Below are positions 1 to 64,000 of a stretch of DNA of 64,000 nt, piece by piece. The notes under the pieces are model-generated. The model ran no database searches, was not told the origin of the DNA, and was given only the letters and a program-made list of their open reading frames with translations. Origin of the DNA: a virus (taxonomy: Duplodnaviria > Caudoviricetes); IMG/VR virus record IMGVR_UViG_3300028887_000075, positions 64,001 to 128,000 of that record. The stretch is one strand, 5' to 3'. Numbering within the stretch: the stretch's first letter is position 1; each line of letters opens with the position of its first letter. Made by a program: the position numbers and the translations under genes.

Positions 1-1095
1 GGAGTTAACTCGTTCTATATCCTGTACAACGGGTCTCTGCCCAAGACTGACCCCATGTCGGTAATCGGCACGTTCGTTACGCCGGGTGGAAGGGTTTCGT
101 CAGCGTTCGACCGTCCGAACCATGCGGTGAACTTCGAGCAGACCGCCGACCTTCTGGCATCTACCGGTGTAAAGGTTGCAACCGACCATACGCTTAACTC
201 TATACTGAAGGACGGGCTGTACGAGTTGGAGAACGTGGTCGAGAAGTGCGACAAGATAACAAGCGACCTATACCTGGTGAAGAATCATCACGGCGACCTG
301 TCAAACATAGTAGCGTACTACAAGGGACAGTACAAGGCGGTCATACCGGACTGGGTGGACAGCGAGAAATTCGCTATAATCTATGACGGGAATTATCCCC
401 TTTTCGTAACGGACGGGCAGAACGTATATTCGCTCAGCGAGCCGTACGAGAAGTGGTGCAGCATACCGGATGGACTTAGGGTCACCGGCGAAAGGGCGTC
501 AGAGGACAACGCTGCCATTGTATACGTGAAGCGGGATGACCGTATCGTCAACATTCTTGATATCGACTATGGGGAACTACTGCTGGATGCCGCGAGCGAT
601 GTGCCGTTCGACGATTCTCGGTTCTATAGTAAATGGGAGTCAAGTTCAGGTAGGCGACGCGAGCATCCGTCGACGAGGCTAACTGAAAACTCCTCATGGG
701 TACTGGAGTATCATACTCCCAGGAAACGCGAGAAGTATCCAGACATGCGCGTTTCCCGTGATGTGCAGACCGAGCCTGACATATTATACGTGGTAACTGA
801 GCAGGGAAAGAACCTTGCCGATTGCCCGAAGGTTGAGATACCGGTGGATTGGTATGTCACCTATGTATCCAGGAATGGAAAATACTGCCTCATCAAGAGA
901 GCCCGTGGCATTCCGGCGAATGACCCGGACTTCAACCGGTATTTTCTCATGGTCGATGGGCAGGTTAGCCAAAAGTCATTCGAGGATATAGATGACAACG
1001 GCGACGGCATATGGTCACTATATCCGAGTCTTGAAAAAGGTTCCGTCTATTATGACCTGAATACAGAAACCGGCGAAATTGAGGCCAAGACATAA
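1..1095 (+). CDS. Hypothetical protein, 5'-truncated by the window edge
   Basis: Frame is open from base 1 through the ATG at 55 to the stop at 1095; no recognisable motif. Confidence 0.7.
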   Translation, partial: GVNSFYILYNGSLPKTDPMSVIGTFVTPGGRVSSAFDRPNHAVNFEQTADLLASTGVKVATDHTLNSILKDGLYELENVVEKCDKITSDLYLVKNHHGDLSNIVAYYKGQYKAVIPDWVDSEKFAIIYDGNYPLFVTDGQNVYSLSEPYEKWCSIPDGLRVTGERASEDNAAIVYVKRDDRIVNILDIDYGELLLDAASDVPFDDSRFYSKWESSSGRRREHPSTRLTENSSWVLEYHTPRKREKYPDMRVSRDVQTEPDILYVVTEQGKNLADCPKVEIPVDWYVTYVSRNGKYCLIKRARGIPANDPDFNRYFLMVDGQVSQKSFEDIDDNGDGIWSLYPSLEKGSVYYDLNTETGEIEAKT

Positions 1096-1096
1096 T

Positions 1097-1663
1097 CTAG
1101 AGGCTCTTCCAGTCAGCCCTGGCACGCGCCAGGGCGTTTTCGTATTCTGACTTTGCCTGTATCATGTAGGCGGCTATGTAGCCCTTGAGCAGGTCTGCGG
1201 CTACCTGCCGGTAGCCCCCGGAGAAGTATACCCGGTTCCCAGCCTGGCAGTACCCCTTGGCATCCACCTGGACCTCGGCGTAGCTGTCGCACTCGTCCAC
1301 CTCGGACTCGGAAATACCGTTGACTAGGTCCCACTTCATCTCGTATATCGCGTCCGGTTTCGGCCGGGTGACGTCTACCGTGACCGTGATTTCGTTCCCG
1401 GCCATGTCCTTGAAGATGACCGCCTTGCCGGAGGTAGTGGTGGCCACCTGGACCACGGATAGCGAATCCGGTCGCTTCTCCGAGTGCTGTCCGGCGGTGG
1501 CTCCCGGGTGGTAAATCATCTTGTGGTGCGTGGGGCACAGGGGTATGGTGACGTCCTTGTTCAGGGTGACCCCCAGTTCCTTCGGGTGGATGTGATGGAA
1601 CTCTATAAGGGACCTGTCGTCGGTCTCGTACTGGCAATTAGGGAACACGCACCTGTACTTCAT
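1097..1663 (-). CDS. HNH endonuclease-domain protein
   Basis: N-terminal CxxxxC...EFHHIHP...LCPTHHxxxH pattern typical of the zinc-binding HNH domain. Confidence 0.7.
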   Translation of the reverse strand: MKYRCVFPNCQYETDDRSLIEFHHIHPKELGVTLNKDVTIPLCPTHHKMIYHPGATAGQHSEKRPDSLSVVQVATTTSGKAVIFKDMAGNEITVTVDVTRPKPDAIYEMKWDLVNGISESEVDECDSYAEVQVDAKGYCQAGNRVYFSGGYRQVAADLLKGYIAAYMIQAKSEYENALARARADWKSL

Positions 1664-1702
1664 GGCCTGAAACTACTCCATATTCCGCGGAACGGCGATT
1701 TT

Positions 1703-1714
1703 TTGCTATATTTG
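1703..1714 (+). promoter_or_regulatory. TTGCTATATTTG promoter motif, 4 nt upstream of ATG 1719
   Basis: Recurring intergenic 12-mer; fits extended -10 TGnTATATT and Bacteroidota-type TAnnTTTG. Confidence 0.75.
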
Positions 1715-1718
1715 TGGC

Positions 1719-2219
1719 ATGCGGTTCATGAAGTACATACTGCTCCTGGCATCCCTGGCACTGTCGGCCGAATACGGGATGATGTCCGTCTGCACCAGGC
1801 TGGACGGGCACGAGTACTGCTATACCGCCGAGAGCAGGTATGTCGCCATAGAGATTGGGGGAACCCTCCTCGTGGCCAACGGGTTCAACCACCAGAAGTT
1901 CTTCCAGGCCGGGAAGGATACTACCTTCTACAACAAGGACAGCATCATGATATGGTACGCCCCGATGAAGGACGAGGACTCTACCTTGTTCCTCGTCCAC
2001 GAGTTCCGGGACGACGATGCACACGGCAAGACAAAGAACCTGTGGATTTCCGATACCACAGGGTGCGTCACAGTGAAGTACGCCGGGGGCAACCGGGAGA
2101 ACTACGACAGGTTCTACCGGAGCTTCCGGGTGGACACGATGGAACACGAGTTGATGCTTATAGGCAAGTGCCAGGACAAGAGATATGGAAAACAGCCCGA
2201 AAAAATTACCAAGCCTTGA
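1719..2219 (+). CDS. Hypothetical secreted protein
   Basis: N-terminal signal-peptide-like MKYILLLASLALSA; promoter motif immediately upstream. Confidence 0.7.
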   Translation: MRFMKYILLLASLALSAEYGMMSVCTRLDGHEYCYTAESRYVAIEIGGTLLVANGFNHQKFFQAGKDTTFYNKDSIMIWYAPMKDEDSTLFLVHEFRDDDAHGKTKNLWISDTTGCVTVKYAGGNRENYDRFYRSFRVDTMEHELMLIGKCQDKRYGKQPEKITKP

Positions 2220-3378
2220 CGAGTACCTGAAGGAGGCCGAGGGACCCTGCCTGAACAAGACGGTGTCCCCGGACGGCAAGTACGTCAAGTTCAAGTATAC
2301 CGACCACTGCACCTACTCGATGGGGTGGAACGAGGTGACCCTGCATGCCAGGGGGCACGTGTTCCGCCTTTCCGACGGCAAGTGCGTACTCCGTCCCTGG
2401 GACAAGTTCTTCAACTACGGGGAACTGTTCGGTCAGGACGGGAAACCCACCCAGCTGTACAAATTGCTCGACGATACTCCGGACATGCGCCCCGAGCGTG
2501 CCCTGCAGGGCCCGTTTACGGCCACCGAGAAGTTCGACGGCTCGCTCTGCATAGCGGGCATCGTGGATGGTGCACTTCTGTGCACTAGTTCCGGGTCGTT
2601 CACCGCGTGGCAGGCGGAGTGGGCCAGTGACTGGCTCGAGCGCAACAACGTAGACAAGTGCATGCGCGAGGGAATGACCTACCTGTTCGAGATTATCGCC
2701 GATGCCGACCTGCATCCTATCCGTTATGCCTTCGAAGGCTGTGTATTGCTCGGAATCATCGACAACGATACCGGTATCGAGCTCCCGTATGACGAACTTA
2801 TGGATTTCGGACCGCCACTCCACCTGCCGGTAACTCCCAGGACCTTCTGCGTGAACCTCAACGACGCCATGTCATATGTAAGGAACCTCCCGAAGACACA
2901 GGAAGGCCTCGTGGTGACATACCCGTCCGGATTCAAGCTGAAGCTTAAGGGGCCGGAGTTCCTGAAGATACAGAAGGTGTTCCACAGCCTGTCCGAGAAG
3001 AGTCTCCTGGAGGCGTTCGATTATCACAGGGGAGACTTCCCTGCTGATATACGGGAAGTTGTACCGGAGGAGTTCAAGGACCTCTGGGCTTTCATGAACA
3101 ACTTCAAGGCCGACTACGAGATGAACCTGTGCATGTGCCTGGGATACAGGGCATATGCTATTGCCCACGAGTATACCCCCAGGGAAGTATGGGATGGGGC
3201 AAACCGGGTATTCACTGGGAGGAGCCGGTTAATCGGGGCGGCCACGGCAGCAGCGAAAGTCAAGTGTATCGACGACCCGTTTCTCCATTCCATATGGAAA
3301 ATTGTATATGACGCCATGGTCAAGGAATGGAAGGACAAGAAGGACAACAAGGACAACAAGGAAGTTAGCAATGGCTAA
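2185..3378 (+). CDS. RNA ligase, T4 Rnl1/RnlA family
   Basis: ARGHVF, PWDKFFNYGE, motif I EKFDGS, YLFEII, EGLVV, KLKLKG. Confidence 0.85.
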   Translation: MENSPKKLPSLDEYLKEAEGPCLNKTVSPDGKYVKFKYTDHCTYSMGWNEVTLHARGHVFRLSDGKCVLRPWDKFFNYGELFGQDGKPTQLYKLLDDTPDMRPERALQGPFTATEKFDGSLCIAGIVDGALLCTSSGSFTAWQAEWASDWLERNNVDKCMREGMTYLFEIIADADLHPIRYAFEGCVLLGIIDNDTGIELPYDELMDFGPPLHLPVTPRTFCVNLNDAMSYVRNLPKTQEGLVVTYPSGFKLKLKGPEFLKIQKVFHSLSEKSLLEAFDYHRGDFPADIREVVPEEFKDLWAFMNNFKADYEMNLCMCLGYRAYAIAHEYTPREVWDGANRVFTGRSRLIGAATAAAKVKCIDDPFLHSIWKIVYDAMVKEWKDKKDNKDNKEVSNG

Positions 3379-4597
3379 TCACTTACCGCAAATCATCGAG
3401 TATCTCAGCGACAACGACTTCTACAAGTATACCATGGGGCAGATGTTCGTGCACCAGTTCCCCGACGCAACCTGCGAGTGGACCTACAAGAACCGCGACC
3501 CCGAGCGCAAGTTCACAAGGGAGATGATTGACGAAATAAACTACCAGATTGACCTGTACTCCAAGCTCCGCTATACCGAGTGGGAACTCGATCAGTTCGC
3601 AAAGATTCCGTTCATCAAGGGCGACTACGTGAACTTCCTCCGCAGGTACACTGTAGACCGCAGCCACATCACCTGCGAGTTCGACGAGCAGACCGAGCAG
3701 CCGGTAATCCATTTCCGCGGCTACAACGTGGACGAGAGCTACCACGAGGTGCCGGTGATGGCCATCGTGTCCGAGGTGTGGTTCCGCATGACCTACAGCG
3801 AGGAGCAGCAGGCGGCAATCATCGCCGACGCCAAGGCCAGGTTCAGCGAGAAGCTGGATTCCCTCATCTCCGGCAAGGTCAAGCTCGGGGCGTTCTCCGA
3901 GTTCGGTACCCGCCGGAGGTTCTGCCGGGAGTTCCAGGAATGGGCCGTGGACGAATTGATGAAGTACAAATTCGACGGGACCAAGTATGTAGGCACGTCC
4001 AACGTGTACATCTCCTTCGTGAAGGGGACTTCCCCGAAGGGCACGATGGCCCACGAGGCCAACGAGCTTGTCGGCCAGGGATATCCTTTCCATAACCCGT
4101 CATACTCCAACTACTACCTGATGAAGGCGTGGATTAAGGAATACGGTGTACAGAACGGCATCTTCCTTACTGACTGCATCACCACCGACTGCTTCCTGAA
4201 GGACTTCGACATAACGTACGCTACGCTCTTCAGCGGTCTCCGCCACGATTCCGGCGACCCGATGGAGTGGGGCGAGAAGATGCTCTCCCACTACCAGAAG
4301 CTCGGCATCGACACAAGGACAAAAACCCTCCTGTTCAGCGACAGCCTGGACTTCCAGCGCGCCGAGGTGATATACCAGAGGTTCTCGCTCCGTTGCGGCG
4401 TCGCGTTCGGAATCGGCACGTGGCTCCTGAACGACACAGGGCACTTCAAGGCAATGAACCAGGTAATCAAGCTCACCGAGGTCAACGGAATCCCGGTATG
4501 CAAGATTTCGGACGCTCCCGGCAAGTTCATGGGGAAATCCGAGGAGTACCGCAACTACCTCCAGCGGGCAATCGACTGGCGAGTGAACCACGGATAA
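3371..4597 (+). CDS. pncB: Nicotinate phosphoribosyltransferase
   Basis: DNDFYKYTM, EFGTRRR, GTSNV, GTMAHE (phospho-His), RHDSGDP, FSDSL, FGIGT, KISDxPGK; ATG 3371 overlaps the ligase stop. Confidence 0.92.
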   Translation: MANHLPQIIEYLSDNDFYKYTMGQMFVHQFPDATCEWTYKNRDPERKFTREMIDEINYQIDLYSKLRYTEWELDQFAKIPFIKGDYVNFLRRYTVDRSHITCEFDEQTEQPVIHFRGYNVDESYHEVPVMAIVSEVWFRMTYSEEQQAAIIADAKARFSEKLDSLISGKVKLGAFSEFGTRRRFCREFQEWAVDELMKYKFDGTKYVGTSNVYISFVKGTSPKGTMAHEANELVGQGYPFHNPSYSNYYLMKAWIKEYGVQNGIFLTDCITTDCFLKDFDITYATLFSGLRHDSGDPMEWGEKMLSHYQKLGIDTRTKTLLFSDSLDFQRAEVIYQRFSLRCGVAFGIGTWLLNDTGHFKAMNQVIKLTEVNGIPVCKISDAPGKFMGKSEEYRNYLQRAIDWRVNHG

Positions 4598-4609
4598 TTG
4601 CTATATTTG
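4598..4609 (+). promoter_or_regulatory. TTGCTATATTTG promoter motif upstream of nadD-Nudix
   Basis: Exact motif directly after the pncB stop, 8 nt before ATG 4618. Confidence 0.7.
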
Positions 4610-4617
4610 GAAGCAAC

Positions 4618-5805
4618 ATGGATAACAAGAAGCATACATTGGTTTACGGTGGCGCCTTCGACCCGCCCACCGTTGCCCACGAGGCGATAATCCGCGACCT
4701 GGTCCGCATGGCCGAGGTTTCGGGCGATACCAGAATCCTAATCTACGTCACCGACAACGACGAGAAGAAGTATTCCGCCCAGGTCGCCGACCGCGTAAAC
4801 ATGGTGAAGGCCATGCTGCGGACGATGCGAATCTATGCCGGGACAATAACGCTGAGCCCGGAAGGCATGGACATAGACGTACTGCCGCAGAAGAACAGGC
4901 TGTACAAACAGCTAGGCATCGACCACCTGCTTGACGGGTCGGCGACGGTATGCCTCGGAATGGACGAGTGGGATGACCTGTGCATGGGTGCCCGCGGGGC
5001 GTTCCGCATTGCCAACGGTACCATCCAGTGCATAAGCCAATGGGACAGTCCGGCCGAACTTGCCGAGAAGGTATGTTTCCGCATATACTCCAGGGACCGC
5101 CAGAAGCAACCGGAGTACACCCCGAAGACCCTGGGGGTCGACTACGTGCCCATCCCGATACCGCCGGCATCGTCCACGGAGGCAAGGAAGACTCTCGGGT
5201 TCAGCCCGTTCGCCGCCCCCGCGGAAATCCCCCCGAGCGTAAGGGAATACATCTCGCTTCACCGGCTGTACGGGCAGGAGCGCATGCTTGACCACATGTC
5301 CGAGGAACGCGAGTTCCTTAGGCTGTACTCTGCGAAGGACTTCCCGAAGCCATCGGTTACTGCCACGGTGGTCATCCATAACGACCGCCAGGTACTCCTG
5401 GTCAGGAGGAAGGCTCCCCCGTTCAAGGGATACTGGTGCTTCCCCGGAGGCTTCTCGGAGCCGTTCGAGGACATCGAGGAAGTTGGACTCAGGGAGCTCC
5501 GGGAGGAGACCTGGATTGAATCCAGGCTGCCGGTAACCCACCTGGGCGTATACACCCCGGACGACCCCAGGGTATCCCGGGAGAGGGGCGAGTGGGCGTA
5601 CGACGTCGCGCTCGAGATAGACATTGGCTCCGATGTCACCCCGGTCGCGAAGGCGGGCGACGACGCGGCCGACGTGAAGTGGGTGGACTTCGAGGACATG
5701 GACAGGGTAGACCTGGCGTTCCACCACCGCAAGATATGGAATGTTTTCAACAGCAACCGTGGCGGAATCACGGTGAATCCGGTTCCGCGCACGATACCGG
5801 TATAG
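4618..5805 (+). CDS. nadD: Nicotinate/nicotinamide mononucleotide adenylyltransferase (NadD-like) fused to an ADP-ribose-pyrophosphatase-type Nudix domain
   Basis: YGGAFDPPTVAH ((H/T)xGH variant), SSTEAR; C-terminal PSVTATVVI, Nudix box GGFSEPFEDIEEVGLRELREET, AGDDAADVKW, LAFHH. Confidence 0.85.
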   Translation: MDNKKHTLVYGGAFDPPTVAHEAIIRDLVRMAEVSGDTRILIYVTDNDEKKYSAQVADRVNMVKAMLRTMRIYAGTITLSPEGMDIDVLPQKNRLYKQLGIDHLLDGSATVCLGMDEWDDLCMGARGAFRIANGTIQCISQWDSPAELAEKVCFRIYSRDRQKQPEYTPKTLGVDYVPIPIPPASSTEARKTLGFSPFAAPAEIPPSVREYISLHRLYGQERMLDHMSEEREFLRLYSAKDFPKPSVTATVVIHNDRQVLLVRRKAPPFKGYWCFPGGFSEPFEDIEEVGLRELREETWIESRLPVTHLGVYTPDDPRVSRERGEWAYDVALEIDIGSDVTPVAKAGDDAADVKWVDFEDMDRVDLAFHHRKIWNVFNSNRGGITVNPVPRTIPV

Positions 5806-5817
5806 GATGGTACTGCA

Positions 5818-6417
5818 ATGCACATAGACAAGAACAACAAGGAAATACTCGTAGTCGTCGACATGCAGAACGACTTCATCGACGGGGTACTCGAGAACCC
5901 CGCGGCCAAGCGCATCGTTCCCGCCGTAGTGGAGGAAATCCGCCGGTGGGAGGGGAAGGTGGTAGCCACCCGAGACACACACTTCGCCGACGGATTCTCC
6001 GATTCCATCGAGGGAAAGCGCCTGCCGATGCATTGCGAGTACGGTACGCACGGCTGGGAAATCGAGAAGAGCGTGGACAAGGCTCTCCGGGACCAGTGCG
6101 CCACGTTCGTCGACAAGCACAACTTCGGCTTCATCGACTGGCCGAAGGTGCTGTTCGGCATAGATTCCACCGACCAGGACGCGGTCGCCGCGCTCACTGC
6201 CGGGAAGAACATCAGAATCAGGTTCCTGGGCACCTGCACGGACATATGCGACCTGTCCAACGTGGCAATATGCCGTACGTGGTTCCCGGATGCGGTAATC
6301 GAGGTGGTCGAGGGTGCCACCGCCGCGTCGTTCGACGACGCCAACCAGAAGGCCGCCCTCGACATGTGCCGCTCGATGCTGTGTGACGTGGTGCCTACCG
6401 TCTACGAGGAGAAATAA
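5818..6417 (+). CDS. pncA: Nicotinamidase (isochorismatase family)
   Basis: VVDMQNDF, TRDTH, HCxxGTxG, DK, GTCTDIC (Asp/Lys/Cys triad); NAD gene context. Confidence 0.88.
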   Translation: MHIDKNNKEILVVVDMQNDFIDGVLENPAAKRIVPAVVEEIRRWEGKVVATRDTHFADGFSDSIEGKRLPMHCEYGTHGWEIEKSVDKALRDQCATFVDKHNFGFIDWPKVLFGIDSTDQDAVAALTAGKNIRIRFLGTCTDICDLSNVAICRTWFPDAVIEVVEGATAASFDDANQKAALDMCRSMLCDVVPTVYEEK

Positions 6418-6419
6418 CA

Positions 6420-6602
6420 ATGTTCGGCGTATTCAAGAGAAACCAGGATGGTACCGAGGAACTTGTCGCCCGCTCCGGCGACTGGCTCAAGGCGCACGAC
6501 TACGCCGATTCGCTAAACGAGGACCGGAATGGTCCGGATGGTGCAACCTACCAAGTGAAGGAAGTGGAAAATGCTTCGAACGCTGTCATTGTTCAGGATT
6601 GA
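6420..6602 (+). CDS. Small hypothetical protein inside the NAD cluster
   Basis: 60-aa ORF with GGAG RBS, coupled to its neighbours. Confidence 0.6.
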   Translation: MFGVFKRNQDGTEELVARSGDWLKAHDYADSLNEDRNGPDGATYQVKEVENASNAVIVQD

Positions 6603-7401
6603 AACCCCGGAAGCTGCCGCGGATACCGCCCGGAAGATTACGGAATGGATAAGGAAGTACTTCGAGACTACCCGAGGTACCCATGCGGTACTCGGGATGT
6701 CCGGGGGAAAGGACTCGACCATCTGCGCGAAGCTTCTTGTGGACGCGCTCGGGCCTGGCCGGGTGATTGGGGTGTTCATGCCCAACTGGGGACAGGCGGA
6801 CCTGTCCGACGCGCTCGACGCGGCGAAGGCGGCAGGCCTTACCAGGACAATGATGCTCGACATAGGCGGAGCATACGACGCCGTGGTGAATGGACTGGCT
6901 ATGGCCGGTACCGAGATAGACCGCGGGGGAAGGGCCGGCATCAACCTGGCTCCCCGCATCCGAATGGTTCACCTGTATGCCGTCGCCCAGTCGTTCGTCG
7001 ATGGCCGCGTATGCTGCACCGGCAACCTCTCTGAGGCGATGGTTGGATACTGCACCCTGTACGGCGACCTGGCAGGAGACTTCGCACCGCTTGCCGAGCT
7101 GTTCAAGGAGGATGTCTGCCTGCTAGGCAAGGCTCTAGGGCTGCCGGGCAGTCTGGTGGACAAGGTGCCGAGCGACGGGCTCAGCGGGCTTACCGACGAG
7201 GATAACCTCGGGTTTACATACGGCGACATCCGGAAGTTCTGCCTCGGCGAGATGGACATGACCTCCGAACTGGCTGCACGAATCTCCACGAAGATGAGCG
7301 CGGCTAGGTTCAAGATGGACATTGTGAGGATTCCCCGGTGGATGCCGGAAGTGTCCGAGCCGGAAGTTCCATCGTTGGTCACGTATACTTCGGCTGACTG
7401 A
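6571..7401 (+). CDS. nadE: NH3-dependent NAD+ synthetase
   Basis: LGMSGGKDS PP-loop, NLAPRIRM, TGNLSE..GYCTLYGD, PSDGL...DEDNLG; no glutaminase domain. Confidence 0.92.
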   Translation: MLRTLSLFRIETPEAAADTARKITEWIRKYFETTRGTHAVLGMSGGKDSTICAKLLVDALGPGRVIGVFMPNWGQADLSDALDAAKAAGLTRTMMLDIGGAYDAVVNGLAMAGTEIDRGGRAGINLAPRIRMVHLYAVAQSFVDGRVCCTGNLSEAMVGYCTLYGDLAGDFAPLAELFKEDVCLLGKALGLPGSLVDKVPSDGLSGLTDEDNLGFTYGDIRKFCLGEMDMTSELAARISTKMSAARFKMDIVRIPRWMPEVSEPEVPSLVTYTSAD

Positions 7402-7444
7402 GGCGACACGGACGGCGCAACCTATTCGCTCAAGGAAATCGAGA

Positions 7445-7942
7445 ATGCCTCAAATACAAAAGACGACAAGTAATATCCCAGAAAAGAAAGACCTCCGCGA
7501 ATGGTTCTACCGGTACCGGGTGCACTATGATGTGGGCTACCGGAACACGGTCGGATTCGGTTCTGATACGATAGAGCAGAAATTCCATGACCTCATAGGA
7601 GAAGCGCGGGACAAGCTGCATGCGTTATATAGGCTACCTGCGCCTAACATTATCATGCTTAACTGCATGCGGCCTATATATTTCTGTGGATGGTATGCTA
7701 CTGTAGACTTCCTTGAATGGGGACCGAACAGGACCAACAGAAACTGGCCGCATGATGTCGAAGTAGTCGACCGGCTGGTCAACTATGTCGTCGAGGGAAT
7801 GGGCGGGAAGGTAACCAACCGCGAACTGTTCGAGATGCCGATTGAACTCAAGGACGCAAGTGCCCGGCTGCTGCTTCCCTTGCAGAAGGAACAGCCGGAT
7901 ACCCAACCGGAGATTACCGAAGATGAAAACTCGCCTTTCTAG
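7445..7942 (+). CDS. Hypothetical protein
   Basis: ORF with AAGGA RBS. Confidence 0.65.
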   Translation: MPQIQKTTSNIPEKKDLREWFYRYRVHYDVGYRNTVGFGSDTIEQKFHDLIGEARDKLHALYRLPAPNIIMLNCMRPIYFCGWYATVDFLEWGPNRTNRNWPHDVEVVDRLVNYVVEGMGGKVTNRELFEMPIELKDASARLLLPLQKEQPDTQPEITEDENSPF

Positions 7943-8019
7943 CATATTCCGCACCATAGCGGAAATCGCGCTGCTCCCGGTAGCAGCCATAGTAACCATC
8001 ATAGCATTTAGGAACAAGA

Positions 8020-8502
8020 ATGGACGTTGAGAAGAAACAGGCGAAACTGGCGAAGGTAAATGCCGCCATAGAGAAGCTGAAGGAACAGCGGGACAACATC
8101 GAGAGGGAACTGGAGAACTCCGACCTCTCCGTATGGAACAAGAAGTTCGCCGGGAATATGCTTGCAATACACGAGCATACCATGACGAAGATGTACACTG
8201 CGTCCTCCCGCGTGCTCGGAAGCACGACATATGCAAGGGTAATCCGGTGCATGAGCCACGACAGGTTCGGCCACATCAAGCTCGAGGTATACGGAAGCGC
8301 CCAGGTAGATACCAGCGAGGATGGTGCTGTTACCCTCAAGTACAAGAACAGCGTACACGAGATTTCAATACACGAGATTGACCTGGAGAAGAAGTTCGTC
8401 GAGGTTATATCCACCGACGCTGCCTTGGCGCACATAGCGAATGCCGAGGCGTCATCCCTGTCGATAACGCGCAGGATGCGGGATATACTGAAGGAGAGAT
8501 AA
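8020..8502 (+). CDS. Hypothetical protein, N-terminal coiled coil
   Basis: ORF in co-oriented gene run. Confidence 0.65.
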   Translation: MDVEKKQAKLAKVNAAIEKLKEQRDNIERELENSDLSVWNKKFAGNMLAIHEHTMTKMYTASSRVLGSTTYARVIRCMSHDRFGHIKLEVYGSAQVDTSEDGAVTLKYKNSVHEISIHEIDLEKKFVEVISTDAALAHIANAEASSLSITRRMRDILKER

Positions 8503-8503
8503 C

Positions 8504-8728
8504 ATGAAGAAACTGCTGATTTTACCATTGCTTGCAATGTTTGCAGGTTGCTGTCCGGATGATGCCCGTAAGGACGCTACGAAGCATCCGGTACATATTA
8601 CCGGACCTGGCTACGAATGCACAGGTACACTGGACCGGGCATGCACTGGTCATCACTGCGAATGGACGGTGAAGTGCCAGGATGACCGGACATATTTCAA
8701 CGCGTCAAACTTCAGTGTAGGTAACTGA
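8504..8728 (+). CDS. Putative small lipoprotein
   Basis: MKKLLILPLLAMFAG-C lipobox-like signal. Confidence 0.6.
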   Translation: MKKLLILPLLAMFAGCCPDDARKDATKHPVHITGPGYECTGTLDRACTGHHCEWTVKCQDDRTYFNASNFSVGN

Positions 8729-8729
8729 C

Positions 8730-9542
8730 ATGCAGAAGTTCCTCGTAGGACCCGGGATAGGCGGGGCACGTATTACATGGAAGGGAGTCAAAACCCTAGT
8801 GTACAAGTTCGGAATGGGGCTTGACCCTCTCTATGGATACAGACTGGGAGACCTGTTCGAGTCATTCGGCCGGATAGGGATAAACGACATTTTCAGCCCG
8901 CTTCTGTCCGCCTGGTGGCAGCGTTATTACTCATGTAACACCGACGCCAACTTTGAAGAACTCGAGGATGACGACTCGGTACATCTCGGGTATGGGGACG
9001 ATGAACTCCGGGAGAGACTGATTCCGTTCATAGAGGCAATGCAGGGAGACTTCGCCGATTTCGACGAGGCTAACGACGATAACCAGCTCCGCGTGGTCGA
9101 GGTGCCAGAAGGCTACCAGTGCATTGTCGTGGAGGACCCGGAGATGGGCTGCGAGACCGTACAGGAAGTCTCCCGCATGTGGCCGGTCCCCCCTGACGAC
9201 GAATGGAGAGCTATACTTGCAGTCCGCAAGTTCTGCCATGATGCCGAGGTGCACCCGGACGCAAAGATAGAGGATGGGATACCGTATCCATGCGTAGGCG
9301 TTACCATGATGTTCCTGGGAGAATACGGGGTGGCCAGGTTATCCAACGGGGACTACATGTTTCTGAAGAAGAACACCTACTACAAGGCAACCGATGACCA
9401 CGGAAAGGAATGCTTCGATATTGTCGGCGATAGGCCAAACAAGTTCATCACGGAAAGGCCGGTCAAGGACGGAAAGGCAGTTCTGGCCTATGCAGAACTG
9501 GTGAATTTGATGGAGAAACACAAGAATGATATTCAGCCTTAG
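8730..9542 (+). CDS. Hypothetical protein
   Basis: Coupled ORF, 270 aa. Confidence 0.65.
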   Translation: MQKFLVGPGIGGARITWKGVKTLVYKFGMGLDPLYGYRLGDLFESFGRIGINDIFSPLLSAWWQRYYSCNTDANFEELEDDDSVHLGYGDDELRERLIPFIEAMQGDFADFDEANDDNQLRVVEVPEGYQCIVVEDPEMGCETVQEVSRMWPVPPDDEWRAILAVRKFCHDAEVHPDAKIEDGIPYPCVGVTMMFLGEYGVARLSNGDYMFLKKNTYYKATDDHGKECFDIVGDRPNKFITERPVKDGKAVLAYAELVNLMEKHKNDIQP

Positions 9543-9966
9543 GAACTACTGTGACCTCGGCCGGTGTTCCCTTGGTACGCTCCGTGACCACTGGGACACC
9601 GAGAAGGACGAAATCTACCTACAGGGAAAGAAAGTCGAAATCAACCGGATAGAGGACTTGTTCCCCTTCCTGTGGCAGCCGGCAGGTTCCTGGTGCCGCG
9701 ACGGCGACAGCACAGTCTCCAACTTCGGCAGTGAGGGCACCCACTGGCACCATGACTACGACAAATCCGTGGAGAGTTGCGAGAGAAATGCCAGGAAGTA
9801 CCGGAATAAGATGGAGAAGGCAACTACAGACAGTGCCAGAGAGAAATACCGGGTGCGGTTGGAATCCGAACTGGAACATGCCGGGGCGCTCCGTAAGATG
9901 ATGGATAGGCTGGATATAGAGCTGAAGGCGCAACAGGATGCATTGATTGCCGAGAATTCCAAATGA
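9526..9966 (+). CDS. Hypothetical protein
   Basis: Overlapping coupled ORF ending at a terminator. Confidence 0.65.
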   Translation: MIFSLRNYCDLGRCSLGTLRDHWDTEKDEIYLQGKKVEINRIEDLFPFLWQPAGSWCRDGDSTVSNFGSEGTHWHHDYDKSVESCERNARKYRNKMEKATTDSAREKYRVRLESELEHAGALRKMMDRLDIELKAQQDALIAENSK

Positions 9967-9968
9967 GA

Positions 9969-9989
9969 AAGGCGGGTGATGCCCGCCTT
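9969..9989. terminator. Hairpin between convergent genes, probable bidirectional terminator
   Basis: AAGGCGGG-tgatg-CCCGCCTT perfect 8-bp stem. Confidence 0.7.
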
Positions 9990-9992
9990 CTT

Positions 9993-10223
9993 CTATTTCC
10001 TGGCCTTGATTTCCTTGTTGTGCCCGTTGATGTCGAGCATCTTCCTGTCGAAAAGGAAGACCCTAACGAACTTGTTTCCTGTATAGTCGGTCATCCACTG
10101 CCAGGTCTTTGCGTCCTCGATGACCTGGACGTAGCAGAAGTTCGGATAACAGATATCGAACACTAGTGGCTTTGCCGGTACTAATGCAGCGATGAACAGG
10201 ATAATGAACAGGAATTTCTTCAT
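9993..10223 (-). CDS. Small secreted hypothetical protein
   Basis: MKKFLFIILFIAALVPA signal peptide. Confidence 0.6.
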   Translation of the reverse strand: MKKFLFIILFIAALVPAKPLVFDICYPNFCYVQVIEDAKTWQWMTDYTGNKFVRVFLFDRKMLDINGHNKEIKARK

Positions 10224-10774
10224 TGTATGTCTCCGTTTGTTTCAAGAATTGCGTTGTAGCCGGAAATGAGGGCATCCCCCAGTGACTCCGCCTTTGCATG
10301 CTTGTAGTATTCCATCTGCTTCAGGTGTTCCTCGGCCTTCTCCTTGGACTTGTGTGACGAGAGAATCTTTCCGGTCTTGCAGGAAACGATTGTCCACGGG
10401 GCGGATTCTCCCTTCGAGTTCTTGTGTCCCTTCTTGTAAACTACCATCTCCACCAGGGGCCTCCCGGTGACTTCCGCGGCTTCGTCCATCGGACGCCCAC
10501 GGTTGATGCGGGCTGCATGCATGATGTCCTCGCAGGAGTATGCGTCATCGAACACGTGGATGCCGTAATACATGGCAATCTGCTTCATCAGGACGCAGCG
10601 CATCATGGGGTCTCCGGATAGCGCCTGCTGCACTATGTTGGCGTCCTGATTTGCTCGGATATAGTTGTCCACCTGTGTACGGTCGAGAGCCGACTGGTCG
10701 ACAATCCAGTCTACTGTCGGGGATATCGGATGGCTAGGAGTCATCATGTCCTGGAACCACTGAAATCTTGTCAT
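10220..10774 (-). CDS. Hypothetical protein, candidate late/virion-internal
   Basis: ATAAACT on the minus strand at 10801-10807; carries DALISGYNAILE motif shared with other ATAAACT genes. Confidence 0.65.
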   Translation of the reverse strand: MTRFQWFQDMMTPSHPISPTVDWIVDQSALDRTQVDNYIRANQDANIVQQALSGDPMMRCVLMKQIAMYYGIHVFDDAYSCEDIMHAARINRGRPMDEAAEVTGRPLVEMVVYKKGHKNSKGESAPWTIVSCKTGKILSSHKSKEKAEEHLKQMEYYKHAKAESLGDALISGYNAILETNGDIQ

Positions 10775-10811
10775 ATTTTTGTCTCTTTTTTAACTTCAAT
10801 AGTTTATATTT

Positions 10812-10823
10812 TTGCTATATTTG
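10812..10823 (+). promoter_or_regulatory. TTGCTATATTTG promoter motif, 4 nt upstream of ATG 10828
   Basis: Exact motif + AGGC + ATG. Confidence 0.75.
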
Positions 10824-10827
10824 AGGC

Positions 10828-11130
10828 ATGCGAATCTATGACCTTTACCGAGAGGAATTCTACCGTGGACTGAAGCTCCGGCACCAGCTGATGTTCCTCT
10901 CGCTGGCAACGTTCGCCTTTGCCATGCTGCTACTTGTGATTGCCACAGTACTGGGCCTGGTAATATGGTCAATCGTGGCCGTGGTCAACATATTTGAGAA
11001 CCTATTGGCAACGTGCTTCCTGTGGGCCGGGCTGCTGTCCATAGAAGTACCGTTGCTGTTCATGTTGTGCAAAGGGCTGAACAGGTTGATGTTCGCCGAG
11101 TTCTTCACAGGCAGGAAAGAAAGATGCTAG
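10828..11130 (+). CDS. Membrane protein
   Basis: Two long hydrophobic segments. Confidence 0.65.
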   Translation: MRIYDLYREEFYRGLKLRHQLMFLSLATFAFAMLLLVIATVLGLVIWSIVAVVNIFENLLATCFLWAGLLSIEVPLLFMLCKGLNRLMFAEFFTGRKERC

Positions 11131-11699
11131 ACATACCACTAATCGTGTTCGAGGGAATCGACCACTCGGGCAAGACGACGATTTCCAAGAAACTGGCCGA
11201 GCGATACACCGAATTCAAGTGGAGCAAGGAACCCGTATTCCCGAGCTCGATGGCAGACCGGCTCAACTCTGACGAGTTCAGGGACAAGCCGGCCAAGCGA
11301 GAGGTGCTGTTCCTGAAGGGAAGGCTCGCCAAGCAGTCACTCTACCGGAGCACCCCGGTAATCCTCGACAGGTATCTCTGGAGCGGGCTTGCGTACGCCA
11401 AGGCGTTCTCCCCGGAAATCTACCCGTTCGTCCAGGAACTCTACCAGGAGTACGACATATTCAAGAAGCCGACAATCACCTTCTTCATGAGCACCCCAGT
11501 GCAGACCTGCTTCGACCGGAAGGAGCCGGAGTCCACCGAGACGATGGAGAGGCTGACCTCACTGATGCAGGCCTATATTGACACCGAGCAGTACGTGAAC
11601 ACCCCGATTGTCCTCGTTGACGGCAAGCGGAGCATCGACGAGTGCGTCGCCCAGTGCGAGGAAGAACTCAAGAAATACTGCCCGAAGTACTTCATCTAG
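11124..11699 (+). CDS. tmk: Thymidylate (dNMP) kinase
   Basis: IVFEGIDHSGKTT P-loop, KEP, ILDRYLWSGLAY, KP. Confidence 0.88.
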   Translation: MLDIPLIVFEGIDHSGKTTISKKLAERYTEFKWSKEPVFPSSMADRLNSDEFRDKPAKREVLFLKGRLAKQSLYRSTPVILDRYLWSGLAYAKAFSPEIYPFVQELYQEYDIFKKPTITFFMSTPVQTCFDRKEPESTETMERLTSLMQAYIDTEQYVNTPIVLVDGKRSIDECVAQCEEELKKYCPKYFI

Positions 11700-11708
11700 G
11701 AGCAATAA

Positions 11709-11891
11709 ATGAACGTGATGATTATAGCCCTGGTACTGTTCACTACCGCGATGTTCGTCCTGTTCCTGATGGGCAGGCGATGCAAGCACGAGTGGCAGAA
11801 CATCCACCACATGGAGAAGGACGGGAAGTGCACCTATATCCAGCAGTGCAAGAAGTGCGGGAAGCTGAGGAAGGAAGAATTCGATGATTGA
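11709..11891 (+). CDS. Small membrane-anchored Cys/His protein
   Basis: N-terminal TM segment, CKHEW...CKKCGK. Confidence 0.6.
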   Translation: MNVMIIALVLFTTAMFVLFLMGRRCKHEWQNIHHMEKDGKCTYIQQCKKCGKLRKEEFDD

Positions 11892-12393
11892 CGTTACCGA
11901 CAAATATGCGTTCTTCTACACTGAATGGCCTTCCAACTTCAAGCAGTGCCGCTTCGAGTACACCAGCATGTTCACCGGCGAAACCCGGGAATTCTTCTGT
12001 ACGGAACAGGCTTTCATGTGGGAGAAGGCCAACAAGTTCGGGGATTTCGACACCGCCGAGAAGATTATGCGGGCGGAAACTCCGATGACCGCCAAGGAAC
12101 TTGGACGTATAGTCAAGCCGTTCAGAACCGAAGACTGGGAACAGGTCAGATACGATGTCATGTACCGGGTAAACCTCGAGAAGTACCGGCAGAACGCCGA
12201 ATTGAGAGAAAAGCTTCTTGACCCCAGGTTCGACGGGAAGACCTTCGTCGAGGCAAGCCCGTACGATTCCATATGGGGTATCTGTCTTCCGAAGGGTTGC
12301 GACGAGCTTAATGATGAACAGAACTGGAAAGGAAGAAATTTGCTAGGGAAGGTAATTACTGATGTTAGAAACAAACTTAAAGATGAATCCTAA
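11884..12393 (+). CDS. NADAR (YbiA-like) family protein
   Basis: TEQAFMWEKA.KFGD, AKELGR, EASPYDSIWG, GRNLLG..I..VR. Confidence 0.88.
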   Translation: MIDVTDKYAFFYTEWPSNFKQCRFEYTSMFTGETREFFCTEQAFMWEKANKFGDFDTAEKIMRAETPMTAKELGRIVKPFRTEDWEQVRYDVMYRVNLEKYRQNAELREKLLDPRFDGKTFVEASPYDSIWGICLPKGCDELNDEQNWKGRNLLGKVITDVRNKLKDES

Positions 12394-13543
12394 GGCAAAG
12401 CCGGAATTCGACTATCTTATGGTAGGCGCCGGGCTGTTCAACGCTGTACTGACCGCTAAGTTCGTGGCAGCAGGCAAGAAGGTGCTCGTCGTCGAGCGCC
12501 GCAAGGTCGTAGGCGGAAACTGCTACACTTATGACGATGACGGTATAACAGTCCACAAGTACGGGGCCCACATATTCCACACCTCCAACCGGGACGTATG
12601 GGATTTCGCCAACAAGTATGCCGATTTCCACCCGTTCGTCAACTCGCCAATCGCGATGGTCGATACCCCGAATGGAACCCAGGCATGGAACCTCCCGTTC
12701 AACATGAACACCCTTACCCGCTTCGACCCGGCTTGCCTTACACCTGCAGATGCCGAGCACCTGCTGGCTGAACTGCGTGCCCCTTTCTACAAGGACCACT
12801 ACGATAACCTCGAGGAGAAGGCCCTGTCGATGGTCGGGCTCGGAATATACGACATGTTCATCAGGGGATATACCGAGAAGCAGTGGGGAAAGCCATGCGA
12901 CGAGCTTCCCCCGGAAATCATCACGAGAATCCCGGTGCGCACCACGTATGACAACAACTACTTCAACGACGACTACCAGGGGATTCCGGTAGGGGGATAC
13001 ACCAGGTGGATTATCAACATGCTGGCCGGGTCTACCGTCCTGACAGGCATGGACTATCTTTCCAACCGGGAGAAGCTGGATTCTTCCGCCCGCATAGTGT
13101 TCTATTCCGGCCGTCCCGACGAGCTGTTCGACTACAAGCTGGGCGAGCTTGAATACCGTGGGCTCCGGTTCGAGACCGAAGATTGCCCCGGGGAGAACTA
13201 CCAGGGAGTCGCCGTGGTCAACTATCCTTCCAAGACCGTGCCATATACCAGGAAGATTGAGCACAGGCACTTCATGTCCCGAACGGAGCAGGCCAGCATC
13301 AAGAGGACCCACACTGTAGTATCCACGGAGTATCCGGTGGCCGCAGCGAAGGGAGACGATGCGTTCTACCCGGTAAATACTACGGAGAACAGGGACAGGT
13401 ATCATGAATACGTGGCGATGAAGCCGGCCAACATGGTATTTACCGGGAGACTGGGACTTAACCGTTACAACGACATGGACGACACAATCGCCCAGGCACT
13501 AGACATGGCGGAGATATTTCTAAATGCGAAAGAAACCAAGTAA
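12383..13543 (+). CDS. glf: UDP-galactopyranose mutase
   Basis: VGAGL, GGNCY, HKYGAHIFHT, YTEKQWG, YFNDDYQGIP, LEYR, YPVN, GRLG..RY.DMD. Confidence 0.92.
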   Translation: MNPKAKPEFDYLMVGAGLFNAVLTAKFVAAGKKVLVVERRKVVGGNCYTYDDDGITVHKYGAHIFHTSNRDVWDFANKYADFHPFVNSPIAMVDTPNGTQAWNLPFNMNTLTRFDPACLTPADAEHLLAELRAPFYKDHYDNLEEKALSMVGLGIYDMFIRGYTEKQWGKPCDELPPEIITRIPVRTTYDNNYFNDDYQGIPVGGYTRWIINMLAGSTVLTGMDYLSNREKLDSSARIVFYSGRPDELFDYKLGELEYRGLRFETEDCPGENYQGVAVVNYPSKTVPYTRKIEHRHFMSRTEQASIKRTHTVVSTEYPVAAAKGDDAFYPVNTTENRDRYHEYVAMKPANMVFTGRLGLNRYNDMDDTIAQALDMAEIFLNAKETK

Positions 13544-13844
13544 ACCGAATTACGAGGTCGGCATCTACCTTGCCGGCTCGAAAGCGTTCATGCCCCTCTA
13601 CCAGTGCATGTGCCTGGTCGAGGCGATAAACGCGACCACCAAGATGAAGGCGGCCCTCCCGGTGCTCCCGGCGAAGATGGCCAAGATTGGATGGCAGAAG
13701 TGCGACAACTACGACCCGGACTGCGGCGTGTGGCGTGCCAGGAAAATCATGGAGGCAACCGGGATGGAACAGATGCAGGCTGACGAACTGCAGGATGCCA
13801 TCGACTCCCTCCCAGTATCATTCAAGGAGGAAAGAGATGTTTGA
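13524..13844 (+). CDS. Hypothetical protein
   Basis: Coupled ORF. Confidence 0.6.
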   Translation: MRKKPSKPNYEVGIYLAGSKAFMPLYQCMCLVEAINATTKMKAALPVLPAKMAKIGWQKCDNYDPDCGVWRARKIMEATGMEQMQADELQDAIDSLPVSFKEERDV

Positions 13845-14097
13845 TGTGAAGGATAGTGCACAGATGGGCACTTACCGAGTGAAGTTCCGTGTCAACGGTA
13901 GAAGCTACTACGCCGGGGAATACCAGGCGAGGTCGGTGGAGGCAGGAAAGCCGAAGGCCATGGAGCTTCTCAGCAGGAGGCGCCTGAGGACACTGGACGG
14001 GGCGGAGATAGAGAATGCCGGAGGCCAGGCGGTTGCCCTGCTCCGCATGGACGCGTTCCGCGCCGGAAGGATTGAGTTCATTACAGTGAGGTCATAG
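13837..14097 (+). CDS. Hypothetical protein
   Basis: ATG 13837 after AGGAGG RBS. Confidence 0.6.
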   Translation: MFDVKDSAQMGTYRVKFRVNGRSYYAGEYQARSVEAGKPKAMELLSRRRLRTLDGAEIENAGGQAVALLRMDAFRAGRIEFITVRS

Positions 14098-14228
14098 AAT
14101 GATGTTCTACGTGGAAATCAAGAACGACAAGGGTGAATACGAGCCGGTAGGCATGATGCCCCTGGACAAGGCGCTAGAGTACTCTTGGACACACCAGCAC
14201 CGCGCCGTGCACCTGCAGAAGGTAGCCG

Positions 14229-14663
14229 ATGGCAAGGAAAAAGACTGACCCCCATGTAGATATCGACTGGAACCGCTGGCACGGCATAGTCATGGAGAGC
14301 GTACTGGCGTTCTCGTTGGACGCGACACTGTACCTGTGCAACACGCTCGGCATACGCCACTTCTCCAAGGACGAATGCGGTGAGCACGAGATGGTTACTG
14401 CGGAGACCCTGCAGAGGGAAATGTTCAGCATAGCCGAGGAGATGCTGAGAATACACCTGGGTGGCAACATGGACCTTCCCCGGCGTACAGCCAGCGACCG
14501 CAACGTGTTCTTCGACGAGGCGGGCACCCTCACCACCCAGCTGGAGCTGTGGACGGACTCTACGAGCCGGCTTAGCATCCCGTACGTCGAGTTCAAGCTG
14601 TATACTGAACCGGGTAACGAGGTTCTGGCAATCAATTTCATACTGACGGGACAGATATTCTAA
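14229..14663 (+). CDS. Hypothetical protein
   Basis: ORF in co-oriented run. Confidence 0.6.
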   Translation: MARKKTDPHVDIDWNRWHGIVMESVLAFSLDATLYLCNTLGIRHFSKDECGEHEMVTAETLQREMFSIAEEMLRIHLGGNMDLPRRTASDRNVFFDEAGTLTTQLELWTDSTSRLSIPYVEFKLYTEPGNEVLAINFILTGQIF

Positions 14664-14717
14664 TGTTCGCCGTCCTCGCATTCGTCGCCATCGTAGTCAC
14701 TATAGAAATCGTCCGTC

Positions 14718-14924
14718 ATGTCGGATAAGGATAAAAATATGGAAAGGACCCACAACAAATGGATTGCGTTCATGCTGTGTTTCTTCGGGGGATTCCTCGG
14801 ACTGCACAGGTTCTACGAGGGAAAAGTCGCCACCGGTATCATCTGGCTGTTAACCGCAGGCTTCTTCGGAGTCGGCTGGATTATCGACCTCATTCTCATC
14901 GTGATGAAGCCAGAAACATACTAA
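14718..14924 (+). CDS. TM2 domain membrane protein
   Basis: [23 protein letters not shown]...GW.IDLI TM2 signature. Confidence 0.85.
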
Positions 14925-14928
14925 AAAA

Positions 14929-14940
14929 TTGCTATATTTG
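14929..14940 (+). promoter_or_regulatory. TTGCTATATTTG promoter motif
   Basis: Exact motif upstream of AAGGAG RBS and ATG 14970. Confidence 0.7.
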
Positions 14941-14969
14941 TGGAAACGAAATCACACAAGGAGTTTAAG

Positions 14970-15140
14970 ATGAAGTTCCCAAAAATCAAGTTCCCGAAAA
15001 TCAAGTTCGCCAAGCCCAAGTTCAATGTGGACAACGTCCTCAAGTGGGCCCAGTACGGAACCTACGCGTACATCGTCGTGCGCATCGTCATCTACCTCGT
15101 CCAGCAGCTCAAGAAGCTCACCTTCAAGAAGAGCGCATAG
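14970..15140 (+). CDS. Small basic membrane protein with KFPKI repeats
   Basis: MKFPKIKFPKIKFAKPKF followed by a TM-like segment. Confidence 0.6.
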   Translation: MKFPKIKFPKIKFAKPKFNVDNVLKWAQYGTYAYIVVRIVIYLVQQLKKLTFKKSA

Positions 15141-15143
15141 CGG

Positions 15144-16946
15144 ATGGCGGCTGAGATTACATTCCCTCCCAAGATGCGGTGGTCGGCCGAACAGCCGGAA
15201 GACCCGGAGAAATCCAAGTCCGCCACAGGTGTATTCCAGCCGCAGTTCATCGAGGCCCTGCGTACTCTGACAAGCAGCATCCCGGGGCTGCACGTTGAGG
15301 CCAAGCACAGCACCTTCCGGGAAGCCCTGGTGGACAACGAGGACTTCCGGAAGAACCTCATGCAGTTCCTGCTGATTGCCACTTCCACGGTATCCGAGAT
15401 TACGGACAAGGACAGGCACCCGGTAATCCACGGTGCATCCACGTTCATCAGGAACGTGATTGCACTGAACAACATCTACGGGCAGCTGAAGGAGAAGTTC
15501 GTCGTTACCGGAGGCACCAATCTCGACAACTGGAAGGATATGGTGGAGTCGGTATCTCCCGGCAAGCCCCTGGTAGGCCGCTACGTGCCTCCCGGACTTT
15601 CCGGCCACGACGTGTTCCTCGAGACCGTCGGCATCGAGCAGGTAGTGGGCGAGACCCTGTACAAGCTGTACGAACTCGGCACGAAGGGAGGAACGATAGA
15701 CGTCGAGCACGGGTACATGATGAACCGCTGGAAGATAACCAGCGAGTACCTGTATGCCCCCAAGGTGAGGGAGGCCAGCAGGGACGGGGAGGTCACCGGG
15801 GTGTACCTGGATGACGACCCTAACAAGATGTACTGGCTGCAGGTTATATGCGTCAAGGTATATACCGACTGGGTCAACCCGTTCACCAAGGAAATTGACG
15901 CGCCGAAGGAGTACAGGTTCATCCTGCACTGCGGACAGCACAAGCCCACCAACATGCGGGACGACAGGACAATCCCGTCTCTGTTCATGACGGTACTAGG
16001 CATGTGCCGGGAGACCAAGGATTATCCGTTTATCAATGTCAGTGCGGACGAGCTGAAGAAGAGCGTGATATCCATGCTAGGCAACATGATGAAGACCCTG
16101 TTCAGCGTGTTCAGGTTCAACGCGTTCAAGCCGGAGAAGCAGAGGCTGCTGGTAGCGCTGACCTCGGTGCATGAGATGCCGAGGCCCCTGAAGTACTCCG
16201 GGCCGGACTCCGTACACCTCATGAACGACTACGAGCATATCCGGGAAGGAATAAAGAACTGCATCGAGAAGGGAAAGCCGAGGGGCTACGCCTTCGTCGG
16301 CTACCCGGGAACCGGGAAGACCATCATGATGGAGCAGCTCACCAACGAGTTCCTGGATGTGCCGGTGGTGTACTTCACCATCGCGGGACTGATGCAGGTA
16401 GGCGGCGGACCGGAAGGGGATAGCATGTCGTGCATAATGGAGACCCTATCGGGGCTGAAGGGTGCAGGCTACAAGTGCGTATTCCTGTGCTGCGACGACC
16501 TGGATGCGGTCGAGCTTTCCGAGAAGAATGCCAACGTTACTCGGCTAATCAACCTGCTGGACCAGCTCCGCATGGACTGCATGCCGACCGTCATATTCAT
16601 GTGCACGGTCAACGACCCAACGTCCCTGCACGGGACAATCATCAGGCGCGGCTGCCGCATTGACGAGGTCGTTGAGGTGGGACTGCCTTCAGTCGAGTCG
16701 CTGGGCAGGCTAATCAATGCCTTCCGTGACGATACCGATACCACCGACTACTCAAATGAGCAGTATATTCCTGCCCTGGAGAAGATGGTCGAACTGAAGT
16801 TCAGCTTCGCCGACCTTGCCAACGTCATGAGCAGCATGGTCATCTACTATACCGCCGGAGACACCGGGTACACCCCGGAGCAGCTGGAGGATGCCGTGGT
16901 CAAGGTCGGGGAGAGCCGGGAGAACGCCGGCAAGAACTACGCATAA
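15144..16946 (+). CDS. AAA+ ATPase with long uncharacterised N-terminal region
   Basis: Walker A GYPGTGKT, Walker B LCCDDLD, sensor TVN, Arg finger RRGCRID. Confidence 0.8.
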   Translation: MAAEITFPPKMRWSAEQPEDPEKSKSATGVFQPQFIEALRTLTSSIPGLHVEAKHSTFREALVDNEDFRKNLMQFLLIATSTVSEITDKDRHPVIHGASTFIRNVIALNNIYGQLKEKFVVTGGTNLDNWKDMVESVSPGKPLVGRYVPPGLSGHDVFLETVGIEQVVGETLYKLYELGTKGGTIDVEHGYMMNRWKITSEYLYAPKVREASRDGEVTGVYLDDDPNKMYWLQVICVKVYTDWVNPFTKEIDAPKEYRFILHCGQHKPTNMRDDRTIPSLFMTVLGMCRETKDYPFINVSADELKKSVISMLGNMMKTLFSVFRFNAFKPEKQRLLVALTSVHEMPRPLKYSGPDSVHLMNDYEHIREGIKNCIEKGKPRGYAFVGYPGTGKTIMMEQLTNEFLDVPVVYFTIAGLMQVGGGPEGDSMSCIMETLSGLKGAGYKCVFLCCDDLDAVELSEKNANVTRLINLLDQLRMDCMPTVIFMCTVNDPTSLHGTIIRRGCRIDEVVEVGLPSVESLGRLINAFRDDTDTTDYSNEQYIPALEKMVELKFSFADLANVMSSMVIYYTAGDTGYTPEQLEDAVVKVGESRENAGKNYA

Positions 16947-17098
16947 ACTAACCGGTATGGACCGGGAAGAATTCTGCGTTATATACATTGACGGAACCGG
17001 GAAGACCGGTTCCGTTGTCGTATCGTACGAGTCCTATGACATCATAGGTATCACGCGGGAAGTCCACCGGCTGCTACCGGGAACTGACGTTAGGTGCA

Positions 17099-17554
17099 TT
17101 ATCCCCAGGAAACGGTAATCTCGCCTTCCATGCTCATCCGCTGGTACTCAATCATTCGCTTGGTCTGTGCATCGAGCGAGATGTCCAGGATGGACGGGAG
17201 GTCCGGCTTGGTCACGGTAACCTTGAAACCCTTGTCCTCCAGCATCTTCATGGCCTCCTTCTGGGAGTTGTAGAGTTCCTTGGCAAATTCCTCGATGGTC
17301 TTGTTTGTCGGAATCTCGAGCCTGTCCTTGGTGGCGATGAAGAACTGCTCTGTCATCAGCGGCTTCTTGAGCTCGGTTCCTCCCGTAGTCTCCGCGATTG
17401 CCTTCGCCTCCTCTATGATTGCGTTGACCGTGCGTTCCGCCTGGGTCATGGTCTTCGTCTTCCGTGAAATCTCCCGGAGCTCCTCGGCCACTGTAGGCAC
17501 ATGGTGCTTCAGGGTCTTACATTCGTCGAGTTCGTTAGGTCCTGGATTGCACAT
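17099..17554 (-). CDS. Hypothetical protein
   Basis: AGGAG RBS upstream on the minus strand. Confidence 0.65.
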   Translation of the reverse strand: MCNPGPNELDECKTLKHHVPTVAEELREISRKTKTMTQAERTVNAIIEEAKAIAETTGGTELKKPLMTEQFFIATKDRLEIPTNKTIEEFAKELYNSQKEAMKMLEDKGFKVTVTKPDLPSILDISLDAQTKRMIEYQRMSMEGEITVSWG

Positions 17555-17594
17555 AAATGTCTCCTGTTATTTTTCGATTCAAAACTAATATTTT

Positions 17595-17606
17595 TTGCTA
17601 TATTTG
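17595..17606 (+). promoter_or_regulatory. TTGCTATATTTG promoter motif
   Basis: Exact motif upstream of ATG 17630. Confidence 0.7.
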
Positions 17607-17629
17607 CCAATGGAAAACAAGGAAAGAAA

Positions 17630-18382
17630 ATGGCAATCTATACGGAAGATACCGACGTCTACGGATACCTGTTCAGGGATGGGTCGAAGGCCCCGGAATT
17701 CACTACGTATTCAACAATGCTCCAGTCCGACCCTTCGGCCGTCCTGGTTCCCTTCCGGATGCACTCGTGGCGGTTCGAGTCCGCCATAGGGGCGCTCCGC
17801 TCGGGCATCGCCGGTGGCATCATGGTGCAGCCGGCGCTTGCCGCGGAGGCGTACGAGTATGCCGATGCCTATACCGACCTGTCCATGCGCACGAAGCTGG
17901 TCGACACCCTGCTCGTCAACCGAGACACCCGGCAGGTCACCGGGGACTGTGCTGGAGTAGTTGCAATCAGGGCACTTCACGGGAAGGCCATATCTGAGAT
18001 ATCGGAGCCCAGGGTGCTAATCATAGGCGACCAGGCATTCACCCGTATGGCGCTGGTGGCAATAGCCGGGCAGGTGCAGTACGCCATGATTATGACAGAC
18101 GAGGAATGGGGTAGCCAGATTGCCGAGGACCCGATGATTACCCTTGGCATCAAGGTTGACGTCTGTACCTCGGAGGAACTCCAGGACAGGATACACGATA
18201 CCAACTACATAGTGCAGCGGGAGCGTCTGAGGACACCTCCCGGACTCAACGAGGCATACCTCCTGGCATCTACCGTCGGGCTGTTCCGGGAGGTGCCCGA
18301 TGCCCTGGTGGGGAAGACTGCCGAGTCATACATGGATATCTACAGCCTCGAAGAGGCGAGAAAAAAATTCAAGGATATATAA
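17630..18382 (+). CDS. Degenerate shikimate-dehydrogenase (AroE)-like protein
   Basis: GGIMVQP...DTL...GDCAG...RVLIIG order parallels AroE, but catalytic and nucleotide-binding motifs are altered. Confidence 0.45.
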   Translation: MAIYTEDTDVYGYLFRDGSKAPEFTTYSTMLQSDPSAVLVPFRMHSWRFESAIGALRSGIAGGIMVQPALAAEAYEYADAYTDLSMRTKLVDTLLVNRDTRQVTGDCAGVVAIRALHGKAISEISEPRVLIIGDQAFTRMALVAIAGQVQYAMIMTDEEWGSQIAEDPMITLGIKVDVCTSEELQDRIHDTNYIVQRERLRTPPGLNEAYLLASTVGLFREVPDALVGKTAESYMDIYSLEEARKKFKDI

Positions 18383-18513
18383 ACAAACCGCTTGAACGGG
18401 CCAGCCTCTACCCTGCGTACTTGACGAGGGCAAGCCGAACGGGCCCGTTTTTTTTCTTTTTCCGACAAGAAAATGGTATAGTTTCCTTACTGCCGAGAGG
18501 CAAGGAGACCATT

Positions 18514-18882
18514 ATGGAAAGGATAATGCCGGGAATCTTCAGGGTGCTCTACGTGTCGATATTCCTCATGTTCGTGAGGCGCATCATCGACAAGACCAGG
18601 ATTATGTTCGACGAGGACATCCCGGTGCACCACGAGGACGAGGAGGGGTGGTTCTGCGTCCGCCTCTACAAGAAGTACATCATCTACGACGACATGAACC
18701 AGCGCACTGCGACGGCACTGGCCCGCTACATCATACACAAGGTTCCCCACCTGTCTGGACACGTGGACATACTGGAACTGTGCGAGGCCGAATGCACATA
18801 CCTTGCCGACATCGACAAGCTTACCAGGTCGGACGCCCAGCTCATCCGGGACGCATACGACGAGTGCCCGGAATACGACTAG
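18514..18882 (+). CDS. Hypothetical protein
   Basis: AAGGAG RBS; GGTATAGTTTCCT motif upstream. Confidence 0.65.
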   Translation: MERIMPGIFRVLYVSIFLMFVRRIIDKTRIMFDEDIPVHHEDEEGWFCVRLYKKYIIYDDMNQRTATALARYIIHKVPHLSGHVDILELCEAECTYLADIDKLTRSDAQLIRDAYDECPEYD

Positions 18883-18900
18883 AATCTTTAAGCATAGTGG

Positions 18901-18926
18901 AAGGGGGGGCGGTTGCCTCCCCTTTC
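18901..18926. terminator. Hairpin between convergent genes
   Basis: GGGGGGGC-ggtt-GCCTCCCC followed by TTTC. Confidence 0.55.
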
Positions 18927-18933
18927 TTGTTTC

Positions 18934-19392
18934 CTATATTTTGAGCTTTCCCTGCATGATTTCCATCATGGCCTGGCTGCAGGCCTTCTGGTATATCCTG
19001 TCCGGGTTTGCCGAGGAGTCCTGCGAAGTCATCTGTGTGAGCAGCTCGGTCACCCTGTCCTGGTAGGCCTGGCTGTTGGTGAGGTTCTTCAGGTCTGCCT
19101 TGGTAACCGTAGTCGAGCCGGACTTGGTGTTTTTCACGGTCTTCTTGATTGTGGCCGAGGGTGCTGCCTTGGTCTTCTGGTAGGTGCTGGCCTTCTTCGG
19201 GGCGGCCTCGGCGTGGCTGAGCAGGCCCATGGCCATGGCGGCGATGATGGTTCCCTTGGCGAGCTTGCGGCCGAAGTCGGCCAGGATTCCTTCCATTAGG
19301 GCATTTTTGGATATCTCCCGGTAGCCTTCCAGTAGGCAACCGGCAAGTTCCGGGGGGATACCGGCAGATTCGAGTAGGTTTTCAATTTCCAT
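18934..19392 (-). CDS. Hypothetical protein, candidate late/virion-internal
   Basis: ATAAACT 6 nt upstream (19399-19405); N-terminal PELAGCLLEGYREI...LMEG motif followed by a hydrophobic helix. Confidence 0.7.
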   Translation of the reverse strand: MEIENLLESAGIPPELAGCLLEGYREISKNALMEGILADFGRKLAKGTIIAAMAMGLLSHAEAAPKKASTYQKTKAAPSATIKKTVKNTKSGSTTVTKADLKNLTNSQAYQDRVTELLTQMTSQDSSANPDRIYQKACSQAMMEIMQGKLKI

Positions 19393-19411
19393 GCCTGCAG
19401 TTTATCGGTTT

Positions 19412-19423
19412 TTGCTATATTTG
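19412..19423 (+). promoter_or_regulatory. TTGCTATATTTG promoter motif, 4 nt upstream of ATG 19428
   Basis: Exact motif + GGGC + ATG. Confidence 0.75.
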
Positions 19424-19427
19424 GGGC

Positions 19428-19781
19428 ATGCCTTTCCGTTCAGAGAAGATAAGATTGCCGGAGAACCTGGACCGCCGGGTAAAGCTCACCGCGGCCCAGA
19501 AAGCCGAAATCCGCCACCGCTACCTTGCCGGCGGATGTACACTGCGTTCCCTCGCGGCAGAATACGGCGTATCGCACAAGACAGTGCTGCTGATTGTGAA
19601 TCCGGAGTCGAAGGCGGTAAACGACAGGCGGATAAAGGAACACTGGAAGGACTACCAGGAGTCCCGGGAGAAGCATGCGGCGACTGTCCGGGAGCACCGG
19701 AGGTACAAGCAGGATTTGCTCAACAGAGGCGAAATTTCAATAAACTCAGCAGAAAGCGGAGGTAACAATGACGCGAACTAA
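19428..19781 (+). CDS. Helix-turn-helix DNA-binding protein
   Basis: KLTAAQKAEIR.RY..G..TLRSLAAEYGVSHKTV. Confidence 0.75.
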   Translation: MPFRSEKIRLPENLDRRVKLTAAQKAEIRHRYLAGGCTLRSLAAEYGVSHKTVLLIVNPESKAVNDRRIKEHWKDYQESREKHAATVREHRRYKQDLLNRGEISINSAESGGNNDAN

Positions 19782-19936
19782 GGAAAGCGCCCGGCTCCGC
19801 GAGGAACGGATTGCCGGGACAGACAACGGCCTCACACTGAGAACCAGGGTCGTGAGGGACAGGAAGAAGTACACCAGGAAGATTAAGCACCGCAAGTCCA
19901 TCGCAGAAGCGATGGATTTCGCTTTATGCGGCAATT

Positions 19937-19948
19937 TTGCTATATTTG
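19937..19948 (+). promoter_or_regulatory. TTGCTATATTTG promoter motif, 4 nt upstream of coaD ATG
   Basis: Exact motif + TGGC + ATG 19953. Confidence 0.75.
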
Positions 19949-19952
19949 TGGC

Positions 19953-20522
19953 ATGGCTAAGAAGAAAACACAAAAAATCGCTATCTATCCCGGCAGCTTC
20001 GACCCCATCCACCCGGGGCACATGGAAGTAATCTTCCAGGCTGCCAAGGTATTCGACAAGGTAATCGTCCTAGTCGCGGACAATCCGGATAAGGACTACA
20101 AGGTTTCCGCAGAAGACCGGGTCAGTCTAATCAAGGAATTCATTAGGCTTTACCGGGACGAGTGTTCCAATGTCACTGTAGACCGTACTTATGACACCCT
20201 GTACGGATACTGCCAGGATAAATCCAAGTATGACCCGGATAACGCAGTCGGGTTCATCGTGCGCGGGATAAGGAACGGAGCTGACCTCGAGTTCGAGCAG
20301 TCGCAAAAGTATTTCGTATCCGTCATGGGCGATGCCTGTCTTTCGCTTACCTATGCATACTTCACTACCAGGCCGGTCATGTCGGTGTTGTCTTCCAGTG
20401 CGCTCCGCCAGGTCATCCAGTTGGCAACCAATGAAGAATTCTGCATGGCATACTGGCCAGACATTCCGGTGGAATCTGAAATGTCGTCCCGTATTTACAA
20501 CATGTACAAGGGGAAATGCTGA
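19953..20522 (+). CDS. coaD: Phosphopantetheine adenylyltransferase
   Basis: IAIYPGSFDPIHPGH, IVRGIR...DLEFE, LSSS.LR. Confidence 0.88.
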   Translation: MAKKKTQKIAIYPGSFDPIHPGHMEVIFQAAKVFDKVIVLVADNPDKDYKVSAEDRVSLIKEFIRLYRDECSNVTVDRTYDTLYGYCQDKSKYDPDNAVGFIVRGIRNGADLEFEQSQKYFVSVMGDACLSLTYAYFTTRPVMSVLSSSALRQVIQLATNEEFCMAYWPDIPVESEMSSRIYNMYKGKC

Positions 20523-21334
20523 TGGCCAGATTCATCCTCCTCACCGGAATTATCGGTTCCGGGAAATCATATGTCGCCAACATGCTGCGGGCCAAGCGCT
20601 ATACGGTAGTCGACTCCGATTCGTGGGCAAAGCATCAGTATGAGGACTCCGAAACGTTCAAGATGGTAGTCGAACGTCTTGGACCGATGTGCCTCGATGA
20701 CCATGGGAAGATTGACCTCGGCTACATCAAGCGGTACATCCTCCGGCATGACCCGGACGACCGTGACCTGTTTACCTGGGGACTGGCCACAAGGGTAGCC
20801 GACGGCATATTGACCATGTTCGGCGGCCTGAAGGAAATCGTGTTCGTCGAGGCTGCCCCGACCGCCCAGGTAGGCCACATGTGCAACTACCTCGGCATAG
20901 ACACGGCAATCGTGGTAAAGCGCAATCACACCATCCGCCGGCAGTTCCTGATGGATACCCGGGCGATGTCCGGCGGAGATATCGACGCATTCGAAAATCT
21001 CCAGGACCTGAGCTATATCCACCGGACATACGACAGAAATCGCCGGGATGTCAAGAAGGTGATACTAGACAACGACCTTGCTCCGGAAGCTTTAAACGGG
21101 CAGCTTATGGACATCATCGAGAAGGATATCCAGCCTACCCCGGAAGAGAAGTTCGCACTATACGAGAGGTACCTCCGGGAGTCTCCCGACTACTGCAAGC
21201 AGAACGCCATGTGCTACTCGTTCTACAACCTGGGCGGTTGCAACAACTGCCCGTTCCCCTGCTCGCAGCAGGACCGGAACTTCGAAAGGGCGAACCGGGA
21301 ATTCATGAAGGAAAAGAAGGGAACCAATGATTAA
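20516..21334 (+). CDS. coaE: Dephospho-CoA kinase with Cys-rich C-terminal extension
   Basis: LLTGIIGSGKS.VA..L...VVDSD, G.ID; overlaps coaD; tail YC...MC...GCNNCPFPC. Confidence 0.75.
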   Translation: MLMARFILLTGIIGSGKSYVANMLRAKRYTVVDSDSWAKHQYEDSETFKMVVERLGPMCLDDHGKIDLGYIKRYILRHDPDDRDLFTWGLATRVADGILTMFGGLKEIVFVEAAPTAQVGHMCNYLGIDTAIVVKRNHTIRRQFLMDTRAMSGGDIDAFENLQDLSYIHRTYDRNRRDVKKVILDNDLAPEALNGQLMDIIEKDIQPTPEEKFALYERYLRESPDYCKQNAMCYSFYNLGGCNNCPFPCSQQDRNFERANREFMKEKKGTND

Positions 21335-21530
21335 GAAAATCCAGATAGAGTTCGACGGTCCGGACAAGGACGGACTGAGCGAAATGCAGGAACAGGAACT
21401 CAACGTGGTTCTCGACAGGGCGATTGATGGCATGCTCGATTATGCAAGCGTGAAGAAGGTCACCGTTGACGGGAACGTATACTACCTTAGGAGCAATAAT
21501 GGAACAGCAGAAACAGCCGAAACGGATTAA
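21327..21530 (+). CDS. Hypothetical protein
   Basis: Coupled ORF. Confidence 0.55.
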   Translation: MIKKIQIEFDGPDKDGLSEMQEQELNVVLDRAIDGMLDYASVKKVTVDGNVYYLRSNNGTAETAETD

Positions 21531-22278
21531 GGTGTCGCTGAAGCGCAAGAAGCCTGCTGGCAAGCCCCCGGTGGCTCCCGAGGAATCCCCGAAGACTAAG
21601 CCGCTGGGCAGGAAGTCTGCTCCGCGCAAGAAGCCCAACATATTCCAGCAGATGCAGCAGGATGCCATCGAGCAGCTCAACAAGCTTGACTCCGTATTTA
21701 AGCAGAAGCCTACATGCCAGCTCCAGGAGGTTTCCCCGGTCCTTACAGATATGCTCCAGAAGCTGTCCGGGTGGACCCCGCAGTCCAACGAGGGTGTCCT
21801 GGAGGTGGCCAACAGGCTGGCCCAGGCGGCCAAGGAGGAAATCGACAAGGGCATCGAGAAGAAGGCCAAGGTCGATACTGTTGAATACGCAAAGGGACTG
21901 CTGTTCCATACCCTTACCTACTGGAACGGTGTCTCCAGCGAGCATTCCCTGATAACCGGCGTTGAGTACAGCAAGGGAAACTCCACAGTATCGTTCCGCA
22001 TGGTCCGCGTGTTCAACTACAACAGGATAGGCACACCGGCCATGCTCTACTCGTCGCCGACATACTCCGTGACGGACATCCATCCGCCCATGACTAAGCA
22101 GCGACAGGACGAGGTGTGCATCCAGGGGAAGTACTACCACATAGACATGCCAAAGGCAATGGACGCCATCATGACCGAGGTCATCAGGTACCAGGAGCAG
22201 TTCAAGTGGCTTATCGACAACGCAAAAGTAGGGAGATTGAAGAAACTATGGGACAGAAGCAAAAAGTCGACCCGATAG
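21499..22278 (+). CDS. Hypothetical protein with basic N-terminus
   Basis: AGGAG RBS before ATG 21499. Confidence 0.65.
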   Translation: MEQQKQPKRIKVSLKRKKPAGKPPVAPEESPKTKPLGRKSAPRKKPNIFQQMQQDAIEQLNKLDSVFKQKPTCQLQEVSPVLTDMLQKLSGWTPQSNEGVLEVANRLAQAAKEEIDKGIEKKAKVDTVEYAKGLLFHTLTYWNGVSSEHSLITGVEYSKGNSTVSFRMVRVFNYNRIGTPAMLYSSPTYSVTDIHPPMTKQRQDEVCIQGKYYHIDMPKAMDAIMTEVIRYQEQFKWLIDNAKVGRLKKLWDRSKKSTR

Positions 22279-22634
22279 GGATTAAGAACGTGAACTTCTC
22301 CGTGGAGGTTCCGGGAGCGCCCAAGAAGTTCCTTGCCAAGTGGAGGAGCCAGCGGCTCTCCCGGGGATTCGATGATACTGAACTTTACAACCTGGATACT
22401 ACCATAGCGAAGTTCCTCGTGCCTAGACTAAGGGCGCTCCGGGAAAGCACCTGTTCCTATCCGAGCGGGCTTACGATGAGGAAATGGAAGACCTACCTGA
22501 GGAAGATGGAACTCGCGTTCGAGCTGTACGCGGACAAGTTCAACTGGTCCTCCCGGAAGGAACGCGGGAACGTCCGGAAGGTGGACGAGGGGCTCGGCCT
22601 GTTCCGGGCGTATTTCAGCGACTTATGGTGGTGA
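22248..22634 (+). CDS. Phage hypothetical protein
   Basis: RGFDDTELYNLD.TIA.F..PRL...W...L.KM..AF...GL.LF..YF.DLW pattern I recognise from phage proteins. Confidence 0.7.
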   Translation: MGQKQKVDPIGIKNVNFSVEVPGAPKKFLAKWRSQRLSRGFDDTELYNLDTTIAKFLVPRLRALRESTCSYPSGLTMRKWKTYLRKMELAFELYADKFNWSSRKERGNVRKVDEGLGLFRAYFSDLWW

Positions 22635-22635
22635 T

Positions 22636-22818
22636 ATGTTCATCCAGGAAACAATAAATCAATATGTCACAGTGGACATTATATGCGGCATTGTATTCGT
22701 CCTCGGAATAGCAATAGTCCTACTATATTATTGGCTAGACTACAAGCTGTTCTGCCGTAGGCTTGAAAAATCCTACCGGAAGGAACAGGAAAGGAAAGCG
22801 AAGAATCCATTAGAATAA
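22636..22818 (+). CDS. Small membrane protein
   Basis: Single TM segment and basic tail. Confidence 0.55.
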   Translation: MFIQETINQYVTVDIICGIVFVLGIAIVLLYYWLDYKLFCRRLEKSYRKEQERKAKNPLE

Positions 22819-22978
22819 GGTTGGAATGCTAAAATGAAAGGTCGCACATGCACTCCGTGTGGAATACTCTATACACCGTATAAGAAGCCGACTATCTTTG
22901 AACGCATACGGTTGAAACTCATGCGTATGTTTGGGAAACCAAAGAAGTTGAAACGCAAATGGGACGCTCTTCCATAAG

Positions 22979-23004
22979 AAAGGGCGGCATCTAGCCGCCC
23001 CTTT
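22979..23004. terminator. Terminator downstream of the cadherin gene
   Basis: GGGCGGC-atcta-GCCGCCC stem flanked by A/T runs. Confidence 0.65.
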
Positions 23005-23009
23005 CAGTA

Positions 23010-26000
23010 CTATTTCTTCGGACGCTTGTAACCGAATATCTTGGTCGTGCTCTCCTTCTTCACCGTCTTCTCGCCCTTGCGTTGTTCCTTGTAGTCGCAA
23101 CGGTGCTTGGCGATGGACTTGCTGTAGAGCGTGGTGATGTAGGAAGAGGTGCCGAGCTGGTGCCCGTTGAACGCGTTGACCGAGCCGTTCTTGTCGGCCA
23201 GCCAGTCGATGACCATCTGCACGGTGCCCGCCTCGCTGGCCACGGCTTCGTCGTTCAGGGTGTATTCGACCACGAAGTCGTTGACATACCCGGCCGTAGT
23301 CGTCCATACCCAGAGATGGAGGTGGTACTTGATGTCGTACAGCGGGATATTGAGCCCGTGCTTCGCATAGTCCTCCTGGAACTCGGTAGTGCAGTGCTCC
23401 TCGACATACTTGTCTACCGGTATTCCCTTGGTGGACGCGCCGACTATGTTGCCCTTGTCGTCCACCGGTATCTGCCCGTTCTTGACCAGGTCGTTTAGCG
23501 AGGCAAGCCCCCCGGTAGGAGACACGGTGGGCAGGGCGATATCCACGATGAACCCTATGCCTATCACGGAAGGAACCGAGTCGGACTTCGGGTCGACCAC
23601 CTTTACCTTGTATGGCTTGTCCTCGTTGTACTTGTGTCCTTCGGAGTAGTAGGCATCAACCTTGCCCTGGTCCACCTCGGTGACCGGGTGGATGATGCGA
23701 ACGTCGATGTCCTTGGCCTCCTTCATTATTACGACCACCGTGGCGACAGCCTCGTTACCTGCCTTGTCCACGTAGCGGCGGGTGATTGCGTTGGTTCCCT
23801 TCTCCAGCCTCTGCAGTGTCAGGGTATCCTGGACCTCGCCGTTGACCGTCCACTTGACCTCGACCGCGTTAGTGTTGAAGATGTCGTTCTTGACCGGGGA
23901 GAGTATTTCGACGACCGGCGGGATGTCGTCATATACGATGTCGACGCTGGCGAAAGCCTTGTTTCCGAAGTCGTCCACGTACTCGTAGCCGATGGTATAG
24001 CCGATGTTGCCCTCGTCGTTCTTGACGATATGCTTCTTATCGTCCATGAAGTAGGACACGCTGGTGCAGGAGTCGAGCATGTAGGAAACAGTGAAGTCGC
24101 CCTTGCGGTTACCGGTACTCGGGTCTACCATGTAGGAGACCACGGCATCCTTGCCGTCCACCTTGGTAGTGTAGGATACGGTCTGGAACTTCCCAACGGG
24201 TTCCTTCGTCTCTGCATCGACCACCTGCTTGATGGATACCTTCACTCCGTCGCTGATAACGACCTGCTCAAGTTCAACCAGTCCGTTGCCGATGGGGGTA
24301 GCCTCCGCGGCGAACTCGTCGAGCACGTATCCGTAGTCCTCGAGATGCACCTTCTTGGACGGGAGTGTATCGAGATTGACCTCGATTTCGAACTTCTGCT
24401 CGGTCTTCCGTACAGTGTCCTTGACGGTGACGGTAATCGGGTTGTCCTTCTTGTTGACGTAAATCTTGTCGTCCTTCTGCTCCTCGATGGTGATGTAGTC
24501 GATGCTGGCAGTAGTTGACGTGGCGTTAGTCAGTGTGACAACCGGCGGGGCGTCGTTGAAGAGGATTACCACCTGGTCGCAGGAGGTCCTCTTCTCGTTG
24601 CAGACGGTAATAGTGGTGTCCCTGTGTACCTTCACTCCGAGACTGTCGAACTTGCAGACTCCGCCCTCGCATACCTCCCAGTCAATCTTGTGGTCCGGGT
24701 CGTTGGTCTTGATGGTATCCTGCTTCGGCTTGTCGTCCACTTCGGTAATCGTGGTCTTCTCAGGAACATCCATCACGCGGATGATGACCTGGGCGGTATC
24801 CGAGAAGGTTCCGTCGGTAACGATGACTGTCACGGTATCTACCGGTGTCTCCTCGAAGTCAATCGGGTTCTTGATTACGAGCTTCCCGGTGGAGTCAATG
24901 GAGTAGTTCGTGGTGTCATCGACACTGTAGACTGGCTTCGTTCCGTCATCGTCCTTTGCCGGTATGGTGCATACCTCGCCTGTGTAGTTCTCCCGGACTG
25001 AACAGGTGGTGTCGTTGACATGCACCGGTTCGTTCACGTTCTCTACCTTGATTGTGTAGTCGAGGGAGTCCCTGGCGCCGGACGGGTCAGTGACGGTCAC
25101 CTTTACGGTAATCTCCTTCTCGGCCTCGTAGTCCACCGGTTCCTTCGAGGCAATCTTCCCGGTGGAGTCTATGTCGAACCTGGGGTCGTCAATGGTGTAG
25201 GTCAGGGTGTCCCCGTCCCCGTCAGTTGCGATGACCTGGCCGACCGTGCATCCAGTGCAGTTCTCCGGGACTGCCAGGGAATCGTTCGGCTGGAGCACCG
25301 GCGTCTCGTTCACGTTCTCCACATTGATGACCACCTTCGCAGTATCGGTGAAGGTGCCGTCGGTTACGAACACAAGGACGGTATCCTCCTTAGTGGTCTC
25401 GTAGTCGAACGGAGTCTTGACAGTGATGGTGCCGGTAGAGTCGATGGAATACTTACTTGTATCGGGCACGGAGAATTCCGGGGTGGTCCCGTCCTCGTCA
25501 GTGGCGGTCACCTTGCCGATAGGACCGGTGTAGTCTTCCGGAACACTCAAGGTAGTGTCCTTGGCATGGACTGGCTCGTTGACGTCGGTAACCTTGACCA
25601 CGTAGTCTAGGGTATCTGCACCGCCATACGGGTCCTTCACGACTACCTTCACCGAGGTTTCCTTGGTGGTCTCGTAGTCGTACGGGTCGGTAACGGTGAC
25701 CTTCCCAGTAGAGTCGATGGAGAATCCGGGAGTGAGCACCTCGTATGTCAGCCTGTCATTGTCGTCATCGGTAGCGGTGACCTTTCCTGCGGAGCATCCC
25801 CCGCAGTTTTCCGGGACGGACAGGGTGTCCGGGACAAGGTCCGGGTCAACATTGAGGTTATTTACCGAGATAATGACCCGGGCAGTATCCTTGAACTCTC
25901 CGTCGGTGACGAACACCAGGACGGTATCGGCCTTGGTCTCCTCGTAGTCGAACGGCGTCTTCAGGGAGAGCAACCCGTAGGAACTGACGGTGTACCGGGA

Positions 26001-28355
26001 GGTGTCGGAAACCGAGTAGGCCGGGTTGGTGCCGTCCTCATCGGAAGCCTTGACCTGGCCAACAGTACCGATACGGCCCTCGTCCACGGTAAATGTTGTA
26101 TCCCTGACATGCACCGGCTCGTTCACGTTGTCCACGATTACTGTAATAGTGGCAGTGGAGGTCAGCGTACCGTCGGATACCTTGACCGTGACCGTGTAGC
26201 GGTTGGTGGTCTCGAAATCGAACGGGACGGTGTTGAACAGGGTACCGTCGGTGCCGTTTGTGAACTTGCTGTCGGTAACCGTATAGGTGATTGTCTTGCC
26301 TTCCGGGTCTACAGCAACGAACTTGCCGATGGTTCCGGTGAAGTTCTCGTTGACATGGAAGGTGGTATCCTTGACGGACGGGCTCTCGTTCACGTCGGTA
26401 AGCACGAACTTGACCGTGGCGGTATCGGCAAGGCCCGGGTTGGTCTTGTCGTAGACCCTGACAGTGAGCTCGATTTCCTTCGGGTCGGTCTCGAAGTCGA
26501 ACACCTTGGTCGTGTACACCGAACCGTCCGGCTGCACAGTAATGCCTTCGGCGGGTACAATGACCTCCACGGCATTGTCCCGGTATGCGGCAAGAATATC
26601 CTCGTCAGCCCACGAAATGGTACCGATTTTTGCCGGTACCGGCAAGTTTTCGCTGAAATTCACCTCCGCAGTAGTAATAACCGGGGCCTCGTTGACGTCA
26701 ACGATTGCTACCGGGAGGTACCCGGTGACAGAGTATCCGGCCGTATCGGTCAGCGTAACCTTGATTGTATCTACCGGCTGGGTCTCATAATCTACCGGTG
26801 TCAGCAGGGTGAGCACCCCGGTAAGGCTGTCGAGCGAGTAGCGGCCCTCGAAGGCGGAGTCAAGGACGAACCTGGTAGAGTCGGTCCTGTTGACCACCTT
26901 GATGTCGAACGCGGTGCCGGTGTAGTTCTCCGGCTCGGAGTAGACCGCTGTCGTGTCGAATTCCGGCCTCAATGTCAGGTCGGCGTCGATAATCTTGATT
27001 TTGAGTTCGCCGTCGGTCTTGTTGTTCGGGAGCACGGCGCCGGACTCGATGCTGATTTTCAGCACCAGGTAGTCGTTCGGCTCGACGATTGTATCCTTCT
27101 TGACGTTGACCTTGATGGTGTCGGTCGGAACCTTCTTGCCCGTAGGAATCATGACTGTCTTGGAGGATTCTCCGCAAATTGGGAAGTCGGTGACCAGGTT
27201 GAAGTCGTCTGTCGTAACTCCGTCACGCAGGTCGAAACAGTAGCTGAAGTAGACATCTACTGTAGCGGTGTCGCTCAGCTTGATTGGAATGATGACTGTG
27301 GAGTCGTTCTCGCGGAGGCCGCCGTCCTTGTTCAATTCCGGGTCGATATCCAGCGTATCCGGGTCAAACGGGACGAACTTGAAGTTCTCGCCCTTGAAAT
27401 CGTCGCCGATGTAGAGCTGGTTGGCCAGGAGCTGCCCGGCGAAGTCCAGGTTGCACTTCAGCGAAATCTTCTCGGTACTGATGAAGGTTCCCTGGATGGG
27501 CACGTTGTCGGTATTGACGAAGGTGATGTTGTTGTCCGAGTAGAACATTACGTTTCCGCGGTACTGCTTCTGGGTCTGCACCACGTCGCCCTCGTCGGTA
27601 CGGTAGATGACGTTGATTGTCGTGTGGTTACCAATCTGCAGGTCGTGGACGAAAATACGGGTAAGGCGTCCCCCGTCCTGCATGCGGATGTAGAGCTTCG
27701 CCCCCTCCTTGCCGGAACCGTTCTCGGTCTCTCGGTTGAGGTGAATCCGGTCGAAGTACACGTCGTAGGTATCCGTGCCGTCCGGGACGTCGATATAGGC
27801 CGTCCCGTAGTTGTCATCTATCAGGATATCTGCTTGGTAACCATCGGCAGGCCATTCCATGGTAGGAATCGAGAGGTTCACCGGGGGTTCCGGGAGGTCC
27901 GGGCAGGTAGAAGTGAGCGTACCTCCGGCACGGTTTATACCGGTCTGCACCGGCTGTGATACCGAGGTGTTCGCCAGGCAGACAGTCCCGCCGAACATGT
28001 GGCCACCGTTGTCGTTACCGGCAGTCAGTGCCTGCGCCCTGATTGGGCCAGTGGTAAGCTGGCAGGCGTCGCCGAGGGAAATGGAGCCTCCTGCGAGGGT
28101 GGTACCGCCAAGCGAAATCTGCTCAGCGGAGGTGATGTCATTGGCACTGCCGTTCCAGCCGGACTTGTCCGGGATGATGACGCGGCGTCCCATCTGGATG
28201 TAGTCCCTTCCGAACAGCTTGTACTTGAGCATGTAGTCGAACTCGTCCTGCTGTGCTGCCGAGTCGTCGGCGACGTTCTCGAAGTGGAACGGACGGACAT
28301 CCGCGGAGAACACCGATGTCGCCAGGGCGAGCAGGTAAATGAGCCAGTAACGCAT
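23010..28355 (-). CDS. Large secreted cadherin-repeat (plus Calx-beta/Ig-like) surface protein
   Basis: Signal peptide MRYWLIYLLALATSVFSA; about 7 repeats with PENxxG, DxD, DYE/DFE, DVNE.P cadherin Ca-binding motifs; GGAG RBS. Confidence 0.85.
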   Translation of the reverse strand: MRYWLIYLLALATSVFSADVRPFHFENVADDSAAQQDEFDYMLKYKLFGRDYIQMGRRVIIPDKSGWNGSANDITSAEQISLGGTTLAGGSISLGDACQLTTGPIRAQALTAGNDNGGHMFGGTVCLANTSVSQPVQTGINRAGGTLTSTCPDLPEPPVNLSIPTMEWPADGYQADILIDDNYGTAYIDVPDGTDTYDVYFDRIHLNRETENGSGKEGAKLYIRMQDGGRLTRIFVHDLQIGNHTTINVIYRTDEGDVVQTQKQYRGNVMFYSDNNITFVNTDNVPIQGTFISTEKISLKCNLDFAGQLLANQLYIGDDFKGENFKFVPFDPDTLDIDPELNKDGGLRENDSTVIIPIKLSDTATVDVYFSYCFDLRDGVTTDDFNLVTDFPICGESSKTVMIPTGKKVPTDTIKVNVKKDTIVEPNDYLVLKISIESGAVLPNNKTDGELKIKIIDADLTLRPEFDTTAVYSEPENYTGTAFDIKVVNRTDSTRFVLDSAFEGRYSLDSLTGVLTLLTPVDYETQPVDTIKVTLTDTAGYSVTGYLPVAIVDVNEAPVITTAEVNFSENLPVPAKIGTISWADEDILAAYRDNAVEVIVPAEGITVQPDGSVYTTKVFDFETDPKEIELTVRVYDKTNPGLADTATVKFVLTDVNESPSVKDTTFHVNENFTGTIGKFVAVDPEGKTITYTVTDSKFTNGTDGTLFNTVPFDFETTNRYTVTVKVSDGTLTSTATITVIVDNVNEPVHVRDTTFTVDEGRIGTVGQVKASDEDGTNPAYSVSDTSRYTVSSYGLLSLKTPFDYEETKADTVLVFVTDGEFKDTARVIISVNNLNVDPDLVPDTLSVPENCGGCSAGKVTATDDDNDRLTYEVLTPGFSIDSTGKVTVTDPYDYETTKETSVKVVVKDPYGGADTLDYVVKVTDVNEPVHAKDTTLSVPEDYTGPIGKVTATDEDGTTPEFSVPDTSKYSIDSTGTITVKTPFDYETTKEDTVLVFVTDGTFTDTAKVVINVENVNETPVLQPNDSLAVPENCTGCTVGQVIATDGDGDTLTYTIDDPRFDIDSTGKIASKEPVDYEAEKEITVKVTVTDPSGARDSLDYTIKVENVNEPVHVNDTTCSVRENYTGEVCTIPAKDDDGTKPVYSVDDTTNYSIDSTGKLVIKNPIDFEETPVDTVTVIVTDGTFSDTAQVIIRVMDVPEKTTITEVDDKPKQDTIKTNDPDHKIDWEVCEGGVCKFDSLGVKVHRDTTITVCNEKRTSCDQVVILFNDAPPVVTLTNATSTTASIDYITIEEQKDDKIYVNKKDNPITVTVKDTVRKTEQKFEIEVNLDTLPSKKVHLEDYGYVLDEFAAEATPIGNGLVELEQVVISDGVKVSIKQVVDAETKEPVGKFQTVSYTTKVDGKDAVVSYMVDPSTGNRKGDFTVSYMLDSCTSVSYFMDDKKHIVKNDEGNIGYTIGYEYVDDFGNKAFASVDIVYDDIPPVVEILSPVKNDIFNTNAVEVKWTVNGEVQDTLTLQRLEKGTNAITRRYVDKAGNEAVATVVVIMKEAKDIDVRIIHPVTEVDQGKVDAYYSEGHKYNEDKPYKVKVVDPKSDSVPSVIGIGFIVDIALPTVSPTGGLASLNDLVKNGQIPVDDKGNIVGASTKGIPVDKYVEEHCTTEFQEDYAKHGLNIPLYDIKYHLHLWVWTTTAGYVNDFVVEYTLNDEAVASEAGTVQMVIDWLADKNGSVNAFNGHQLGTSSYITTLYSKSIAKHRCDYKEQRKGEKTVKKESTTKIFGYKRPKK

Positions 28356-28502
28356 TGTCAACTCCCGTGTTTTTAGTTAATCTTCCGTAGTTTATCCCTG
28401 ATTGTTTCATTCTGTTTACAATATAGCGGCGAGAAAGATACCGCCCGATGCCGCTAGGCATCGGGGAACCCTTTAGGGCGGTATATGAGAGCCGCTTCCC
28501 TC

Positions 28503-28907
28503 CTATCCCTGGTTCCTAATGTACTCTACGATTGTCTTCTCGGAAACATCCCCTATTGTGGATGCAAAATACCCTCTGGTCCACAGGTGGTGCTGTCCGG
28601 ACCAGTAGTACTGGGTAAGGTAGTAATGGTACTTCTTCCACATCAGGTATGTCGACTGCTGTTTCAGTGCTTTGACGACGTTGTCGATTGATTCACATGG
28701 CCTGATACGGACCAGAAGGTGGACATGGTCCTGGTCGACCTCGGCAATCTCGACATGGAACCTACCGTTCTTTTCGGCAGCGTCGTCCATGGCAGCTAGA
28801 AGGTCATCCCGTATTGGGTTAAGTACCTTGCGGCGGTACTTGGTGGAGAAGATTAGGTGGTACCTCAGGAAGGTCTTTGCGTGTCCGAAACGTTCATACT
28901 TGCTCAT
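28503..28907 (-). CDS. tnpA: IS200-family Y1 (HUH) transposase
   Basis: YHLIFSTKYRRK, DHVHLL (HUH), LWTRGYFASTIG, YIRNQ catalytic Tyr. Confidence 0.95.
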   Translation of the reverse strand: MSKYERFGHAKTFLRYHLIFSTKYRRKVLNPIRDDLLAAMDDAAEKNGRFHVEIAEVDQDHVHLLVRIRPCESIDNVVKALKQQSTYLMWKKYHYYLTQYYWSGQHHLWTRGYFASTIGDVSEKTIVEYIRNQG

Positions 28908-28990
28908 GCAATAAAATATAGTTATTTTTTCGAAAAAAAGTCTTGCATTTTTAAGAAAAAATAACTAAATTATGTTATAAACTTAATGGT

Positions 28991-30268
28991 ATGAGCATGA
29001 CCGAAGAACAGCGACTTGCGAAGAACGCTTCAATCAGGGAAGCGATGAAGGCTACGCACGAGAAGCGCAAGTCGCAGGTCTGCCGTGTCTATATGCTGAA
29101 GGTACAGAAGAATGCCTTGTCAGCAAGACAGAAAGAAGACTTCAAGATGCTGTTCGTAGAAGCAAAGTGGCTGTACAACGACATCCTCAATTATGGTTCC
29201 GTTAAGGGGCAGTCCATCTTCGACTACGAGATTGGAAATACAGTAGAGGTTAAGCTTCCGGACGGGACATTCGACGGGCGAAGCCTGGACCATATCGGTT
29301 CGCAGATGAAGCAGTCCGTCTATGCCGACATCAAGGCTTCCATCAAGGCTTTGTCGAAGCTCAAGAAGAATGGATTCAAGGTAGGGAGGCTGAAGTTCAA
29401 GTCCGAAATCGGTGCAGTGTCCTTGAAGCAGTACGGAACGACCTACAAGTTCCATAACGACCACTTGGTAAAGATACAGAATATTCACGGTCTGGTACGA
29501 GTAAACGGTCTCGACCAGATTAAGGACAATGTAGAGTTCGCCAATGCGAAACTCCTCAACAGGGCTGACGGCTACTATCTGGCAGTCACGACCTATACAG
29601 AAAGAAAACCGTATTCCAACCGGCCTCACGCTGATGTCGGTATCGACATGGGTTGTCATACCTCCTTCACCTTTTCAACGGGCGAGGAGATAGACGTCAA
29701 GATTAAGGAACCGGAGCACCTGAAAAGACTGCAACGCAAGCAGAACAGACAGAAGAAGGGCTCCAATGGTCGAAGGCGAACAATCCACAAGATACGGAAA
29801 CAGCATCAGCGGCTGGTTAACCGAAAGAACGACAGGGCTAACAAGATTGTTGCCGACTTAAATAATAGGTTCAGCCTTATATACATCCAGGATGAAAACC
29901 TGTCCGGATGGCAGAAGGACGGACATGGCAAGGCGGTGCAGCACAGTTGCCTTGGACGTGTCAAGGCGAAACTGAAAGCGCAGGATAACGTCTATGTCGT
30001 TGACCGATGGGAACCCACCACGCAGAAGTGCATCAACTGTGGCAAGAAACATCCTATGCCACAGAACGAACGCACTTTCAGGTGTGATTGTGGAATGTGT
30101 ATGCCCAGGGACCTTCATTCGGCTAACCGCATGGTTCAGGAAGGTAGGAAACTAGTACCTCCGGAACGGAGGGAGTTCATGAGCGCTGACTGGTGGACCT
30201 CATATATCCTGCCCTGTCTCGGGCGGGACAAGTCCGCTGGGGTGACGCGCGAAGCTGCCACCCTTTAG
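28991..30268 (+). CDS. tnpB: RNA-guided endonuclease TnpB
   Basis: RuvC-I VGIDMG, RuvC-II region IQDENL, Zn finger TTQKCINCG...FRCDCG, RuvC-III RDLHSA. Confidence 0.92.
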   Translation: MSMTEEQRLAKNASIREAMKATHEKRKSQVCRVYMLKVQKNALSARQKEDFKMLFVEAKWLYNDILNYGSVKGQSIFDYEIGNTVEVKLPDGTFDGRSLDHIGSQMKQSVYADIKASIKALSKLKKNGFKVGRLKFKSEIGAVSLKQYGTTYKFHNDHLVKIQNIHGLVRVNGLDQIKDNVEFANAKLLNRADGYYLAVTTYTERKPYSNRPHADVGIDMGCHTSFTFSTGEEIDVKIKEPEHLKRLQRKQNRQKKGSNGRRRTIHKIRKQHQRLVNRKNDRANKIVADLNNRFSLIYIQDENLSGWQKDGHGKAVQHSCLGRVKAKLKAQDNVYVVDRWEPTTQKCINCGKKHPMPQNERTFRCDCGMCMPRDLHSANRMVQEGRKLVPPERREFMSADWWTSYILPCLGRDKSAGVTREAATL

Positions 30269-30284
30269 GGTGGCGGTAGTTCAC
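30155..30284 (+). ncRNA. TnpB omegaRNA (reRNA) scaffold; guide would be the flank AATATATATTTAAAAT...
   Basis: Overlaps the tnpB 3' end and right end; conserved with covariation in the copy at 52165-52294; 5' boundary is only the limit of homology. Confidence 0.7.
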
Positions 30285-30316
30285 AATATATATTTAAAAT
30301 GACCACACCGGTAGAT

Positions 30317-30323
30317 ATAAACT
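30317..30323 (+). promoter_or_regulatory. ATAAACT candidate late-promoter motif
   Basis: Same 7-mer lies upstream of genes starting at 10774(-), 19392(-), 28355(-) and 63593(+). Confidence 0.5.
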
Positions 30324-30351
30324 CTCTTTCCGAAGAACGAAGGGTTCCAAG

Positions 30352-30945
30352 ATGACCGAAATAGCCAAGCAGTTCTGTACATTCATCGAGAGCGAATGCG
30401 GCAGGCTCAACTGCCCCGACATGATTCCCGCCCTCAAGCAGGGATTCCATATCATTTGCGAGTCCTCCGAGCAGCTTGACATTTCCGATACCGGCCCGTT
30501 CGACATGGACTACGGCGCATGGGAAGGCGATGACTTCTGGAAGTTCACTCCCGGTACTTCCCTCGGCGAACTCCGGCTGACTCTCAACCTCCCGGCCTGG
30601 TTCAAGGCTTCCGGAGTGGCAGGCCTGCTTTCCGCCGACGAATTTGCCGGTATACTCGACGGCTGGCGCGGTGAGAACCTCAGGAACGACAACTTCGGCA
30701 CGGCCTCCATAAGCGGATGGTATTCCCGTCCTGGACAGTATGACCCGGGTGACGGCGACTGCCACTGCCGAATCGATACCCTCCCCTCCGAGGACGAGCT
30801 CTCCGGATTGCTTTCCAACGACATCGACTTCATCCAGGACACCACGTGTCCCGACCTTGGGAAGCCCGGGGTCAAGGAAGCCCTGATGTCCTCCGTACCG
30901 GAACTCGCCTCCGAACTAGCCACCTACATAGGATACGAGGACTGA
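30352..30945 (+). CDS. Acidic hypothetical protein, candidate virion-internal
   Basis: N-terminal PDMIPALKQGFHIICES motif; ATAAACT upstream. Confidence 0.7.
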   Translation: MTEIAKQFCTFIESECGRLNCPDMIPALKQGFHIICESSEQLDISDTGPFDMDYGAWEGDDFWKFTPGTSLGELRLTLNLPAWFKASGVAGLLSADEFAGILDGWRGENLRNDNFGTASISGWYSRPGQYDPGDGDCHCRIDTLPSEDELSGLLSNDIDFIQDTTCPDLGKPGVKEALMSSVPELASELATYIGYED

Positions 30946-30948
30946 CCC

Positions 30949-32178
30949 ATGTCTCTACCGGTGCCTACACAGGGTCTTCCCGATGAACTTTCCGACGCTC
31001 TCGCCGGGGGCTACCGGTATATACTGGAAGGCGTTGGTGACGCCCGCAAGGCGGAAACCCTGTACGGTTACTTCCTCCCACTGATATTCAACGACATATT
31101 CAGCAAGGATAGCCTTAACAGGCTGTACCGGTTCGCCAACAGCAAGGACGGAGAGTATGTCACAGTATCCTCCCGGGAGGAGTTCAAGGACCTTGAAAAG
31201 GGCCAGCCCCTGGTGGTCAGGTTCACCAGGAGCAACTGCCACCCGTCCTACAACGAGCAGCTTAACGTCATCGAGGTGCCGATAATGCCGTTCCTGGCGC
31301 ACGCCCAGTACAGCCTGGTTTACGGAAAGACCCGGGAGAAGCCCCTGTATCTGAAGGTGGCCATGCCGTTCGAGGAGATGTGCAGGCAGCTGGCGAAGGC
31401 ATGGCGGGAGAACACTCCAGGTACTTACGACACCACCTGCCTGCGGGATACCATCCTGCACGAGTTCACCCATTGGTACGACTTCCGGCTGAAAAGGAAG
31501 ACTATAATCAACCCCGACCGGAAGAAACCGGCATACCCAGACAGCGCCGAGGGCGAATATTCCGCCTGGAAGGACGAGAACTTCCCCAGGTACGTCAGCT
31601 CCCGGTTCTCCGGGGACGATGCCGACCTGCTCCAGGTTCCCGACTGGGTCAACCCGGACGTCATGTGGAAGGTCAAGAGGATTCGCCGGCAGATTGCCGA
31701 GAACATATCCCGGAAGAACCGGGGTCTTGCCGAAATCCCCCTCTCCGAGGAGGACGACGCCTACATCGACTGGTTCCGCAAGATGAGCAACCGGCACAAG
31801 GCGAAGGGATACCATGCGAACACGGCCGAGCTTTCCGCAAGGATTGTCGAGCAGGTTCCCTGGCTCATCGAACTGAAGGACAAGGCGGACGCCAAGGGTG
31901 AGAAGATACCGGTCCACCCGACGCTCGAGCAGATGCTTGACCGGATATTCGACATCCACCCGGACGGACCCGGGTTCATGCACGACAAGCACGAACTTAC
32001 GAAGACCCTGGTGCTCCCCGGTGCCTACCGGAGTGCAGCCCGGAGGTGCTTCAAGCTCATAAACGCGGCCAACGAGGCTATCTTCGCGGTCAACTATGGC
32101 TACCGGGAGAAGGTAGGGCAGATGCTGGGCGCACTGCAGCGCGAGGCAGGCCCGCAGCATGCCGACATGAAGTTCTAG
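30949..32178 (+). CDS. Putative zincin metallopeptidase-domain protein
   Basis: ILHEFTH (HExxH) plus distal Y....E..AR; N-terminal PDELSDALAGGYRYILEG motif. Confidence 0.6.
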   Translation: MSLPVPTQGLPDELSDALAGGYRYILEGVGDARKAETLYGYFLPLIFNDIFSKDSLNRLYRFANSKDGEYVTVSSREEFKDLEKGQPLVVRFTRSNCHPSYNEQLNVIEVPIMPFLAHAQYSLVYGKTREKPLYLKVAMPFEEMCRQLAKAWRENTPGTYDTTCLRDTILHEFTHWYDFRLKRKTIINPDRKKPAYPDSAEGEYSAWKDENFPRYVSSRFSGDDADLLQVPDWVNPDVMWKVKRIRRQIAENISRKNRGLAEIPLSEEDDAYIDWFRKMSNRHKAKGYHANTAELSARIVEQVPWLIELKDKADAKGEKIPVHPTLEQMLDRIFDIHPDGPGFMHDKHELTKTLVLPGAYRSAARRCFKLINAANEAIFAVNYGYREKVGQMLGALQREAGPQHADMKF

Positions 32179-32648
32179 CCGCAGCGGGCTTTCGTGCCAT
32201 CATATGTAACTGTAGTATCAGGGCATTTCATCAGCAACAGTGAATTATTGCTATTATCAGTAATGGCAGTGTCCCCGTAATCGTAGATGATAAAATTGGT
32301 GCACCGATTAAGCATATGATGAATGTATTTGCTAGAAACAACATCATCTATCACATCGTGCACAGTACAGTCATCATAACTTGCGGTATCGGTTATTCTA
32401 CCATGTATAGGGAAAAATGGCATGCTTAGTGCTTGTCCAACATACTTGAACCCTATATTTACCGAATCTTTTGAGATGTTAACCGAGGCTATCTGATATG
32501 TATATTTACATGTAGTACCTGTGCACCAAAATACTTTATAGCCATGAAACGCCCCTGCATACAGTGGGCATGACAGCGAGAGTATGCTTATAACACTAAT
32601 TATCTTATTTTTGATATGGTTTAAATACTTGCACATATAGTTCTCCAT
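32175..32648 (-). CDS. AT-rich secreted hypothetical protein
   Basis: Signal-like segment; TTGCTATATTTA on the minus strand at 32672-32683. Confidence 0.6.
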   Translation of the reverse strand: MENYMCKYLNHIKNKIISVISILSLSCPLYAGAFHGYKVFWCTGTTCKYTYQIASVNISKDSVNIGFKYVGQALSMPFFPIHGRITDTASYDDCTVHDVIDDVVSSKYIHHMLNRCTNFIIYDYGDTAITDNSNNSLLLMKCPDTTVTYDGTKARCG

Positions 32649-32671
32649 ATCATATAACTGGTTGCACTACA

Positions 32672-32729
32672 TAAATATAGCAAAAATTGTAGCACATGAC
32701 TATTCATGCATTATTTTTTGCTATATTTG
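32672..32729. promoter_or_regulatory. Divergent pair of TTGCTATATTT promoter motifs
   Basis: Minus-strand copy 32672-32683 and plus-strand copy 32718-32729. Confidence 0.7.
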
Positions 32730-32734
32730 TTGGT

Positions 32735-33949
32735 ATGAAGACCAAAGAAGAACTCATAGCTGGTATAATTGATGCCATCAAAAATGCTCCTTTGCTGGAT
32801 GACCCGACCGAAATCGACTCAACCGAGCTGATTGACATGTGCTTCCAGGGAAACTTCTGCAACCGCATAAAGACGGTTATTGACCGTATTTCACCTGAAG
32901 GACCAGATAAAATCCTTGAATACTGCCGGTCCAGAGGAGCCGAATTCCACGATATGCAATCGAGACATACCGATGATATTCGACAGTTCAAGAATGCCTT
33001 CGTATCAAACAAGGCAGTAAACAATGTACCGCTATACCCATGTAATGTACATGTCACATCAGAACAACCGCTTAGATTCGGCATCAGGCTATCCGGGTTT
33101 GATACTGATATGATACTGAATGGAGTTACGGTCGAGAAACTGAAAGAACTGCTGGCCAGCATACCCGGCCTTGACATGGTTGCCGATGACTATCCAGTCA
33201 ATGACATCAGGTGTCCCGTATGTGGTTCGAACTGGCAGCTCTTTGGAGATAATCCCATAGTGCACTGTGCAAAATGCAACTCCCACTGGGTACTATATAC
33301 ACGTCGTCTGCTAGGGTGTTCGGGATTCATGGACCCGGTAAGCCTAGCGCACGGAAAGGGCCACGCGATGCAGAAGGCCTATCTTAAGAACACCGGATAC
33401 GAGCTGAAGAACCCGACTTCGATAGAACGAATCAAAAGAGTTATCCACAAAATTCCCGGCGACAAGGTGGTAAAGCTTGTAGGCACAACCGGGAAGTATG
33501 CCGGGTGGCACATGACCTTCATTGTGAACGCAGGTTCTATCGCGAACGAGCCACACTTCGACGAATGTGTTGACCAAACTCTGGTGTCGTGTAACTATAG
33601 TGGGGACCGGTATATCGGAAATGCATGTTCCGAATGTATGAGTATCGTGATACGGACACCAAAATGTACCGATGCTGACCTTGAAGAGTTATCGGCAGTC
33701 GCCGGTACGAAATACCAGGTACCTTGTGATACTTACAATATCAGTATGGTGGCAGGTAGACTGGTTGCGCTAGATGTAGAAACCTTGGCGAACTCGTATA
33801 GGAAGGACGAGGTACCCGGTGACCACTACGCTGACCTGGCAAGACTGTGCCCGTGGTTCAACGATGACCCACAGGCAATTGGCGGAGAATCACATGAAAC
33901 GTCAGGTATCACGATATTTACCGGTTATAATAGGAAAATTGTCAACTAG
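32735..33949 (+). CDS. Hypothetical protein with Zn ribbon
   Basis: CPVCG...HCAKC; ATG 5 nt after the promoter motif. Confidence 0.65.
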   Translation: MKTKEELIAGIIDAIKNAPLLDDPTEIDSTELIDMCFQGNFCNRIKTVIDRISPEGPDKILEYCRSRGAEFHDMQSRHTDDIRQFKNAFVSNKAVNNVPLYPCNVHVTSEQPLRFGIRLSGFDTDMILNGVTVEKLKELLASIPGLDMVADDYPVNDIRCPVCGSNWQLFGDNPIVHCAKCNSHWVLYTRRLLGCSGFMDPVSLAHGKGHAMQKAYLKNTGYELKNPTSIERIKRVIHKIPGDKVVKLVGTTGKYAGWHMTFIVNAGSIANEPHFDECVDQTLVSCNYSGDRYIGNACSECMSIVIRTPKCTDADLEELSAVAGTKYQVPCDTYNISMVAGRLVALDVETLANSYRKDEVPGDHYADLARLCPWFNDDPQAIGGESHETSGITIFTGYNRKIVN

Positions 33950-33957
33950 GAACTACA

Positions 33958-34830
33958 ATGGAAAACAATTCTACCGAAAGAAGACCCACGCTGGGAGAGT
34001 CGATGAAGGCCCTCGAGTACCCGTTCACCCACGGGAACGTAGACTTCAGCGACAACAAGACCGTATTCGGCGAGGTCGCCATACCGGAAGGCTCCTGGTG
34101 CATCATCAGGGTCGACGGGAGGGCGTTCCACACGTACACCCGCCCGTTCAAGAAGGACGGCCCGTTCTCAGCCAAGATAATAGCGGCAATGAACTCCGCC
34201 GCCGAAGCGCTGCTCAACGAGTTCAAGCCCGAGCTGGTCTACTGGCAGTCCGACGAGATTACCCTGGTAATCCCCCCGGAACGAATCCCGTTCTCCGGAA
34301 AGACCCACAAGCTGAACTCCATCGCGGCCTCGGTAGCCACCGCGGCATTCAACCGGGAGATGGTCCTGGTAGATGTGCCCGACGCTATCTTCGACGCCCG
34401 TGCGTTCGCCGGCGACCGAGAGGACTGTGCCCTGTGCATCATGTGGCGCCAGCGGGACTGCATAAAGAACTCCGTATCGGCTGCAGCCCAGTCCGTCTAC
34501 AGCCACAAGCAGCTCGAGGGCAAGAATACCGAAGACAAGATTTCCATGATGGCCGAGAAGGGTCTCGACTGGCATGCATACACCTACGGCATCAAGTACG
34601 GCACCTTCATCAGGAAGGTAAACGTCGAGATTCCCGTGGACGAGCTGACGTCCGAAATCCCGGAGAAGGAACTGGAGAGAATACGCGCAAACGGCGGTAC
34701 GGTCACCCGTTCCCAGCTGGATTTCCCAAAGTATCCGGTACTTACCACCGTGGCCAACCTCGAGGGCATGCTCTTCGACGGTGAAGAACCCATTGCAAAG
34801 GAACAAACACATGAAGAAACCGACGTTTAA
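33958..34830 (+). CDS. tRNA(His) guanylyltransferase Thg1-like 3'-5' polymerase
   Basis: IRVDGRAFHTYT, YWQSDEITL, FDARAF, WRQRDC.KNS. Confidence 0.9.
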   Translation: MENNSTERRPTLGESMKALEYPFTHGNVDFSDNKTVFGEVAIPEGSWCIIRVDGRAFHTYTRPFKKDGPFSAKIIAAMNSAAEALLNEFKPELVYWQSDEITLVIPPERIPFSGKTHKLNSIAASVATAAFNREMVLVDVPDAIFDARAFAGDREDCALCIMWRQRDCIKNSVSAAAQSVYSHKQLEGKNTEDKISMMAEKGLDWHAYTYGIKYGTFIRKVNVEIPVDELTSEIPEKELERIRANGGTVTRSQLDFPKYPVLTTVANLEGMLFDGEEPIAKEQTHEETDV

Positions 34831-34963
34831 GGAAGTGCTCGAACTCATTTCCAACGCTGTCAAGATTCTCGTTGCTGTCGACGCAGCAATCAAGATTTAC
34901 CGATTCTTCCGTCCGAAGAAGTGCACCTGCGACTGCAAGTGCAAGAAGGCCTTGATGGAGTAA
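34811..34963 (+). CDS. Small hypothetical protein with Cys-rich tail
   Basis: AAGGA RBS; KKCTCDCKCKK. Confidence 0.5.
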   Translation: MKKPTFKEVLELISNAVKILVAVDAAIKIYRFFRPKKCTCDCKCKKALME

Positions 34964-34966
34964 GGT

Positions 34967-35719
34967 ATGCCCAAGGAACTGTCCTGCGGCTTCATACTAT
35001 TCGACCTCTACTCGGGGAACGTACTCGGGTGCCACCCGGCGAACGGCCGGAAGGGACCCGAGATGGCCTTCGACATACCCAAGGGACACCTGGAAGCGGG
35101 CGAGACGCCACTGCAGGCTGCCACCCGGGAGCTCCGGGAGGAGACCGGCATCGTATTGCCGGAAGGGACGTATATCCACGAGATTGGACATGTTCCCTAC
35201 CAGACCAAGAAGTCACTGCACCTGTTCTCCGCGGCAATCCCGGGGCTTGCCGAGATGGTGACCGGTGACCGCCTGAAGTGCTCCACGGACTTCACCGACC
35301 ACTTCGGGAACGTGAAGCCGGAGGTCGACTCGTACACCCTGACCGGGTTCCACGAGTGGTTCTTCAAGAACATGCAGAAGCATGTCAGGGACGAGATGGA
35401 CAGGGCTCTGCCCCCAGAGCCGATGGTGGTAATCACCGGCTATACCGAGGCAGGGAACAAGTTCCGGACTGCAACCGTGATGCCGTACATTACAATCCAG
35501 AAGCTGCTGGACGACATCGAGTATGCCTCCGACCGGAACCTGCACCCGAACGGGTTCTCCTTTGACTTCATGGGTGCATCTTTCGACTCGGAGGACGTTA
35601 TCTTCGCCATAAGGAACCCGTGGAAGGTGGATGTGGAGGGTATCTGCACATCTGAGCACCAGTTCCCATTCGAGGAGTGGCGGGAGATTTTGTTAGACGA
35701 GACAGGAGAAAACGAATGA
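34967..35719 (+). CDS. Nudix hydrolase with C-terminal extension
   Basis: SCG.I...DIPKGHLEAGETPLQAATRELREETGI Nudix box (Ap4A-hydrolase/NudE-like). Confidence 0.85.
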   Translation: MPKELSCGFILFDLYSGNVLGCHPANGRKGPEMAFDIPKGHLEAGETPLQAATRELREETGIVLPEGTYIHEIGHVPYQTKKSLHLFSAAIPGLAEMVTGDRLKCSTDFTDHFGNVKPEVDSYTLTGFHEWFFKNMQKHVRDEMDRALPPEPMVVITGYTEAGNKFRTATVMPYITIQKLLDDIEYASDRNLHPNGFSFDFMGASFDSEDVIFAIRNPWKVDVEGICTSEHQFPFEEWREILLDETGENE

Positions 35720-36285
35720 GATTGCCGACAAAGCAAGAGCTTGACAAGCGCTTCGCCTTCGACGAGGGCGAACTGTTCCGTACAATCCGTGTGGACACCC
35801 TCCCGGTGACAATCGATAAGATGAATGACGTTTCCGGCTCAAGGTGTTCGATAATCGCCGGTGGACATCTGATTGCCGAGTACTTCATCCACAATGAAAC
35901 CAAGCTATGCTACCTGATTGAGCTCTGCAGGCTGGAACTGTGCAAGACCGGCGTAACCAGCAGGCAGATACTGGACTTTGACTGGGATGACCTTGAAGCG
36001 ATGATAATCCCGGGAAAGGCCAGCAATGCATGTCTTGCCAAGCTGGAAAAGCGCATGCAGGAGGGCATCCATGCGTTCAACCTGACTGTTGCTGCCTCGG
36101 TGGCTGCCCCGACGTTCTGCAACGCGTATGCGACCGGATTCAAGTATCCGAAAAAGCCGACACCTATAGACTTCAGGGCATGGCACCTTATCCGGGCGGC
36201 CGCATCGGGCAACTTCGGCATGGCCTGTCTCAACGTGTTCAAGATGACTACATCAACGCAGCAGAACAAGCCCAATATCTCGTGA
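35716..36285 (+). CDS. Hypothetical protein
   Basis: ATGA overlap with Nudix stop, AGGAG RBS. Confidence 0.6.
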   Translation: MRLPTKQELDKRFAFDEGELFRTIRVDTLPVTIDKMNDVSGSRCSIIAGGHLIAEYFIHNETKLCYLIELCRLELCKTGVTSRQILDFDWDDLEAMIIPGKASNACLAKLEKRMQEGIHAFNLTVAASVAAPTFCNAYATGFKYPKKPTPIDFRAWHLIRAAASGNFGMACLNVFKMTTSTQQNKPNIS

Positions 36286-36485
36286 GCTGGAACGACCGTA
36301 TCACCAAGAACGACAGCATGCGGTTCACGGACCGGCAGGAAGCCTTCCGGAAGGCCTGGGCCATGCGCCGGGAGCCTACGGTGAACGACGTATCCGTAGA
36401 CATGATAACCGAGATTGCTGAACCGATAAGAGAATCGGAATGGAACCCCATGTATGATATCCTTAAGGAGAAAAAATGGAGATAA
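36282..36485 (+). CDS. Small hypothetical protein
   Basis: GTGA start/stop overlap. Confidence 0.45.
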   Translation: MSWNDRITKNDSMRFTDRQEAFRKAWAMRREPTVNDVSVDMITEIAEPIRESEWNPMYDILKEKKWR

Positions 36486-37330
36486 TGCTTAACGGACAGC
36501 TCGTATCATGCTCCCCCAAGGAGTATAAGGAGCTTATGGACATGGGTCTCATCCCGGGGCAGCCGGCAGGTACCAGTGCAGCTCCCGTGGCGGACTGGCA
36601 TGAGGAACTGCGCCAGATTATAGAGAAGTATCCCAAGATTGCACCGGAGAAACCCAAGTTTGGCTCTATCGCGGTCACACCGATGTACGGATGCGCTGTT
36701 CCTGCCGAGGAGGCCAAGAAGCCAGTATATGCAATAAACCTTGCCGACAGTAAGCCTATCGCATATCTAAGGAAAGGGGCATTCGATTTATTAGAAGAGG
36801 GCACTGCCCTGAATAGGGCGGCCACCCCGCGGGTTACTACTGAACTGTGCGCTGCCCTGCTCTTCACGTCGAAAGATGCGGCCAGCAAGTTCTGTGACAA
36901 ATGGAACGACTGCAAGAGCCACGCGGATTCACAGGTAAAGTTCTGCGAGGTGGAAATTCCGCCGAATGCAACCCTCACATTCCGCGGGCAAGGGCGGGTG
37001 GAGATTTCCGACTTCGACATGGAGTCCCTTTCCCTTACCGGGAAAGTCAAGCAGGATTCCGAGCTAAAGGTAGAGCCGACAGTGACGGTATACCTGTTGA
37101 GATTCAACGATTCCGACGAACCGACCTACCTAAGCAAGGAAGCATACGGCAAGATGTTCAACGGAGGTGGCTTTATCAAGACAACGTTCTTGTACGATGC
37201 GCTCGTGTTCAATGATAGGGAACGTGCGGACAAGTTCGCCGAGGACTATAACGTACGCTGTGTCAGGCCGATGCTTACTGTAGTCTCCATGGAGCTACCG
37301 GCATCTTACGTAGTGGAGACCCCCGACTGA
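36476..37330 (+). CDS. Hypothetical protein with an internal duplicated domain
   Basis: VYAINLADS.P.AYL...ALLF...A.KF...WN recurs as VYLLRFNDS..PTYL...ALVF...A.KF...YN. Confidence 0.65.
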   Translation: MEIMLNGQLVSCSPKEYKELMDMGLIPGQPAGTSAAPVADWHEELRQIIEKYPKIAPEKPKFGSIAVTPMYGCAVPAEEAKKPVYAINLADSKPIAYLRKGAFDLLEEGTALNRAATPRVTTELCAALLFTSKDAASKFCDKWNDCKSHADSQVKFCEVEIPPNATLTFRGQGRVEISDFDMESLSLTGKVKQDSELKVEPTVTVYLLRFNDSDEPTYLSKEAYGKMFNGGGFIKTTFLYDALVFNDRERADKFAEDYNVRCVRPMLTVVSMELPASYVVETPD

Positions 37331-37480
37331 TGCGCCGCCCGTCAAAACCGACTTACGAATGCATCGGCGACCTAGAGGAGGCCGCCGACCTGGGCGAGTT
37401 CTACAACGGAATCTACTACCGCGACCAGTATATCAAGAAACTGGAAAGATACGCTAATTTTCTTGAAAAGGAACTGAAAC

Positions 37481-37993
37481 ATGCAAAAGACAATTAAACC
37501 TACAAAGGGACCCTACCGCCGGTATACCCGGGAGGATTGCGAGAGGATTGCCAGGAAGTACAGGACACTCAAGGCGTTTCGCGAGAACGATAAGCCGGTC
37601 ATGATGAAGGCATGGCGCGAAGGATGGCTCGACGACTACACCTGGCTCTCCCGGAGCCACCTCCCGAGGAATACCTGGACCGAACGCGCATGCCGTGCCG
37701 AGGCGAAGAAGTATTCCTCCCTGTCGGAATTCAGGAAGGCGTCCCTCCCGGCGTACGCCACGGCGCAGAAGAACGGCTGGCTCAAGGAATACAAGTGGCT
37801 GGAACGCAGGCACGTCAAGGCGTTCACCCTCAAGGAATGCACCCGGATAGCCCTGAAGTACGACACGCTGAGGCAGTTCCGCTTCGACAACTGGACGGCA
37901 TACGCCGCCGCATCCAGGAACGGGTGGCTCAAGAACTTCACCTGGCTGGAACGGTACGTGTCCCGCAAGAGGAAGATTAAGAGGAAGAAATGA
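37481..37993 (+). CDS. Basic protein of three ~49-aa tandem repeats, probable DNA-binding
   Basis: 3x (Y/W/F)T.E.C...A.KY..L..FR.....A...GWL....WL.R. Confidence 0.7.
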   Translation: MQKTIKPTKGPYRRYTREDCERIARKYRTLKAFRENDKPVMMKAWREGWLDDYTWLSRSHLPRNTWTERACRAEAKKYSSLSEFRKASLPAYATAQKNGWLKEYKWLERRHVKAFTLKECTRIALKYDTLRQFRFDNWTAYAAASRNGWLKNFTWLERYVSRKRKIKRKK

Positions 37994-38181
37994 TAAATTC
38001 CCTGATGATTTACAACCGGATGCGGGGTGACCCGGCATTCAAGAAATGGTCCTACGAAGAAATGATAATGAACTTGTATTATTATCTGAATGTAGTGGAC
38101 AAGCAGTATTATGCCAACCTAGCAACCCTTGATGCCATCGTAACGGACATCAAGAAGGCATTCTGCATCATAAGGGACTGA
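37990..38181 (+). CDS. Hypothetical protein
   Basis: ATGA coupling. Confidence 0.55.
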   Translation: MINSLMIYNRMRGDPAFKKWSYEEMIMNLYYYLNVVDKQYYANLATLDAIVTDIKKAFCIIRD

Positions 38182-38183
38182 AA

Positions 38184-38471
38184 ATGATAGATGCTTCCCT
38201 GTGCCCGGTTGACTGGCAGGCCTACATGGACAGTGTCGACCAGGCAATAGCCATGATTTCCAACCTGGACAAGGTTCCCGAGGCAACCCGGGACGAGATA
38301 ATTGCCCTGCTCGAGGTAGACCGGGTCTCCGGATATACCGACCCGAAGGTGGAGACCTGGGAGGACTCGCGGTACTATGCCGAGCTGATTGTTCCCGATT
38401 CCGCTTCAGTACCCGAGGCTGACCGGCTGTACCGGGTAATCGAGGAACTTTCCTGCGGAAATTCCTTATAG
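38184..38471 (+). CDS. Hypothetical protein
   Basis: Co-oriented ORF. Confidence 0.55.
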   Translation: MIDASLCPVDWQAYMDSVDQAIAMISNLDKVPEATRDEIIALLEVDRVSGYTDPKVETWEDSRYYAELIVPDSASVPEADRLYRVIEELSCGNSL

Positions 38472-38497
38472 TTAGTGCACATATGCGCATCAGTTAG

Positions 38498-38528
38498 CCT
38501 CCCGGTAGCCTCCGGGAGGTTTCTTTTT
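38498..38528 (+). terminator. Intrinsic terminator
   Basis: CCTCCCGG-tagcct-CCGGGAGG followed by TTTCTTTTT. Confidence 0.7.
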
Positions 38529-38538
38529 GCTATATTTG
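38527..38538 (+). promoter_or_regulatory. TTGCTATATTTG promoter motif
   Basis: Exact motif overlapping the terminator T-tract. Confidence 0.7.
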
Positions 38539-38565
38539 TGATATACATTTAACAAGGAACAAAAT

Positions 38566-39021
38566 ATGGATTCAAAAGTATGCTCAATCTGTGGCTTCCC
38601 GCTGAAGCACTTCTGGCGGAACGCCGACCCGATAAAGAACGACATCTGTTGCGACCGTTGCTTTACGATGACGGTGATTCCAGCCCGCGAGGAGAAAATC
38701 CGGGAGTGGAACGCCGAGGAGAAGCTCCGCACTACCCTGGTAGAGAACAGGGGGAAGGCCGAGCAGGTGGATACCGGCTGCCCCACGGGCAAAATCCGCT
38801 ACAAGACCAAGATTGACGCCGAGTACGCCCTGTACAAGTGCGGGGCGAAGCAGACAGGGAACCGGCACGAGAAGGCAGTCTACTTCTGCCAGCAGTGCCA
38901 GTCGTTCCACCTGACGAGCCACGACCTGCTGCCGTCCTGGAAGGACCGGAACCGCCCCGGCAACTACGTTAACCCCGGTCCGGCGAAATATGTACCCACG
39001 TCCCGTGACGTGGACTGGTGA
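38566..39021 (+). CDS. Zinc-finger hypothetical protein
   Basis: CSICG...CCDRC and CPTGK.RY...YFCQQC..FHLTS. Confidence 0.65.
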   Translation: MDSKVCSICGFPLKHFWRNADPIKNDICCDRCFTMTVIPAREEKIREWNAEEKLRTTLVENRGKAEQVDTGCPTGKIRYKTKIDAEYALYKCGAKQTGNRHEKAVYFCQQCQSFHLTSHDLLPSWKDRNRPGNYVNPGPAKYVPTSRDVDW

Positions 39022-39022
39022 T

Positions 39023-39034
39023 TTGCTATATTTG
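39023..39034 (+). promoter_or_regulatory. TTGCTATATTTG promoter motif
   Basis: Exact motif between genes. Confidence 0.7.
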
Positions 39035-39071
39035 GCAGGCAGAAATGCAACCACATCATAAAGGAGAAAAA

Positions 39072-39374
39072 ATGAAGAAATTAATCTGTGCCTTGCTCAT
39101 TCTCGCCGGTCTCGCCTCGGCGGACGACATGTGCGTCGTGACATTCAAGATTAAGCAGGTGACCTATACCCTGAGCATCAGCGAGCACCTGAAGAACGAG
39201 GCGAACAAGCAGTACCTGCAGATTCCGGTGGACTGTGAGTTCTACCACACGCTCAGAGTAGACCAGGAAATACACGGACAGTTCAAGATGGGTTCCATTT
39301 TCTTCAACGGAGACCTATCCAAGCTCAAGGTAACTGTGCACGAAAAGAAGGTGATGCCCAGGCCGGGCAAATAA
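39072..39374 (+). CDS. Secreted hypothetical protein
   Basis: AAGGAG RBS; MKKLICALLILAGLASA signal. Confidence 0.7.
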   Translation: MKKLICALLILAGLASADDMCVVTFKIKQVTYTLSISEHLKNEANKQYLQIPVDCEFYHTLRVDQEIHGQFKMGSIFFNGDLSKLKVTVHEKKVMPRPGK

Positions 39375-39386
39375 TTGCTATATTTG
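39375..39386 (+). promoter_or_regulatory. TTGCTATATTTG promoter motif
   Basis: Exact motif directly after the stop codon. Confidence 0.7.
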
Positions 39387-39415
39387 TACCGGAACACAAC
39401 AGCATCGAGGCAAAT

Positions 39416-39775
39416 ATGGACAATAACGACGATATCTGGGCCGGCGGCTCCATCCGCAAGGCCAACGACGGGAAGACTTACGACAAGTGGGCCGTCCAGC
39501 ACATGATTAACTCCGGGAAGTTCGCCCGGGAAGATTCCGGGTTCATCGACATCATGAAGATAGTCGGGCTTGTACTCGGCATATTCGCGCTCATCTACTT
39601 CTCGGTATGCGGCCCGGCCATGTGGCACAATTCGCTGGTCGTATGTTCCGGTGGCAGCTGCACCACCTATACGGACTGGAAGGTAATCGGCGAGGACACC
39701 AAGACCGGCGTACTGGAAGTATGGGCGGGCGGACGCCTGCAGAGACTTTCCAACGGGACCTGGCACTACGAATAG
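39416..39775 (+). CDS. Membrane-anchored hypothetical protein
   Basis: Central TM segment. Confidence 0.65.
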   Translation: MDNNDDIWAGGSIRKANDGKTYDKWAVQHMINSGKFAREDSGFIDIMKIVGLVLGIFALIYFSVCGPAMWHNSLVVCSGGSCTTYTDWKVIGEDTKTGVLEVWAGGRLQRLSNGTWHYE

Positions 39776-39785
39776 GGAGAAAAAT

Positions 39786-40067
39786 ATGTCAGAAGACCAG
39801 AAGCACTGGACTCAGGAAGACATCGACCGGATGGAAGAGCAGGTCAGCAAGCTCAAGATTAGTATTGAGCAGGCCAAAGCATACCTTCGTTTGGAAAAAG
39901 TAGGATATCTCGACGAGTATTACAAGCGGGAACTTACCGGGAAGGTCATAATGACCGAACACCCGTGGCCAGACGGCCAGAGTGATTACATGTACATCAC
40001 ATATGTCAATGTGGAGATGGAAAGGCCGAAGGAACTGGACGGTGTCGTCGGTTTTACTGTTGGATAG
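39786..40067 (+). CDS. Hypothetical protein
   Basis: GGAG RBS. Confidence 0.55.
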   Translation: MSEDQKHWTQEDIDRMEEQVSKLKISIEQAKAYLRLEKVGYLDEYYKRELTGKVIMTEHPWPDGQSDYMYITYVNVEMERPKELDGVVGFTVG

Positions 40068-40076
40068 GGGGTAATT

Positions 40077-40376
40077 ATGCCTAAAAAGTACAAGGGAATC
40101 ACGCCGGAACAGGCGCACGAGATTACGATGCAGTGCATCAACTGGAAGCCAATTCTCCAGGCCGAACTTGACGATAAAGTACCGGCCGCAGCCAGGAACG
40201 GCGAGACCAGCGTCATGCTCGACATAACGCATCCGTATGCCGACGGCCGGTTCGACGACGGCCTTATTGACAAGATAATCGGCCTGCTTGATTCTATGGG
40301 CTGGAACTGTAGCAGAAATAAGGAAAACGGCACCCACGGTTTCTTCGCTAGCCACCTTTTCAAGGTGAACTGGTAG
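40077..40376 (+). CDS. Hypothetical protein
   Basis: Co-oriented ORF. Confidence 0.6.
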   Translation: MPKKYKGITPEQAHEITMQCINWKPILQAELDDKVPAAARNGETSVMLDITHPYADGRFDDGLIDKIIGLLDSMGWNCSRNKENGTHGFFASHLFKVNW

Positions 40377-40408
40377 GACTATGCATCTAGTATTAAAGGG
40401 TAGGTAAC

Positions 40409-40642
40409 ATGAGTATAGCAAGGGAATACTACGACAGCGAAGGAAACTACTGGCAGATTGAAACACCACACTACATTCCTCCGGCAGAAGCAATCAAAAA
40501 CCCGGCCTACGTGCGAGGGTTCGTATCAGCCGACGACAGGAAGTGGCAAAAGTATTTCAAAAAGGAAATCCTACGAAATAGCAAGACATTGGCCTTCATT
40601 GGCATCGTGGTCATGACCATAGTTTCATTGTTCTTGCTTTGA
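40409..40642 (+). CDS. Small protein with C-terminal TM segment
   Basis: Hydrophobic C-terminus. Confidence 0.55.
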   Translation: MSIAREYYDSEGNYWQIETPHYIPPAEAIKNPAYVRGFVSADDRKWQKYFKKEILRNSKTLAFIGIVVMTIVSLFLL

Positions 40643-40652
40643 AGGAGATGAT

Positions 40653-40943
40653 ATGACCGCAATGGATAAATCGAGAAAAATATTAGATAGCATCATGCGT
40701 ATTCTAAAAATAGATAAATTGCCTAGAGGTTCATTCGTGGAAGGGTTTGGCTCGGTGGCTTATATTCGATACAACGGAAATATTCAGTGCAAGACCGACG
40801 ATGATACCGCAATGACTGATGAACTTGCCGATGAGATGGCTCTCAAAATAATCGAGCGGGAAGGTGTACCTAAGTACAACGGCTCACCGGATTTTCTGGC
40901 GCCGGATGACTTGCCACCGTGTCTAAGAAGTAGAGGAGCATAG
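40653..40943 (+). CDS. Hypothetical protein
   Basis: AAGGAG RBS. Confidence 0.55.
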   Translation: MTAMDKSRKILDSIMRILKIDKLPRGSFVEGFGSVAYIRYNGNIQCKTDDDTAMTDELADEMALKIIEREGVPKYNGSPDFLAPDDLPPCLRSRGA

Positions 40944-40944
40944 G

Positions 40945-41709
40945 ATGCCATTGAAGAAGATTGGAATAACGGAAACGTATGACCCGTGCTTCGTGCCCGA
41001 CTGGGAAACGAAACTCTTGGAGGCGAATATCGTAATTTCCAAGGAATTGAACGATGAGATGATTGAGAAGCTCTTGATTGTCAAGGACAGGGTCATCTTC
41101 CACCATACGGTCACCGGGCAGGGCGGCTCCGTTTTGGAACCTAACGTGAATCCTCCGGCAGTCGAGTTTGAACAGTTCAAGAAACTAATATCCAGTGGGT
41201 TCCCCTGGACTCATTATGTACTACGCGTAGACCCGATAATACTGCTTGACTCGAAAACTCAGGAACGCGTACTGAATGTATTGACCATGTGGCACTCATA
41301 CGCGTCAGTCTTTCTGCATGACGTCATCAGGTGCCGGATATCCGTGGTAGACCTGTATCCGCATGCAAGGGAGCGCCTTGCTGCCGCCGGTGTAGATGTA
41401 TTCTATGACGGGTTTAAGGCGCCGCCTGCAGTGTTCGCCAGGATAGCCAAGATAATCGACCCTTACAATGATTATCTGGATTTCGAATGCTGTGCCGAGC
41501 CCGGCTTTGCAAGGTATGGCTTCATCAAGCAGATGGGATGTGCCAGTCACGAAGATATCAGGCGTCTGGGGCTTAACCCCGACGACTATGGAATGCCTGA
41601 GACTAAACAGCGTGGCGACTGCCTTTGCCTGGCGAAGAAGCAGATTTTAGGTGTTAAGCCGGGCAGATGCCCTCATGGTTGTCTGTACTGTTTCTGGAAG
41701 GATAAGTGA
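40945..41709 (+). CDS. DUF1848-like (spore-photoproduct-lyase-related) Fe-S protein
   Basis: T.TG.G...LEPNV, LRVDPI, CCAE, QR..C.C, C-terminal CPHGCLYC. Confidence 0.7.
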   Translation: MPLKKIGITETYDPCFVPDWETKLLEANIVISKELNDEMIEKLLIVKDRVIFHHTVTGQGGSVLEPNVNPPAVEFEQFKKLISSGFPWTHYVLRVDPIILLDSKTQERVLNVLTMWHSYASVFLHDVIRCRISVVDLYPHARERLAAAGVDVFYDGFKAPPAVFARIAKIIDPYNDYLDFECCAEPGFARYGFIKQMGCASHEDIRRLGLNPDDYGMPETKQRGDCLCLAKKQILGVKPGRCPHGCLYCFWKDK

Positions 41710-41995
41710 TATGCACCTGGAACCTATATTTGGACTTATCATACGGAAGGAAACCAGGGACGCGATGTGTCACGAGGAAGCTGCCGGCGGAATCAAGGAG
41801 CCATAATGCAAGAAGAGCAATTTAAAATCATTGGCCGGAGCGTGTTCCCGGCAATAAAGTTCTATCGCAACGGGAATGCTGTAATCGCACAGCTTCCGCA
41901 CGGGGATTCCAGTCTATCGCTCGCTGAGAGGGACGCAATCGAGACATTGGCGGAAGAACTGGAAAACGATTCGCACTAGGACTTAAGGAATTATC

Positions 41996-42157
41996 ATGAA
42001 AAAGAAAAAATACGAGAAACCCGAAATTGAGACCCTGGAAATGGAGACCGAAGAACTGCTGGCGCATTCAGGGCACGGAAATTCCAACCACGGGCACGAG
42101 ACGGCATGCTCCCACGGGGCGCATGCGTGGTTCTGCGATGACGAGGGGGACGACTGA
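41996..42157 (+). CDS. 53-aa RiPP-precursor-like peptide (absent from the ORF track)
   Basis: MKKKKYEKPEIETLEMETEELLAHSGHGNSNHGHETACSHGAHAWFCDDEGDD; AAGGA RBS; TGATG coupling to the next gene. Confidence 0.7.
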   Translation: MKKKKYEKPEIETLEMETEELLAHSGHGNSNHGHETACSHGAHAWFCDDEGDD

Positions 42158-42651
42158 TGACCCTGCCGATATTTGCCCTTGTTGCCACTATAGCGTTGAT
42201 GCTTGCCATAATCATTGCGTGCATCATCGCCGCAGTCACCACAATTCGTAGCGAATGGGCTGACCGTAACCTGCATTTGCACAACCTAACATGGCCGTAC
42301 CGCGTCGTGGAGACGATGGAGGGGAAGTTCATGGTGCAGCGGTATGTCAGACGGAAAAAGTACTTCGAATGGGCAGAGGTGAACCAGTATGACTCGCTCG
42401 ATACAGCCAAGGACATCTGCATAATGTATACGGCAATCCTCATGAAAAATCGATATAATACGATGACGAAAGAGGAGCGGGAAAGGATGCGCGACTACAA
42501 TAACAGTGTAAAGCAGGTCGTTCCCATAGGCCACCTTACCGAGCAGGTATGTTCGTACATGAAGCGCAGTGAAACCCTGTCCGACCTGGACAGAAACGAA
42601 CTGGACTACATCACGAGCAAGGAATTCGTAACTACGCACGGAGATAAGTGA
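42157..42651 (+). CDS. Membrane-anchored hypothetical protein
   Basis: N-terminal TM segment. Confidence 0.65.
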   Translation: MTLPIFALVATIALMLAIIIACIIAAVTTIRSEWADRNLHLHNLTWPYRVVETMEGKFMVQRYVRRKKYFEWAEVNQYDSLDTAKDICIMYTAILMKNRYNTMTKEERERMRDYNNSVKQVVPIGHLTEQVCSYMKRSETLSDLDRNELDYITSKEFVTTHGDK

Positions 42652-42652
42652 T

Positions 42653-43060
42653 ATGATAGAATACAAGGGAATGAAACTGGAAGAGTTCACGTCGGACAAG
42701 CCGGTCGTGTTCGATGAACCTAGAAAATCGTTATTATGGGATAATTCCGGCAACACCTGCGATGGGTGGCTACTTGCGTATATTCCCGGGCGAGATAAGC
42801 CAGCCATATCAAAACGGCATGTCTGGGTTCACTGTGCCATACTCCCTCCTCCCCGCATTGCGACCAACCGCGAACTGCAGGCATGGTGCGCCCAGGGAAA
42901 GGGACAGGTACACTACTCCGGGGCAGTCAACGTCCACTCGTTCTATTCCTACCAGAACGAGGAGGACGACACCCTGGTTACAAAGGATATTTCCGTGCGC
43001 AAGTGGGGGGATACCGTCTGGCACGAACCTACGACCGAATACCTGGGACTTACTGAATGA
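42653..43060 (+). CDS. Hypothetical protein
   Basis: Coupled ORF. Confidence 0.65.
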   Translation: MIEYKGMKLEEFTSDKPVVFDEPRKSLLWDNSGNTCDGWLLAYIPGRDKPAISKRHVWVHCAILPPPRIATNRELQAWCAQGKGQVHYSGAVNVHSFYSYQNEEDDTLVTKDISVRKWGDTVWHEPTTEYLGLTE

Positions 43061-43392
43061 GCAATCCCGAGTCCATAGACTGGAAGGAAGTCCGCCGGAG
43101 AATCGCGGAGACTCCCGTCATCGTCCCTCCCGGTCCCTCCCGGAAATCCCTGGAGAGGCGCCGTAGGAGAGACCGGGAGCGGTGGCGGAAGTACTACAAA
43201 GAGAACCCCGAGCACTGCCACGCCAGGCAGAAGGAATGGGAACTGGCGAACCCGGAGAAGGTGAAGGCCAAGAGGCAACGGTGCTACGAGAAAATGAAGC
43301 AGGACCCGGTACGCCTCGAGAGGAAGCGCCAGAGGAACCGGGAGTACAAGGCAAGGAAAAGACTTGAGAAACTGACCGCACAGGCGGCATAG
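43057..43392 (+). CDS. Highly basic hypothetical protein
   Basis: Arg/Lys-rich with NPE repeats; ATGA coupling. Confidence 0.6.
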   Translation: MSNPESIDWKEVRRRIAETPVIVPPGPSRKSLERRRRRDRERWRKYYKENPEHCHARQKEWELANPEKVKAKRQRCYEKMKQDPVRLERKRQRNREYKARKRLEKLTAQAA

Positions 43393-43399
43393 GAATACC

Positions 43400-43876
43400 A
43401 TGGCAAGGAAATACAAGAAATCCGTCTATTTCGGCATAGTGGCAGATTGCGACTGCAGGGCAGTTGCCATGTGCAACCTGTTCTACGAGCCTTCCGGAAA
43501 GCCCCGTGTAGGCCATCTGAAGGCCGACCGGTATCAGGAATTCGACTACGACAGGTTCATGCGGAAAGGATATGCCGAAACCTCCCACGGATACACGGTA
43601 TTGAAACGGGATGTCGACGTATTTGCCACTGCAGCGAAAGCGTTCGGAAATGACGGGTTCAACCGGTTCATCGCCTCGATAATCCGACTGAGCGCACTGG
43701 AAGACGCCCTGGATGCACCGGGAGTGGGTGACCGGATACTCTACTTGGCCAAGATGAGCCTACACAGGACAGGAGGAAAGTTGGCACACATGGAACTAAT
43801 GCATGACAGCATGCTCAGGCTGGACAAGTTCGTACTGGACCGGGGGTTCGCTGCTACCAAGGAGTCACCCAAATGA
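43400..43876 (+). CDS. Hypothetical protein
   Basis: AGGA RBS. Confidence 0.6.
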   Translation: MARKYKKSVYFGIVADCDCRAVAMCNLFYEPSGKPRVGHLKADRYQEFDYDRFMRKGYAETSHGYTVLKRDVDVFATAAKAFGNDGFNRFIASIIRLSALEDALDAPGVGDRILYLAKMSLHRTGGKLAHMELMHDSMLRLDKFVLDRGFAATKESPK

Positions 43877-44103
43877 CCATAGACTTCAACGAGATGTCCG
43901 ACGACCGGTACTGGAACCAGGAACCGGTCCTTCTCCTTGTAGGAAATACCGTCCACGAGGCGATGTTCGAGAACAGCCGCGGGTGGTTTTACCTGTACAA
44001 CCACATGCAGTTCACTGACGAGGGCGAATACGAGGACCTCCCGGACTATATCGACGAATACGATGAGCGTCTCCGGGGATGGGCGTTCGCCCGGCAGATA
44101 TAA
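43873..44103 (+). CDS. Hypothetical protein
   Basis: ATGA coupling; ends at a terminator. Confidence 0.6.
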   Translation: MTIDFNEMSDDRYWNQEPVLLLVGNTVHEAMFENSRGWFYLYNHMQFTDEGEYEDLPDYIDEYDERLRGWAFARQI

Positions 44104-44135
44104 AAAACCGGTGTCCCAAAGGACACCGGCTTTTT
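44102..44135. terminator. Bidirectional intrinsic terminator
   Basis: AAAAAA-CCGGTGTCC-caaa-GGACACCGG-cTTTTT between convergent gene blocks. Confidence 0.85.
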
Positions 44136-44151
44136 CTTATGGCAAACTCAA

Positions 44152-44826
44152 TCAGGCCCGCCGGACATCCACTATATTTTCCAGTTTCTTACTGGCTTCA
44201 TGCATGTCCCTGGCCATGACCTTGACTTCCTCCTGTACGAGGTCGCTCCCCTTAATCTTCCTGTCCTGCATCTCCTGCCATGTCAGGTAGCGGGTCACAA
44301 TGAAGGGGATTTCGGAGCGGTCGTCCTCGAACAGTTTCCTGACACGGTCGAACTTGTCCTTCGTTATCTCCTTGAACTGGATGTGGCGCATGTTGTTGTA
44401 GTCCAGCCTCACGGGGAACCTGTTCCCGAACACGTCGGTGCACGACATCTCTATGTATCCACGCCCGTACATCTCGTTAACCGCCCAGAATCCGTCGACG
44501 TATAGGTACAGCTTCTGCCTCCGGTAGACGGGCTCGCCACGGTTCGTATAGTTTTTCTCACCGTGGTGCGGCGCATAGGCCGATTCCGGCTTCTGGAAGT
44601 ACGAACAGTTGTCAAACCTGGTACCTACCTGCTGTACGTCGATAAAGGCGATGTACCGCATGGCATATCTCTTGAAGAACCGGGCCACGAACCTGTCTCG
44701 GTCGGTCAGGTCGGCACCGTCGTTGAACGCGAACTCCTTGTACTTCGTGTTGATGTACTCGGAATGCTCGGTGAAAGCCTTCCAGACGCGCTCGACTGTC
44801 TTCTGCGGTATCATGTCGTACTTCAT
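44152..44826 (-). CDS. Hypothetical protein
   Basis: AAGGA RBS before MKYDMIPQK. Confidence 0.65.
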   Translation of the reverse strand: MKYDMIPQKTVERVWKAFTEHSEYINTKYKEFAFNDGADLTDRDRFVARFFKRYAMRYIAFIDVQQVGTRFDNCSYFQKPESAYAPHHGEKNYTNRGEPVYRRQKLYLYVDGFWAVNEMYGRGYIEMSCTDVFGNRFPVRLDYNNMRHIQFKEITKDKFDRVRKLFEDDRSEIPFIVTRYLTWQEMQDRKIKGSDLVQEEVKVMARDMHEASKKLENIVDVRRA

Positions 44827-44996
44827 CTGGATTCCTTTTGGGTAAATATGGCAGGCACCGGGTATATATGGTCGATGTACGGGCAGAATACCTCGGTAGT
44901 CACCGGGATGCTGGCACAAAGAATCTTCAGTCCCTTCTTGATGTCCCCCTCAGCTCCGGGAATCGGGTGTATGCCGATAGCGCTCATGGTGGTCTC

Positions 44997-45359
44997 CTAC
45001 ATTGCGGCATTCATACCGAAGTTTGCGTTCCCCCAATTGACTGCCTGCTCCCGGGTTGCGAAGAAATGTATCCCTTCCGCGCAGTCGGTATGCGGGTTTG
45101 GGTCCAGGCTGGTCATGGCGGTATCGCCGATATTATACGGGAATTCCTTGTTGAACCACGAGTGGGCTGCCGGGTCAAGTATCATCATGTTGCTATTCTG
45201 GCTAGACCAGAATTTTACCGGTACTATCTTGTCGGTCCGGTAGAAACCTCCCCCGGAATGCACCACGGTGGCATCCATCGGTATATCCAGTTCCAGGATG
45301 TACCATCTGAACTCGGTATAGCGGATAACCGCCTTGTATCCTTTGGTTGGGCGTTCCAT
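44997..45359 (-). CDS. DUF5758-like protein
   Basis: GYK...I.EL.IP.DA...R...Y.IG...D.N....CA.GIHFF.TRE.A. Confidence 0.6.
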   Translation of the reverse strand: MERPTKGYKAVIRYTEFRWYILELDIPMDATVVHSGGGFYRTDKIVPVKFWSSQNSNMMILDPAAHSWFNKEFPYNIGDTAMTSLDPNPHTDCAEGIHFFATREQAVNWGNANFGMNAAM

Positions 45360-45360
45360 A

Positions 45361-45543
45361 TTATCTCCCGATGCATCCGATGTAGTCGATGAAAATGGGT
45401 TTATTGGCAAGTTCGGTCAGTTCTTCCGGTGACAGCCCGATGCCTCCACGGGGCGGCTGGGTGGCAGTCACGACAACACACGAATGTTTTATGACAAATT
45501 CGCGAATTTCCTTGTATTTCCTTTGTAGTTCGGTATAATCCAT
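45361..45543 (-). CDS. Small hypothetical protein
   Basis: GGAGG RBS; VVVTATQ and IFIDYI segments. Confidence 0.55.
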   Translation of the reverse strand: MDYTELQRKYKEIREFVIKHSCVVVTATQPPRGGIGLSPEELTELANKPIFIDYIGCIGR

Positions 45544-45544
45544 A

Positions 45545-45787
45545 TTAGTTTTCCTCCTTATGAGGTCCCCTCCGGTGTGCATCGCGTTCGTTGACTATGG
45601 AGAAGTCCACGCCGTTCTGCTTGCACAGGGCCTCGAAGTCGGCTATCTTCTCGTTCAGGTAGTATTCTTCCATTTCAGCCTTGAGTGACTCCCGGTCGCA
45701 CTTCTGGGTGAGTTCCCTGAGCTGCTTCTGGTACTTGCCGCAGAGCGCCTTCAGTTGGTCTATATTGTCAGGTATCTTTATTGCCAT
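45545..45787 (-). CDS. Coiled-coil hypothetical protein
   Basis: TTGCTATATTTG on the minus strand at 45794-45805. Confidence 0.65.
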   Translation of the reverse strand: MAIKIPDNIDQLKALCGKYQKQLRELTQKCDRESLKAEMEEYYLNEKIADFEALCKQNGVDFSIVNERDAHRRGPHKEEN

Positions 45788-45841
45788 ATGCCACAAATAT
45801 AGCAAAAAAGTGGCCTAGTGCGGCCACTTGACTTCCTTTAC

Positions 45842-46429
45842 CTATACCTTCGATATGTAGTCGATTAGGTCGTACTTCATCGACTGTATAAGGCAGTTGT
45901 TGGTATCGTCCCCTGTGAACCTACCGAGCAGGTCACATGACATGTCCTCGCTCAGGTGCAGGTATGACGGAATCTTGTCCGGCATTATCTTTTCCACCAT
46001 TTCCTTCAGTTTCATAGCACAGGCTTCAAGTGTAGTCCCTTCCCTCTCGTTCGAGTCGCACAGCTTGCATATGGCAGTTCCACGTATGTAGTCGGCAAAT
46101 TCATTTGCCAGTTCGGCGAGGAACTGGTTGACCATCTCGGTAGTAACCTCTTCCCACGGGACTGGATATCTGCCGCCATATAGTTTGAGTGGAGTATTGG
46201 CCTTCCCGCAGTACAGGAAATACTCGCTGGCTATGTAGTATTCCGTGCCGTCCGGAGCATACAGGTTTGTCCTGAGGTTCGTAGCATACACTGCCTTGAT
46301 GTACTTCTCGAGCATATCCAGTTCTGGCCCGGGATACTCGGAGATGGCCCGGGAGAACTCGTAGATGTTCCACTTGGGCGGTTCGATAGGCGGTTCCATC
46401 GCGTCAATGAAATCTTCTGTGTTGCTCAT
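45842..46429 (-). CDS. Hypothetical protein
   Basis: ORF in minus-strand run. Confidence 0.65.
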   Translation of the reverse strand: MSNTEDFIDAMEPPIEPPKWNIYEFSRAISEYPGPELDMLEKYIKAVYATNLRTNLYAPDGTEYYIASEYFLYCGKANTPLKLYGGRYPVPWEEVTTEMVNQFLAELANEFADYIRGTAICKLCDSNEREGTTLEACAMKLKEMVEKIMPDKIPSYLHLSEDMSCDLLGRFTGDDTNNCLIQSMKYDLIDYISKV

Positions 46430-46432
46430 ACG

Positions 46433-46840
46433 TCACTCCATCGGCGTCTGCCACATGTAATCATTTGTGAAATACAGGGACCACGGGCCCATCACGATAT
46501 GCCCGTCGTAGTATCCGTTGAGAAGCACCTTGAACGGCTTCCCTTCCTTTTCCATGTACGGGATGAGGGTGTTCAGGGTCTTTCCTGGTGCCGAGTCATA
46601 CAGCTCAACCTCGACGGACCACTTGCCGTCGGCACCCTTCTCGGGCTTCCCGGTTACCTTCCCGGCAACCTTGCCCATGTCCAGCTCGAACGGTGCGCGT
46701 ACCTGGCCATAGGTGACGTACAGTTCCGCTATCACCGGCCAGTCAGTCCTGCGGCGTGCCTCCACCGAAGCCATATACCGTTCCACCAGTTCGTCCGAGG
46801 TATGCCCCGGGAGCTCCGGGATAATCATCTCGAACTTCAT
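46433..46840 (-). CDS. Hypothetical protein
   Basis: ORF in minus-strand run. Confidence 0.65.
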   Translation of the reverse strand: MKFEMIIPELPGHTSDELVERYMASVEARRRTDWPVIAELYVTYGQVRAPFELDMGKVAGKVTGKPEKGADGKWSVEVELYDSAPGKTLNTLIPYMEKEGKPFKVLLNGYYDGHIVMGPWSLYFTNDYMWQTPME

Positions 46841-46843
46841 ATG

Positions 46844-47188
46844 TCATTCTCCCGTGGCAGGACTGTATTCCTCATGGCCGGTGATGCCAATCATTACTTC
46901 CTGCTTGTATATGGTGTATCCTTCTTCTGCAAGGCGACTGACCTGGGCCTTCGCCTCGCCGATATCCTTGGTTTCCAGGTAGGCTTCCTCGTAAGGCCTT
47001 CGGAACTCCACCTGGTTATACCGGGAGGTCAGTATGCGGGTGGCCGTACCGTTCTTGCATTCCCGGGAGAACCATACGGTATACTGGGACTTGCCTATAA
47101 GCCTATTGCTGGCACTGATACCGTCGGGCAGCCGGAAACCCGGATACGCCGAAGCTATCATGGAGACTACGGTAGGTACTGCTATCAT
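46844..47188 (-). CDS. Hypothetical protein
   Basis: AAGGAG RBS, ATGA coupling. Confidence 0.6.
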   Translation of the reverse strand: MIAVPTVVSMIASAYPGFRLPDGISASNRLIGKSQYTVWFSRECKNGTATRILTSRYNQVEFRRPYEEAYLETKDIGEAKAQVSRLAEEGYTIYKQEVMIGITGHEEYSPATGE

Positions 47189-47457
47189 GGGTTCTCCTTT
47201 CTGAAGTAGATGTTGTTGGCCTTGATGATAGGCTGACCGCCCCAGTAGCATTTATCACCGAATTTCAGCATGAAGTCCCACAGCTGCATCTTGGCCAGCT
47301 GCTTCTTCTCACCATCCACCATGTAGTCGGCCACGTGGTACTTGATGAAGTCAGCCAGTCCCTGGGGGTCGTCCCCTAACGCCTCGAGCGTCCCCTTGTT
47401 CAGCTCGAAGTAGATTGTATCGTTCAGGTTCACCGTGCTAAGGTTGAGTTCTTCCAT
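47185..47457 (-). CDS. Hypothetical protein
   Basis: GGAGG RBS before MEELNL. Confidence 0.6.
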   Translation of the reverse strand: MEELNLSTVNLNDTIYFELNKGTLEALGDDPQGLADFIKYHVADYMVDGEKKQLAKMQLWDFMLKFGDKCYWGGQPIIKANNIYFRKENP

Positions 47458-47467
47458 GTTGTCCTCC

Positions 47468-47764
47468 CTATATTCTATATTCCTGTATGCTGAGCAGGGT
47501 ATCGGTTGCCGGTTTCCCGTTACACCTGAACCGGAAACGGGATGTGCCGGTAAGCATAAGGTGGTCAAGGGCATTCAGCCTGTCGGTGATGCGGTCGGAG
47601 GCGAACGTTATTTCGTTGTCCGTATCCGCGTCGAATACAGTTACACACGAACCGCTAAGTAATCGGTACGCCTCATCCGTGAAATGTATGGATAGGTCCT
47701 CCCGCTTGAACCCGTGCGATACGATATGGCCGGTATATAGCGACGATTCCAGTAAAAATACCAT
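47468..47764 (-). CDS. Hypothetical protein
   Basis: AAGGAG RBS; promoter motif upstream. Confidence 0.6.
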   Translation of the reverse strand: MVFLLESSLYTGHIVSHGFKREDLSIHFTDEAYRLLSGSCVTVFDADTDNEITFASDRITDRLNALDHLMLTGTSRFRFRCNGKPATDTLLSIQEYRI

Positions 47765-47785
47765 GTTTGGCTCCTTGGTTTGCTA

Positions 47786-47830
47786 CAAATATAGCAAAAA
47801 CTGGGGCTACCGGGAAAATTGCTATATTTG
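47786..47830. promoter_or_regulatory. Divergent pair of TTGCTATATTTG promoter motifs
   Basis: Minus-strand copy 47786-47797; plus-strand copy 47819-47830 followed by TGGC-ATG. Confidence 0.78.
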
Positions 47831-47834
47831 TGGC

Positions 47835-48488
47835 ATGAAGAAACAGGAACTATTCAACCTTCCGGAAGAAGGTGCCGAACTCATCCGGCTATACGATGAA
47901 ATCAAGAACACTGACGACAGCCAGTTCGTCAACCCGGCCAGCAAGAAGGAACGCTTGCTTGGTATGGTAGATGAATTGCATGCCGCTCTGCAACAGGTAG
48001 ATGACGGAAATGCGTCCTTCGACTATGTGGCGCATATTGCCTCCGACTTGCTTGCGCAGTGCAATGCCAAGGAAGCAAAGGTCAGGTACGACAAGACCAA
48101 GGACCAGATGCTCGGCGAAATAGTGGCCAAGCTCCGGCCGATTGTCACCGATGCCTTGCTGGGAAAGAACGTATGCGTAAAGGGCGGTCCGGACAATTTT
48201 CAGTATTTCAAGGTATACGAGGTCATCGTCAAGAGGTATGCGTTTAACGAGCTATGTATACTTTTCAAGGGGTTGGGCTTCGAAATATGGCCAAAGGCGT
48301 TCAACTGTAAAGGAAATGCTTTCCCTACATTCGGCGCAAAGTCCGGACATGGCGTGCGGCTTGTACTAACCGGGAAAGACCCGTTTGCCGATGAATGGCT
48401 ATACGTGCTTTCCGACGAGGAAATGACAAGGGTGTTCCGCACCACAATCGACGACATGGCCAAGACCATGGAAATACCGGGGTACTGA
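47835..48488 (+). CDS. Hypothetical protein
   Basis: ATG 4 nt after the promoter motif. Confidence 0.65.
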   Translation: MKKQELFNLPEEGAELIRLYDEIKNTDDSQFVNPASKKERLLGMVDELHAALQQVDDGNASFDYVAHIASDLLAQCNAKEAKVRYDKTKDQMLGEIVAKLRPIVTDALLGKNVCVKGGPDNFQYFKVYEVIVKRYAFNELCILFKGLGFEIWPKAFNCKGNAFPTFGAKSGHGVRLVLTGKDPFADEWLYVLSDEEMTRVFRTTIDDMAKTMEIPGY

Positions 48489-48504
48489 TTGGAAGGAGTA
48501 ATCT

Positions 48505-48960
48505 ATGTGGGGATGCGTAAATGGATATCCATTCGGCTCGTCCGCCGGAGACAATGAGGTCAGAAATATTCTACAGCCGGTACTGGACAAGTACCCGGAA
48601 GCGAAGCTGGACTACGACGAGTTCCATTCGATTACCCTGGAGTATTTTGGCCATACAATGCACTTGGAAGCCATATTCTTCCCTTTTGATGAGCGTCATG
48701 TGGCCGAGATAGTGGACTCGTGCATACGGTGTGCTTCAAAGGAACAACTGTTCTACGACCGTCTGGAATATCTCAAGGAGATATTTGATAGGTTCCCAAG
48801 CGCGTTCATGGACATAGACAAGGACGGACGGCTTGTACTGGACTACCACGGTCGGCAGTATGACCTGGAGACCGTATATGACGTGAGGGATTCGCTTAGG
48901 CTCCTATTGCTTGCTAAGGACATGAGGGCGAATGACGAGTATGACGCGAGGGAAAAGTAA
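48505..48960 (+). CDS. Hypothetical protein with internal duplication
   Basis: LDKYPEA.LD.D....I.LEY.G recurs as FDRFPSA.MD.D....L.LDYHG. Confidence 0.6.
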   Translation: MWGCVNGYPFGSSAGDNEVRNILQPVLDKYPEAKLDYDEFHSITLEYFGHTMHLEAIFFPFDERHVAEIVDSCIRCASKEQLFYDRLEYLKEIFDRFPSAFMDIDKDGRLVLDYHGRQYDLETVYDVRDSLRLLLLAKDMRANDEYDAREK

Positions 48961-48989
48961 TACAACAACTAATTAATGGAGATAGCCAG

Positions 48990-49526
48990 ATGATTACCTT
49001 TGAAGAAGCACACAGGATACTGGACAGGGTCGAGCAGAAGAGCAAGGACCAGAAAGCCGTGGCAATCGAGCGGTTCGACCGGTTCATCCACACGATGGCA
49101 CTGTACCACGAGGACTTCAGCAAGACATGCGAGCTCGCCATGCGTAGGTACCGCATGAACCATCCTAATGGCGACGACGAGAATTTCTGCTACGGCAGCA
49201 TCGACACAAATCCCGTATTTCTGCAAGCAGTTCATGACGAAGCAGGCAATATGGCCATTTCCCTCGCCGTATTTAAGCATACCGACTATGGCCAGTACCA
49301 GATTGTTCTTCTTCCAAACGGGCACATCCGGCTGGACGGTCAGTGGACTACCATCGAAAAACTCAGGGACCGCCTCTGCGGAACCGACGACCTCAACAGT
49401 AACGTAATGGTTAACGTGCCGATTACTTTCATGTACCTCCTCGACTGGCTGGAAGTGATGGTTCCAGATAGGCTTGGACAACTGAAAGTTCTACTGCTGG
49501 AATTTATAGAAGCACTGGAGAAATAA
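48990..49526 (+). CDS. Hypothetical protein
   Basis: GGAG RBS. Confidence 0.6.
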   Translation: MITFEEAHRILDRVEQKSKDQKAVAIERFDRFIHTMALYHEDFSKTCELAMRRYRMNHPNGDDENFCYGSIDTNPVFLQAVHDEAGNMAISLAVFKHTDYGQYQIVLLPNGHIRLDGQWTTIEKLRDRLCGTDDLNSNVMVNVPITFMYLLDWLEVMVPDRLGQLKVLLLEFIEALEK

Positions 49527-49591
49527 CATGACAACCCAGAAAAATACACCCAAGAAGACCCTGGATGCCGGCAAACACAAGGAAACGTAAT

Positions 49592-49759
49592 ATGACCAGA
49601 TTCACGCGTGAACTCGAAGAGCTCAAGAAGCTCGCCGACAATAGAGATACTGAAGTGGCGCACCTGAACGCTGATGGTATTCTCTGCGATATTCTTAAGA
49701 AGCTCGGCGAAGAAGACATAGTGAAAGCGTACAATGCCGTCAAGAAGTGGTATGCATAA
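49592..49759 (+). CDS. Small phage hypothetical protein
   Basis: D.E.AH..AD.ILC..L..LG...IV.AY....KWYA pattern I recognise from phage proteins. Confidence 0.65.
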   Translation: MTRFTRELEELKKLADNRDTEVAHLNADGILCDILKKLGEEDIVKAYNAVKKWYA

Positions 49760-49781
49760 TGAATAACCGAGGAATAGAAGC

Positions 49782-50060
49782 ATGGCCACTCAGAAAAAGA
49801 CACCCAAAAAGACCCTGGACGACGCCATCAAGGCGCTATCCAAGGCAAAGACCAAGAAACAAATTTCGAAGTGCGCCGGTGAAGTCATAAAGCTGGCCGA
49901 GGAGAAGCCCGAACGGACGAGGACCAGCCCGAAGTATTCCCGCTTCATAAAGGCCACCCCCGACCTGAAGGGCAGGCTCGTCACCAGGTTCTACGTGGAC
50001 AGGACCCTCGACTTCTATGTCACCGATGTGAACTACCGCCGCCCTTTAGGGCGGCGGTAG
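49782..50060 (+). CDS. Hypothetical protein whose 3' end lies inside an IS-derived palindrome (possibly truncated)
   Basis: Last codons and stop are supplied by the 50028-50065 palindrome. Confidence 0.55.
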   Translation: MATQKKTPKKTLDDAIKALSKAKTKKQISKCAGEVIKLAEEKPERTRTSPKYSRFIKATPDLKGRLVTRFYVDRTLDFYVTDVNYRRPLGRR

Positions 50061-50067
50061 TTCACAT
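50026..50067. repeat. Perfect 42-nt palindrome made of two inverted IS605 right-end tips
   Basis: AT-GTGAACTACCGCCGCCCT-TT-AGGGCGGCGGTAGTTCAC-AT; right arm matches the element end at 30267-30284 with one mismatch. Confidence 0.85.
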
Positions 50068-50187
50068 GAAAATGGCTATTTCAGCCAAAATACCCAGGAA
50101 AAAAATACATTACCAATTTTCAAAAATCGCGTCGATTTCCACAAAAAACGGTATAGTTTCCTGTACAGAAAACCAACGAGGCCATCA

Positions 50188-51276
50188 ATGTACAGGGGAA
50201 TATACAACCTCCGCTCCGCAGACGACAACATTATACTCACCGCCGAGCAACTAGAAGAAAGCATCAAGTGCTCCAAGGACCCGGTGTACTTTTTCAGGAA
50301 CTACTGCTATATACACAATGCGAGACAGGGACTGCACCTGTTCCAGCCACGACCCAGACAGCTGGCAGAAATCCCGGTGCTTTCATCGGAGAAGATGGTC
50401 AAGTCCGACTGGTACCGGCAATCCGGATATACCACGCTGGTACTGGCGCTCATGCTATGGAAGGCGATGTTCACCGCAAATACCGCATGCCTATACATGA
50501 TACCCAAGAAGGAACTGGCATACGAAAACTTCAACGAGAAGGTCCGCCAGATGTACCTCGCGCTCCCTGAATGGCTACAGACGGGAGTCAAGGAATGGAC
50601 GCACGAGAGGATAAGGCTAGCAAACGGTAGCATTTTCTGTGCCAAGGCGGCATCCGCCGACAATGCGGCTGGTATAGGATGGGACTACATATTCATCGAC
50701 GAGTTTGGCTGGATTAAGGACAAGGCCATGATGGAAATAGTCAACCGGCTGTTCCCGGTCGCCTGGTCCTCGAAGAAACAGCACCTGATACTGGGCCAGA
50801 GCCACCGGTTCGGACGGCAGACACCCGCCAACCTGCTGTTCTGGCAGAACAACACGCTGCCGTTCCACGTGTCCGAGTTCACATGGGACCAGGATGAGCG
50901 GCTGGACGCGAAGTGGGCAGAAGCGGAGAGGCTGCGTATCGGGGACCGGAACTTCGAGAAGCAATACTGCGGGAAGATAGAGATGAAGGACGACCCGGAC
51001 GGACTCCCTGAACAGTTCGGCAGGTGGACCGTATGGGCGGAGGGAAAGTTCCCGGATGTCAAGGAACGCTCCGGAGGAAGATACATTTGTACTGTAGCAA
51101 TGTTCAGCCGGTCCACCGGCCTGCCGGTAGGCACACCGCATATAGATGTGCTGGCCGCGGATGGCAACGGCGTGTTCCACGGGCTGTTCAGCGACGACGG
51201 GACATACGAGAAGGTAGTCGCATGGATGCCAGCACCGGAGATACCCGGGGAAGTCCGGGAGATTTACGGGGAGTGA
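50188..51276 (+). CDS. T4 gp17-like terminase ATPase-domain paralog with degenerate Walker A, no nuclease domain and a DUF551-like C-terminus
   Basis: Y.G..NL...E..KC..DP.YF..NY, RQSGYTT, LP.WLQ.GV.EW....I.L.NGS, IFIDEF; tail W...FP...VVAWMPAPE.P. Confidence 0.75.
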   Translation: MYRGIYNLRSADDNIILTAEQLEESIKCSKDPVYFFRNYCYIHNARQGLHLFQPRPRQLAEIPVLSSEKMVKSDWYRQSGYTTLVLALMLWKAMFTANTACLYMIPKKELAYENFNEKVRQMYLALPEWLQTGVKEWTHERIRLANGSIFCAKAASADNAAGIGWDYIFIDEFGWIKDKAMMEIVNRLFPVAWSSKKQHLILGQSHRFGRQTPANLLFWQNNTLPFHVSEFTWDQDERLDAKWAEAERLRIGDRNFEKQYCGKIEMKDDPDGLPEQFGRWTVWAEGKFPDVKERSGGRYICTVAMFSRSTGLPVGTPHIDVLAADGNGVFHGLFSDDGTYEKVVAWMPAPEIPGEVREIYGE

Positions 51277-51310
51277 GTTGGGGGCTACCGGGAGACTACC
51301 GGGAGGCCAC

Positions 51311-51856
51311 CTATATCCGGCAGTAAGAGTTGACGAACTCCCTTATCGTATTTACCGTGGAGGAACCGTTGTCGAAATCGCAGCATATGCTTTCGTCCCC
51401 TTCTCCGGTGTACTTGACGTGCTTAACGCTCCATCCCGTAGGACCGTAAAGGTCATAACCCAAGGCGGACTCTGTGATTCTGAGCGATTCCTTAAGTACA
51501 TTCCTGTATTGCATGACGCCATAGTTCTCCTTGCAGAATATCTCTATGGTGGGCGAGCCTGCCGTGAAGGTCACCGAGAAAGAGTACGGGGTGCCGTCGG
51601 GAGTGCGCTCATCCCGGCGTATCCGGCAAATCTGCTCCATGAAGTTGTCCACCGCGATGGCTACCAGGGAATGCCTGGCATCGGCTTCGATAGCGGCGAT
51701 TGCCTCCAGCGAGTCCAGCCTCGTCCTGTACTCATGGATTGCCTTGTCCTTCACCTCGGAAAGCTGCTCCGGGCTGATAGGAGTGGGGTATACTTTCAGG
51801 TTGCCGTCGTCGAACTTGACCTCGAAACTTAGTCCTCCGTCTAGCGTTATCCTCAT
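51311..51856 (-). CDS. Hypothetical protein
   Basis: AAGGAG RBS; TTGCTATATTTG on the minus strand at 51888-51899. Confidence 0.65.
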   Translation of the reverse strand: MRITLDGGLSFEVKFDDGNLKVYPTPISPEQLSEVKDKAIHEYRTRLDSLEAIAAIEADARHSLVAIAVDNFMEQICRIRRDERTPDGTPYSFSVTFTAGSPTIEIFCKENYGVMQYRNVLKESLRITESALGYDLYGPTGWSVKHVKYTGEGDESICCDFDNGSSTVNTIREFVNSYCRI

Positions 51857-52030
51857 GTGGCGCTCCTTTGCTTATGCGCTATATGGGCAAATATAGCAAA
51901 TTCCGGCGGGGAGCACCGGGAGGCTTGCCTGCCGGTACCGGGTCAACCGGGAGGGCCCTAGGTGGTACGCGGGGTATACCGGGGGAGAGTACTGGTTCAT
52001 AGTGTACAATATTAGTAATCAATATTTTAC

Positions 52031-52294
52031 AATTATCGGCGGGAAAGATGCCACCCTTCAGGGTGGCATATGAGAGCCGACGAAAAAATAGAAAAAGAAC
52101 TTGCATTTTTGAAACTGTTAAACTATATTAGGAACTGTCAGGCCGAAGGACACTAAATATGCGGGTACCTCCGGAACGGAGGAAACTTATGATGGTGGAC
52201 TGGTGGACCTATATATCCAAACCTATTCTGGAACGGACAAGTTCGCTGGGTTGAAACCAGAAGCTGCCGCCCTTTAGGGCGGTCTGTAGTTCAC
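52031..52294 (+). mobile_element. Non-autonomous 264-nt IS605 derivative: left end + promoter + omegaRNA scaffold + right end, no ORF
   Basis: Follows TTAC (52027-52030); left end GAAAGATGCCACCCTTCAGGGTGGCATATGAGAGCCG; TTGCAT-17nt-TATATT; 130-nt block homologous to 30155-30284 ending TTCAC. Confidence 0.88.
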
Positions 52295-52302
52295 ATTGTT
52301 GA

Positions 52303-52602
52303 ATGGCTACTATGGAAACGCATCTTATCATGTTGCGGGATGCCTTCGATGCATCCCGGATTGCCGGAGTAAATGTCCGGGAATTAATTGACGCCGGTAT
52401 ACCTGTCGGTGACATGGATATCGGTTTCGCTACTTACTTCGACATATGTCCGGGCTGGGAGCCAGGTACCGCCTGGCCAGGAACCTCCATGGACGATGGT
52501 TATCCGCTTATTGGGATGATGGTGCATAGCTGTCCTGCCGGCTATAGCGTTTCACATTCGGTTTTCGACAAGTGGCATTTCTACCTCAGGACAAAGGTTT
52601 AA
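52303..52602 (+). CDS. Hypothetical protein
   Basis: ORF between the mini-element and uvsX. Confidence 0.5.
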   Translation: MATMETHLIMLRDAFDASRIAGVNVRELIDAGIPVGDMDIGFATYFDICPGWEPGTAWPGTSMDDGYPLIGMMVHSCPAGYSVSHSVFDKWHFYLRTKV

Positions 52603-52617
52603 ACAAAGGATAATGTT

Positions 52618-53964
52618 ATGGCTGCAGCAAAGAAAAAGGGAGCAAACGCGCTTGCGGAGAATCCGTGGGCATTTTTCGATACGGTCGTTACGACCGACAA
52701 GTTCGTCGACGCGGGTGTTGACCGCCCGACGTACGGTTTCGCAGATTCCGGGAGCTACGCGCTGAACGTGCTTCTTTCCGGCGACGTCTATGGGGGATTC
52801 CCCAAGAACAAGGTCGTGCAGACGGCAGGCCTGCAGGGTTCCGGTAAGTCCCTGCTCGGCAAGTACAACTTCTGCCCACCGCTGTTCAAGGACAACTACT
52901 TCATCTACTATATCGATACCGAGAACGAGACCACCCGGAAGGACCTCGAGTTTTTCGCATCCTTCCCGTGTCAGCAATTCAAGGTGCTTCACTTCCATAC
53001 GGTAGAGGATTGCCACCACGGTATCTCCACCATCCTCAAGCAGCTCGAAGATTATATGGAGAAGAACAAGACGCTCATCAACCCGCACAAGGTTGCTTTC
53101 GTCCTTGACTCCCAGGGCATGCTGTCCACCGCCAAGAACATCACCGACGTGCTCAAGGGTGACGACAAGACCGACCTTACCAAGGCAAAGAAGCTCTCTG
53201 CGATGTACCGTGACCTTACCTTCCGTCTTGGTGAACTCGGTGCCCCGATGTATGTCACCAACCACATGTACCTTGACCCGAACGCGGCCACCACCCATAC
53301 CGAGACCAAGAAGGTCGCCGGTGGCGAAGGCGCCAAGTATTCTGCTTCCATCATCCTGTCCGTCTACAAGATTACCGAGCGTGTCGACAGCGGAAAGAAG
53401 GATGACTACGGCAACAAGGTCAAGGAGGTCCAGGGTATCTTCATCCAGGTCGGTAACATCAAGAACCGCCTTGTCCATGAAGGACTTAGCACCCGTCTCT
53501 ACCTGAGCTACAAGAATGGTCTCAGCCGCTACTACGGTCTCCATGTCTGGGCGCAGGAAGCCGGTCTCATCGTTCCCTACACCAAGCAGGCCGACTGGCC
53601 TGGCCTGGAACTTCCGAGGAACCCCGACGGTTCCACCTTCCTCGGCAAGAAGTGGGTTATCTGTGACCCGCGCAAGCCCCGTACGGAATGGCTGGTCGCT
53701 CCGGAGAACAAGATTCATTCCGCCAAGTATATCGGTACGATTCTTGACCCGATTAACGACTATGTAAAGGCCAAGTACAAGAACCAGAAGATTGGCGTGT
53801 TCGGCGACGAGGATACCGAGCAGGCTACCGAGGATGAGCTTGCCAACGTAGACGAGGCCGCGCTCGACCAGGCAGACGCCGAACAGAACAGCCGGTTCAT
53901 CCGGGAGGCTGCCCAGAAGGCGGAGGCCCTCGGGCTGGTCGCAGAAGGCTCCGCCGAAGACTAA
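52618..53964 (+). CDS. uvsX: RecA/UvsX-like recombinase
   Basis: DSGSYALN.LLSG...GG.P, AGLQGSGKS, YIDTE, VLDS.G.L, VTNH.Y, GGEG.KYSAS. Confidence 0.88.
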   Translation: MAAAKKKGANALAENPWAFFDTVVTTDKFVDAGVDRPTYGFADSGSYALNVLLSGDVYGGFPKNKVVQTAGLQGSGKSLLGKYNFCPPLFKDNYFIYYIDTENETTRKDLEFFASFPCQQFKVLHFHTVEDCHHGISTILKQLEDYMEKNKTLINPHKVAFVLDSQGMLSTAKNITDVLKGDDKTDLTKAKKLSAMYRDLTFRLGELGAPMYVTNHMYLDPNAATTHTETKKVAGGEGAKYSASIILSVYKITERVDSGKKDDYGNKVKEVQGIFIQVGNIKNRLVHEGLSTRLYLSYKNGLSRYYGLHVWAQEAGLIVPYTKQADWPGLELPRNPDGSTFLGKKWVICDPRKPRTEWLVAPENKIHSAKYIGTILDPINDYVKAKYKNQKIGVFGDEDTEQATEDELANVDEAALDQADAEQNSRFIREAAQKAEALGLVAEGSAED

Positions 53965-53976
53965 TTAAAAAAGTTG

Positions 53977-54006
53977 AAGACCGGCCCCTCTCCGGGTCGG
54001 TCTTTT
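53977..54006 (+). terminator. Intrinsic terminator after uvsX
   Basis: AAGACCGGCCC...GGGTCGGTCTT-TT hairpin. Confidence 0.7.
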
Positions 54007-54016
54007 GCTATATTTG
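54005..54016 (+). promoter_or_regulatory. TTGCTATATTTG promoter motif
   Basis: Exact motif upstream of the helicase. Confidence 0.7.
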
Positions 54017-54045
54017 GGAACGAACGAACTCGGATTTTGACTGCT

Positions 54046-55683
54046 ATGGAAAATTTGCAAAATCCTACGTTCGCGCAGCCTGTTCCGGCGATGCAACCGG
54101 GGTATCCCCCGGTAATGCAACCGCCACCTCCGCAGCAGCTACCGGTAGCTCCCGGTGGCTACATGCAGCCCCAGCAGCAGGTATATGCGTTAACGCGGGA
54201 AGACTTGGTAATTAGGGTATTCTTCCAGGATTCGGTAGTGGGACCAAAGCTACGCGATTCCCTGCGTGCGGAACTGTTCCAGGACGTGAACAACCGCAAC
54301 ATCGTGGAAATTATCCGGAAGTACATGCATAAGCATGGTCGTGTACCAACGGCACAGGAACTTATCACCGGCATGGGGGCGAACGACTACGCCATACAGG
54401 CCCGTGACAAGCTGATATTCATCTACAACACACCCATCCAGACGATGCATCAGGACTACGTGGTTCTGATGGTTGAGTCCTTCTTCAAGGAACGTCTGGC
54501 CGAGGAGGTGTTGGTGTCTGCCGCGGAGCAGATTCACGACAAGAAGGTTGATGGGATACGTGACCTCATCCCGCGTTTGCAGGCTGCAGTCACGTACAGC
54601 CTGCATACCGACCTGGGTCTCAACCTCTATTCGGATGCGGATACGGCACTGGCGAAATTGCGCGAGCAGAAACAGTGCATCCCCTCCGGTATCAATGAGA
54701 TACGATACTACACTGGTCGCCCGGGACTTGACGGAGTCATGGTCGGGGGCGGATACTACCGCAAGACGCTTTCCCTGTTCGTCGGGCAGCCCAACATAGG
54801 TAAGTCCCTTGTCCTCTGCTCGGAGGCGGCATACGCATACAAGAGCGGGTTCAATGTCCTCTACATAACCCTGGAACTTGCCGAGGACTATGTGTGGCAG
54901 CGTCTCGCGGCCAACATATGCGAGGTGGACTTCTATTCGGTGATGAGCCTTACCGGTGACGAGGTCAGGAAGAAGATTGACGAGAATGTCGCCAGGTTCT
55001 CCGCTACCGGCGCCCGTCCGGGACAGCTCCAGGTTCGCTACATGAAGACCACGACCACCCCGGTGGAAATCGAGGCGGTCATCGACTCGTTCGAGATTGC
55101 TCACGGTAAGTTGGATTTGCTGGTCGTTGACTATATCGGTATCATGAAGCCGGCGAGCCGTGGCAGGGTCTCGGAGTCAAGCATGTACCAGGACGGTGTC
55201 GCCAAGGCCGAACAGCTTCGCGATATCGCCATCGAGAGGAACTTCGCCTGCCTTTCCGCAGTGCAGTTCAACCGTTCCGGCTACCACAATACCGAGGCGG
55301 GCATCGAGTCGGTCGAGGGTTCTTCCGGTTACGCCGAGACTTCCGACCTGATGATTTCGCTGACGGCGAACGACGTGCTCCGAAGCATGGCGATGTTCAG
55401 CCACTATATCCTCAAGTCCCGCCTCGGACCGGCGCTCGTTACCTTCCTTACACGGTGCGACTTCAAGCAGATGCGCTGGTTCAGCCCGAGTAAGGAGGAG
55501 GTCAATGCATACAACACGGCTGCCGCCGAGGCGGAACCGCAGATGAACGCTCCCCAGAGGAACGGACAGAAGGGACAGCCGAAGCGTGCGGTAAGCAAGC
55601 CGGCAGAACCCCAGGCCCTCCCGGAGGCTACCGGGGAGACCCAGGAGGCCGTCAAGGTAGAGACCGTGGCGGACTACGTATGA
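54046..55683 (+). CDS. T4 gp41-like (DnaB family) replicative helicase
   Basis: GQPNIGKS, VLYITLEL, LVVDYIGIM, AEQLR.IA...SAVQ.NR.G, KSR.G; Pro/Gln-rich N-terminus. Confidence 0.88.
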   Translation: MENLQNPTFAQPVPAMQPGYPPVMQPPPPQQLPVAPGGYMQPQQQVYALTREDLVIRVFFQDSVVGPKLRDSLRAELFQDVNNRNIVEIIRKYMHKHGRVPTAQELITGMGANDYAIQARDKLIFIYNTPIQTMHQDYVVLMVESFFKERLAEEVLVSAAEQIHDKKVDGIRDLIPRLQAAVTYSLHTDLGLNLYSDADTALAKLREQKQCIPSGINEIRYYTGRPGLDGVMVGGGYYRKTLSLFVGQPNIGKSLVLCSEAAYAYKSGFNVLYITLELAEDYVWQRLAANICEVDFYSVMSLTGDEVRKKIDENVARFSATGARPGQLQVRYMKTTTTPVEIEAVIDSFEIAHGKLDLLVVDYIGIMKPASRGRVSESSMYQDGVAKAEQLRDIAIERNFACLSAVQFNRSGYHNTEAGIESVEGSSGYAETSDLMISLTANDVLRSMAMFSHYILKSRLGPALVTFLTRCDFKQMRWFSPSKEEVNAYNTAAAEAEPQMNAPQRNGQKGQPKRAVSKPAEPQALPEATGETQEAVKVETVADYV

Positions 55684-56435
55684 AGATTGCCGGAATAGAC
55701 CCGTCGATGAACTCGTCAGGAAAGGTCATAATGGACCTGGACGACGAGACGTTCGACGTGAATGACATCCAGTTCTACGGGTACCAGCCGAAGCTGAACG
55801 CGGTTCTGGAGACCGAGCATGTCCATATCATGTGCAGCGGGACAGACTACGACAAGGTCCCGATGCTCGTAAGGCAGGAGCGGGCTATCAAGATTCTCGA
55901 GCGGGACATGGAGGATGTCAAGTACATCTCCTTCGAGGATTACGCCTACGAGAAGGCCAACGAGGGCAACAGCAACTCCATTTTCCAGATTGGGGAGTTC
56001 TGCGGGGCGTACCGGCGGCACTTCTACCTGCAGGGGAAGGGCATCATAACCTACGGTATATGCCAGATTAAGCACTTTGCCACCGGGAACGGGGACGCCA
56101 ACAAGATTGCCATGTGTGAGGCCATGAAGGCGGTCTACCCCCAGTTCTACTATCCGGAGTTTGAGCAGTTCCCCAAGCAGTACGAGAGTCCGCATTCCGA
56201 CCTTTGCGATGCCTTCTGGATGTGCGAGATACTCCGTAACCACATCAAGTATGATATTTTGGGACCGGAGAGCCTCCCGGAGGACACCCTGGCGCTGATG
56301 CGGTTCCATACTGCCAAGAAACAGTACGATACCAGGGCGTTGGTGGACTATTCCATGGTGAGAATGGCCGACTGGCCGGTGGATTTGGAACTTCTTACCC
56401 ATCGGAAGAAGCCGAAAAGGAAGAAAAAGGCGTAG
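55680..56435 (+). CDS. RuvC-like Holliday junction resolvase
   Basis: IAGIDPSMNSSG, FEDYAY, K.FATGNG.ANK..M, DLCDAF. Confidence 0.75.
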   Translation: MKIAGIDPSMNSSGKVIMDLDDETFDVNDIQFYGYQPKLNAVLETEHVHIMCSGTDYDKVPMLVRQERAIKILERDMEDVKYISFEDYAYEKANEGNSNSIFQIGEFCGAYRRHFYLQGKGIITYGICQIKHFATGNGDANKIAMCEAMKAVYPQFYYPEFEQFPKQYESPHSDLCDAFWMCEILRNHIKYDILGPESLPEDTLALMRFHTAKKQYDTRALVDYSMVRMADWPVDLELLTHRKKPKRKKKA

Positions 56436-56469
56436 TTTTCCGTATGGATATGAACCATACGGTACTACG

Positions 56470-57153
56470 ATGGCCTACACTGTCGAAGAAGACGAAAAAA
56501 TAGACGGCGACCCGCAGGAAACTGACGGTGTGAACCGTGAAGACGAGATTGACACCTCGGGCAAGAGGAGCAAGCTGGGCGACAAGGACATCGCCCACGA
56601 GATTGACGAGTTCCTGAAGAAGCCCAGGTTCCCCGGTGACATCTGTATCACCTTGAAGATGCCCGACAACTACCTGAAGAAGGCACGGGACAAGCTCAAC
56701 CTAGCACTCTGGAACGCATACCGCAAGTACGCAAGGACGGTAACCCGTACTGACCGCTACGGTAACGAGTACGAGGTACCGGGCTTCGGCATGTTCGACA
56801 TACTTATTACGCTCGATTCCTACGTAGACCCGGTAAAGCTCAGTGCAGTGCTTGACAACGACATCAAGCAGAAGGTTGCCGAGGAGCGCGGCATCAGGAT
56901 TTCCGATGACGAACTCGAATATGTGGCGAAGCACCCGGGAACTGCCAGGGCGGACAAGGACTCCCCGGATATAGTGGAATGTCCCGAGTGCCACGGTACC
57001 GGAGAGGTGGACGGTGAGGAATGTTCCCTCTGTCTTGGACAGGGCAAGGTCGCCCGTGTTGTGGACGATGTTCCGGCAGTCGAAGCCGACGATGACGAAC
57101 TCGACCTCGCACAACTGGACAGCATGATGCTGAGGACACTGAAGAATGGCTAG
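56470..57153 (+). CDS. Hypothetical protein with DnaJ-type zinc finger
   Basis: CPECHGTG...CSLCLGQG. Confidence 0.7.
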   Translation: MAYTVEEDEKIDGDPQETDGVNREDEIDTSGKRSKLGDKDIAHEIDEFLKKPRFPGDICITLKMPDNYLKKARDKLNLALWNAYRKYARTVTRTDRYGNEYEVPGFGMFDILITLDSYVDPVKLSAVLDNDIKQKVAEERGIRISDDELEYVAKHPGTARADKDSPDIVECPECHGTGEVDGEECSLCLGQGKVARVVDDVPAVEADDDELDLAQLDSMMLRTLKNG

Positions 57154-57808
57154 GTTCAAGTTCCCTAAATACGCCGATACCCTCCGGGAGGAGAACGAGG
57201 AGTTCGAGAAGATGTTCGCCGGCAGGGAAGAGGAAATCAAGTCCCAGACGGCGCTCATAGTCAATGGCGACCTGGAGGCTGCCGGCCATAACCAGCTCGT
57301 AGTCACGGAGAAGGCCAAGAACTGGCTCGCGAAGCTCCGGGAGGAACACCACAACCCGATGATTGGCAAGGACTACATGATGCGTGCCCCGGAATTTGAG
57401 AGAGATTCCGAGGAAGTATCCAAGTCGGAATGCATGAGCGACGCCGAGGCCGACAAGATTCTCACCGTGCAGGACGATAAGAACGAGAACGTGCGCCATA
57501 TCGACGACGACTTTAACCCGAACATCACCGAGGTCGAGCTGTCCCATGACGAGGTTTCCCGTCGGTTCGTGGAGGCCTGCATCATCGACAACACGACCCA
57601 GAAGTGCATCGACTGGAAGTTCGAGGACATCCTGTCGGAATGCGCGGCTGAACTTGAGAAGGAATTCGGCAAGGAAGACTACAAGATTCCGGATGATTTC
57701 GACCAGCTGGTCGAGGCTTCCCTGGAAAAAGCGGAGAAAATGCAGCTTATCGGCATGGAAACCGCCCCGAAAATCGCCATTCCGCACCTCAATGACGAAA
57801 AAAAGTAG
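57146..57808 (+). CDS. Acidic hypothetical protein
   Basis: Coupled ORF. Confidence 0.65.
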   Translation: MARFKFPKYADTLREENEEFEKMFAGREEEIKSQTALIVNGDLEAAGHNQLVVTEKAKNWLAKLREEHHNPMIGKDYMMRAPEFERDSEEVSKSECMSDAEADKILTVQDDKNENVRHIDDDFNPNITEVELSHDEVSRRFVEACIIDNTTQKCIDWKFEDILSECAAELEKEFGKEDYKIPDDFDQLVEASLEKAEKMQLIGMETAPKIAIPHLNDEKK

Positions 57809-57939
57809 CCGAGTGGCACTTTTTGACAACGCATTTTGCTATATTTACTCGTGAACCGTTAGCCGGGCATGCTAGACGGCTATCGGTTTAATGTAAAACC
57901 GGTTAGAAACAAGGCCTTGAAGGGGCCTAGGAAACTGCT

Positions 57940-59364
57940 ATGACAAACACACCAAACACAATGCAAGCAAATGGCGGTATGCTTTCTGTTACCGCCCCCG
58001 CAGCACCCACGGCAGCACCGGGTGCAAACCGCTCAGCCAACAAGGACGAACGCATGTGGCGCCCGGTTGTCACCAAGGACAACCCGGAATACGTTGCGGT
58101 AATCCGTACGCTTCCCAAGGGCCGCGACCTTAACGCCTATCCGGCAGTGTGCGTCCTCGTCCACCGCATACGCGACATGGTCACGGGCAAGGTGCTCTAC
58201 GACAAGTGCTGCAAGAACAACCCGAACGTCCGCACCTGCCCCTACTGCGAGGATGCGTGGGGACGCTACAACGAGGCCAAGAAGCGCCCGGGCATCACCA
58301 AGGAACAGCTCGGCAAGTTCCTCCAGCAGACTGCCGACGAGGAATGGTGGCAGAATATCTATGTCCGCCAGGACCAGAACCATCCGGAACTCAACGGTAC
58401 AGTGAAGGTCTGGGCGATGAGCCGCGGACAGCACAACCGCTTCCAGAAGCCGGTCGACAACTGGAACGCCAAGCACGACCCATCCAAGCAGGTACCTGGC
58501 GCAATCAATGTCGATACAGGTGACGACTTTATCCCGTACGACCCGATGCAGGGCCGTGACTACTACATCGCCGGCAAGTGGGATGCCGAGAAGTCTTACG
58601 GTGGTCGCCGCAAGGGCGCCCCGACCTATGACGGAAGCACTTTCGTCAAGGACTCCACCCCGCTCGCCTACCAGATGGTCCAGGACCCGAACACGGGCAT
58701 GGTCGTCTACCAACCCGACCAGAACCAGATGCTCGCCATCCTCGACCAGTGCCATGACCTGAGCTTCGCATACGACAATATCCCGACCCCGGAACAGGCT
58801 ACGGCTAACCTCGCCCAGTTCTGGGACGAGTGTGCCAAGGCCGCCGCAGAACGCCAGCAGTACGGTGGCGCCCGCGGTGCCGGCAACCAGGGCTACCAGC
58901 AGCCCCAGCAGCCGCTCTACGGCCAGGCTCCGGCCAACTACGGTGCACAGCCGTTCGCTACCGGTATGCCCGGTGTTCCGCAGAACAACATCCCGCAGGT
59001 CCCGAGCAACGCCAACATCAGCATGTCGTCCGACCCGGCTGCATTCATGGGCCAGGCCGCCCAGATGCCTCCCCCGATTCCCGAGGCTGCCGCTCCGGCT
59101 ACCCCGGCTTTCGCCCAGGCACCTATCCCGGCAACCATGCCCGGCCCGATGGCTACACCTACCGCTCCGGCAGCTCCCGCAGCACCCTCGTTCGTGCCCC
59201 CGGCAGCCCCGGCAGCACCCGCTGCTCCTACAGCCCCGTCCTTTGTGCCACCGGCAGCACCTCCCGTGCAGCAGCCGATGACGCAGTTCGCACAGCCGGC
59301 TGCACCGCAGGCTAACCCGGCTCCTATCGTGGAGACGGATAGCGACGAAGACCTCCCGTTTTAA
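57940..59364 (+). CDS. T4 gp32-like single-stranded DNA-binding protein with long Pro/Ala/Gln tail
   Basis: DERMW.P, AVIR.LP, CPYCE, NIYV..D..HPE.NG.V.VW, YDP..G, YD.S.F; ends DSDEDLPF. Confidence 0.82.
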   Translation: MTNTPNTMQANGGMLSVTAPAAPTAAPGANRSANKDERMWRPVVTKDNPEYVAVIRTLPKGRDLNAYPAVCVLVHRIRDMVTGKVLYDKCCKNNPNVRTCPYCEDAWGRYNEAKKRPGITKEQLGKFLQQTADEEWWQNIYVRQDQNHPELNGTVKVWAMSRGQHNRFQKPVDNWNAKHDPSKQVPGAINVDTGDDFIPYDPMQGRDYYIAGKWDAEKSYGGRRKGAPTYDGSTFVKDSTPLAYQMVQDPNTGMVVYQPDQNQMLAILDQCHDLSFAYDNIPTPEQATANLAQFWDECAKAAAERQQYGGARGAGNQGYQQPQQPLYGQAPANYGAQPFATGMPGVPQNNIPQVPSNANISMSSDPAAFMGQAAQMPPPIPEAAAPATPAFAQAPIPATMPGPMATPTAPAAPAAPSFVPPAAPAAPAAPTAPSFVPPAAPPVQQPMTQFAQPAAPQANPAPIVETDSDEDLPF

Positions 59365-59423
59365 TTTGTATGTAATGACTCGTAAGTCAATACGACGGAT
59401 TATAGCGAAAATCTGACCATTTA

Positions 59424-59458
59424 GGGACCGGCATCAACTTGCCGGCCCCTTCTTTTTT
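59424..59458 (+). terminator. Intrinsic terminator after the SSB gene
   Basis: GGGACCGGCA...TGCCGGCCCC stem followed by TTCTTTTTT. Confidence 0.65.
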
Positions 59459-59468
59459 GCTATATTTG
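59457..59468 (+). promoter_or_regulatory. TTGCTATATTTG promoter motif
   Basis: Exact motif 8 nt before the primase ATG. Confidence 0.7.
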
Positions 59469-59476
59469 GTTCAAGA

Positions 59477-60643
59477 ATGGCAATAAGTTTCGACGACATA
59501 CCCGCGTCGGTGTACGACTCGTTCATACACGAGCAGTTCGAGCAGTATGCCCTGGATGACTCCCATCCGGGGTTCTACAACTTCGTATGTCCGAATCCCG
59601 AGTGCGGGGACATGAACTTCCCTAACAAGAAGAAGGCGTATATCTATACCGATACCTGGCTCTATGTGTGCTGGAAGTGCGGTGAGCGCATGCATTTCGC
59701 CCGGTGGCTGAAGGAGCATGACGAGCAGGCATACCAGCGGCTCCTGTTCATGGCCTTCGGAAATGACCGTGGCCAGAAGAAGGAGGCGCCCTCCCCGAGA
59801 CCAGAGAGGAAACTGGATGCCACCCTCCCGTTCAAGGACGGGGAACTGATGTCCATTTACGACAGCGACCCTCTTGCACAGGCGGCGCTTGCCCTGTGCC
59901 GCTCCCGGAGAATCCGGGAGGAGGTATACTCGGAGTGGTTTGTGTGCCGCCAGGGCGAGCAGTTCTACGACCGGGACGAGGCAGGCAACATAAAGTATGA
60001 TGACTATGGCCGTCCGAAGGGAAACGATTACAGGAACCGCATAATCATCCCGTTCTACAAGTTCGGCGGCAAGTGGGGCCAGTTCGACGCCCGTGCGATA
60101 GACCCGAACAACCCACTCCGCTACCGGAACTTTACCGGTGTCAAGCGCGGTGCCTACAATATCGACTTCATCAACTACTCCGAGACAATCTACATTCTCG
60201 AGGGTACGATAGACTCTACCTTTATCCGCAACTCCATTGCCATTGGCGGCATCCCGCACTTCGGCGAGGTGATTGCCGAGAATCCGCAGCTTGCTGCCGC
60301 CAAGGACAGGATAGTTGTGCTGTGGGATAATGACCCGGAAGGGCGCAAGGCGAGAACGGGAACTACCTGTGACCAGGGGTACAAGTGGTTCTCCTGGGAC
60401 GGGATACACAGCAAGGACGTGAACGGGGCGGTGATGTCCGGGGAGTTCCCGGTGGATGCCGACGGTTTCGTCGATAGTAATTTTCTGAAGTCCCGCACGA
60501 GGGACCCAGAAGGGGCGAGTATCCTGTTCACCATGAAGTACGGCAACATGAAGAAGGAGGCTTCGAGGAAGCGGTTCGACGCACTGAAGGCATTCCGCGA
60601 GGGACGGGCGAAGCCGAACAACCGTCCGGAGGTTCTGTTCTGA
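59477..60643 (+). CDS. T4 gp61-like DNA primase
   Basis: NF.CP..CGD...K.AY...CWKC Zn finger, RIIIPF, YILEG.IDS.F, TOPRIM WDND, KDVN. Confidence 0.88.
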   Translation: MAISFDDIPASVYDSFIHEQFEQYALDDSHPGFYNFVCPNPECGDMNFPNKKKAYIYTDTWLYVCWKCGERMHFARWLKEHDEQAYQRLLFMAFGNDRGQKKEAPSPRPERKLDATLPFKDGELMSIYDSDPLAQAALALCRSRRIREEVYSEWFVCRQGEQFYDRDEAGNIKYDDYGRPKGNDYRNRIIIPFYKFGGKWGQFDARAIDPNNPLRYRNFTGVKRGAYNIDFINYSETIYILEGTIDSTFIRNSIAIGGIPHFGEVIAENPQLAAAKDRIVVLWDNDPEGRKARTGTTCDQGYKWFSWDGIHSKDVNGAVMSGEFPVDADGFVDSNFLKSRTRDPEGASILFTMKYGNMKKEASRKRFDALKAFREGRAKPNNRPEVLF

Positions 60644-62679
60644 TGGCTAACGTACTCGTGCAGGCATACAGGAACCGGTTCCTCGACCGTGAGTTCATAG
60701 ACTACAACTTCATTACCAGGATTACCCATATCCCGTCCGAGCAGTTGAAGCGCCTAGGAGTATTTGACGGGCTTCCTTACAGGTATGACCCGCAGGGGCA
60801 CAAGGAGTTCCGCATGACGGACGCCATGTCCGCCCTTGCCAAGGCGAAGCTTACTCCGCCAGACAACCTGCACCCGCTGTACGAGTTCAGTGTAGCCCAG
60901 GCGATGAACGAGCTCCGCATCAAGCCGGAGTCGGTAAATGCGCTGATAAAGAGCGGGAAGCTCCGTACGCATGTTTCGGAATATGACAATTACCGCAAGA
61001 TTTACCGCAAGGACCTGGAATATTACCGGCGGAACTGGGACCCGGTGTATCTTGCTGAATTCATGAAGGTTCCTCTCCGTAGGAGCATGGCCGCGCTCAT
61101 AATGGGAATCCGTGCATCGACCATATGGAGGCTAGAAAGGACAAAAGCAATTACACCCATGCCCAGGAAGAAGGGCGAACGGGTAAAGTACAGCAAGGCC
61201 GAGGTACTGAGGTACCTGCATAGCCGGAAGGTGCGCGTGTACCGGAAAGACCCGCTGCCCGAATACATGAACTCCGAGCTGGCTCTGGTATATTCCGGGT
61301 TCTCCACCAGTAAGTTCAAGCAGCTTAGCGATGTAAAGCGGCTGAATGCTGAATGGCATACGTTCCCGGACGGGAAGAAGATGTGGGTATACAGCAAGGC
61401 AAGGATTGACCAGATTCGGGAAGAGGAACTAGCTCGGGAATATTACTGTGAGGGACTGCCTTACTATACACGTAGGGCAATCAAGTACAAGTTCTTCAAG
61501 ACTGACCGGTGGGTGGACATGTTCATCGTAGGTAAATGCCGCCGGATGCACGACAAGAAGAGAATACTGTCCCCTGACGAAAAAGGCGTGTCATCGCAGG
61601 GATGGGTCAAGGAGGACGTGGAGCAGGTGGTCGCGTCAGGCGTCGACTTCAAGTTCAGGAAGAAACAGAAGCCACTGTCCCGCGTTACCCGCAAGTACAT
61701 GAGAGTCGTAGCAGTGGCCAAGCCGCCGGTAGCGTTCTCCTCCCCGGTCGAACAGATGGAGGAGGCAATCCGGCTGGCACTGGATGAGAAGGCGGAAAAG
61801 AAGAAGAAACACATGGCCGACATAAGGGAAAAGATGAACTATACGATGGCCAGACGCAATGCAATCCGCAATATCCTCACGACAGGCGCATCCAACACCC
61901 CGATGATTCCGTCCAGGAATGACTTCCTCAGGTATGCTACTGACCGGCAGATTGTCACGTTCATGATATCGACCGACGGAAAGTCCGGGAGATACCGAGA
62001 ATATCCGCATACCAAGGAAGAGAGAATTTTCAAGGCCAGGCCGGGACGTAACCTGGGCAGGCGCAAGATAGCCCCGGTATTCGCACGTGCAATCCTGAAC
62101 GTGCTGACCACATACAACAGGTACAATTTTGAGAAGATACCCGCATGGGTTGTATTGGTGTCATCCACCTCCATGATTACTGACCCGATGTTCCATAGCA
62201 AGCTAGCCGCGGTCCCGGATAATGTAGGGGCGGTAGGTCCGTTCGGGTACGGATACATACTTCCGGACGGTTCGTGGGATGCCTGTTCGGAGACATACGG
62301 GAGTTACTGGGTGTACAGCGAAATTACCGGGGAGAACCGGAAGGTGGAAGGACTATCGTCGACCTCGGGTAGTCACCGGGTTGACATGCTCGACGGTCCG
62401 TTCATTGCCATACGGGGAGAGTACCTGCAGGAACTTACATCGATGAGGTATTTCATGCAGCTGGGCGATGCACGAGGTCTCCTGGCACCCACAGTATCCG
62501 CTATAATCAGGAGGCATGGAATACCTATGATGCAGATACCGGTAGATTGCTGGGCAAGCGCGGAGTTCGAGGTAAGGCCGGGTACACCCGAGATGAACCT
62601 GGCAATAGAGCGAATTACACGTTTCGTCAGTCTGAACGAAGCAGAACTTAATGCATTCCTAAAGAAAAAGAAGGTATAG
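60643..62679 (+). CDS. Multi-HTH (excisionase/MerR-like) protein with possible C-terminal glycosyltransferase-like domain
   Basis: Repeated short HTH-like units (SVAQAMNELRI...V.ALIKSGKL; AALIMGI..STIWR); C-terminal VGAVG..G...VDMLDGPFIAIR. Confidence 0.45.
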   Translation: MANVLVQAYRNRFLDREFIDYNFITRITHIPSEQLKRLGVFDGLPYRYDPQGHKEFRMTDAMSALAKAKLTPPDNLHPLYEFSVAQAMNELRIKPESVNALIKSGKLRTHVSEYDNYRKIYRKDLEYYRRNWDPVYLAEFMKVPLRRSMAALIMGIRASTIWRLERTKAITPMPRKKGERVKYSKAEVLRYLHSRKVRVYRKDPLPEYMNSELALVYSGFSTSKFKQLSDVKRLNAEWHTFPDGKKMWVYSKARIDQIREEELAREYYCEGLPYYTRRAIKYKFFKTDRWVDMFIVGKCRRMHDKKRILSPDEKGVSSQGWVKEDVEQVVASGVDFKFRKKQKPLSRVTRKYMRVVAVAKPPVAFSSPVEQMEEAIRLALDEKAEKKKKHMADIREKMNYTMARRNAIRNILTTGASNTPMIPSRNDFLRYATDRQIVTFMISTDGKSGRYREYPHTKEERIFKARPGRNLGRRKIAPVFARAILNVLTTYNRYNFEKIPAWVVLVSSTSMITDPMFHSKLAAVPDNVGAVGPFGYGYILPDGSWDACSETYGSYWVYSEITGENRKVEGLSSTSGSHRVDMLDGPFIAIRGEYLQELTSMRYFMQLGDARGLLAPTVSAIIRRHGIPMMQIPVDCWASAEFEVRPGTPEMNLAIERITRFVSLNEAELNAFLKKKKV

Positions 62680-62684
62680 CCACT

Positions 62685-63569
62685 ATGGAACCACAGATAA
62701 TCACAATGAGCCCGCAGTTCTTTGCACTGCTGAAGAAACTCACCATGGTAAGCAAGTCCAAGGCTACCGTGATGTTTAAGGCCAACGGCAGGTGCAGGAT
62801 TACCATACCTACGCCGGCTACGTTCCTTCACATATCGGCCGGACCGGCTGACCTTAACTTTGGTGGCAACGAGATATGTGTCGCAAACATGATGGAGTTC
62901 ATCAAGTTCTGCGAGCTGGTGGGATATCCCGGTACGGTGAACAGTAACGTCCAGGCGCTGGAACGGACGCTATCCAACGGGCATGTCTACCCGATGCTCC
63001 AGTTCATGAACGGCAACGATACCACTGCGACCCGCACGGCATACACGATTTGTGCCGACCCGACAAGGTTCGACAAGAAGGCCCGTCACGTTCCGGCTGA
63101 CCGCGACAAGGACATCATGAACTGCCTGTCAACCATTTCAATGGGCAAGGACGCACTGAAGACCTTCTGTGACGAGCTCAAGCTGGTTCCCGGCTGTCAG
63201 TTCGTATCCGTGGTGTTGAGCCATACGAAGGTGAAGATTTACATGAAGGGACGTACCGGACAGCAGATTACTGAGGACATCCCCAGGAACTGCACCCGCA
63301 TGGGTGCCGCCGACCTAATTGATGCCGCCTATGCCAGTTCTAAGGACAAGTACAGAAAGATTCCTGCCATGTACTTCACCATACTGAAGGGCATCGAGAC
63401 CGACTACGAGATTGAGGTTCGCCACATGAAGACCGAGGCCCGTGACAAGATTGCCCTGAAGGCGTTCTCTTCCCTGGCCGGAGCAGACCCGCAGGACCCG
63501 ATTTCCCTCTACGTGGCCGGCATGGAGAGCGACGGCGGTGAAATCAACCATGAGGCCCTGGTCGAATAA
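62685..63569 (+). CDS. Probable sliding clamp (T4 gp45-like)
   Basis: Size, position in the replication block and N-terminal MS.....LLK.L..VS.S..F pattern; weak. Confidence 0.4.
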   Translation: MEPQIITMSPQFFALLKKLTMVSKSKATVMFKANGRCRITIPTPATFLHISAGPADLNFGGNEICVANMMEFIKFCELVGYPGTVNSNVQALERTLSNGHVYPMLQFMNGNDTTATRTAYTICADPTRFDKKARHVPADRDKDIMNCLSTISMGKDALKTFCDELKLVPGCQFVSVVLSHTKVKIYMKGRTGQQITEDIPRNCTRMGAADLIDAAYASSKDKYRKIPAMYFTILKGIETDYEIEVRHMKTEARDKIALKAFSSLAGADPQDPISLYVAGMESDGGEINHEALVE

Positions 63570-63592
63570 GCCATAAACTACGGTAGTCGAAT

Positions 63593-64000
63593 ATGGACTG
63601 CCGTATGCAAATTGAACTTGATGATATCTTGCTTGAGGCCCTCGGTGAACTGCCGGACCTCCCGGAATCCCTCGTAGTCGCCCTGGTGGAAGGCGCCCAT
63701 GCCCTCACCGGTGGTATGCGCAAGTTCCGCCCCCTCACTCCCGAGGAGACCGATGCGGTTGTCGACTACCTGAGGGGCAACGCCGCCAGGCTTGGAACAC
63801 CGTTCAACGAGGCCGAAATCCGGGCAGATATCGCGAAGCATCCGGGAAAGTACCAGAATACCCTGGCGAACATCAAGAAGCGCCGGGAGATGCCGTCTGC
63901 CTTTGAAAGGAACATGCGCATAAAGCAGTCTGCTGACAGGAGGCAGGCCGAGGTGGACAACAAGGCGAAACGTTTCATCTACTATGCGGCCATCGTGGAG
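63593..64000 (+). CDS. Hypothetical protein, 3'-truncated by the window edge
   Basis: Open to the window end; ATAAACT at 63573-63579; N-terminal LPESLVVALVEGAHAL motif. Confidence 0.6.
   Translation, partial: MDCRMQIELDDILLEALGELPDLPESLVVALVEGAHALTGGMRKFRPLTPEETDAVVDYLRGNAARLGTPFNEAEIRADIAKHPGKYQNTLANIKKRREMPSAFERNMRIKQSADRRQAEVDNKAKRFIYYAAIVE

Follow-up and report, generated by a model that had tools for sequence, protein, structure and literature searches.

What use might a tailed virus have for a second copy of its DNA-packaging ATPase from which the catalytic lysine has been lost? The question is raised by a gene in a stretch of viral DNA of 64,000 nucleotides (IMGVR_UViG_3300028887_000075:64001-128000; hereafter 'the window'), which encodes a paralog of the large terminase subunit (TerL). 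Among the enzymes of tailed phages TerL alone is universal, and it is a foremost target of the pattern-recognition immunity of bacteria. An earlier, sequence-only reading of the locus had regarded the product as a disarmed terminase and a candidate decoy for terminase-sensing immunity. The analysis described here places the gene in a conserved family of 'pseudo-TerLs', and tentatively favours a role for that family at the terminase itself.

A terminase-like gene and the genuine terminase of its genome

The window derives from an IMG/VR virus record of 170,734 bp, for which CheckV estimates a completeness of 41%; the genomes of relatives reach 350-455 kb. The gene under study is the following:

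50188-51276, + strand: complete open reading frame for a nuclease-less, lysine-less TerL paralog ('pseudo-TerL', beta-tail class), 362 amino acids plus stop

A Shine-Dalgarno sequence (GAGG, 50178-50181) lies 6 nt ahead of its ATG. As had been noted from the sequence, the neighbours are not head genes: those upstream are small reading frames that lack family matches, no head gene was found near the paralog, and a replication and recombination module (window 52618-62679, + strand), encoding UvsX-like, DnaB-like and RuvC-like proteins, a gp32-type SSB and a primase, begins 1.3 kb downstream. A search of positions 49900-52400 against Rfam returned no significant match.

Just 3' of the paralog lies a convergent gene for 181 amino acids (window 51311-51856, - strand), which has no family match. 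A homologue with 30% identity (L010:11228-11782, - strand) occupies the equivalent position beside the most divergent of the beta-tail orthologues, and none was found in the other four loci; the gene may be a partner of the paralog, or the match in L010 may have arisen by chance.

That the gene is indeed a paralog was established by a search for a genuine terL, which located a protein of 553 amino acids on the minus strand of the same record (G000:C1:11540-13201), about 101 kb away, with scores of 75.6 bits against Terminase_6N and of 24.7 bits against Terminase_6C. Three relatives, G003 (355 kb, at a completeness of 93%), G004 and G005, likewise have a member of the pseudo-TerL family together with a canonical TerL, and T4-type portal and major capsid protein (MCP) genes are present in G003 and G004. 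Two further genomes, G001 and G002, contain the paralog only; because the portal and a full MCP are missing from both, they are best regarded as fragments that carry no information on whether the paralog could serve as the sole TerL. One of them, G002 (IMGVR_UViG_3300037454_000906, 253 kb), is rated 99% complete by CheckV, yet has neither a canonical TerL nor a portal and only an 82-amino-acid MCP-like fragment, and CheckV completeness appears to be unreliable for this megaphage clade. The proposal that the paralog is the sole TerL of its genome, or one part of a split TerL, was rejected, since a full TerL is present and a separate nuclease half is absent.

The surroundings of the genuine TerL are conserved between this genome (G000:C1:6000-19000, locus L044) and its relative L045. 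In both, a set of genes divergent from TerL comprises NrdD, three unknown genes and a glycosyltransferase, and genes for about 382 and about 121 amino acids (the latter with a weak DCC1-like match) follow downstream, succeeded by Hsp20-like and sigma-factor-like genes. Neither the 382- nor the 121-amino-acid neighbour has a match to small terminase (TerS) proteins, and the L044/L045 region yielded no TerS candidate. A Tad2-like gene (PF11195) is found at L045:12646-13218, about 5 kb from TerL; Tad2 is a known anti-Thoeris sponge family, which indicates that the clade carries anti-defence genes.

An ATPase domain with altered motifs

The relationship of the paralog to T4 gp17-type terminases rests on the following elements:

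50188-50973, + strand: T4 gp17-type TerL ATPase domain, residues 1-262 (N-terminal subdomain plus Rossmann core), with 32-34% identity to the phage's own TerL
50413-50436, + strand: degenerate Walker A, Y76-R-Q-S-G-Y81-T-T, the most conserved block of the family
50683-50703, + strand: Walker B, D-Y-I-F-I-D171-E172, retained
50794-50826, + strand: coupling-motif position G203-Q-S, followed by a nearly invariant, family-specific insert H-R-F-G-R-Q before T-P

Homology was evident by several independent routes. The paralog is 32% identical to its own phage's TerL across residues 2-261, scores 30.9 bits against Pfam Terminase_6N (cutoff 22), matches phrog_5989 ('terminase large subunit') with an E value of 1e-36, and aligns by hhalign over residues 2-265 to a profile of 17 TerLs (E 4e-59). 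The structure predicted by AlphaFold from 11 orthologues (pLDDT 82, about 90 in the core) superimposes on the ATPase domain of T4 gp17 (2o0h) with a Foldseek E value of 8e-20 and an rmsd of 3.1 A over 281 columns. The part closest to TerL is the N-terminal subdomain, at 42% identity versus 31% for the rest. The pseudo-TerL derives from the TerL type of its own phage lineage.

It is in the active site that the paralog departs from this ancestry. Tyr81 (50428-50430) stands in place of the catalytic lysine, where the genuine TerL reads SRQVGKST, and the coupling motif TST of TerL has become GQS, together with an insert of seven residues (HRFGRQ..). The nuclease domain, Terminase_6C, has no match in the paralog, and profile homology to TerL ends at about TerL column 274. 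The similarity to the gp17 N-domain, the lysine-to-tyrosine change in RQSGYTT, the GQS coupling region and the loss of the RNase H nuclease domain had all been proposed previously, and all four were borne out by these alignments, profile matches and structural comparisons. With the Walker A lysine replaced by tyrosine, the coupling motif replaced and the nuclease gone, the paralog is predicted to be catalytically dead, that is, a pseudo-enzyme: a copy of the ATPase domain of a T4-type TerL that should no longer be able to hydrolyse ATP, and that probably does not bind it.

Loss of catalysis does not appear to have released the site from constraint. The altered P-loop and its helix (residues 76-100) show 66% mean pairwise identity, the highest constraint in the family, and the C-terminal tail shows 32-47%. 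Because this is the most constrained block, selection must be acting on the 'broken' P-loop site itself. The glutamate of Walker B is not constrained across the family, as the motif reads DN or DD in several relatives.

The C-terminal tail

In place of the nuclease, the paralog carries a short additional domain:

50974-51273, + strand: small, beta-rich C-terminal domain, residues 263-362, ending in A-W-M-P-x-P-x-x-P and weakly DUF551-like

The description of this tail as DUF551-like, offered earlier from the sequence, found weak support. A Pfam search of the window's own tail at E<=10 gave no match to DUF551 or to any other family; one of the 11 orthologous tails matches DUF551 (PF04448) with an E value of 2.8e-4, and the best BFVD matches of the tail model, which was folded separately (pLDDT 79), are mostly DUF551 proteins, with weak scores (E 0.02-0.1, TM 0.4-0.5). 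A search of the PDB with the tail fold produced nothing convincing (best Z 3.4). The second class of tail found in the family, of about 190 amino acids, has no Pfam or PHROG match. The suggestion that the tails are degenerate remnants of the nuclease was rejected, as the profile-profile alignment stops at the boundary of the ATPase domain in both tail classes.

A conserved family under purifying selection

A word-indexed search for homologues of the paralog found 16, and phmmer, run exhaustively against 1.84 billion representatives, returned about six clusters above 200 bits, followed by a sharp fall to ordinary TerLs. Three architectures are represented: the ATPase domain only (about 262-276 amino acids), the ATPase domain with the beta tail (about 345-366, the class of the window's paralog) and the ATPase domain with the unrelated tail of about 190 residues (about 441-475). 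All members of the three length classes have intact frames. The signature W-Y-R-Q-[S/A]-[G/S]-[Y/F] is present in each of the 27 family members placed in the tree, so that tyrosine or phenylalanine always occupies the lysine position; one further short relative, P0030, has a more degenerate motif and is an exception to this rule.

In a quick-search IQ-TREE analysis of ATPase domains, rather than a careful search, a branch supported at 99% (SH-aLRT) divided the 27 family members from all of the 24 TerLs. In that quick tree the beta-tail forms make up a clade (96%) nested among the forms of 445 amino acids, and long branches lead to the short forms, which are basal. It is secure that the pseudo-TerLs are a single-origin pseudo-ATPase family derived from TerL, and the family is confined to a clade of T4-related megaphages. 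A tblastn search of 50,697 phage records found no close family member in cultured phages; its top matches were ordinary TerLs with less than 30% identity.

The family is maintained by purifying selection, with dN/dS at about 0.15-0.3. The ratio is 0.23 for the beta-tail pair L010/L012, which is unsaturated; other close pairs give 0.29-0.32, and the nearest relatives of the window's paralog give 0.15-0.22, at dS values of 1 or more. Invariant columns number 72 in the alignment of 11 orthologues. The gene is thus neither the only terL of its genome nor in neutral decay (the intact TerL is present, and dN/dS is 0.15-0.3), and these were the two outcomes against which the sequence-only reading had staked its proposal. 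Divergence has nevertheless been rapid in comparison with TerL itself. The long forms of G000, G003 and G004 share 36-43% identity, versus 78-85% for the TerL ATPase domains of those same genomes, and short forms share 24-31% across lineages, versus 80-91% for the TerL N-termini encoded just downstream. Overall, the pseudo-TerLs evolve at 4-8 times the rate of TerL, which is nearly invariant.

Short members and independent dead copies beside TerL

The location of the short members bears directly on function. In five of five cases examined (G005/L025, L040, L041, L042 and L043), the gene for a short member of 262-276 amino acids sits 3-15 nt ahead of a canonical TerL gene, and the N-terminus of that TerL shares about 80-90% identity with the one in G000. 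The earlier statement that the gene lies outside any packaging module therefore holds for the window's copy, but not for the family. A promoter-like motif, TATAAACT, heads the operons of short form and TerL, and also precedes TerL in four genomes that have no short form (G000, L045, G003 and G004). In T4, the slot directly upstream of TerL is that of gene 16, the small terminase. A T4-type TerS (PF11053) went undetected in G000, G001, G003, G004 and G005, TerS proteins being hard to detect. In G000 and its closest relative L045 (TerL 96% identical) there is no short form ahead of TerL, the slot being flanked by the divergent glycosyltransferase; a TerL-adjacent short form must accordingly be dispensable.

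The TerLs of L040 (5808-8801) and of L025 from G005 (1273-3384) are 997-999 amino acids long, owing to an intein with a LAGLIDADG endonuclease in the ATPase domain, which splits the Pfam N-domain match into two pieces.

Inactivated TerL copies are not limited to this family. Five proteins of about 250 amino acids (P0136, P0146, P0090, P0122 and P0140), in which the Walker A lysine has been exchanged for threonine, alanine, asparagine, serine or methionine, are closer to TerLs than to the pseudo-TerLs. Two of these ATPase-only copies were checked for position (loci L046 and L047), and both map to the TerL operon or the region of gene 16: P0136, with a lysine-to-threonine change, consists of the TerL ATPase domain only and is encoded 15 nt upstream of TerL, and P0146, with a lysine-to-alanine change and a Walker B of D-N, is encoded between a gp15-like gene and TerL. 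The latter is closest (46% identity) to its own neighbouring TerL, and is thus an independent duplication. Since both proteins fall outside the family, dead TerL-ATPase copies beside TerL have arisen more than once.

Upstream control of the relocated copy

The window's copy has an upstream region of its own:

50116-50159, + strand: gene-specific upstream region, with two operator-like boxes and a -10-like element, conserved before orthologues in non-syntenic loci
50116-50127 and from 50134, + strand: operator-like boxes, ATTTTCAAAAAT and GATTTCCACAAAA respectively
50152-50159, + strand: -10-like element, TATAGTTT, of the TA-n-n-TTT type, about 35 nt before the ATG
50157-50199, + strand: RNA hairpin enclosing the Shine-Dalgarno sequence and start codon, with arms CCTGTACA (50160-67) and TGTACAGG (50189-96)

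The conserved upstream stretch is about 75 nt long and contains boxes of the TTTTC/GAAAA type, about two helical turns apart. There is a single occurrence of the composite of boxes and -10-like element in the 64 kb of the window, where none would be expected by chance, and the palindromic box pair and TA-n-n-TTT are kept at orthologous positions in L006-L011, L013 and L015 despite saturation of synonymous sites. The paired boxes are probably operators for a dimeric regulator. A scan for the sigma-70 consensus found no promoter on the + strand; the -10-like element resembles the -7 motif of Bacteroidota. The hairpin at the start codon (dG -14.4 kcal/mol, z -3.1) recurs in two of four orthologues tested (present in L007 and L009, absent from L008 and L006). 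Promoter types differ within the family, with TATAAACT before TerL and the short forms, and TATAGTTT with its own boxes before the paralog of the window; these motifs did not point to any one temporal class.

A conserved gene neighbourhood for the long forms was considered and rejected: the six beta-tail orthologue loci are non-syntenic, having essentially only the paralog in common within 10 kb on either side. The window's copy is a relocated, autonomous derivative of the family.

What the pseudo-TerLs might do

The reading that is favoured here, with some way to go before it could be called probable, is that a pseudo-TerL is a non-catalytic, TerL-derived partner or regulator of terminase, which in the window has been relocated and fused to an adaptor tail. 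We infer such a partner because the short members are co-encoded with TerL, share its promoter-like motif and occupy the TerS slot; operon linkage, recurrence and the TerL-like N-terminal subdomain favour a role at the terminase, whether as regulator, adaptor or TerS-like partner. The possibility of a packaging regulator, raised as an alternative in the sequence-only reading, gains indirect support from the short members, which lie 3-15 nt ahead of TerL and are preceded by its motif. The protein would share a binding partner with TerL (the portal or prohead, the packaging-initiation complex, or TerL itself), and would regulate or adapt packaging rather than drive it. The copy in the window would have moved away from TerL, exchanged the nuclease for a DUF551-like adaptor tail, and acquired its own operator-controlled promoter and start-codon hairpin, by virtue of which its production would be timed separately. 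We infer both the physical contact with the terminase and the direction of any effect upon it.

Counting in favour of a terminase partner are the TerL fold and homology, the genuine TerL elsewhere in the genome, the tyrosine or phenylalanine in 27 of 27 members, the dN/dS values, the conserved altered P-loop, the independent lysine-less copies and, as weak evidence, the failure to detect PF11053. Counting against it are the position of the window's copy outside the packaging module and beside replication genes, its separate upstream region, and a rate of evolution 4-8 times that of TerL, which is unusual for a stable motor partner; small terminases, it may be added, are also fast-evolving. The adjacency of short forms to TerL could simply stem from tandem duplication, the short form is dispensable in two genomes, and the motor should be poisoned by any dead subunit that entered the TerL ring. 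A complex prediction of the phage's TerL with the paralog gave no answer (score 0.00, no controls) and is given no weight either way.

Among the other explanations, the one with the most to recommend it, though still on the unlikely side, is that the dead TerL-like domain would act as an immune decoy or antagonist, binding Avs1-3 or Upx sensors without activating them, or shielding TerL from them. Retention of the TerL ATPase fold after packaging constraints had gone, rapid evolution under overall purifying selection (as is often seen in conflict proteins), the repeated, independent origin of dead copies, and the resemblance of the long forms to autonomous accessory cassettes, in variable regions and with their own promoter, would all fit. 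EcAvs2, moreover, needs only the ATPase domain and is engaged by the standalone T4 protein vs.8 (PMC13601566), and Bechon et al. suggest that some factor can prevent recognition of terminase during infection (PMC11564622). However, Avs2 recognition uses ATP bound at the terminase Walker site, which the sensor contacts through a bridging ATP (PMC13601566), and SeAvs3 binds the folded nuclease, whereas the paralog has neither the lysine nor the nuclease. The known TerL look-alikes (vs.8 and Ksap1/2) activate Avs2, with no blocker known among them, and divergence from TerL would make for a poorer mimic. The broader form of the idea, in which T4-like phages repeatedly duplicate and inactivate their own TerL ATPase domain as an antagonist or decoy of Avs1-3 and Upx, and in which varied tails and separate promoters would tune the time and place of the mimic, is more doubtful again. 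Also doubtful is a neofunctionalised binder unrelated to packaging or terminase sensing, in which a remodelled P-loop pocket, formed by the aromatic residue and the H-R-F-G-R-Q loop, would accept another ligand, a nucleic acid or a host protein, with the DUF551-like tail providing targeting and expression being early or middle. The altered active-site elements, including the new arginine-rich insert, are indeed the most conserved, the C-terminal modules vary (none, DUF551-like, or the unrelated tail of about 190 amino acids), the promoter type is unlike that of TerL, a replication and recombination module is nearby, and DUF551 is portable in early-region phage proteins (PMC10834534); but the searches point to no ligand or partner, the neighbourhoods are not conserved, so that the replication context is probably incidental, and the adjacency of the short forms to TerL points back to packaging.

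Two last explanations are harder to reconcile with the data. Inactive subunits can poison ring packaging ATPases, and a dominant-negative exclusion factor, directed against the terminase rings of co-infecting related phages, would account for the retention of a TerL-like N-terminal subdomain and of a core able to form rings, while rapid diversification could reflect conflict between phages. It is nonetheless improbable, as related phages have TerLs with 80-97% identity, such that a poison could hardly spare the phage's own, and the short forms are co-transcribed with their own TerL. Most improbable of all is that the gene is the remnant, now in decay, of a TerL duplication, or else supplies the ATPase half of a functional TerL that has been split, as the lost catalytic motifs and missing nuclease might at first sight suggest: neutral decay was rejected on the basis of dN/dS values of 0.15-0.32 and the 72 invariant columns among 11 orthologues, frames are intact, the upstream region is conserved, and the genome has a full-length TerL and no separate nuclease half.

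Should the pseudo-TerLs prove to be terminase partners in the TerS slot, the view of packaging initiation and its regulation would change for a large megaphage clade. If instead they are sensor antagonists, they would represent the first anti-Avs/Upx mechanism by self-mimicry, in which a virus makes a non-activating mimic of its own molecular pattern. In either case the family offers a testable handle, in that comparisons can draw on a signature (W-Y-R-Q-x-G-[Y/F]), on three architectures and on convergent cases of independent origin. The literature searched yielded no account of a TerL-ATPase family that is conserved and yet catalytically dead (lysine-less); the nearest known case, T4 vs.8, retains its Walker motifs.

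Comparison with known systems

With the T4 gp17-type TerL itself (Terminase_6N; PDB 2o0h and 3cpe) the paralog shares the fold and overall topology of residues 1-262, the N-terminal subdomain included, as well as the R-Q of Walker A and the D-E of Walker B. It differs in having tyrosine or phenylalanine for the lysine, a replaced coupling motif with its seven-residue insert and no RNase H-like nuclease, in evolving several-fold faster and, for the window's copy, in lying outside the packaging module. The tail weakly resembles DUF551, a portable domain of early-region phage proteins (PMC10834534), in its W...P, beta-strand and W-M-P-x-P-x-x-P pattern, but the window's own tail has no Pfam match at E<=10 and its structural scores are weak.

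T4 vs.8 (NP_049732, 219 amino acids) is a standalone TerL-ATPase-like protein that is reported to activate EcAvs2 (PMC13601566). Like the paralog, it is nuclease-less, belongs to a T4-type phage and is encoded away from gene 17; unlike the paralog, it keeps Walker A (GGRQSGKS) and Walker B and has no C-terminal tail. Orthology between the two was rejected (BLASTP E 18), and vs.8 is best described as an analogue rather than a family member.

Comparison with TerS (T4 gp16) concerns position and rate. The short members hold the gene-16 position, P0146 has a gp15-like gene on one side and TerL on the other, and both TerS and the pseudo-TerLs are fast-evolving relative to TerL. In sequence and fold they are unrelated, TerS being a small helical oligomer and the pseudo-TerL a P-loop fold, and the window's copy, about 101 kb distant, is not beside TerL, as the short members, P0136 and P0146 are. 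A final parallel comes from ring and P-loop ATPase machines in which a duplicated, non-hydrolysing subunit, such as delta-prime of the clamp loader, is conserved as a structural or regulatory partner. The pseudo-TerLs resemble such subunits in being conserved duplicates that would have lost hydrolysis.

Follow-up and report, generated by a model that had tools for sequence, protein, structure and literature searches.

The 264-base segment at positions 52031–52294 of a large cattle-rumen phage sequence is probably a PATE-like non-autonomous element of the IS200/IS605 type, carrying a putative stand-alone omegaRNA gene and likely using the resident TnpB and TnpA in trans. The window analysed here is the whole stretch of 64,000 nucleotides, corresponding to G000:64001–128000, where G000 denotes a 170.7-kb IMG/VR virus record that is ~41% complete. 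DNA near-identical to this record is contained in bovine gut metagenomes. The cassette and its flanks consist of the following features:

52027–52030, plus strand: TTAC target and transposon-adjacent motif, abutting the left end on its 5' side, read from the sequence
52031–52082, plus strand: left end, with a hairpin at 52048–52069 and a conserved 12-nt box at 52068–52079
52101–52129, plus strand: promoter-like TTGCAT-N17-TATATT, homologous to the promoter before tnpB
52130–52164, plus strand: leader linking −10 box and scaffold, with a remnant of the initial tnpB codons at ~52136–52152
52165–52294, plus strand: omegaRNA scaffold of 130 nt, terminating at the right-end cleavage site (...TCAC)
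52266–52283, plus strand: right-end hairpin with a perfect 7-bp stem and a TTTA loop, showing compensatory changes in the family
52295–52314, plus strand: guide-encoding flank, overlapping the start codon (52303) of a 99-aa gene

The TTAC, the left end and the TTGCAT-N17-TATATT box are located where the original prediction had placed them. Both cassette ends contain subterminal hairpins homologous to those at the ends of a complete family member, which is located 22 kb away in the same window:

28416–30284, plus strand: complete IS605-type element, the probable trans supplier for the cassette
28416–28419: TTAC target of the complete element, read from the sequence
28420 onward: left end of the complete element, read from the sequence
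28503–28907, minus strand: tnpA, intact Y1 transposase gene (Pfam Y1_Tnp, E = 1.6e-30)
28943–28971, plus strand: tnpB promoter TTGCAT-N17-TAAATT, a conserved box upstream of tnpB
28991–30268, plus strand: tnpB, full length (425 aa), with Pfam OrfB_IS605 and Cas12f1-like TNB domains and matches to TnpB structures in the PDB
30155–30284, plus strand: omegaRNA scaffold and right end of the complete element, closing in TCAC at 30284

The left end of the cassette matches that of the complete element at 24 of 27 bases, and its hairpin stem is the left-end stem of full copies of the 127-nt type. Compared to the resident element the stems are swapped, the left-end stem of the cassette being the right-end stem of the full element and vice versa. 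The left-end hairpin of the full element (28440–28475) features an additional nested small hairpin of ~22 nt, which is absent from the left ends of the cassette and of the other full copies examined. Positions 52037–52079 are covered at high depth by metagenome runs, and this left end is therefore common to many elements.

No transposase or other protein gene is present inside the cassette. It is devoid of tnpA, and the tnpB C-terminus is represented only by a frameshifted remnant of ~33 codons, to which the sole reading frame (31 codons) belongs; the predicted loss of tnpA and essentially all of tnpB was thus correct. The leader resembles positions 29000–29012 of the full element when compared by eye and is conserved among the cassette copies. 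Because its part at ~52136–52152 resembles the first tnpB codons, the deletion junction is placed just before 52165. From there on, the collinearity with 30155–30284 that had been noticed earlier was confirmed: 106 of the 128 aligned bases are identical (BLAST E = 4.7e-23) and the covariance model yielded 118.6 bits (E = 1e-25), a similarity far beyond chance. The right-end hairpin has a double role, as the last stem of the omegaRNA and as a TnpA-type DNA hairpin.

The complete element contains the only tnpA and the only tnpB of the whole 170-kb record. A same-family element with both genes is thus found in the same phage, and its TnpB shows a conserved D-E-D set. Judging from the sequence, the use of these two proteins by the cassette in trans is likely. 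The residues D219, E303 and D374 of TnpB and its zinc-finger cysteines are conserved among ~110 full-length homologues with identities down to 48%. In the HMMER alignment, a Gln of the resident TnpB falls opposite the RuvC-II Glu of solved TnpBs. The motif of this clade is a hydrophobic run followed by Q-D-E-[NQ]-L (residues 297–304), in which Gln, Asp and Glu are invariant in the ~110 homologues, and this suggests a register shift of the catalytic Glu by two residues. Since the homologues keep this motif together with the RuvC-I and RuvC-III Asp and the zinc-finger cysteines, E303, two residues past the Gln, is likely the catalytic RuvC-II residue, and the nuclease looks catalytically intact.

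These residues also bear on the idea that the cassette supplies a guide for TldR-like, RNA-directed repression, regulating a gene without cutting. The guide does cover the 5' end of a gene, and the Gln at the RuvC-II Glu position would fit a disabled nuclease, but the Glu two residues on, both Asp residues and the cysteines are conserved. The resident TnpB is also full length and is part of a mobile element with TnpA and both ends, and the guide match in its own genome is preceded by TCAC instead of TTAC. Neither loss of RuvC residues nor C-terminal truncation nor an immobile locus, the hallmarks of TldRs, was found for it, and repression of this kind is very improbable.

The RNA structure was analysed at the level of the family. 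A pattern built on the first hairpin yielded 28 metagenome loci and six viral loci, representing 27 distinct scaffolds. All of these terminate in TAGTTCAC and diverge immediately afterwards, where the guide is taken from the flank; the guide named in the original prediction is the sequence after this right end. For the alignment of the 27 scaffolds (A2), RNAalifold gave four helices, to which a fifth helix and two extra pairs were added by eye. In the resulting structure of five helices and 37 pairs, 91.8% of the cells are paired across the 27 rumen scaffolds, compared to at most 48.6% when the 3' partners were slid, and 15 pairs are changed on both sides, compared to at most five in the slid controls. 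The observed pairing values were reached by none of 500 shuffles, a control that overstates the significance because the scaffolds are related. MFE folds computed from single sequences disagree between cassette and full element and were left out of the evidence.

Two differences between the cassette and the full element had been named as compensatory, and both were confirmed. One is the replacement of an A-U by a G-C pair in the terminal hairpin, a covariation explained equally well by the need of TnpA for a DNA hairpin. The other difference concerns a four-pair helix (A2 columns 29–32 with 93–96), of which five fully complementary versions occur in the family, with two mismatches in the commonest subfamily. 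The preservation of structure holds in the alignment as a whole, as documented by the 15 compensatory pairs, although conservation at the end of the tnpB reading frame, which the scaffold overlaps in full copies, is partly protein-driven. The cassette retains all helices of the family except for three middle pairs of helix 4, which are paired in full elements and unpaired in all cassette copies. This loosening could indicate relaxed constraint.

The three distinct scaffold sequences of the cassette type share identities of 92–97%, while identity to the scaffold of the resident full element ranges from 76% (alignment columns) to 83% (local alignment). Within the cassette lineage, 11 columns vary: one compensatory pair and two wobble-preserving changes were observed, the remainder is unpaired, and no formed pair is broken. 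A full-length parent element with a scaffold of the cassette type was not found among the 28 metagenome and six viral loci. Based on the closeness of the cassette scaffolds to each other, their distance from the resident one and the lack of a full parent in this set, the protein-less lineage looks old and self-standing.

A search against all Rfam families at gathering thresholds gave no match in the window. When 185,579 species genomes were scanned with the family pattern, a single match was obtained in an actinomycete MAG; it is without the right end and the remaining scaffold and was taken as chance. All family members encountered in the scans made come from viral or metagenome contigs of the rumen.

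The promoter-like box is shared with the full elements. The relaxed form TTGCNT-N17-TANATT occurs twice in the window, in the cassette and before tnpB, with 0.03 matches expected by chance. It is kept before tnpB in every full copy examined and is also present in all four cassette copies. A sigma-70 consensus scan of 51800–52400 called no promoter, since TTGCAT fits TTGACA at just three of six positions; the support for the putative promoter is conservation and not consensus score. TTGCAT-N16-18-TAnAnT matches only three times across the 170-kb record and was therefore discarded as a general promoter class of the phage.

The protein-less layout was also observed elsewhere after TTAC, with at least four distinct left flanks and at least four distinct right flanks. 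One copy belongs to another viral record of 186 kb (L005, G001:19.9–20.2 kb), and contigs of run X5 feature the layout with other flanks. In the short metagenome contig L035, the left-end hairpin is deleted, while promoter and scaffold are intact. Every cassette copy is preceded by TTAC, as is the majority of the full copies; in the full copy L009, TGAC takes its place. Since the same layout follows TTAC at four or more other contig sites, comparison of these sites shows the cassette to be mobile as a unit. The prediction of a stand-alone guide gene was therefore refined: the absence of proteins, the promoter, the structure-preserving scaffold and the own guide stand, while the cassette is a copy of a mobile element and not a one-off local deletion. 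Its presence in independent assemblies rules out an assembly artefact. A CRISPR array was likewise rejected, as the genome features a single full scaffold and dispersed single copies at least 22 kb apart instead of tandem repeats with spacers.

A covariance-model search had been suggested as a means to find more cassettes. Model R1 of the family detected no further one in the G000 record, its extra matches being only a 59-nt stump and a hairpin-only palindrome. The stump (59–60 nt, G000:140537–140597, outside the window) reproduces the final portion of the full element's right end without a mismatch, terminus included, sits just past a small gene and is a plain decay product. The palindrome is the following feature:

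50028–50065, no strand assigned: perfect 38-nt palindrome, the right-end hairpin stem flanked by TAGTTCAC and its complement (nhmmer E = 0.08, model E ~1e-3)

It is located at or just past the end of a gene with no scaffold upstream, and represents a stump of the right end or else a terminator-like hairpin without relation to the element.

Solo scaffolds were found in two other phage genomes. In addition to its cassette, G001 features a second, diverged solo scaffold at G001:84719–84827; in this genome, judged to be 85% complete, neither a TnpA nor a TnpB with more than 37% identity was found. The complete 215-kb phage G002 (IMGVR_UViG_3300031998_000006) encodes one tnpA and nine tnpB of several subfamilies. 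This load of IS605-type elements is unusually heavy for a virus, and at least one solo omegaRNA scaffold is among them. It is located at 43319–43445 and is 85% identical to the TnpB-linked scaffold at 112969–113092, with whose element it shares the left-end hairpin; the −10-like box is kept. It arose by a different internal deletion than the cassette. On sequence comparison, the solo-scaffold layout has arisen at least twice, because the deletion in G002 is independent and has its own TnpB-linked relative. In all three solo elements, the 5' start lies at helix 1.

The same comparisons allow the cassette to be weighed as a passive mini-transposon or decaying relic, a unit that TnpA moves or once moved, in which promoter and scaffold are uneroded leftovers and no functional guide RNA is made. 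Decay products do occur in the same genome (the stump and the hairpin-only palindrome), every cassette copy has a loosened middle part of helix 4, and the copies diverge to a similar degree in scaffold (~8%) and non-scaffold sequence (roughly 10%, by eye). The copy in G001, which is without a close TnpB or TnpA, points in the same direction. In IS608-type elements, two hairpin ends suffice for movement, yet the whole 130-nt scaffold and the promoter are kept everywhere. Substitutions among the copies leave all formed pairs intact, with both sides of one pair changed, L035 has shed the left-end hairpin but neither promoter nor scaffold, and the unrelated deletion in another subfamily (G002) retained the same parts. 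A relic is an unlikely explanation, with an appreciable residual probability.

Sequences related to the insertion site provide information on the guide target. A bovine gut metatranscriptome library (X23) contains a 233-nt contig in which TTAC is joined directly to the sequence starting at 52295, the part upstream being different. By this comparison the contig represents the unoccupied site of a related rumen phage, which bears out the predicted TTAC-adjacent empty allele. Over the first 76 nt past the site, no difference to the window is listed, and going by the listing rules (the contig itself was not viewed) the guide match is apparently exact. In the comparison with 52295–52458, these 76 identical nt are followed by six differences in the next 58 nt and more beyond; the pattern could represent a conversion tract or merely a conserved gene start. 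No contig of this RNA run covers the cassette itself, although contigs cannot demonstrate absence of transcription. The exact empty-site pattern gave no match in IMG/VR. Five relatives found via the neighbouring 448-aa protein (L049–L053) encode a 99-aa protein with 33–40% identity; their upstream regions are too diverged for a comparison of the insertion site.

An unoccupied TTAC is also present in the own genome at G000:165006–165009, the site at which contig L025 has a cassette. The right flank of L025 is that of the window at 99% identity, and its left flank (L025:2506–2588) matches G000:164926–165009. The switch in homology falls exactly at the cassette, and the locus matching the left flank lies 49 kb away in G000. 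Such a junction may have arisen when two cassette copies recombined or when only one side was converted, or else the assembly may have bridged two loci through the repeat, giving a chimera.

The empty site also raises the possibility that the cassette was retained at this locus mainly as a promoter donor, its promoter reading out into the 99-aa gene and replacing a native promoter split by the insertion. The gene starts 8 nt past the right end, the TTAC of the empty-site contig sits within a promoter-like TTGCTT-N17-TACATT (in a loose end of 30 letters), and in the relative L049 a TTGCAT-N17-TATATT is located just upstream of the homologous gene. Furthermore, the right-end hairpin is without a T-rich terminator after it. 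The promoter is kept, however, in copies at unrelated sites, which makes it a property of the element and not of the locus. We consider promoter donation improbable as the explanation of the cassette, and it is compatible with a role as guide RNA.

Under the preferred reading, a PATE-like element with a stand-alone guide gene, an internal deletion would have removed tnpA and nearly all of tnpB, leaving both ends, the tnpB promoter and the full scaffold in place. The retained promoter would transcribe the scaffold together with ~16–20 nt of the right flank, and the RNA would load onto the TnpB of the complete element 22 kb away, their scaffold compatibility being assumed given the identity of 76–83%. 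The complex would then cut loci reading TTAC plus a guide match, either the site left after excision by TnpA or the cassette-free same site in a co-infecting relative, and recombinational repair from a cassette-bearing genome would restore or copy the cassette. The cassette-bearing allele would be spared because its guide match follows TCAC instead of TTAC. The TnpA of the complete element would move the cassette to further TTAC sites. Transcription, loading onto TnpB, cleavage of the empty site, restoration or copying and protection of the occupied allele are inferred from the biology of IS200/IS605 elements and TnpB (PMC10055086; PMC13565253).

The arrangement can be compared to several known systems. 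IS608 of Helicobacter pylori inserts 3' of TTAC without target duplication, has subterminal hairpins and divergent tnpA and tnpB genes, and its right-end cleavage site is one base off the target. The phage family has this layout in common, with TTAC, hairpins at both ends, divergent tnpA and tnpB, and TCAC versus TTAC, but is unrelated to IS608 in nucleotide sequence, and its TnpB clade features the Q-D-E-[NQ]-L RuvC motif II. PATEs often encode omegaRNAs to be used in trans by the TnpB of other elements (Meers et al. 2023, PMC10055086). Those of Geobacillus stearothermophilus (PMC10055086) resemble the cassette in being protein-less, in having both ends and a right-end omegaRNA and in relying on TnpA and TnpB from other copies. 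In contrast to them, the cassette is found in large rumen phage genomes instead of a bacterial chromosome, keeps the tnpB promoter as a dedicated upstream promoter, and has a nearest TnpB-linked scaffold that is only ~80% identical.

Stand-alone omegaRNAs of OMEGA systems (Altae-Tran et al. 2021), as far as they are covered in the later account of Altae-Tran et al. [quoted passage not shown] Within the scope of that account, they share with the cassette the absence of effector and transposase, and the genome of the cassette contains a same-family TnpB that may be a compatible effector; the setting of the cassette is viral, and its function in trans is a prediction. The VIPR solo vrRNAs of phages and satellites (bioRxiv 10.64898/2026.10.15.759431) are an analogy only: these viral guide RNAs are protein-less, with the protein encoded elsewhere, and take part in conflicts between mobile elements, but involve another protein family and recognition code, silence instead of cutting, and lack the context of transposon ends. 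A review (PMC13565253) treats the homing of elements into co-infecting phages under the term 'non-restorative homing'. For free-standing homing endonucleases of T-even phages and 'transposon non-restorative homing' (PMC13565253), the proposed outcome is the same, i.e. an element-free allele in a co-infecting relative is cut and the element copied by repair, whereas in the case of the cassette an RNA would guide recognition, and the nuclease is encoded at a site unlinked to the copied element.

The concept itself is already published, both for omegaRNA-bearing PATEs (PMC10055086) and for the trans use of stand-alone omegaRNAs (PMC10691335), as is the idea of one nuclease with several guides for OMEGA (PMC10691335, PMC10055086). 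For this reason, the cassette does not reveal a new mechanism. Its noteworthy particulars are the dedicated promoter that was kept, the natural empty target allele and the heavy load of IS605-type elements in rumen phages.

A role of the cassette in competition between phages would go one step further. In its strongest form, solo scaffolds would be working weapons or drives in phage-phage conflict, with one nuclease, several dispersed and independently mobile guides, and the cutting and conversion of cassette-free alleles in co-infecting relatives along with flanking phage genes; we regard this as rather unlikely. The L025 contig fits such a conflict, and an assembly chimera explains it equally well. 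If true, this arrangement would represent a naturally occurring intermediate step from transposon guide RNAs to multi-guide immunity.

Taken together, the cassette may be regarded as a natural minimal omegaRNA, for which the helix 1 start shared by three independent solo elements marks the 5' limit that was kept. The IS605 family to which it belongs is carried by phages and is abundant in the virome of the cattle rumen, with nine tnpB in one complete phage. With a natural allele of TTAC plus guide match in a relative, RNA-guided homing between co-infecting phages becomes testable with defined parts.
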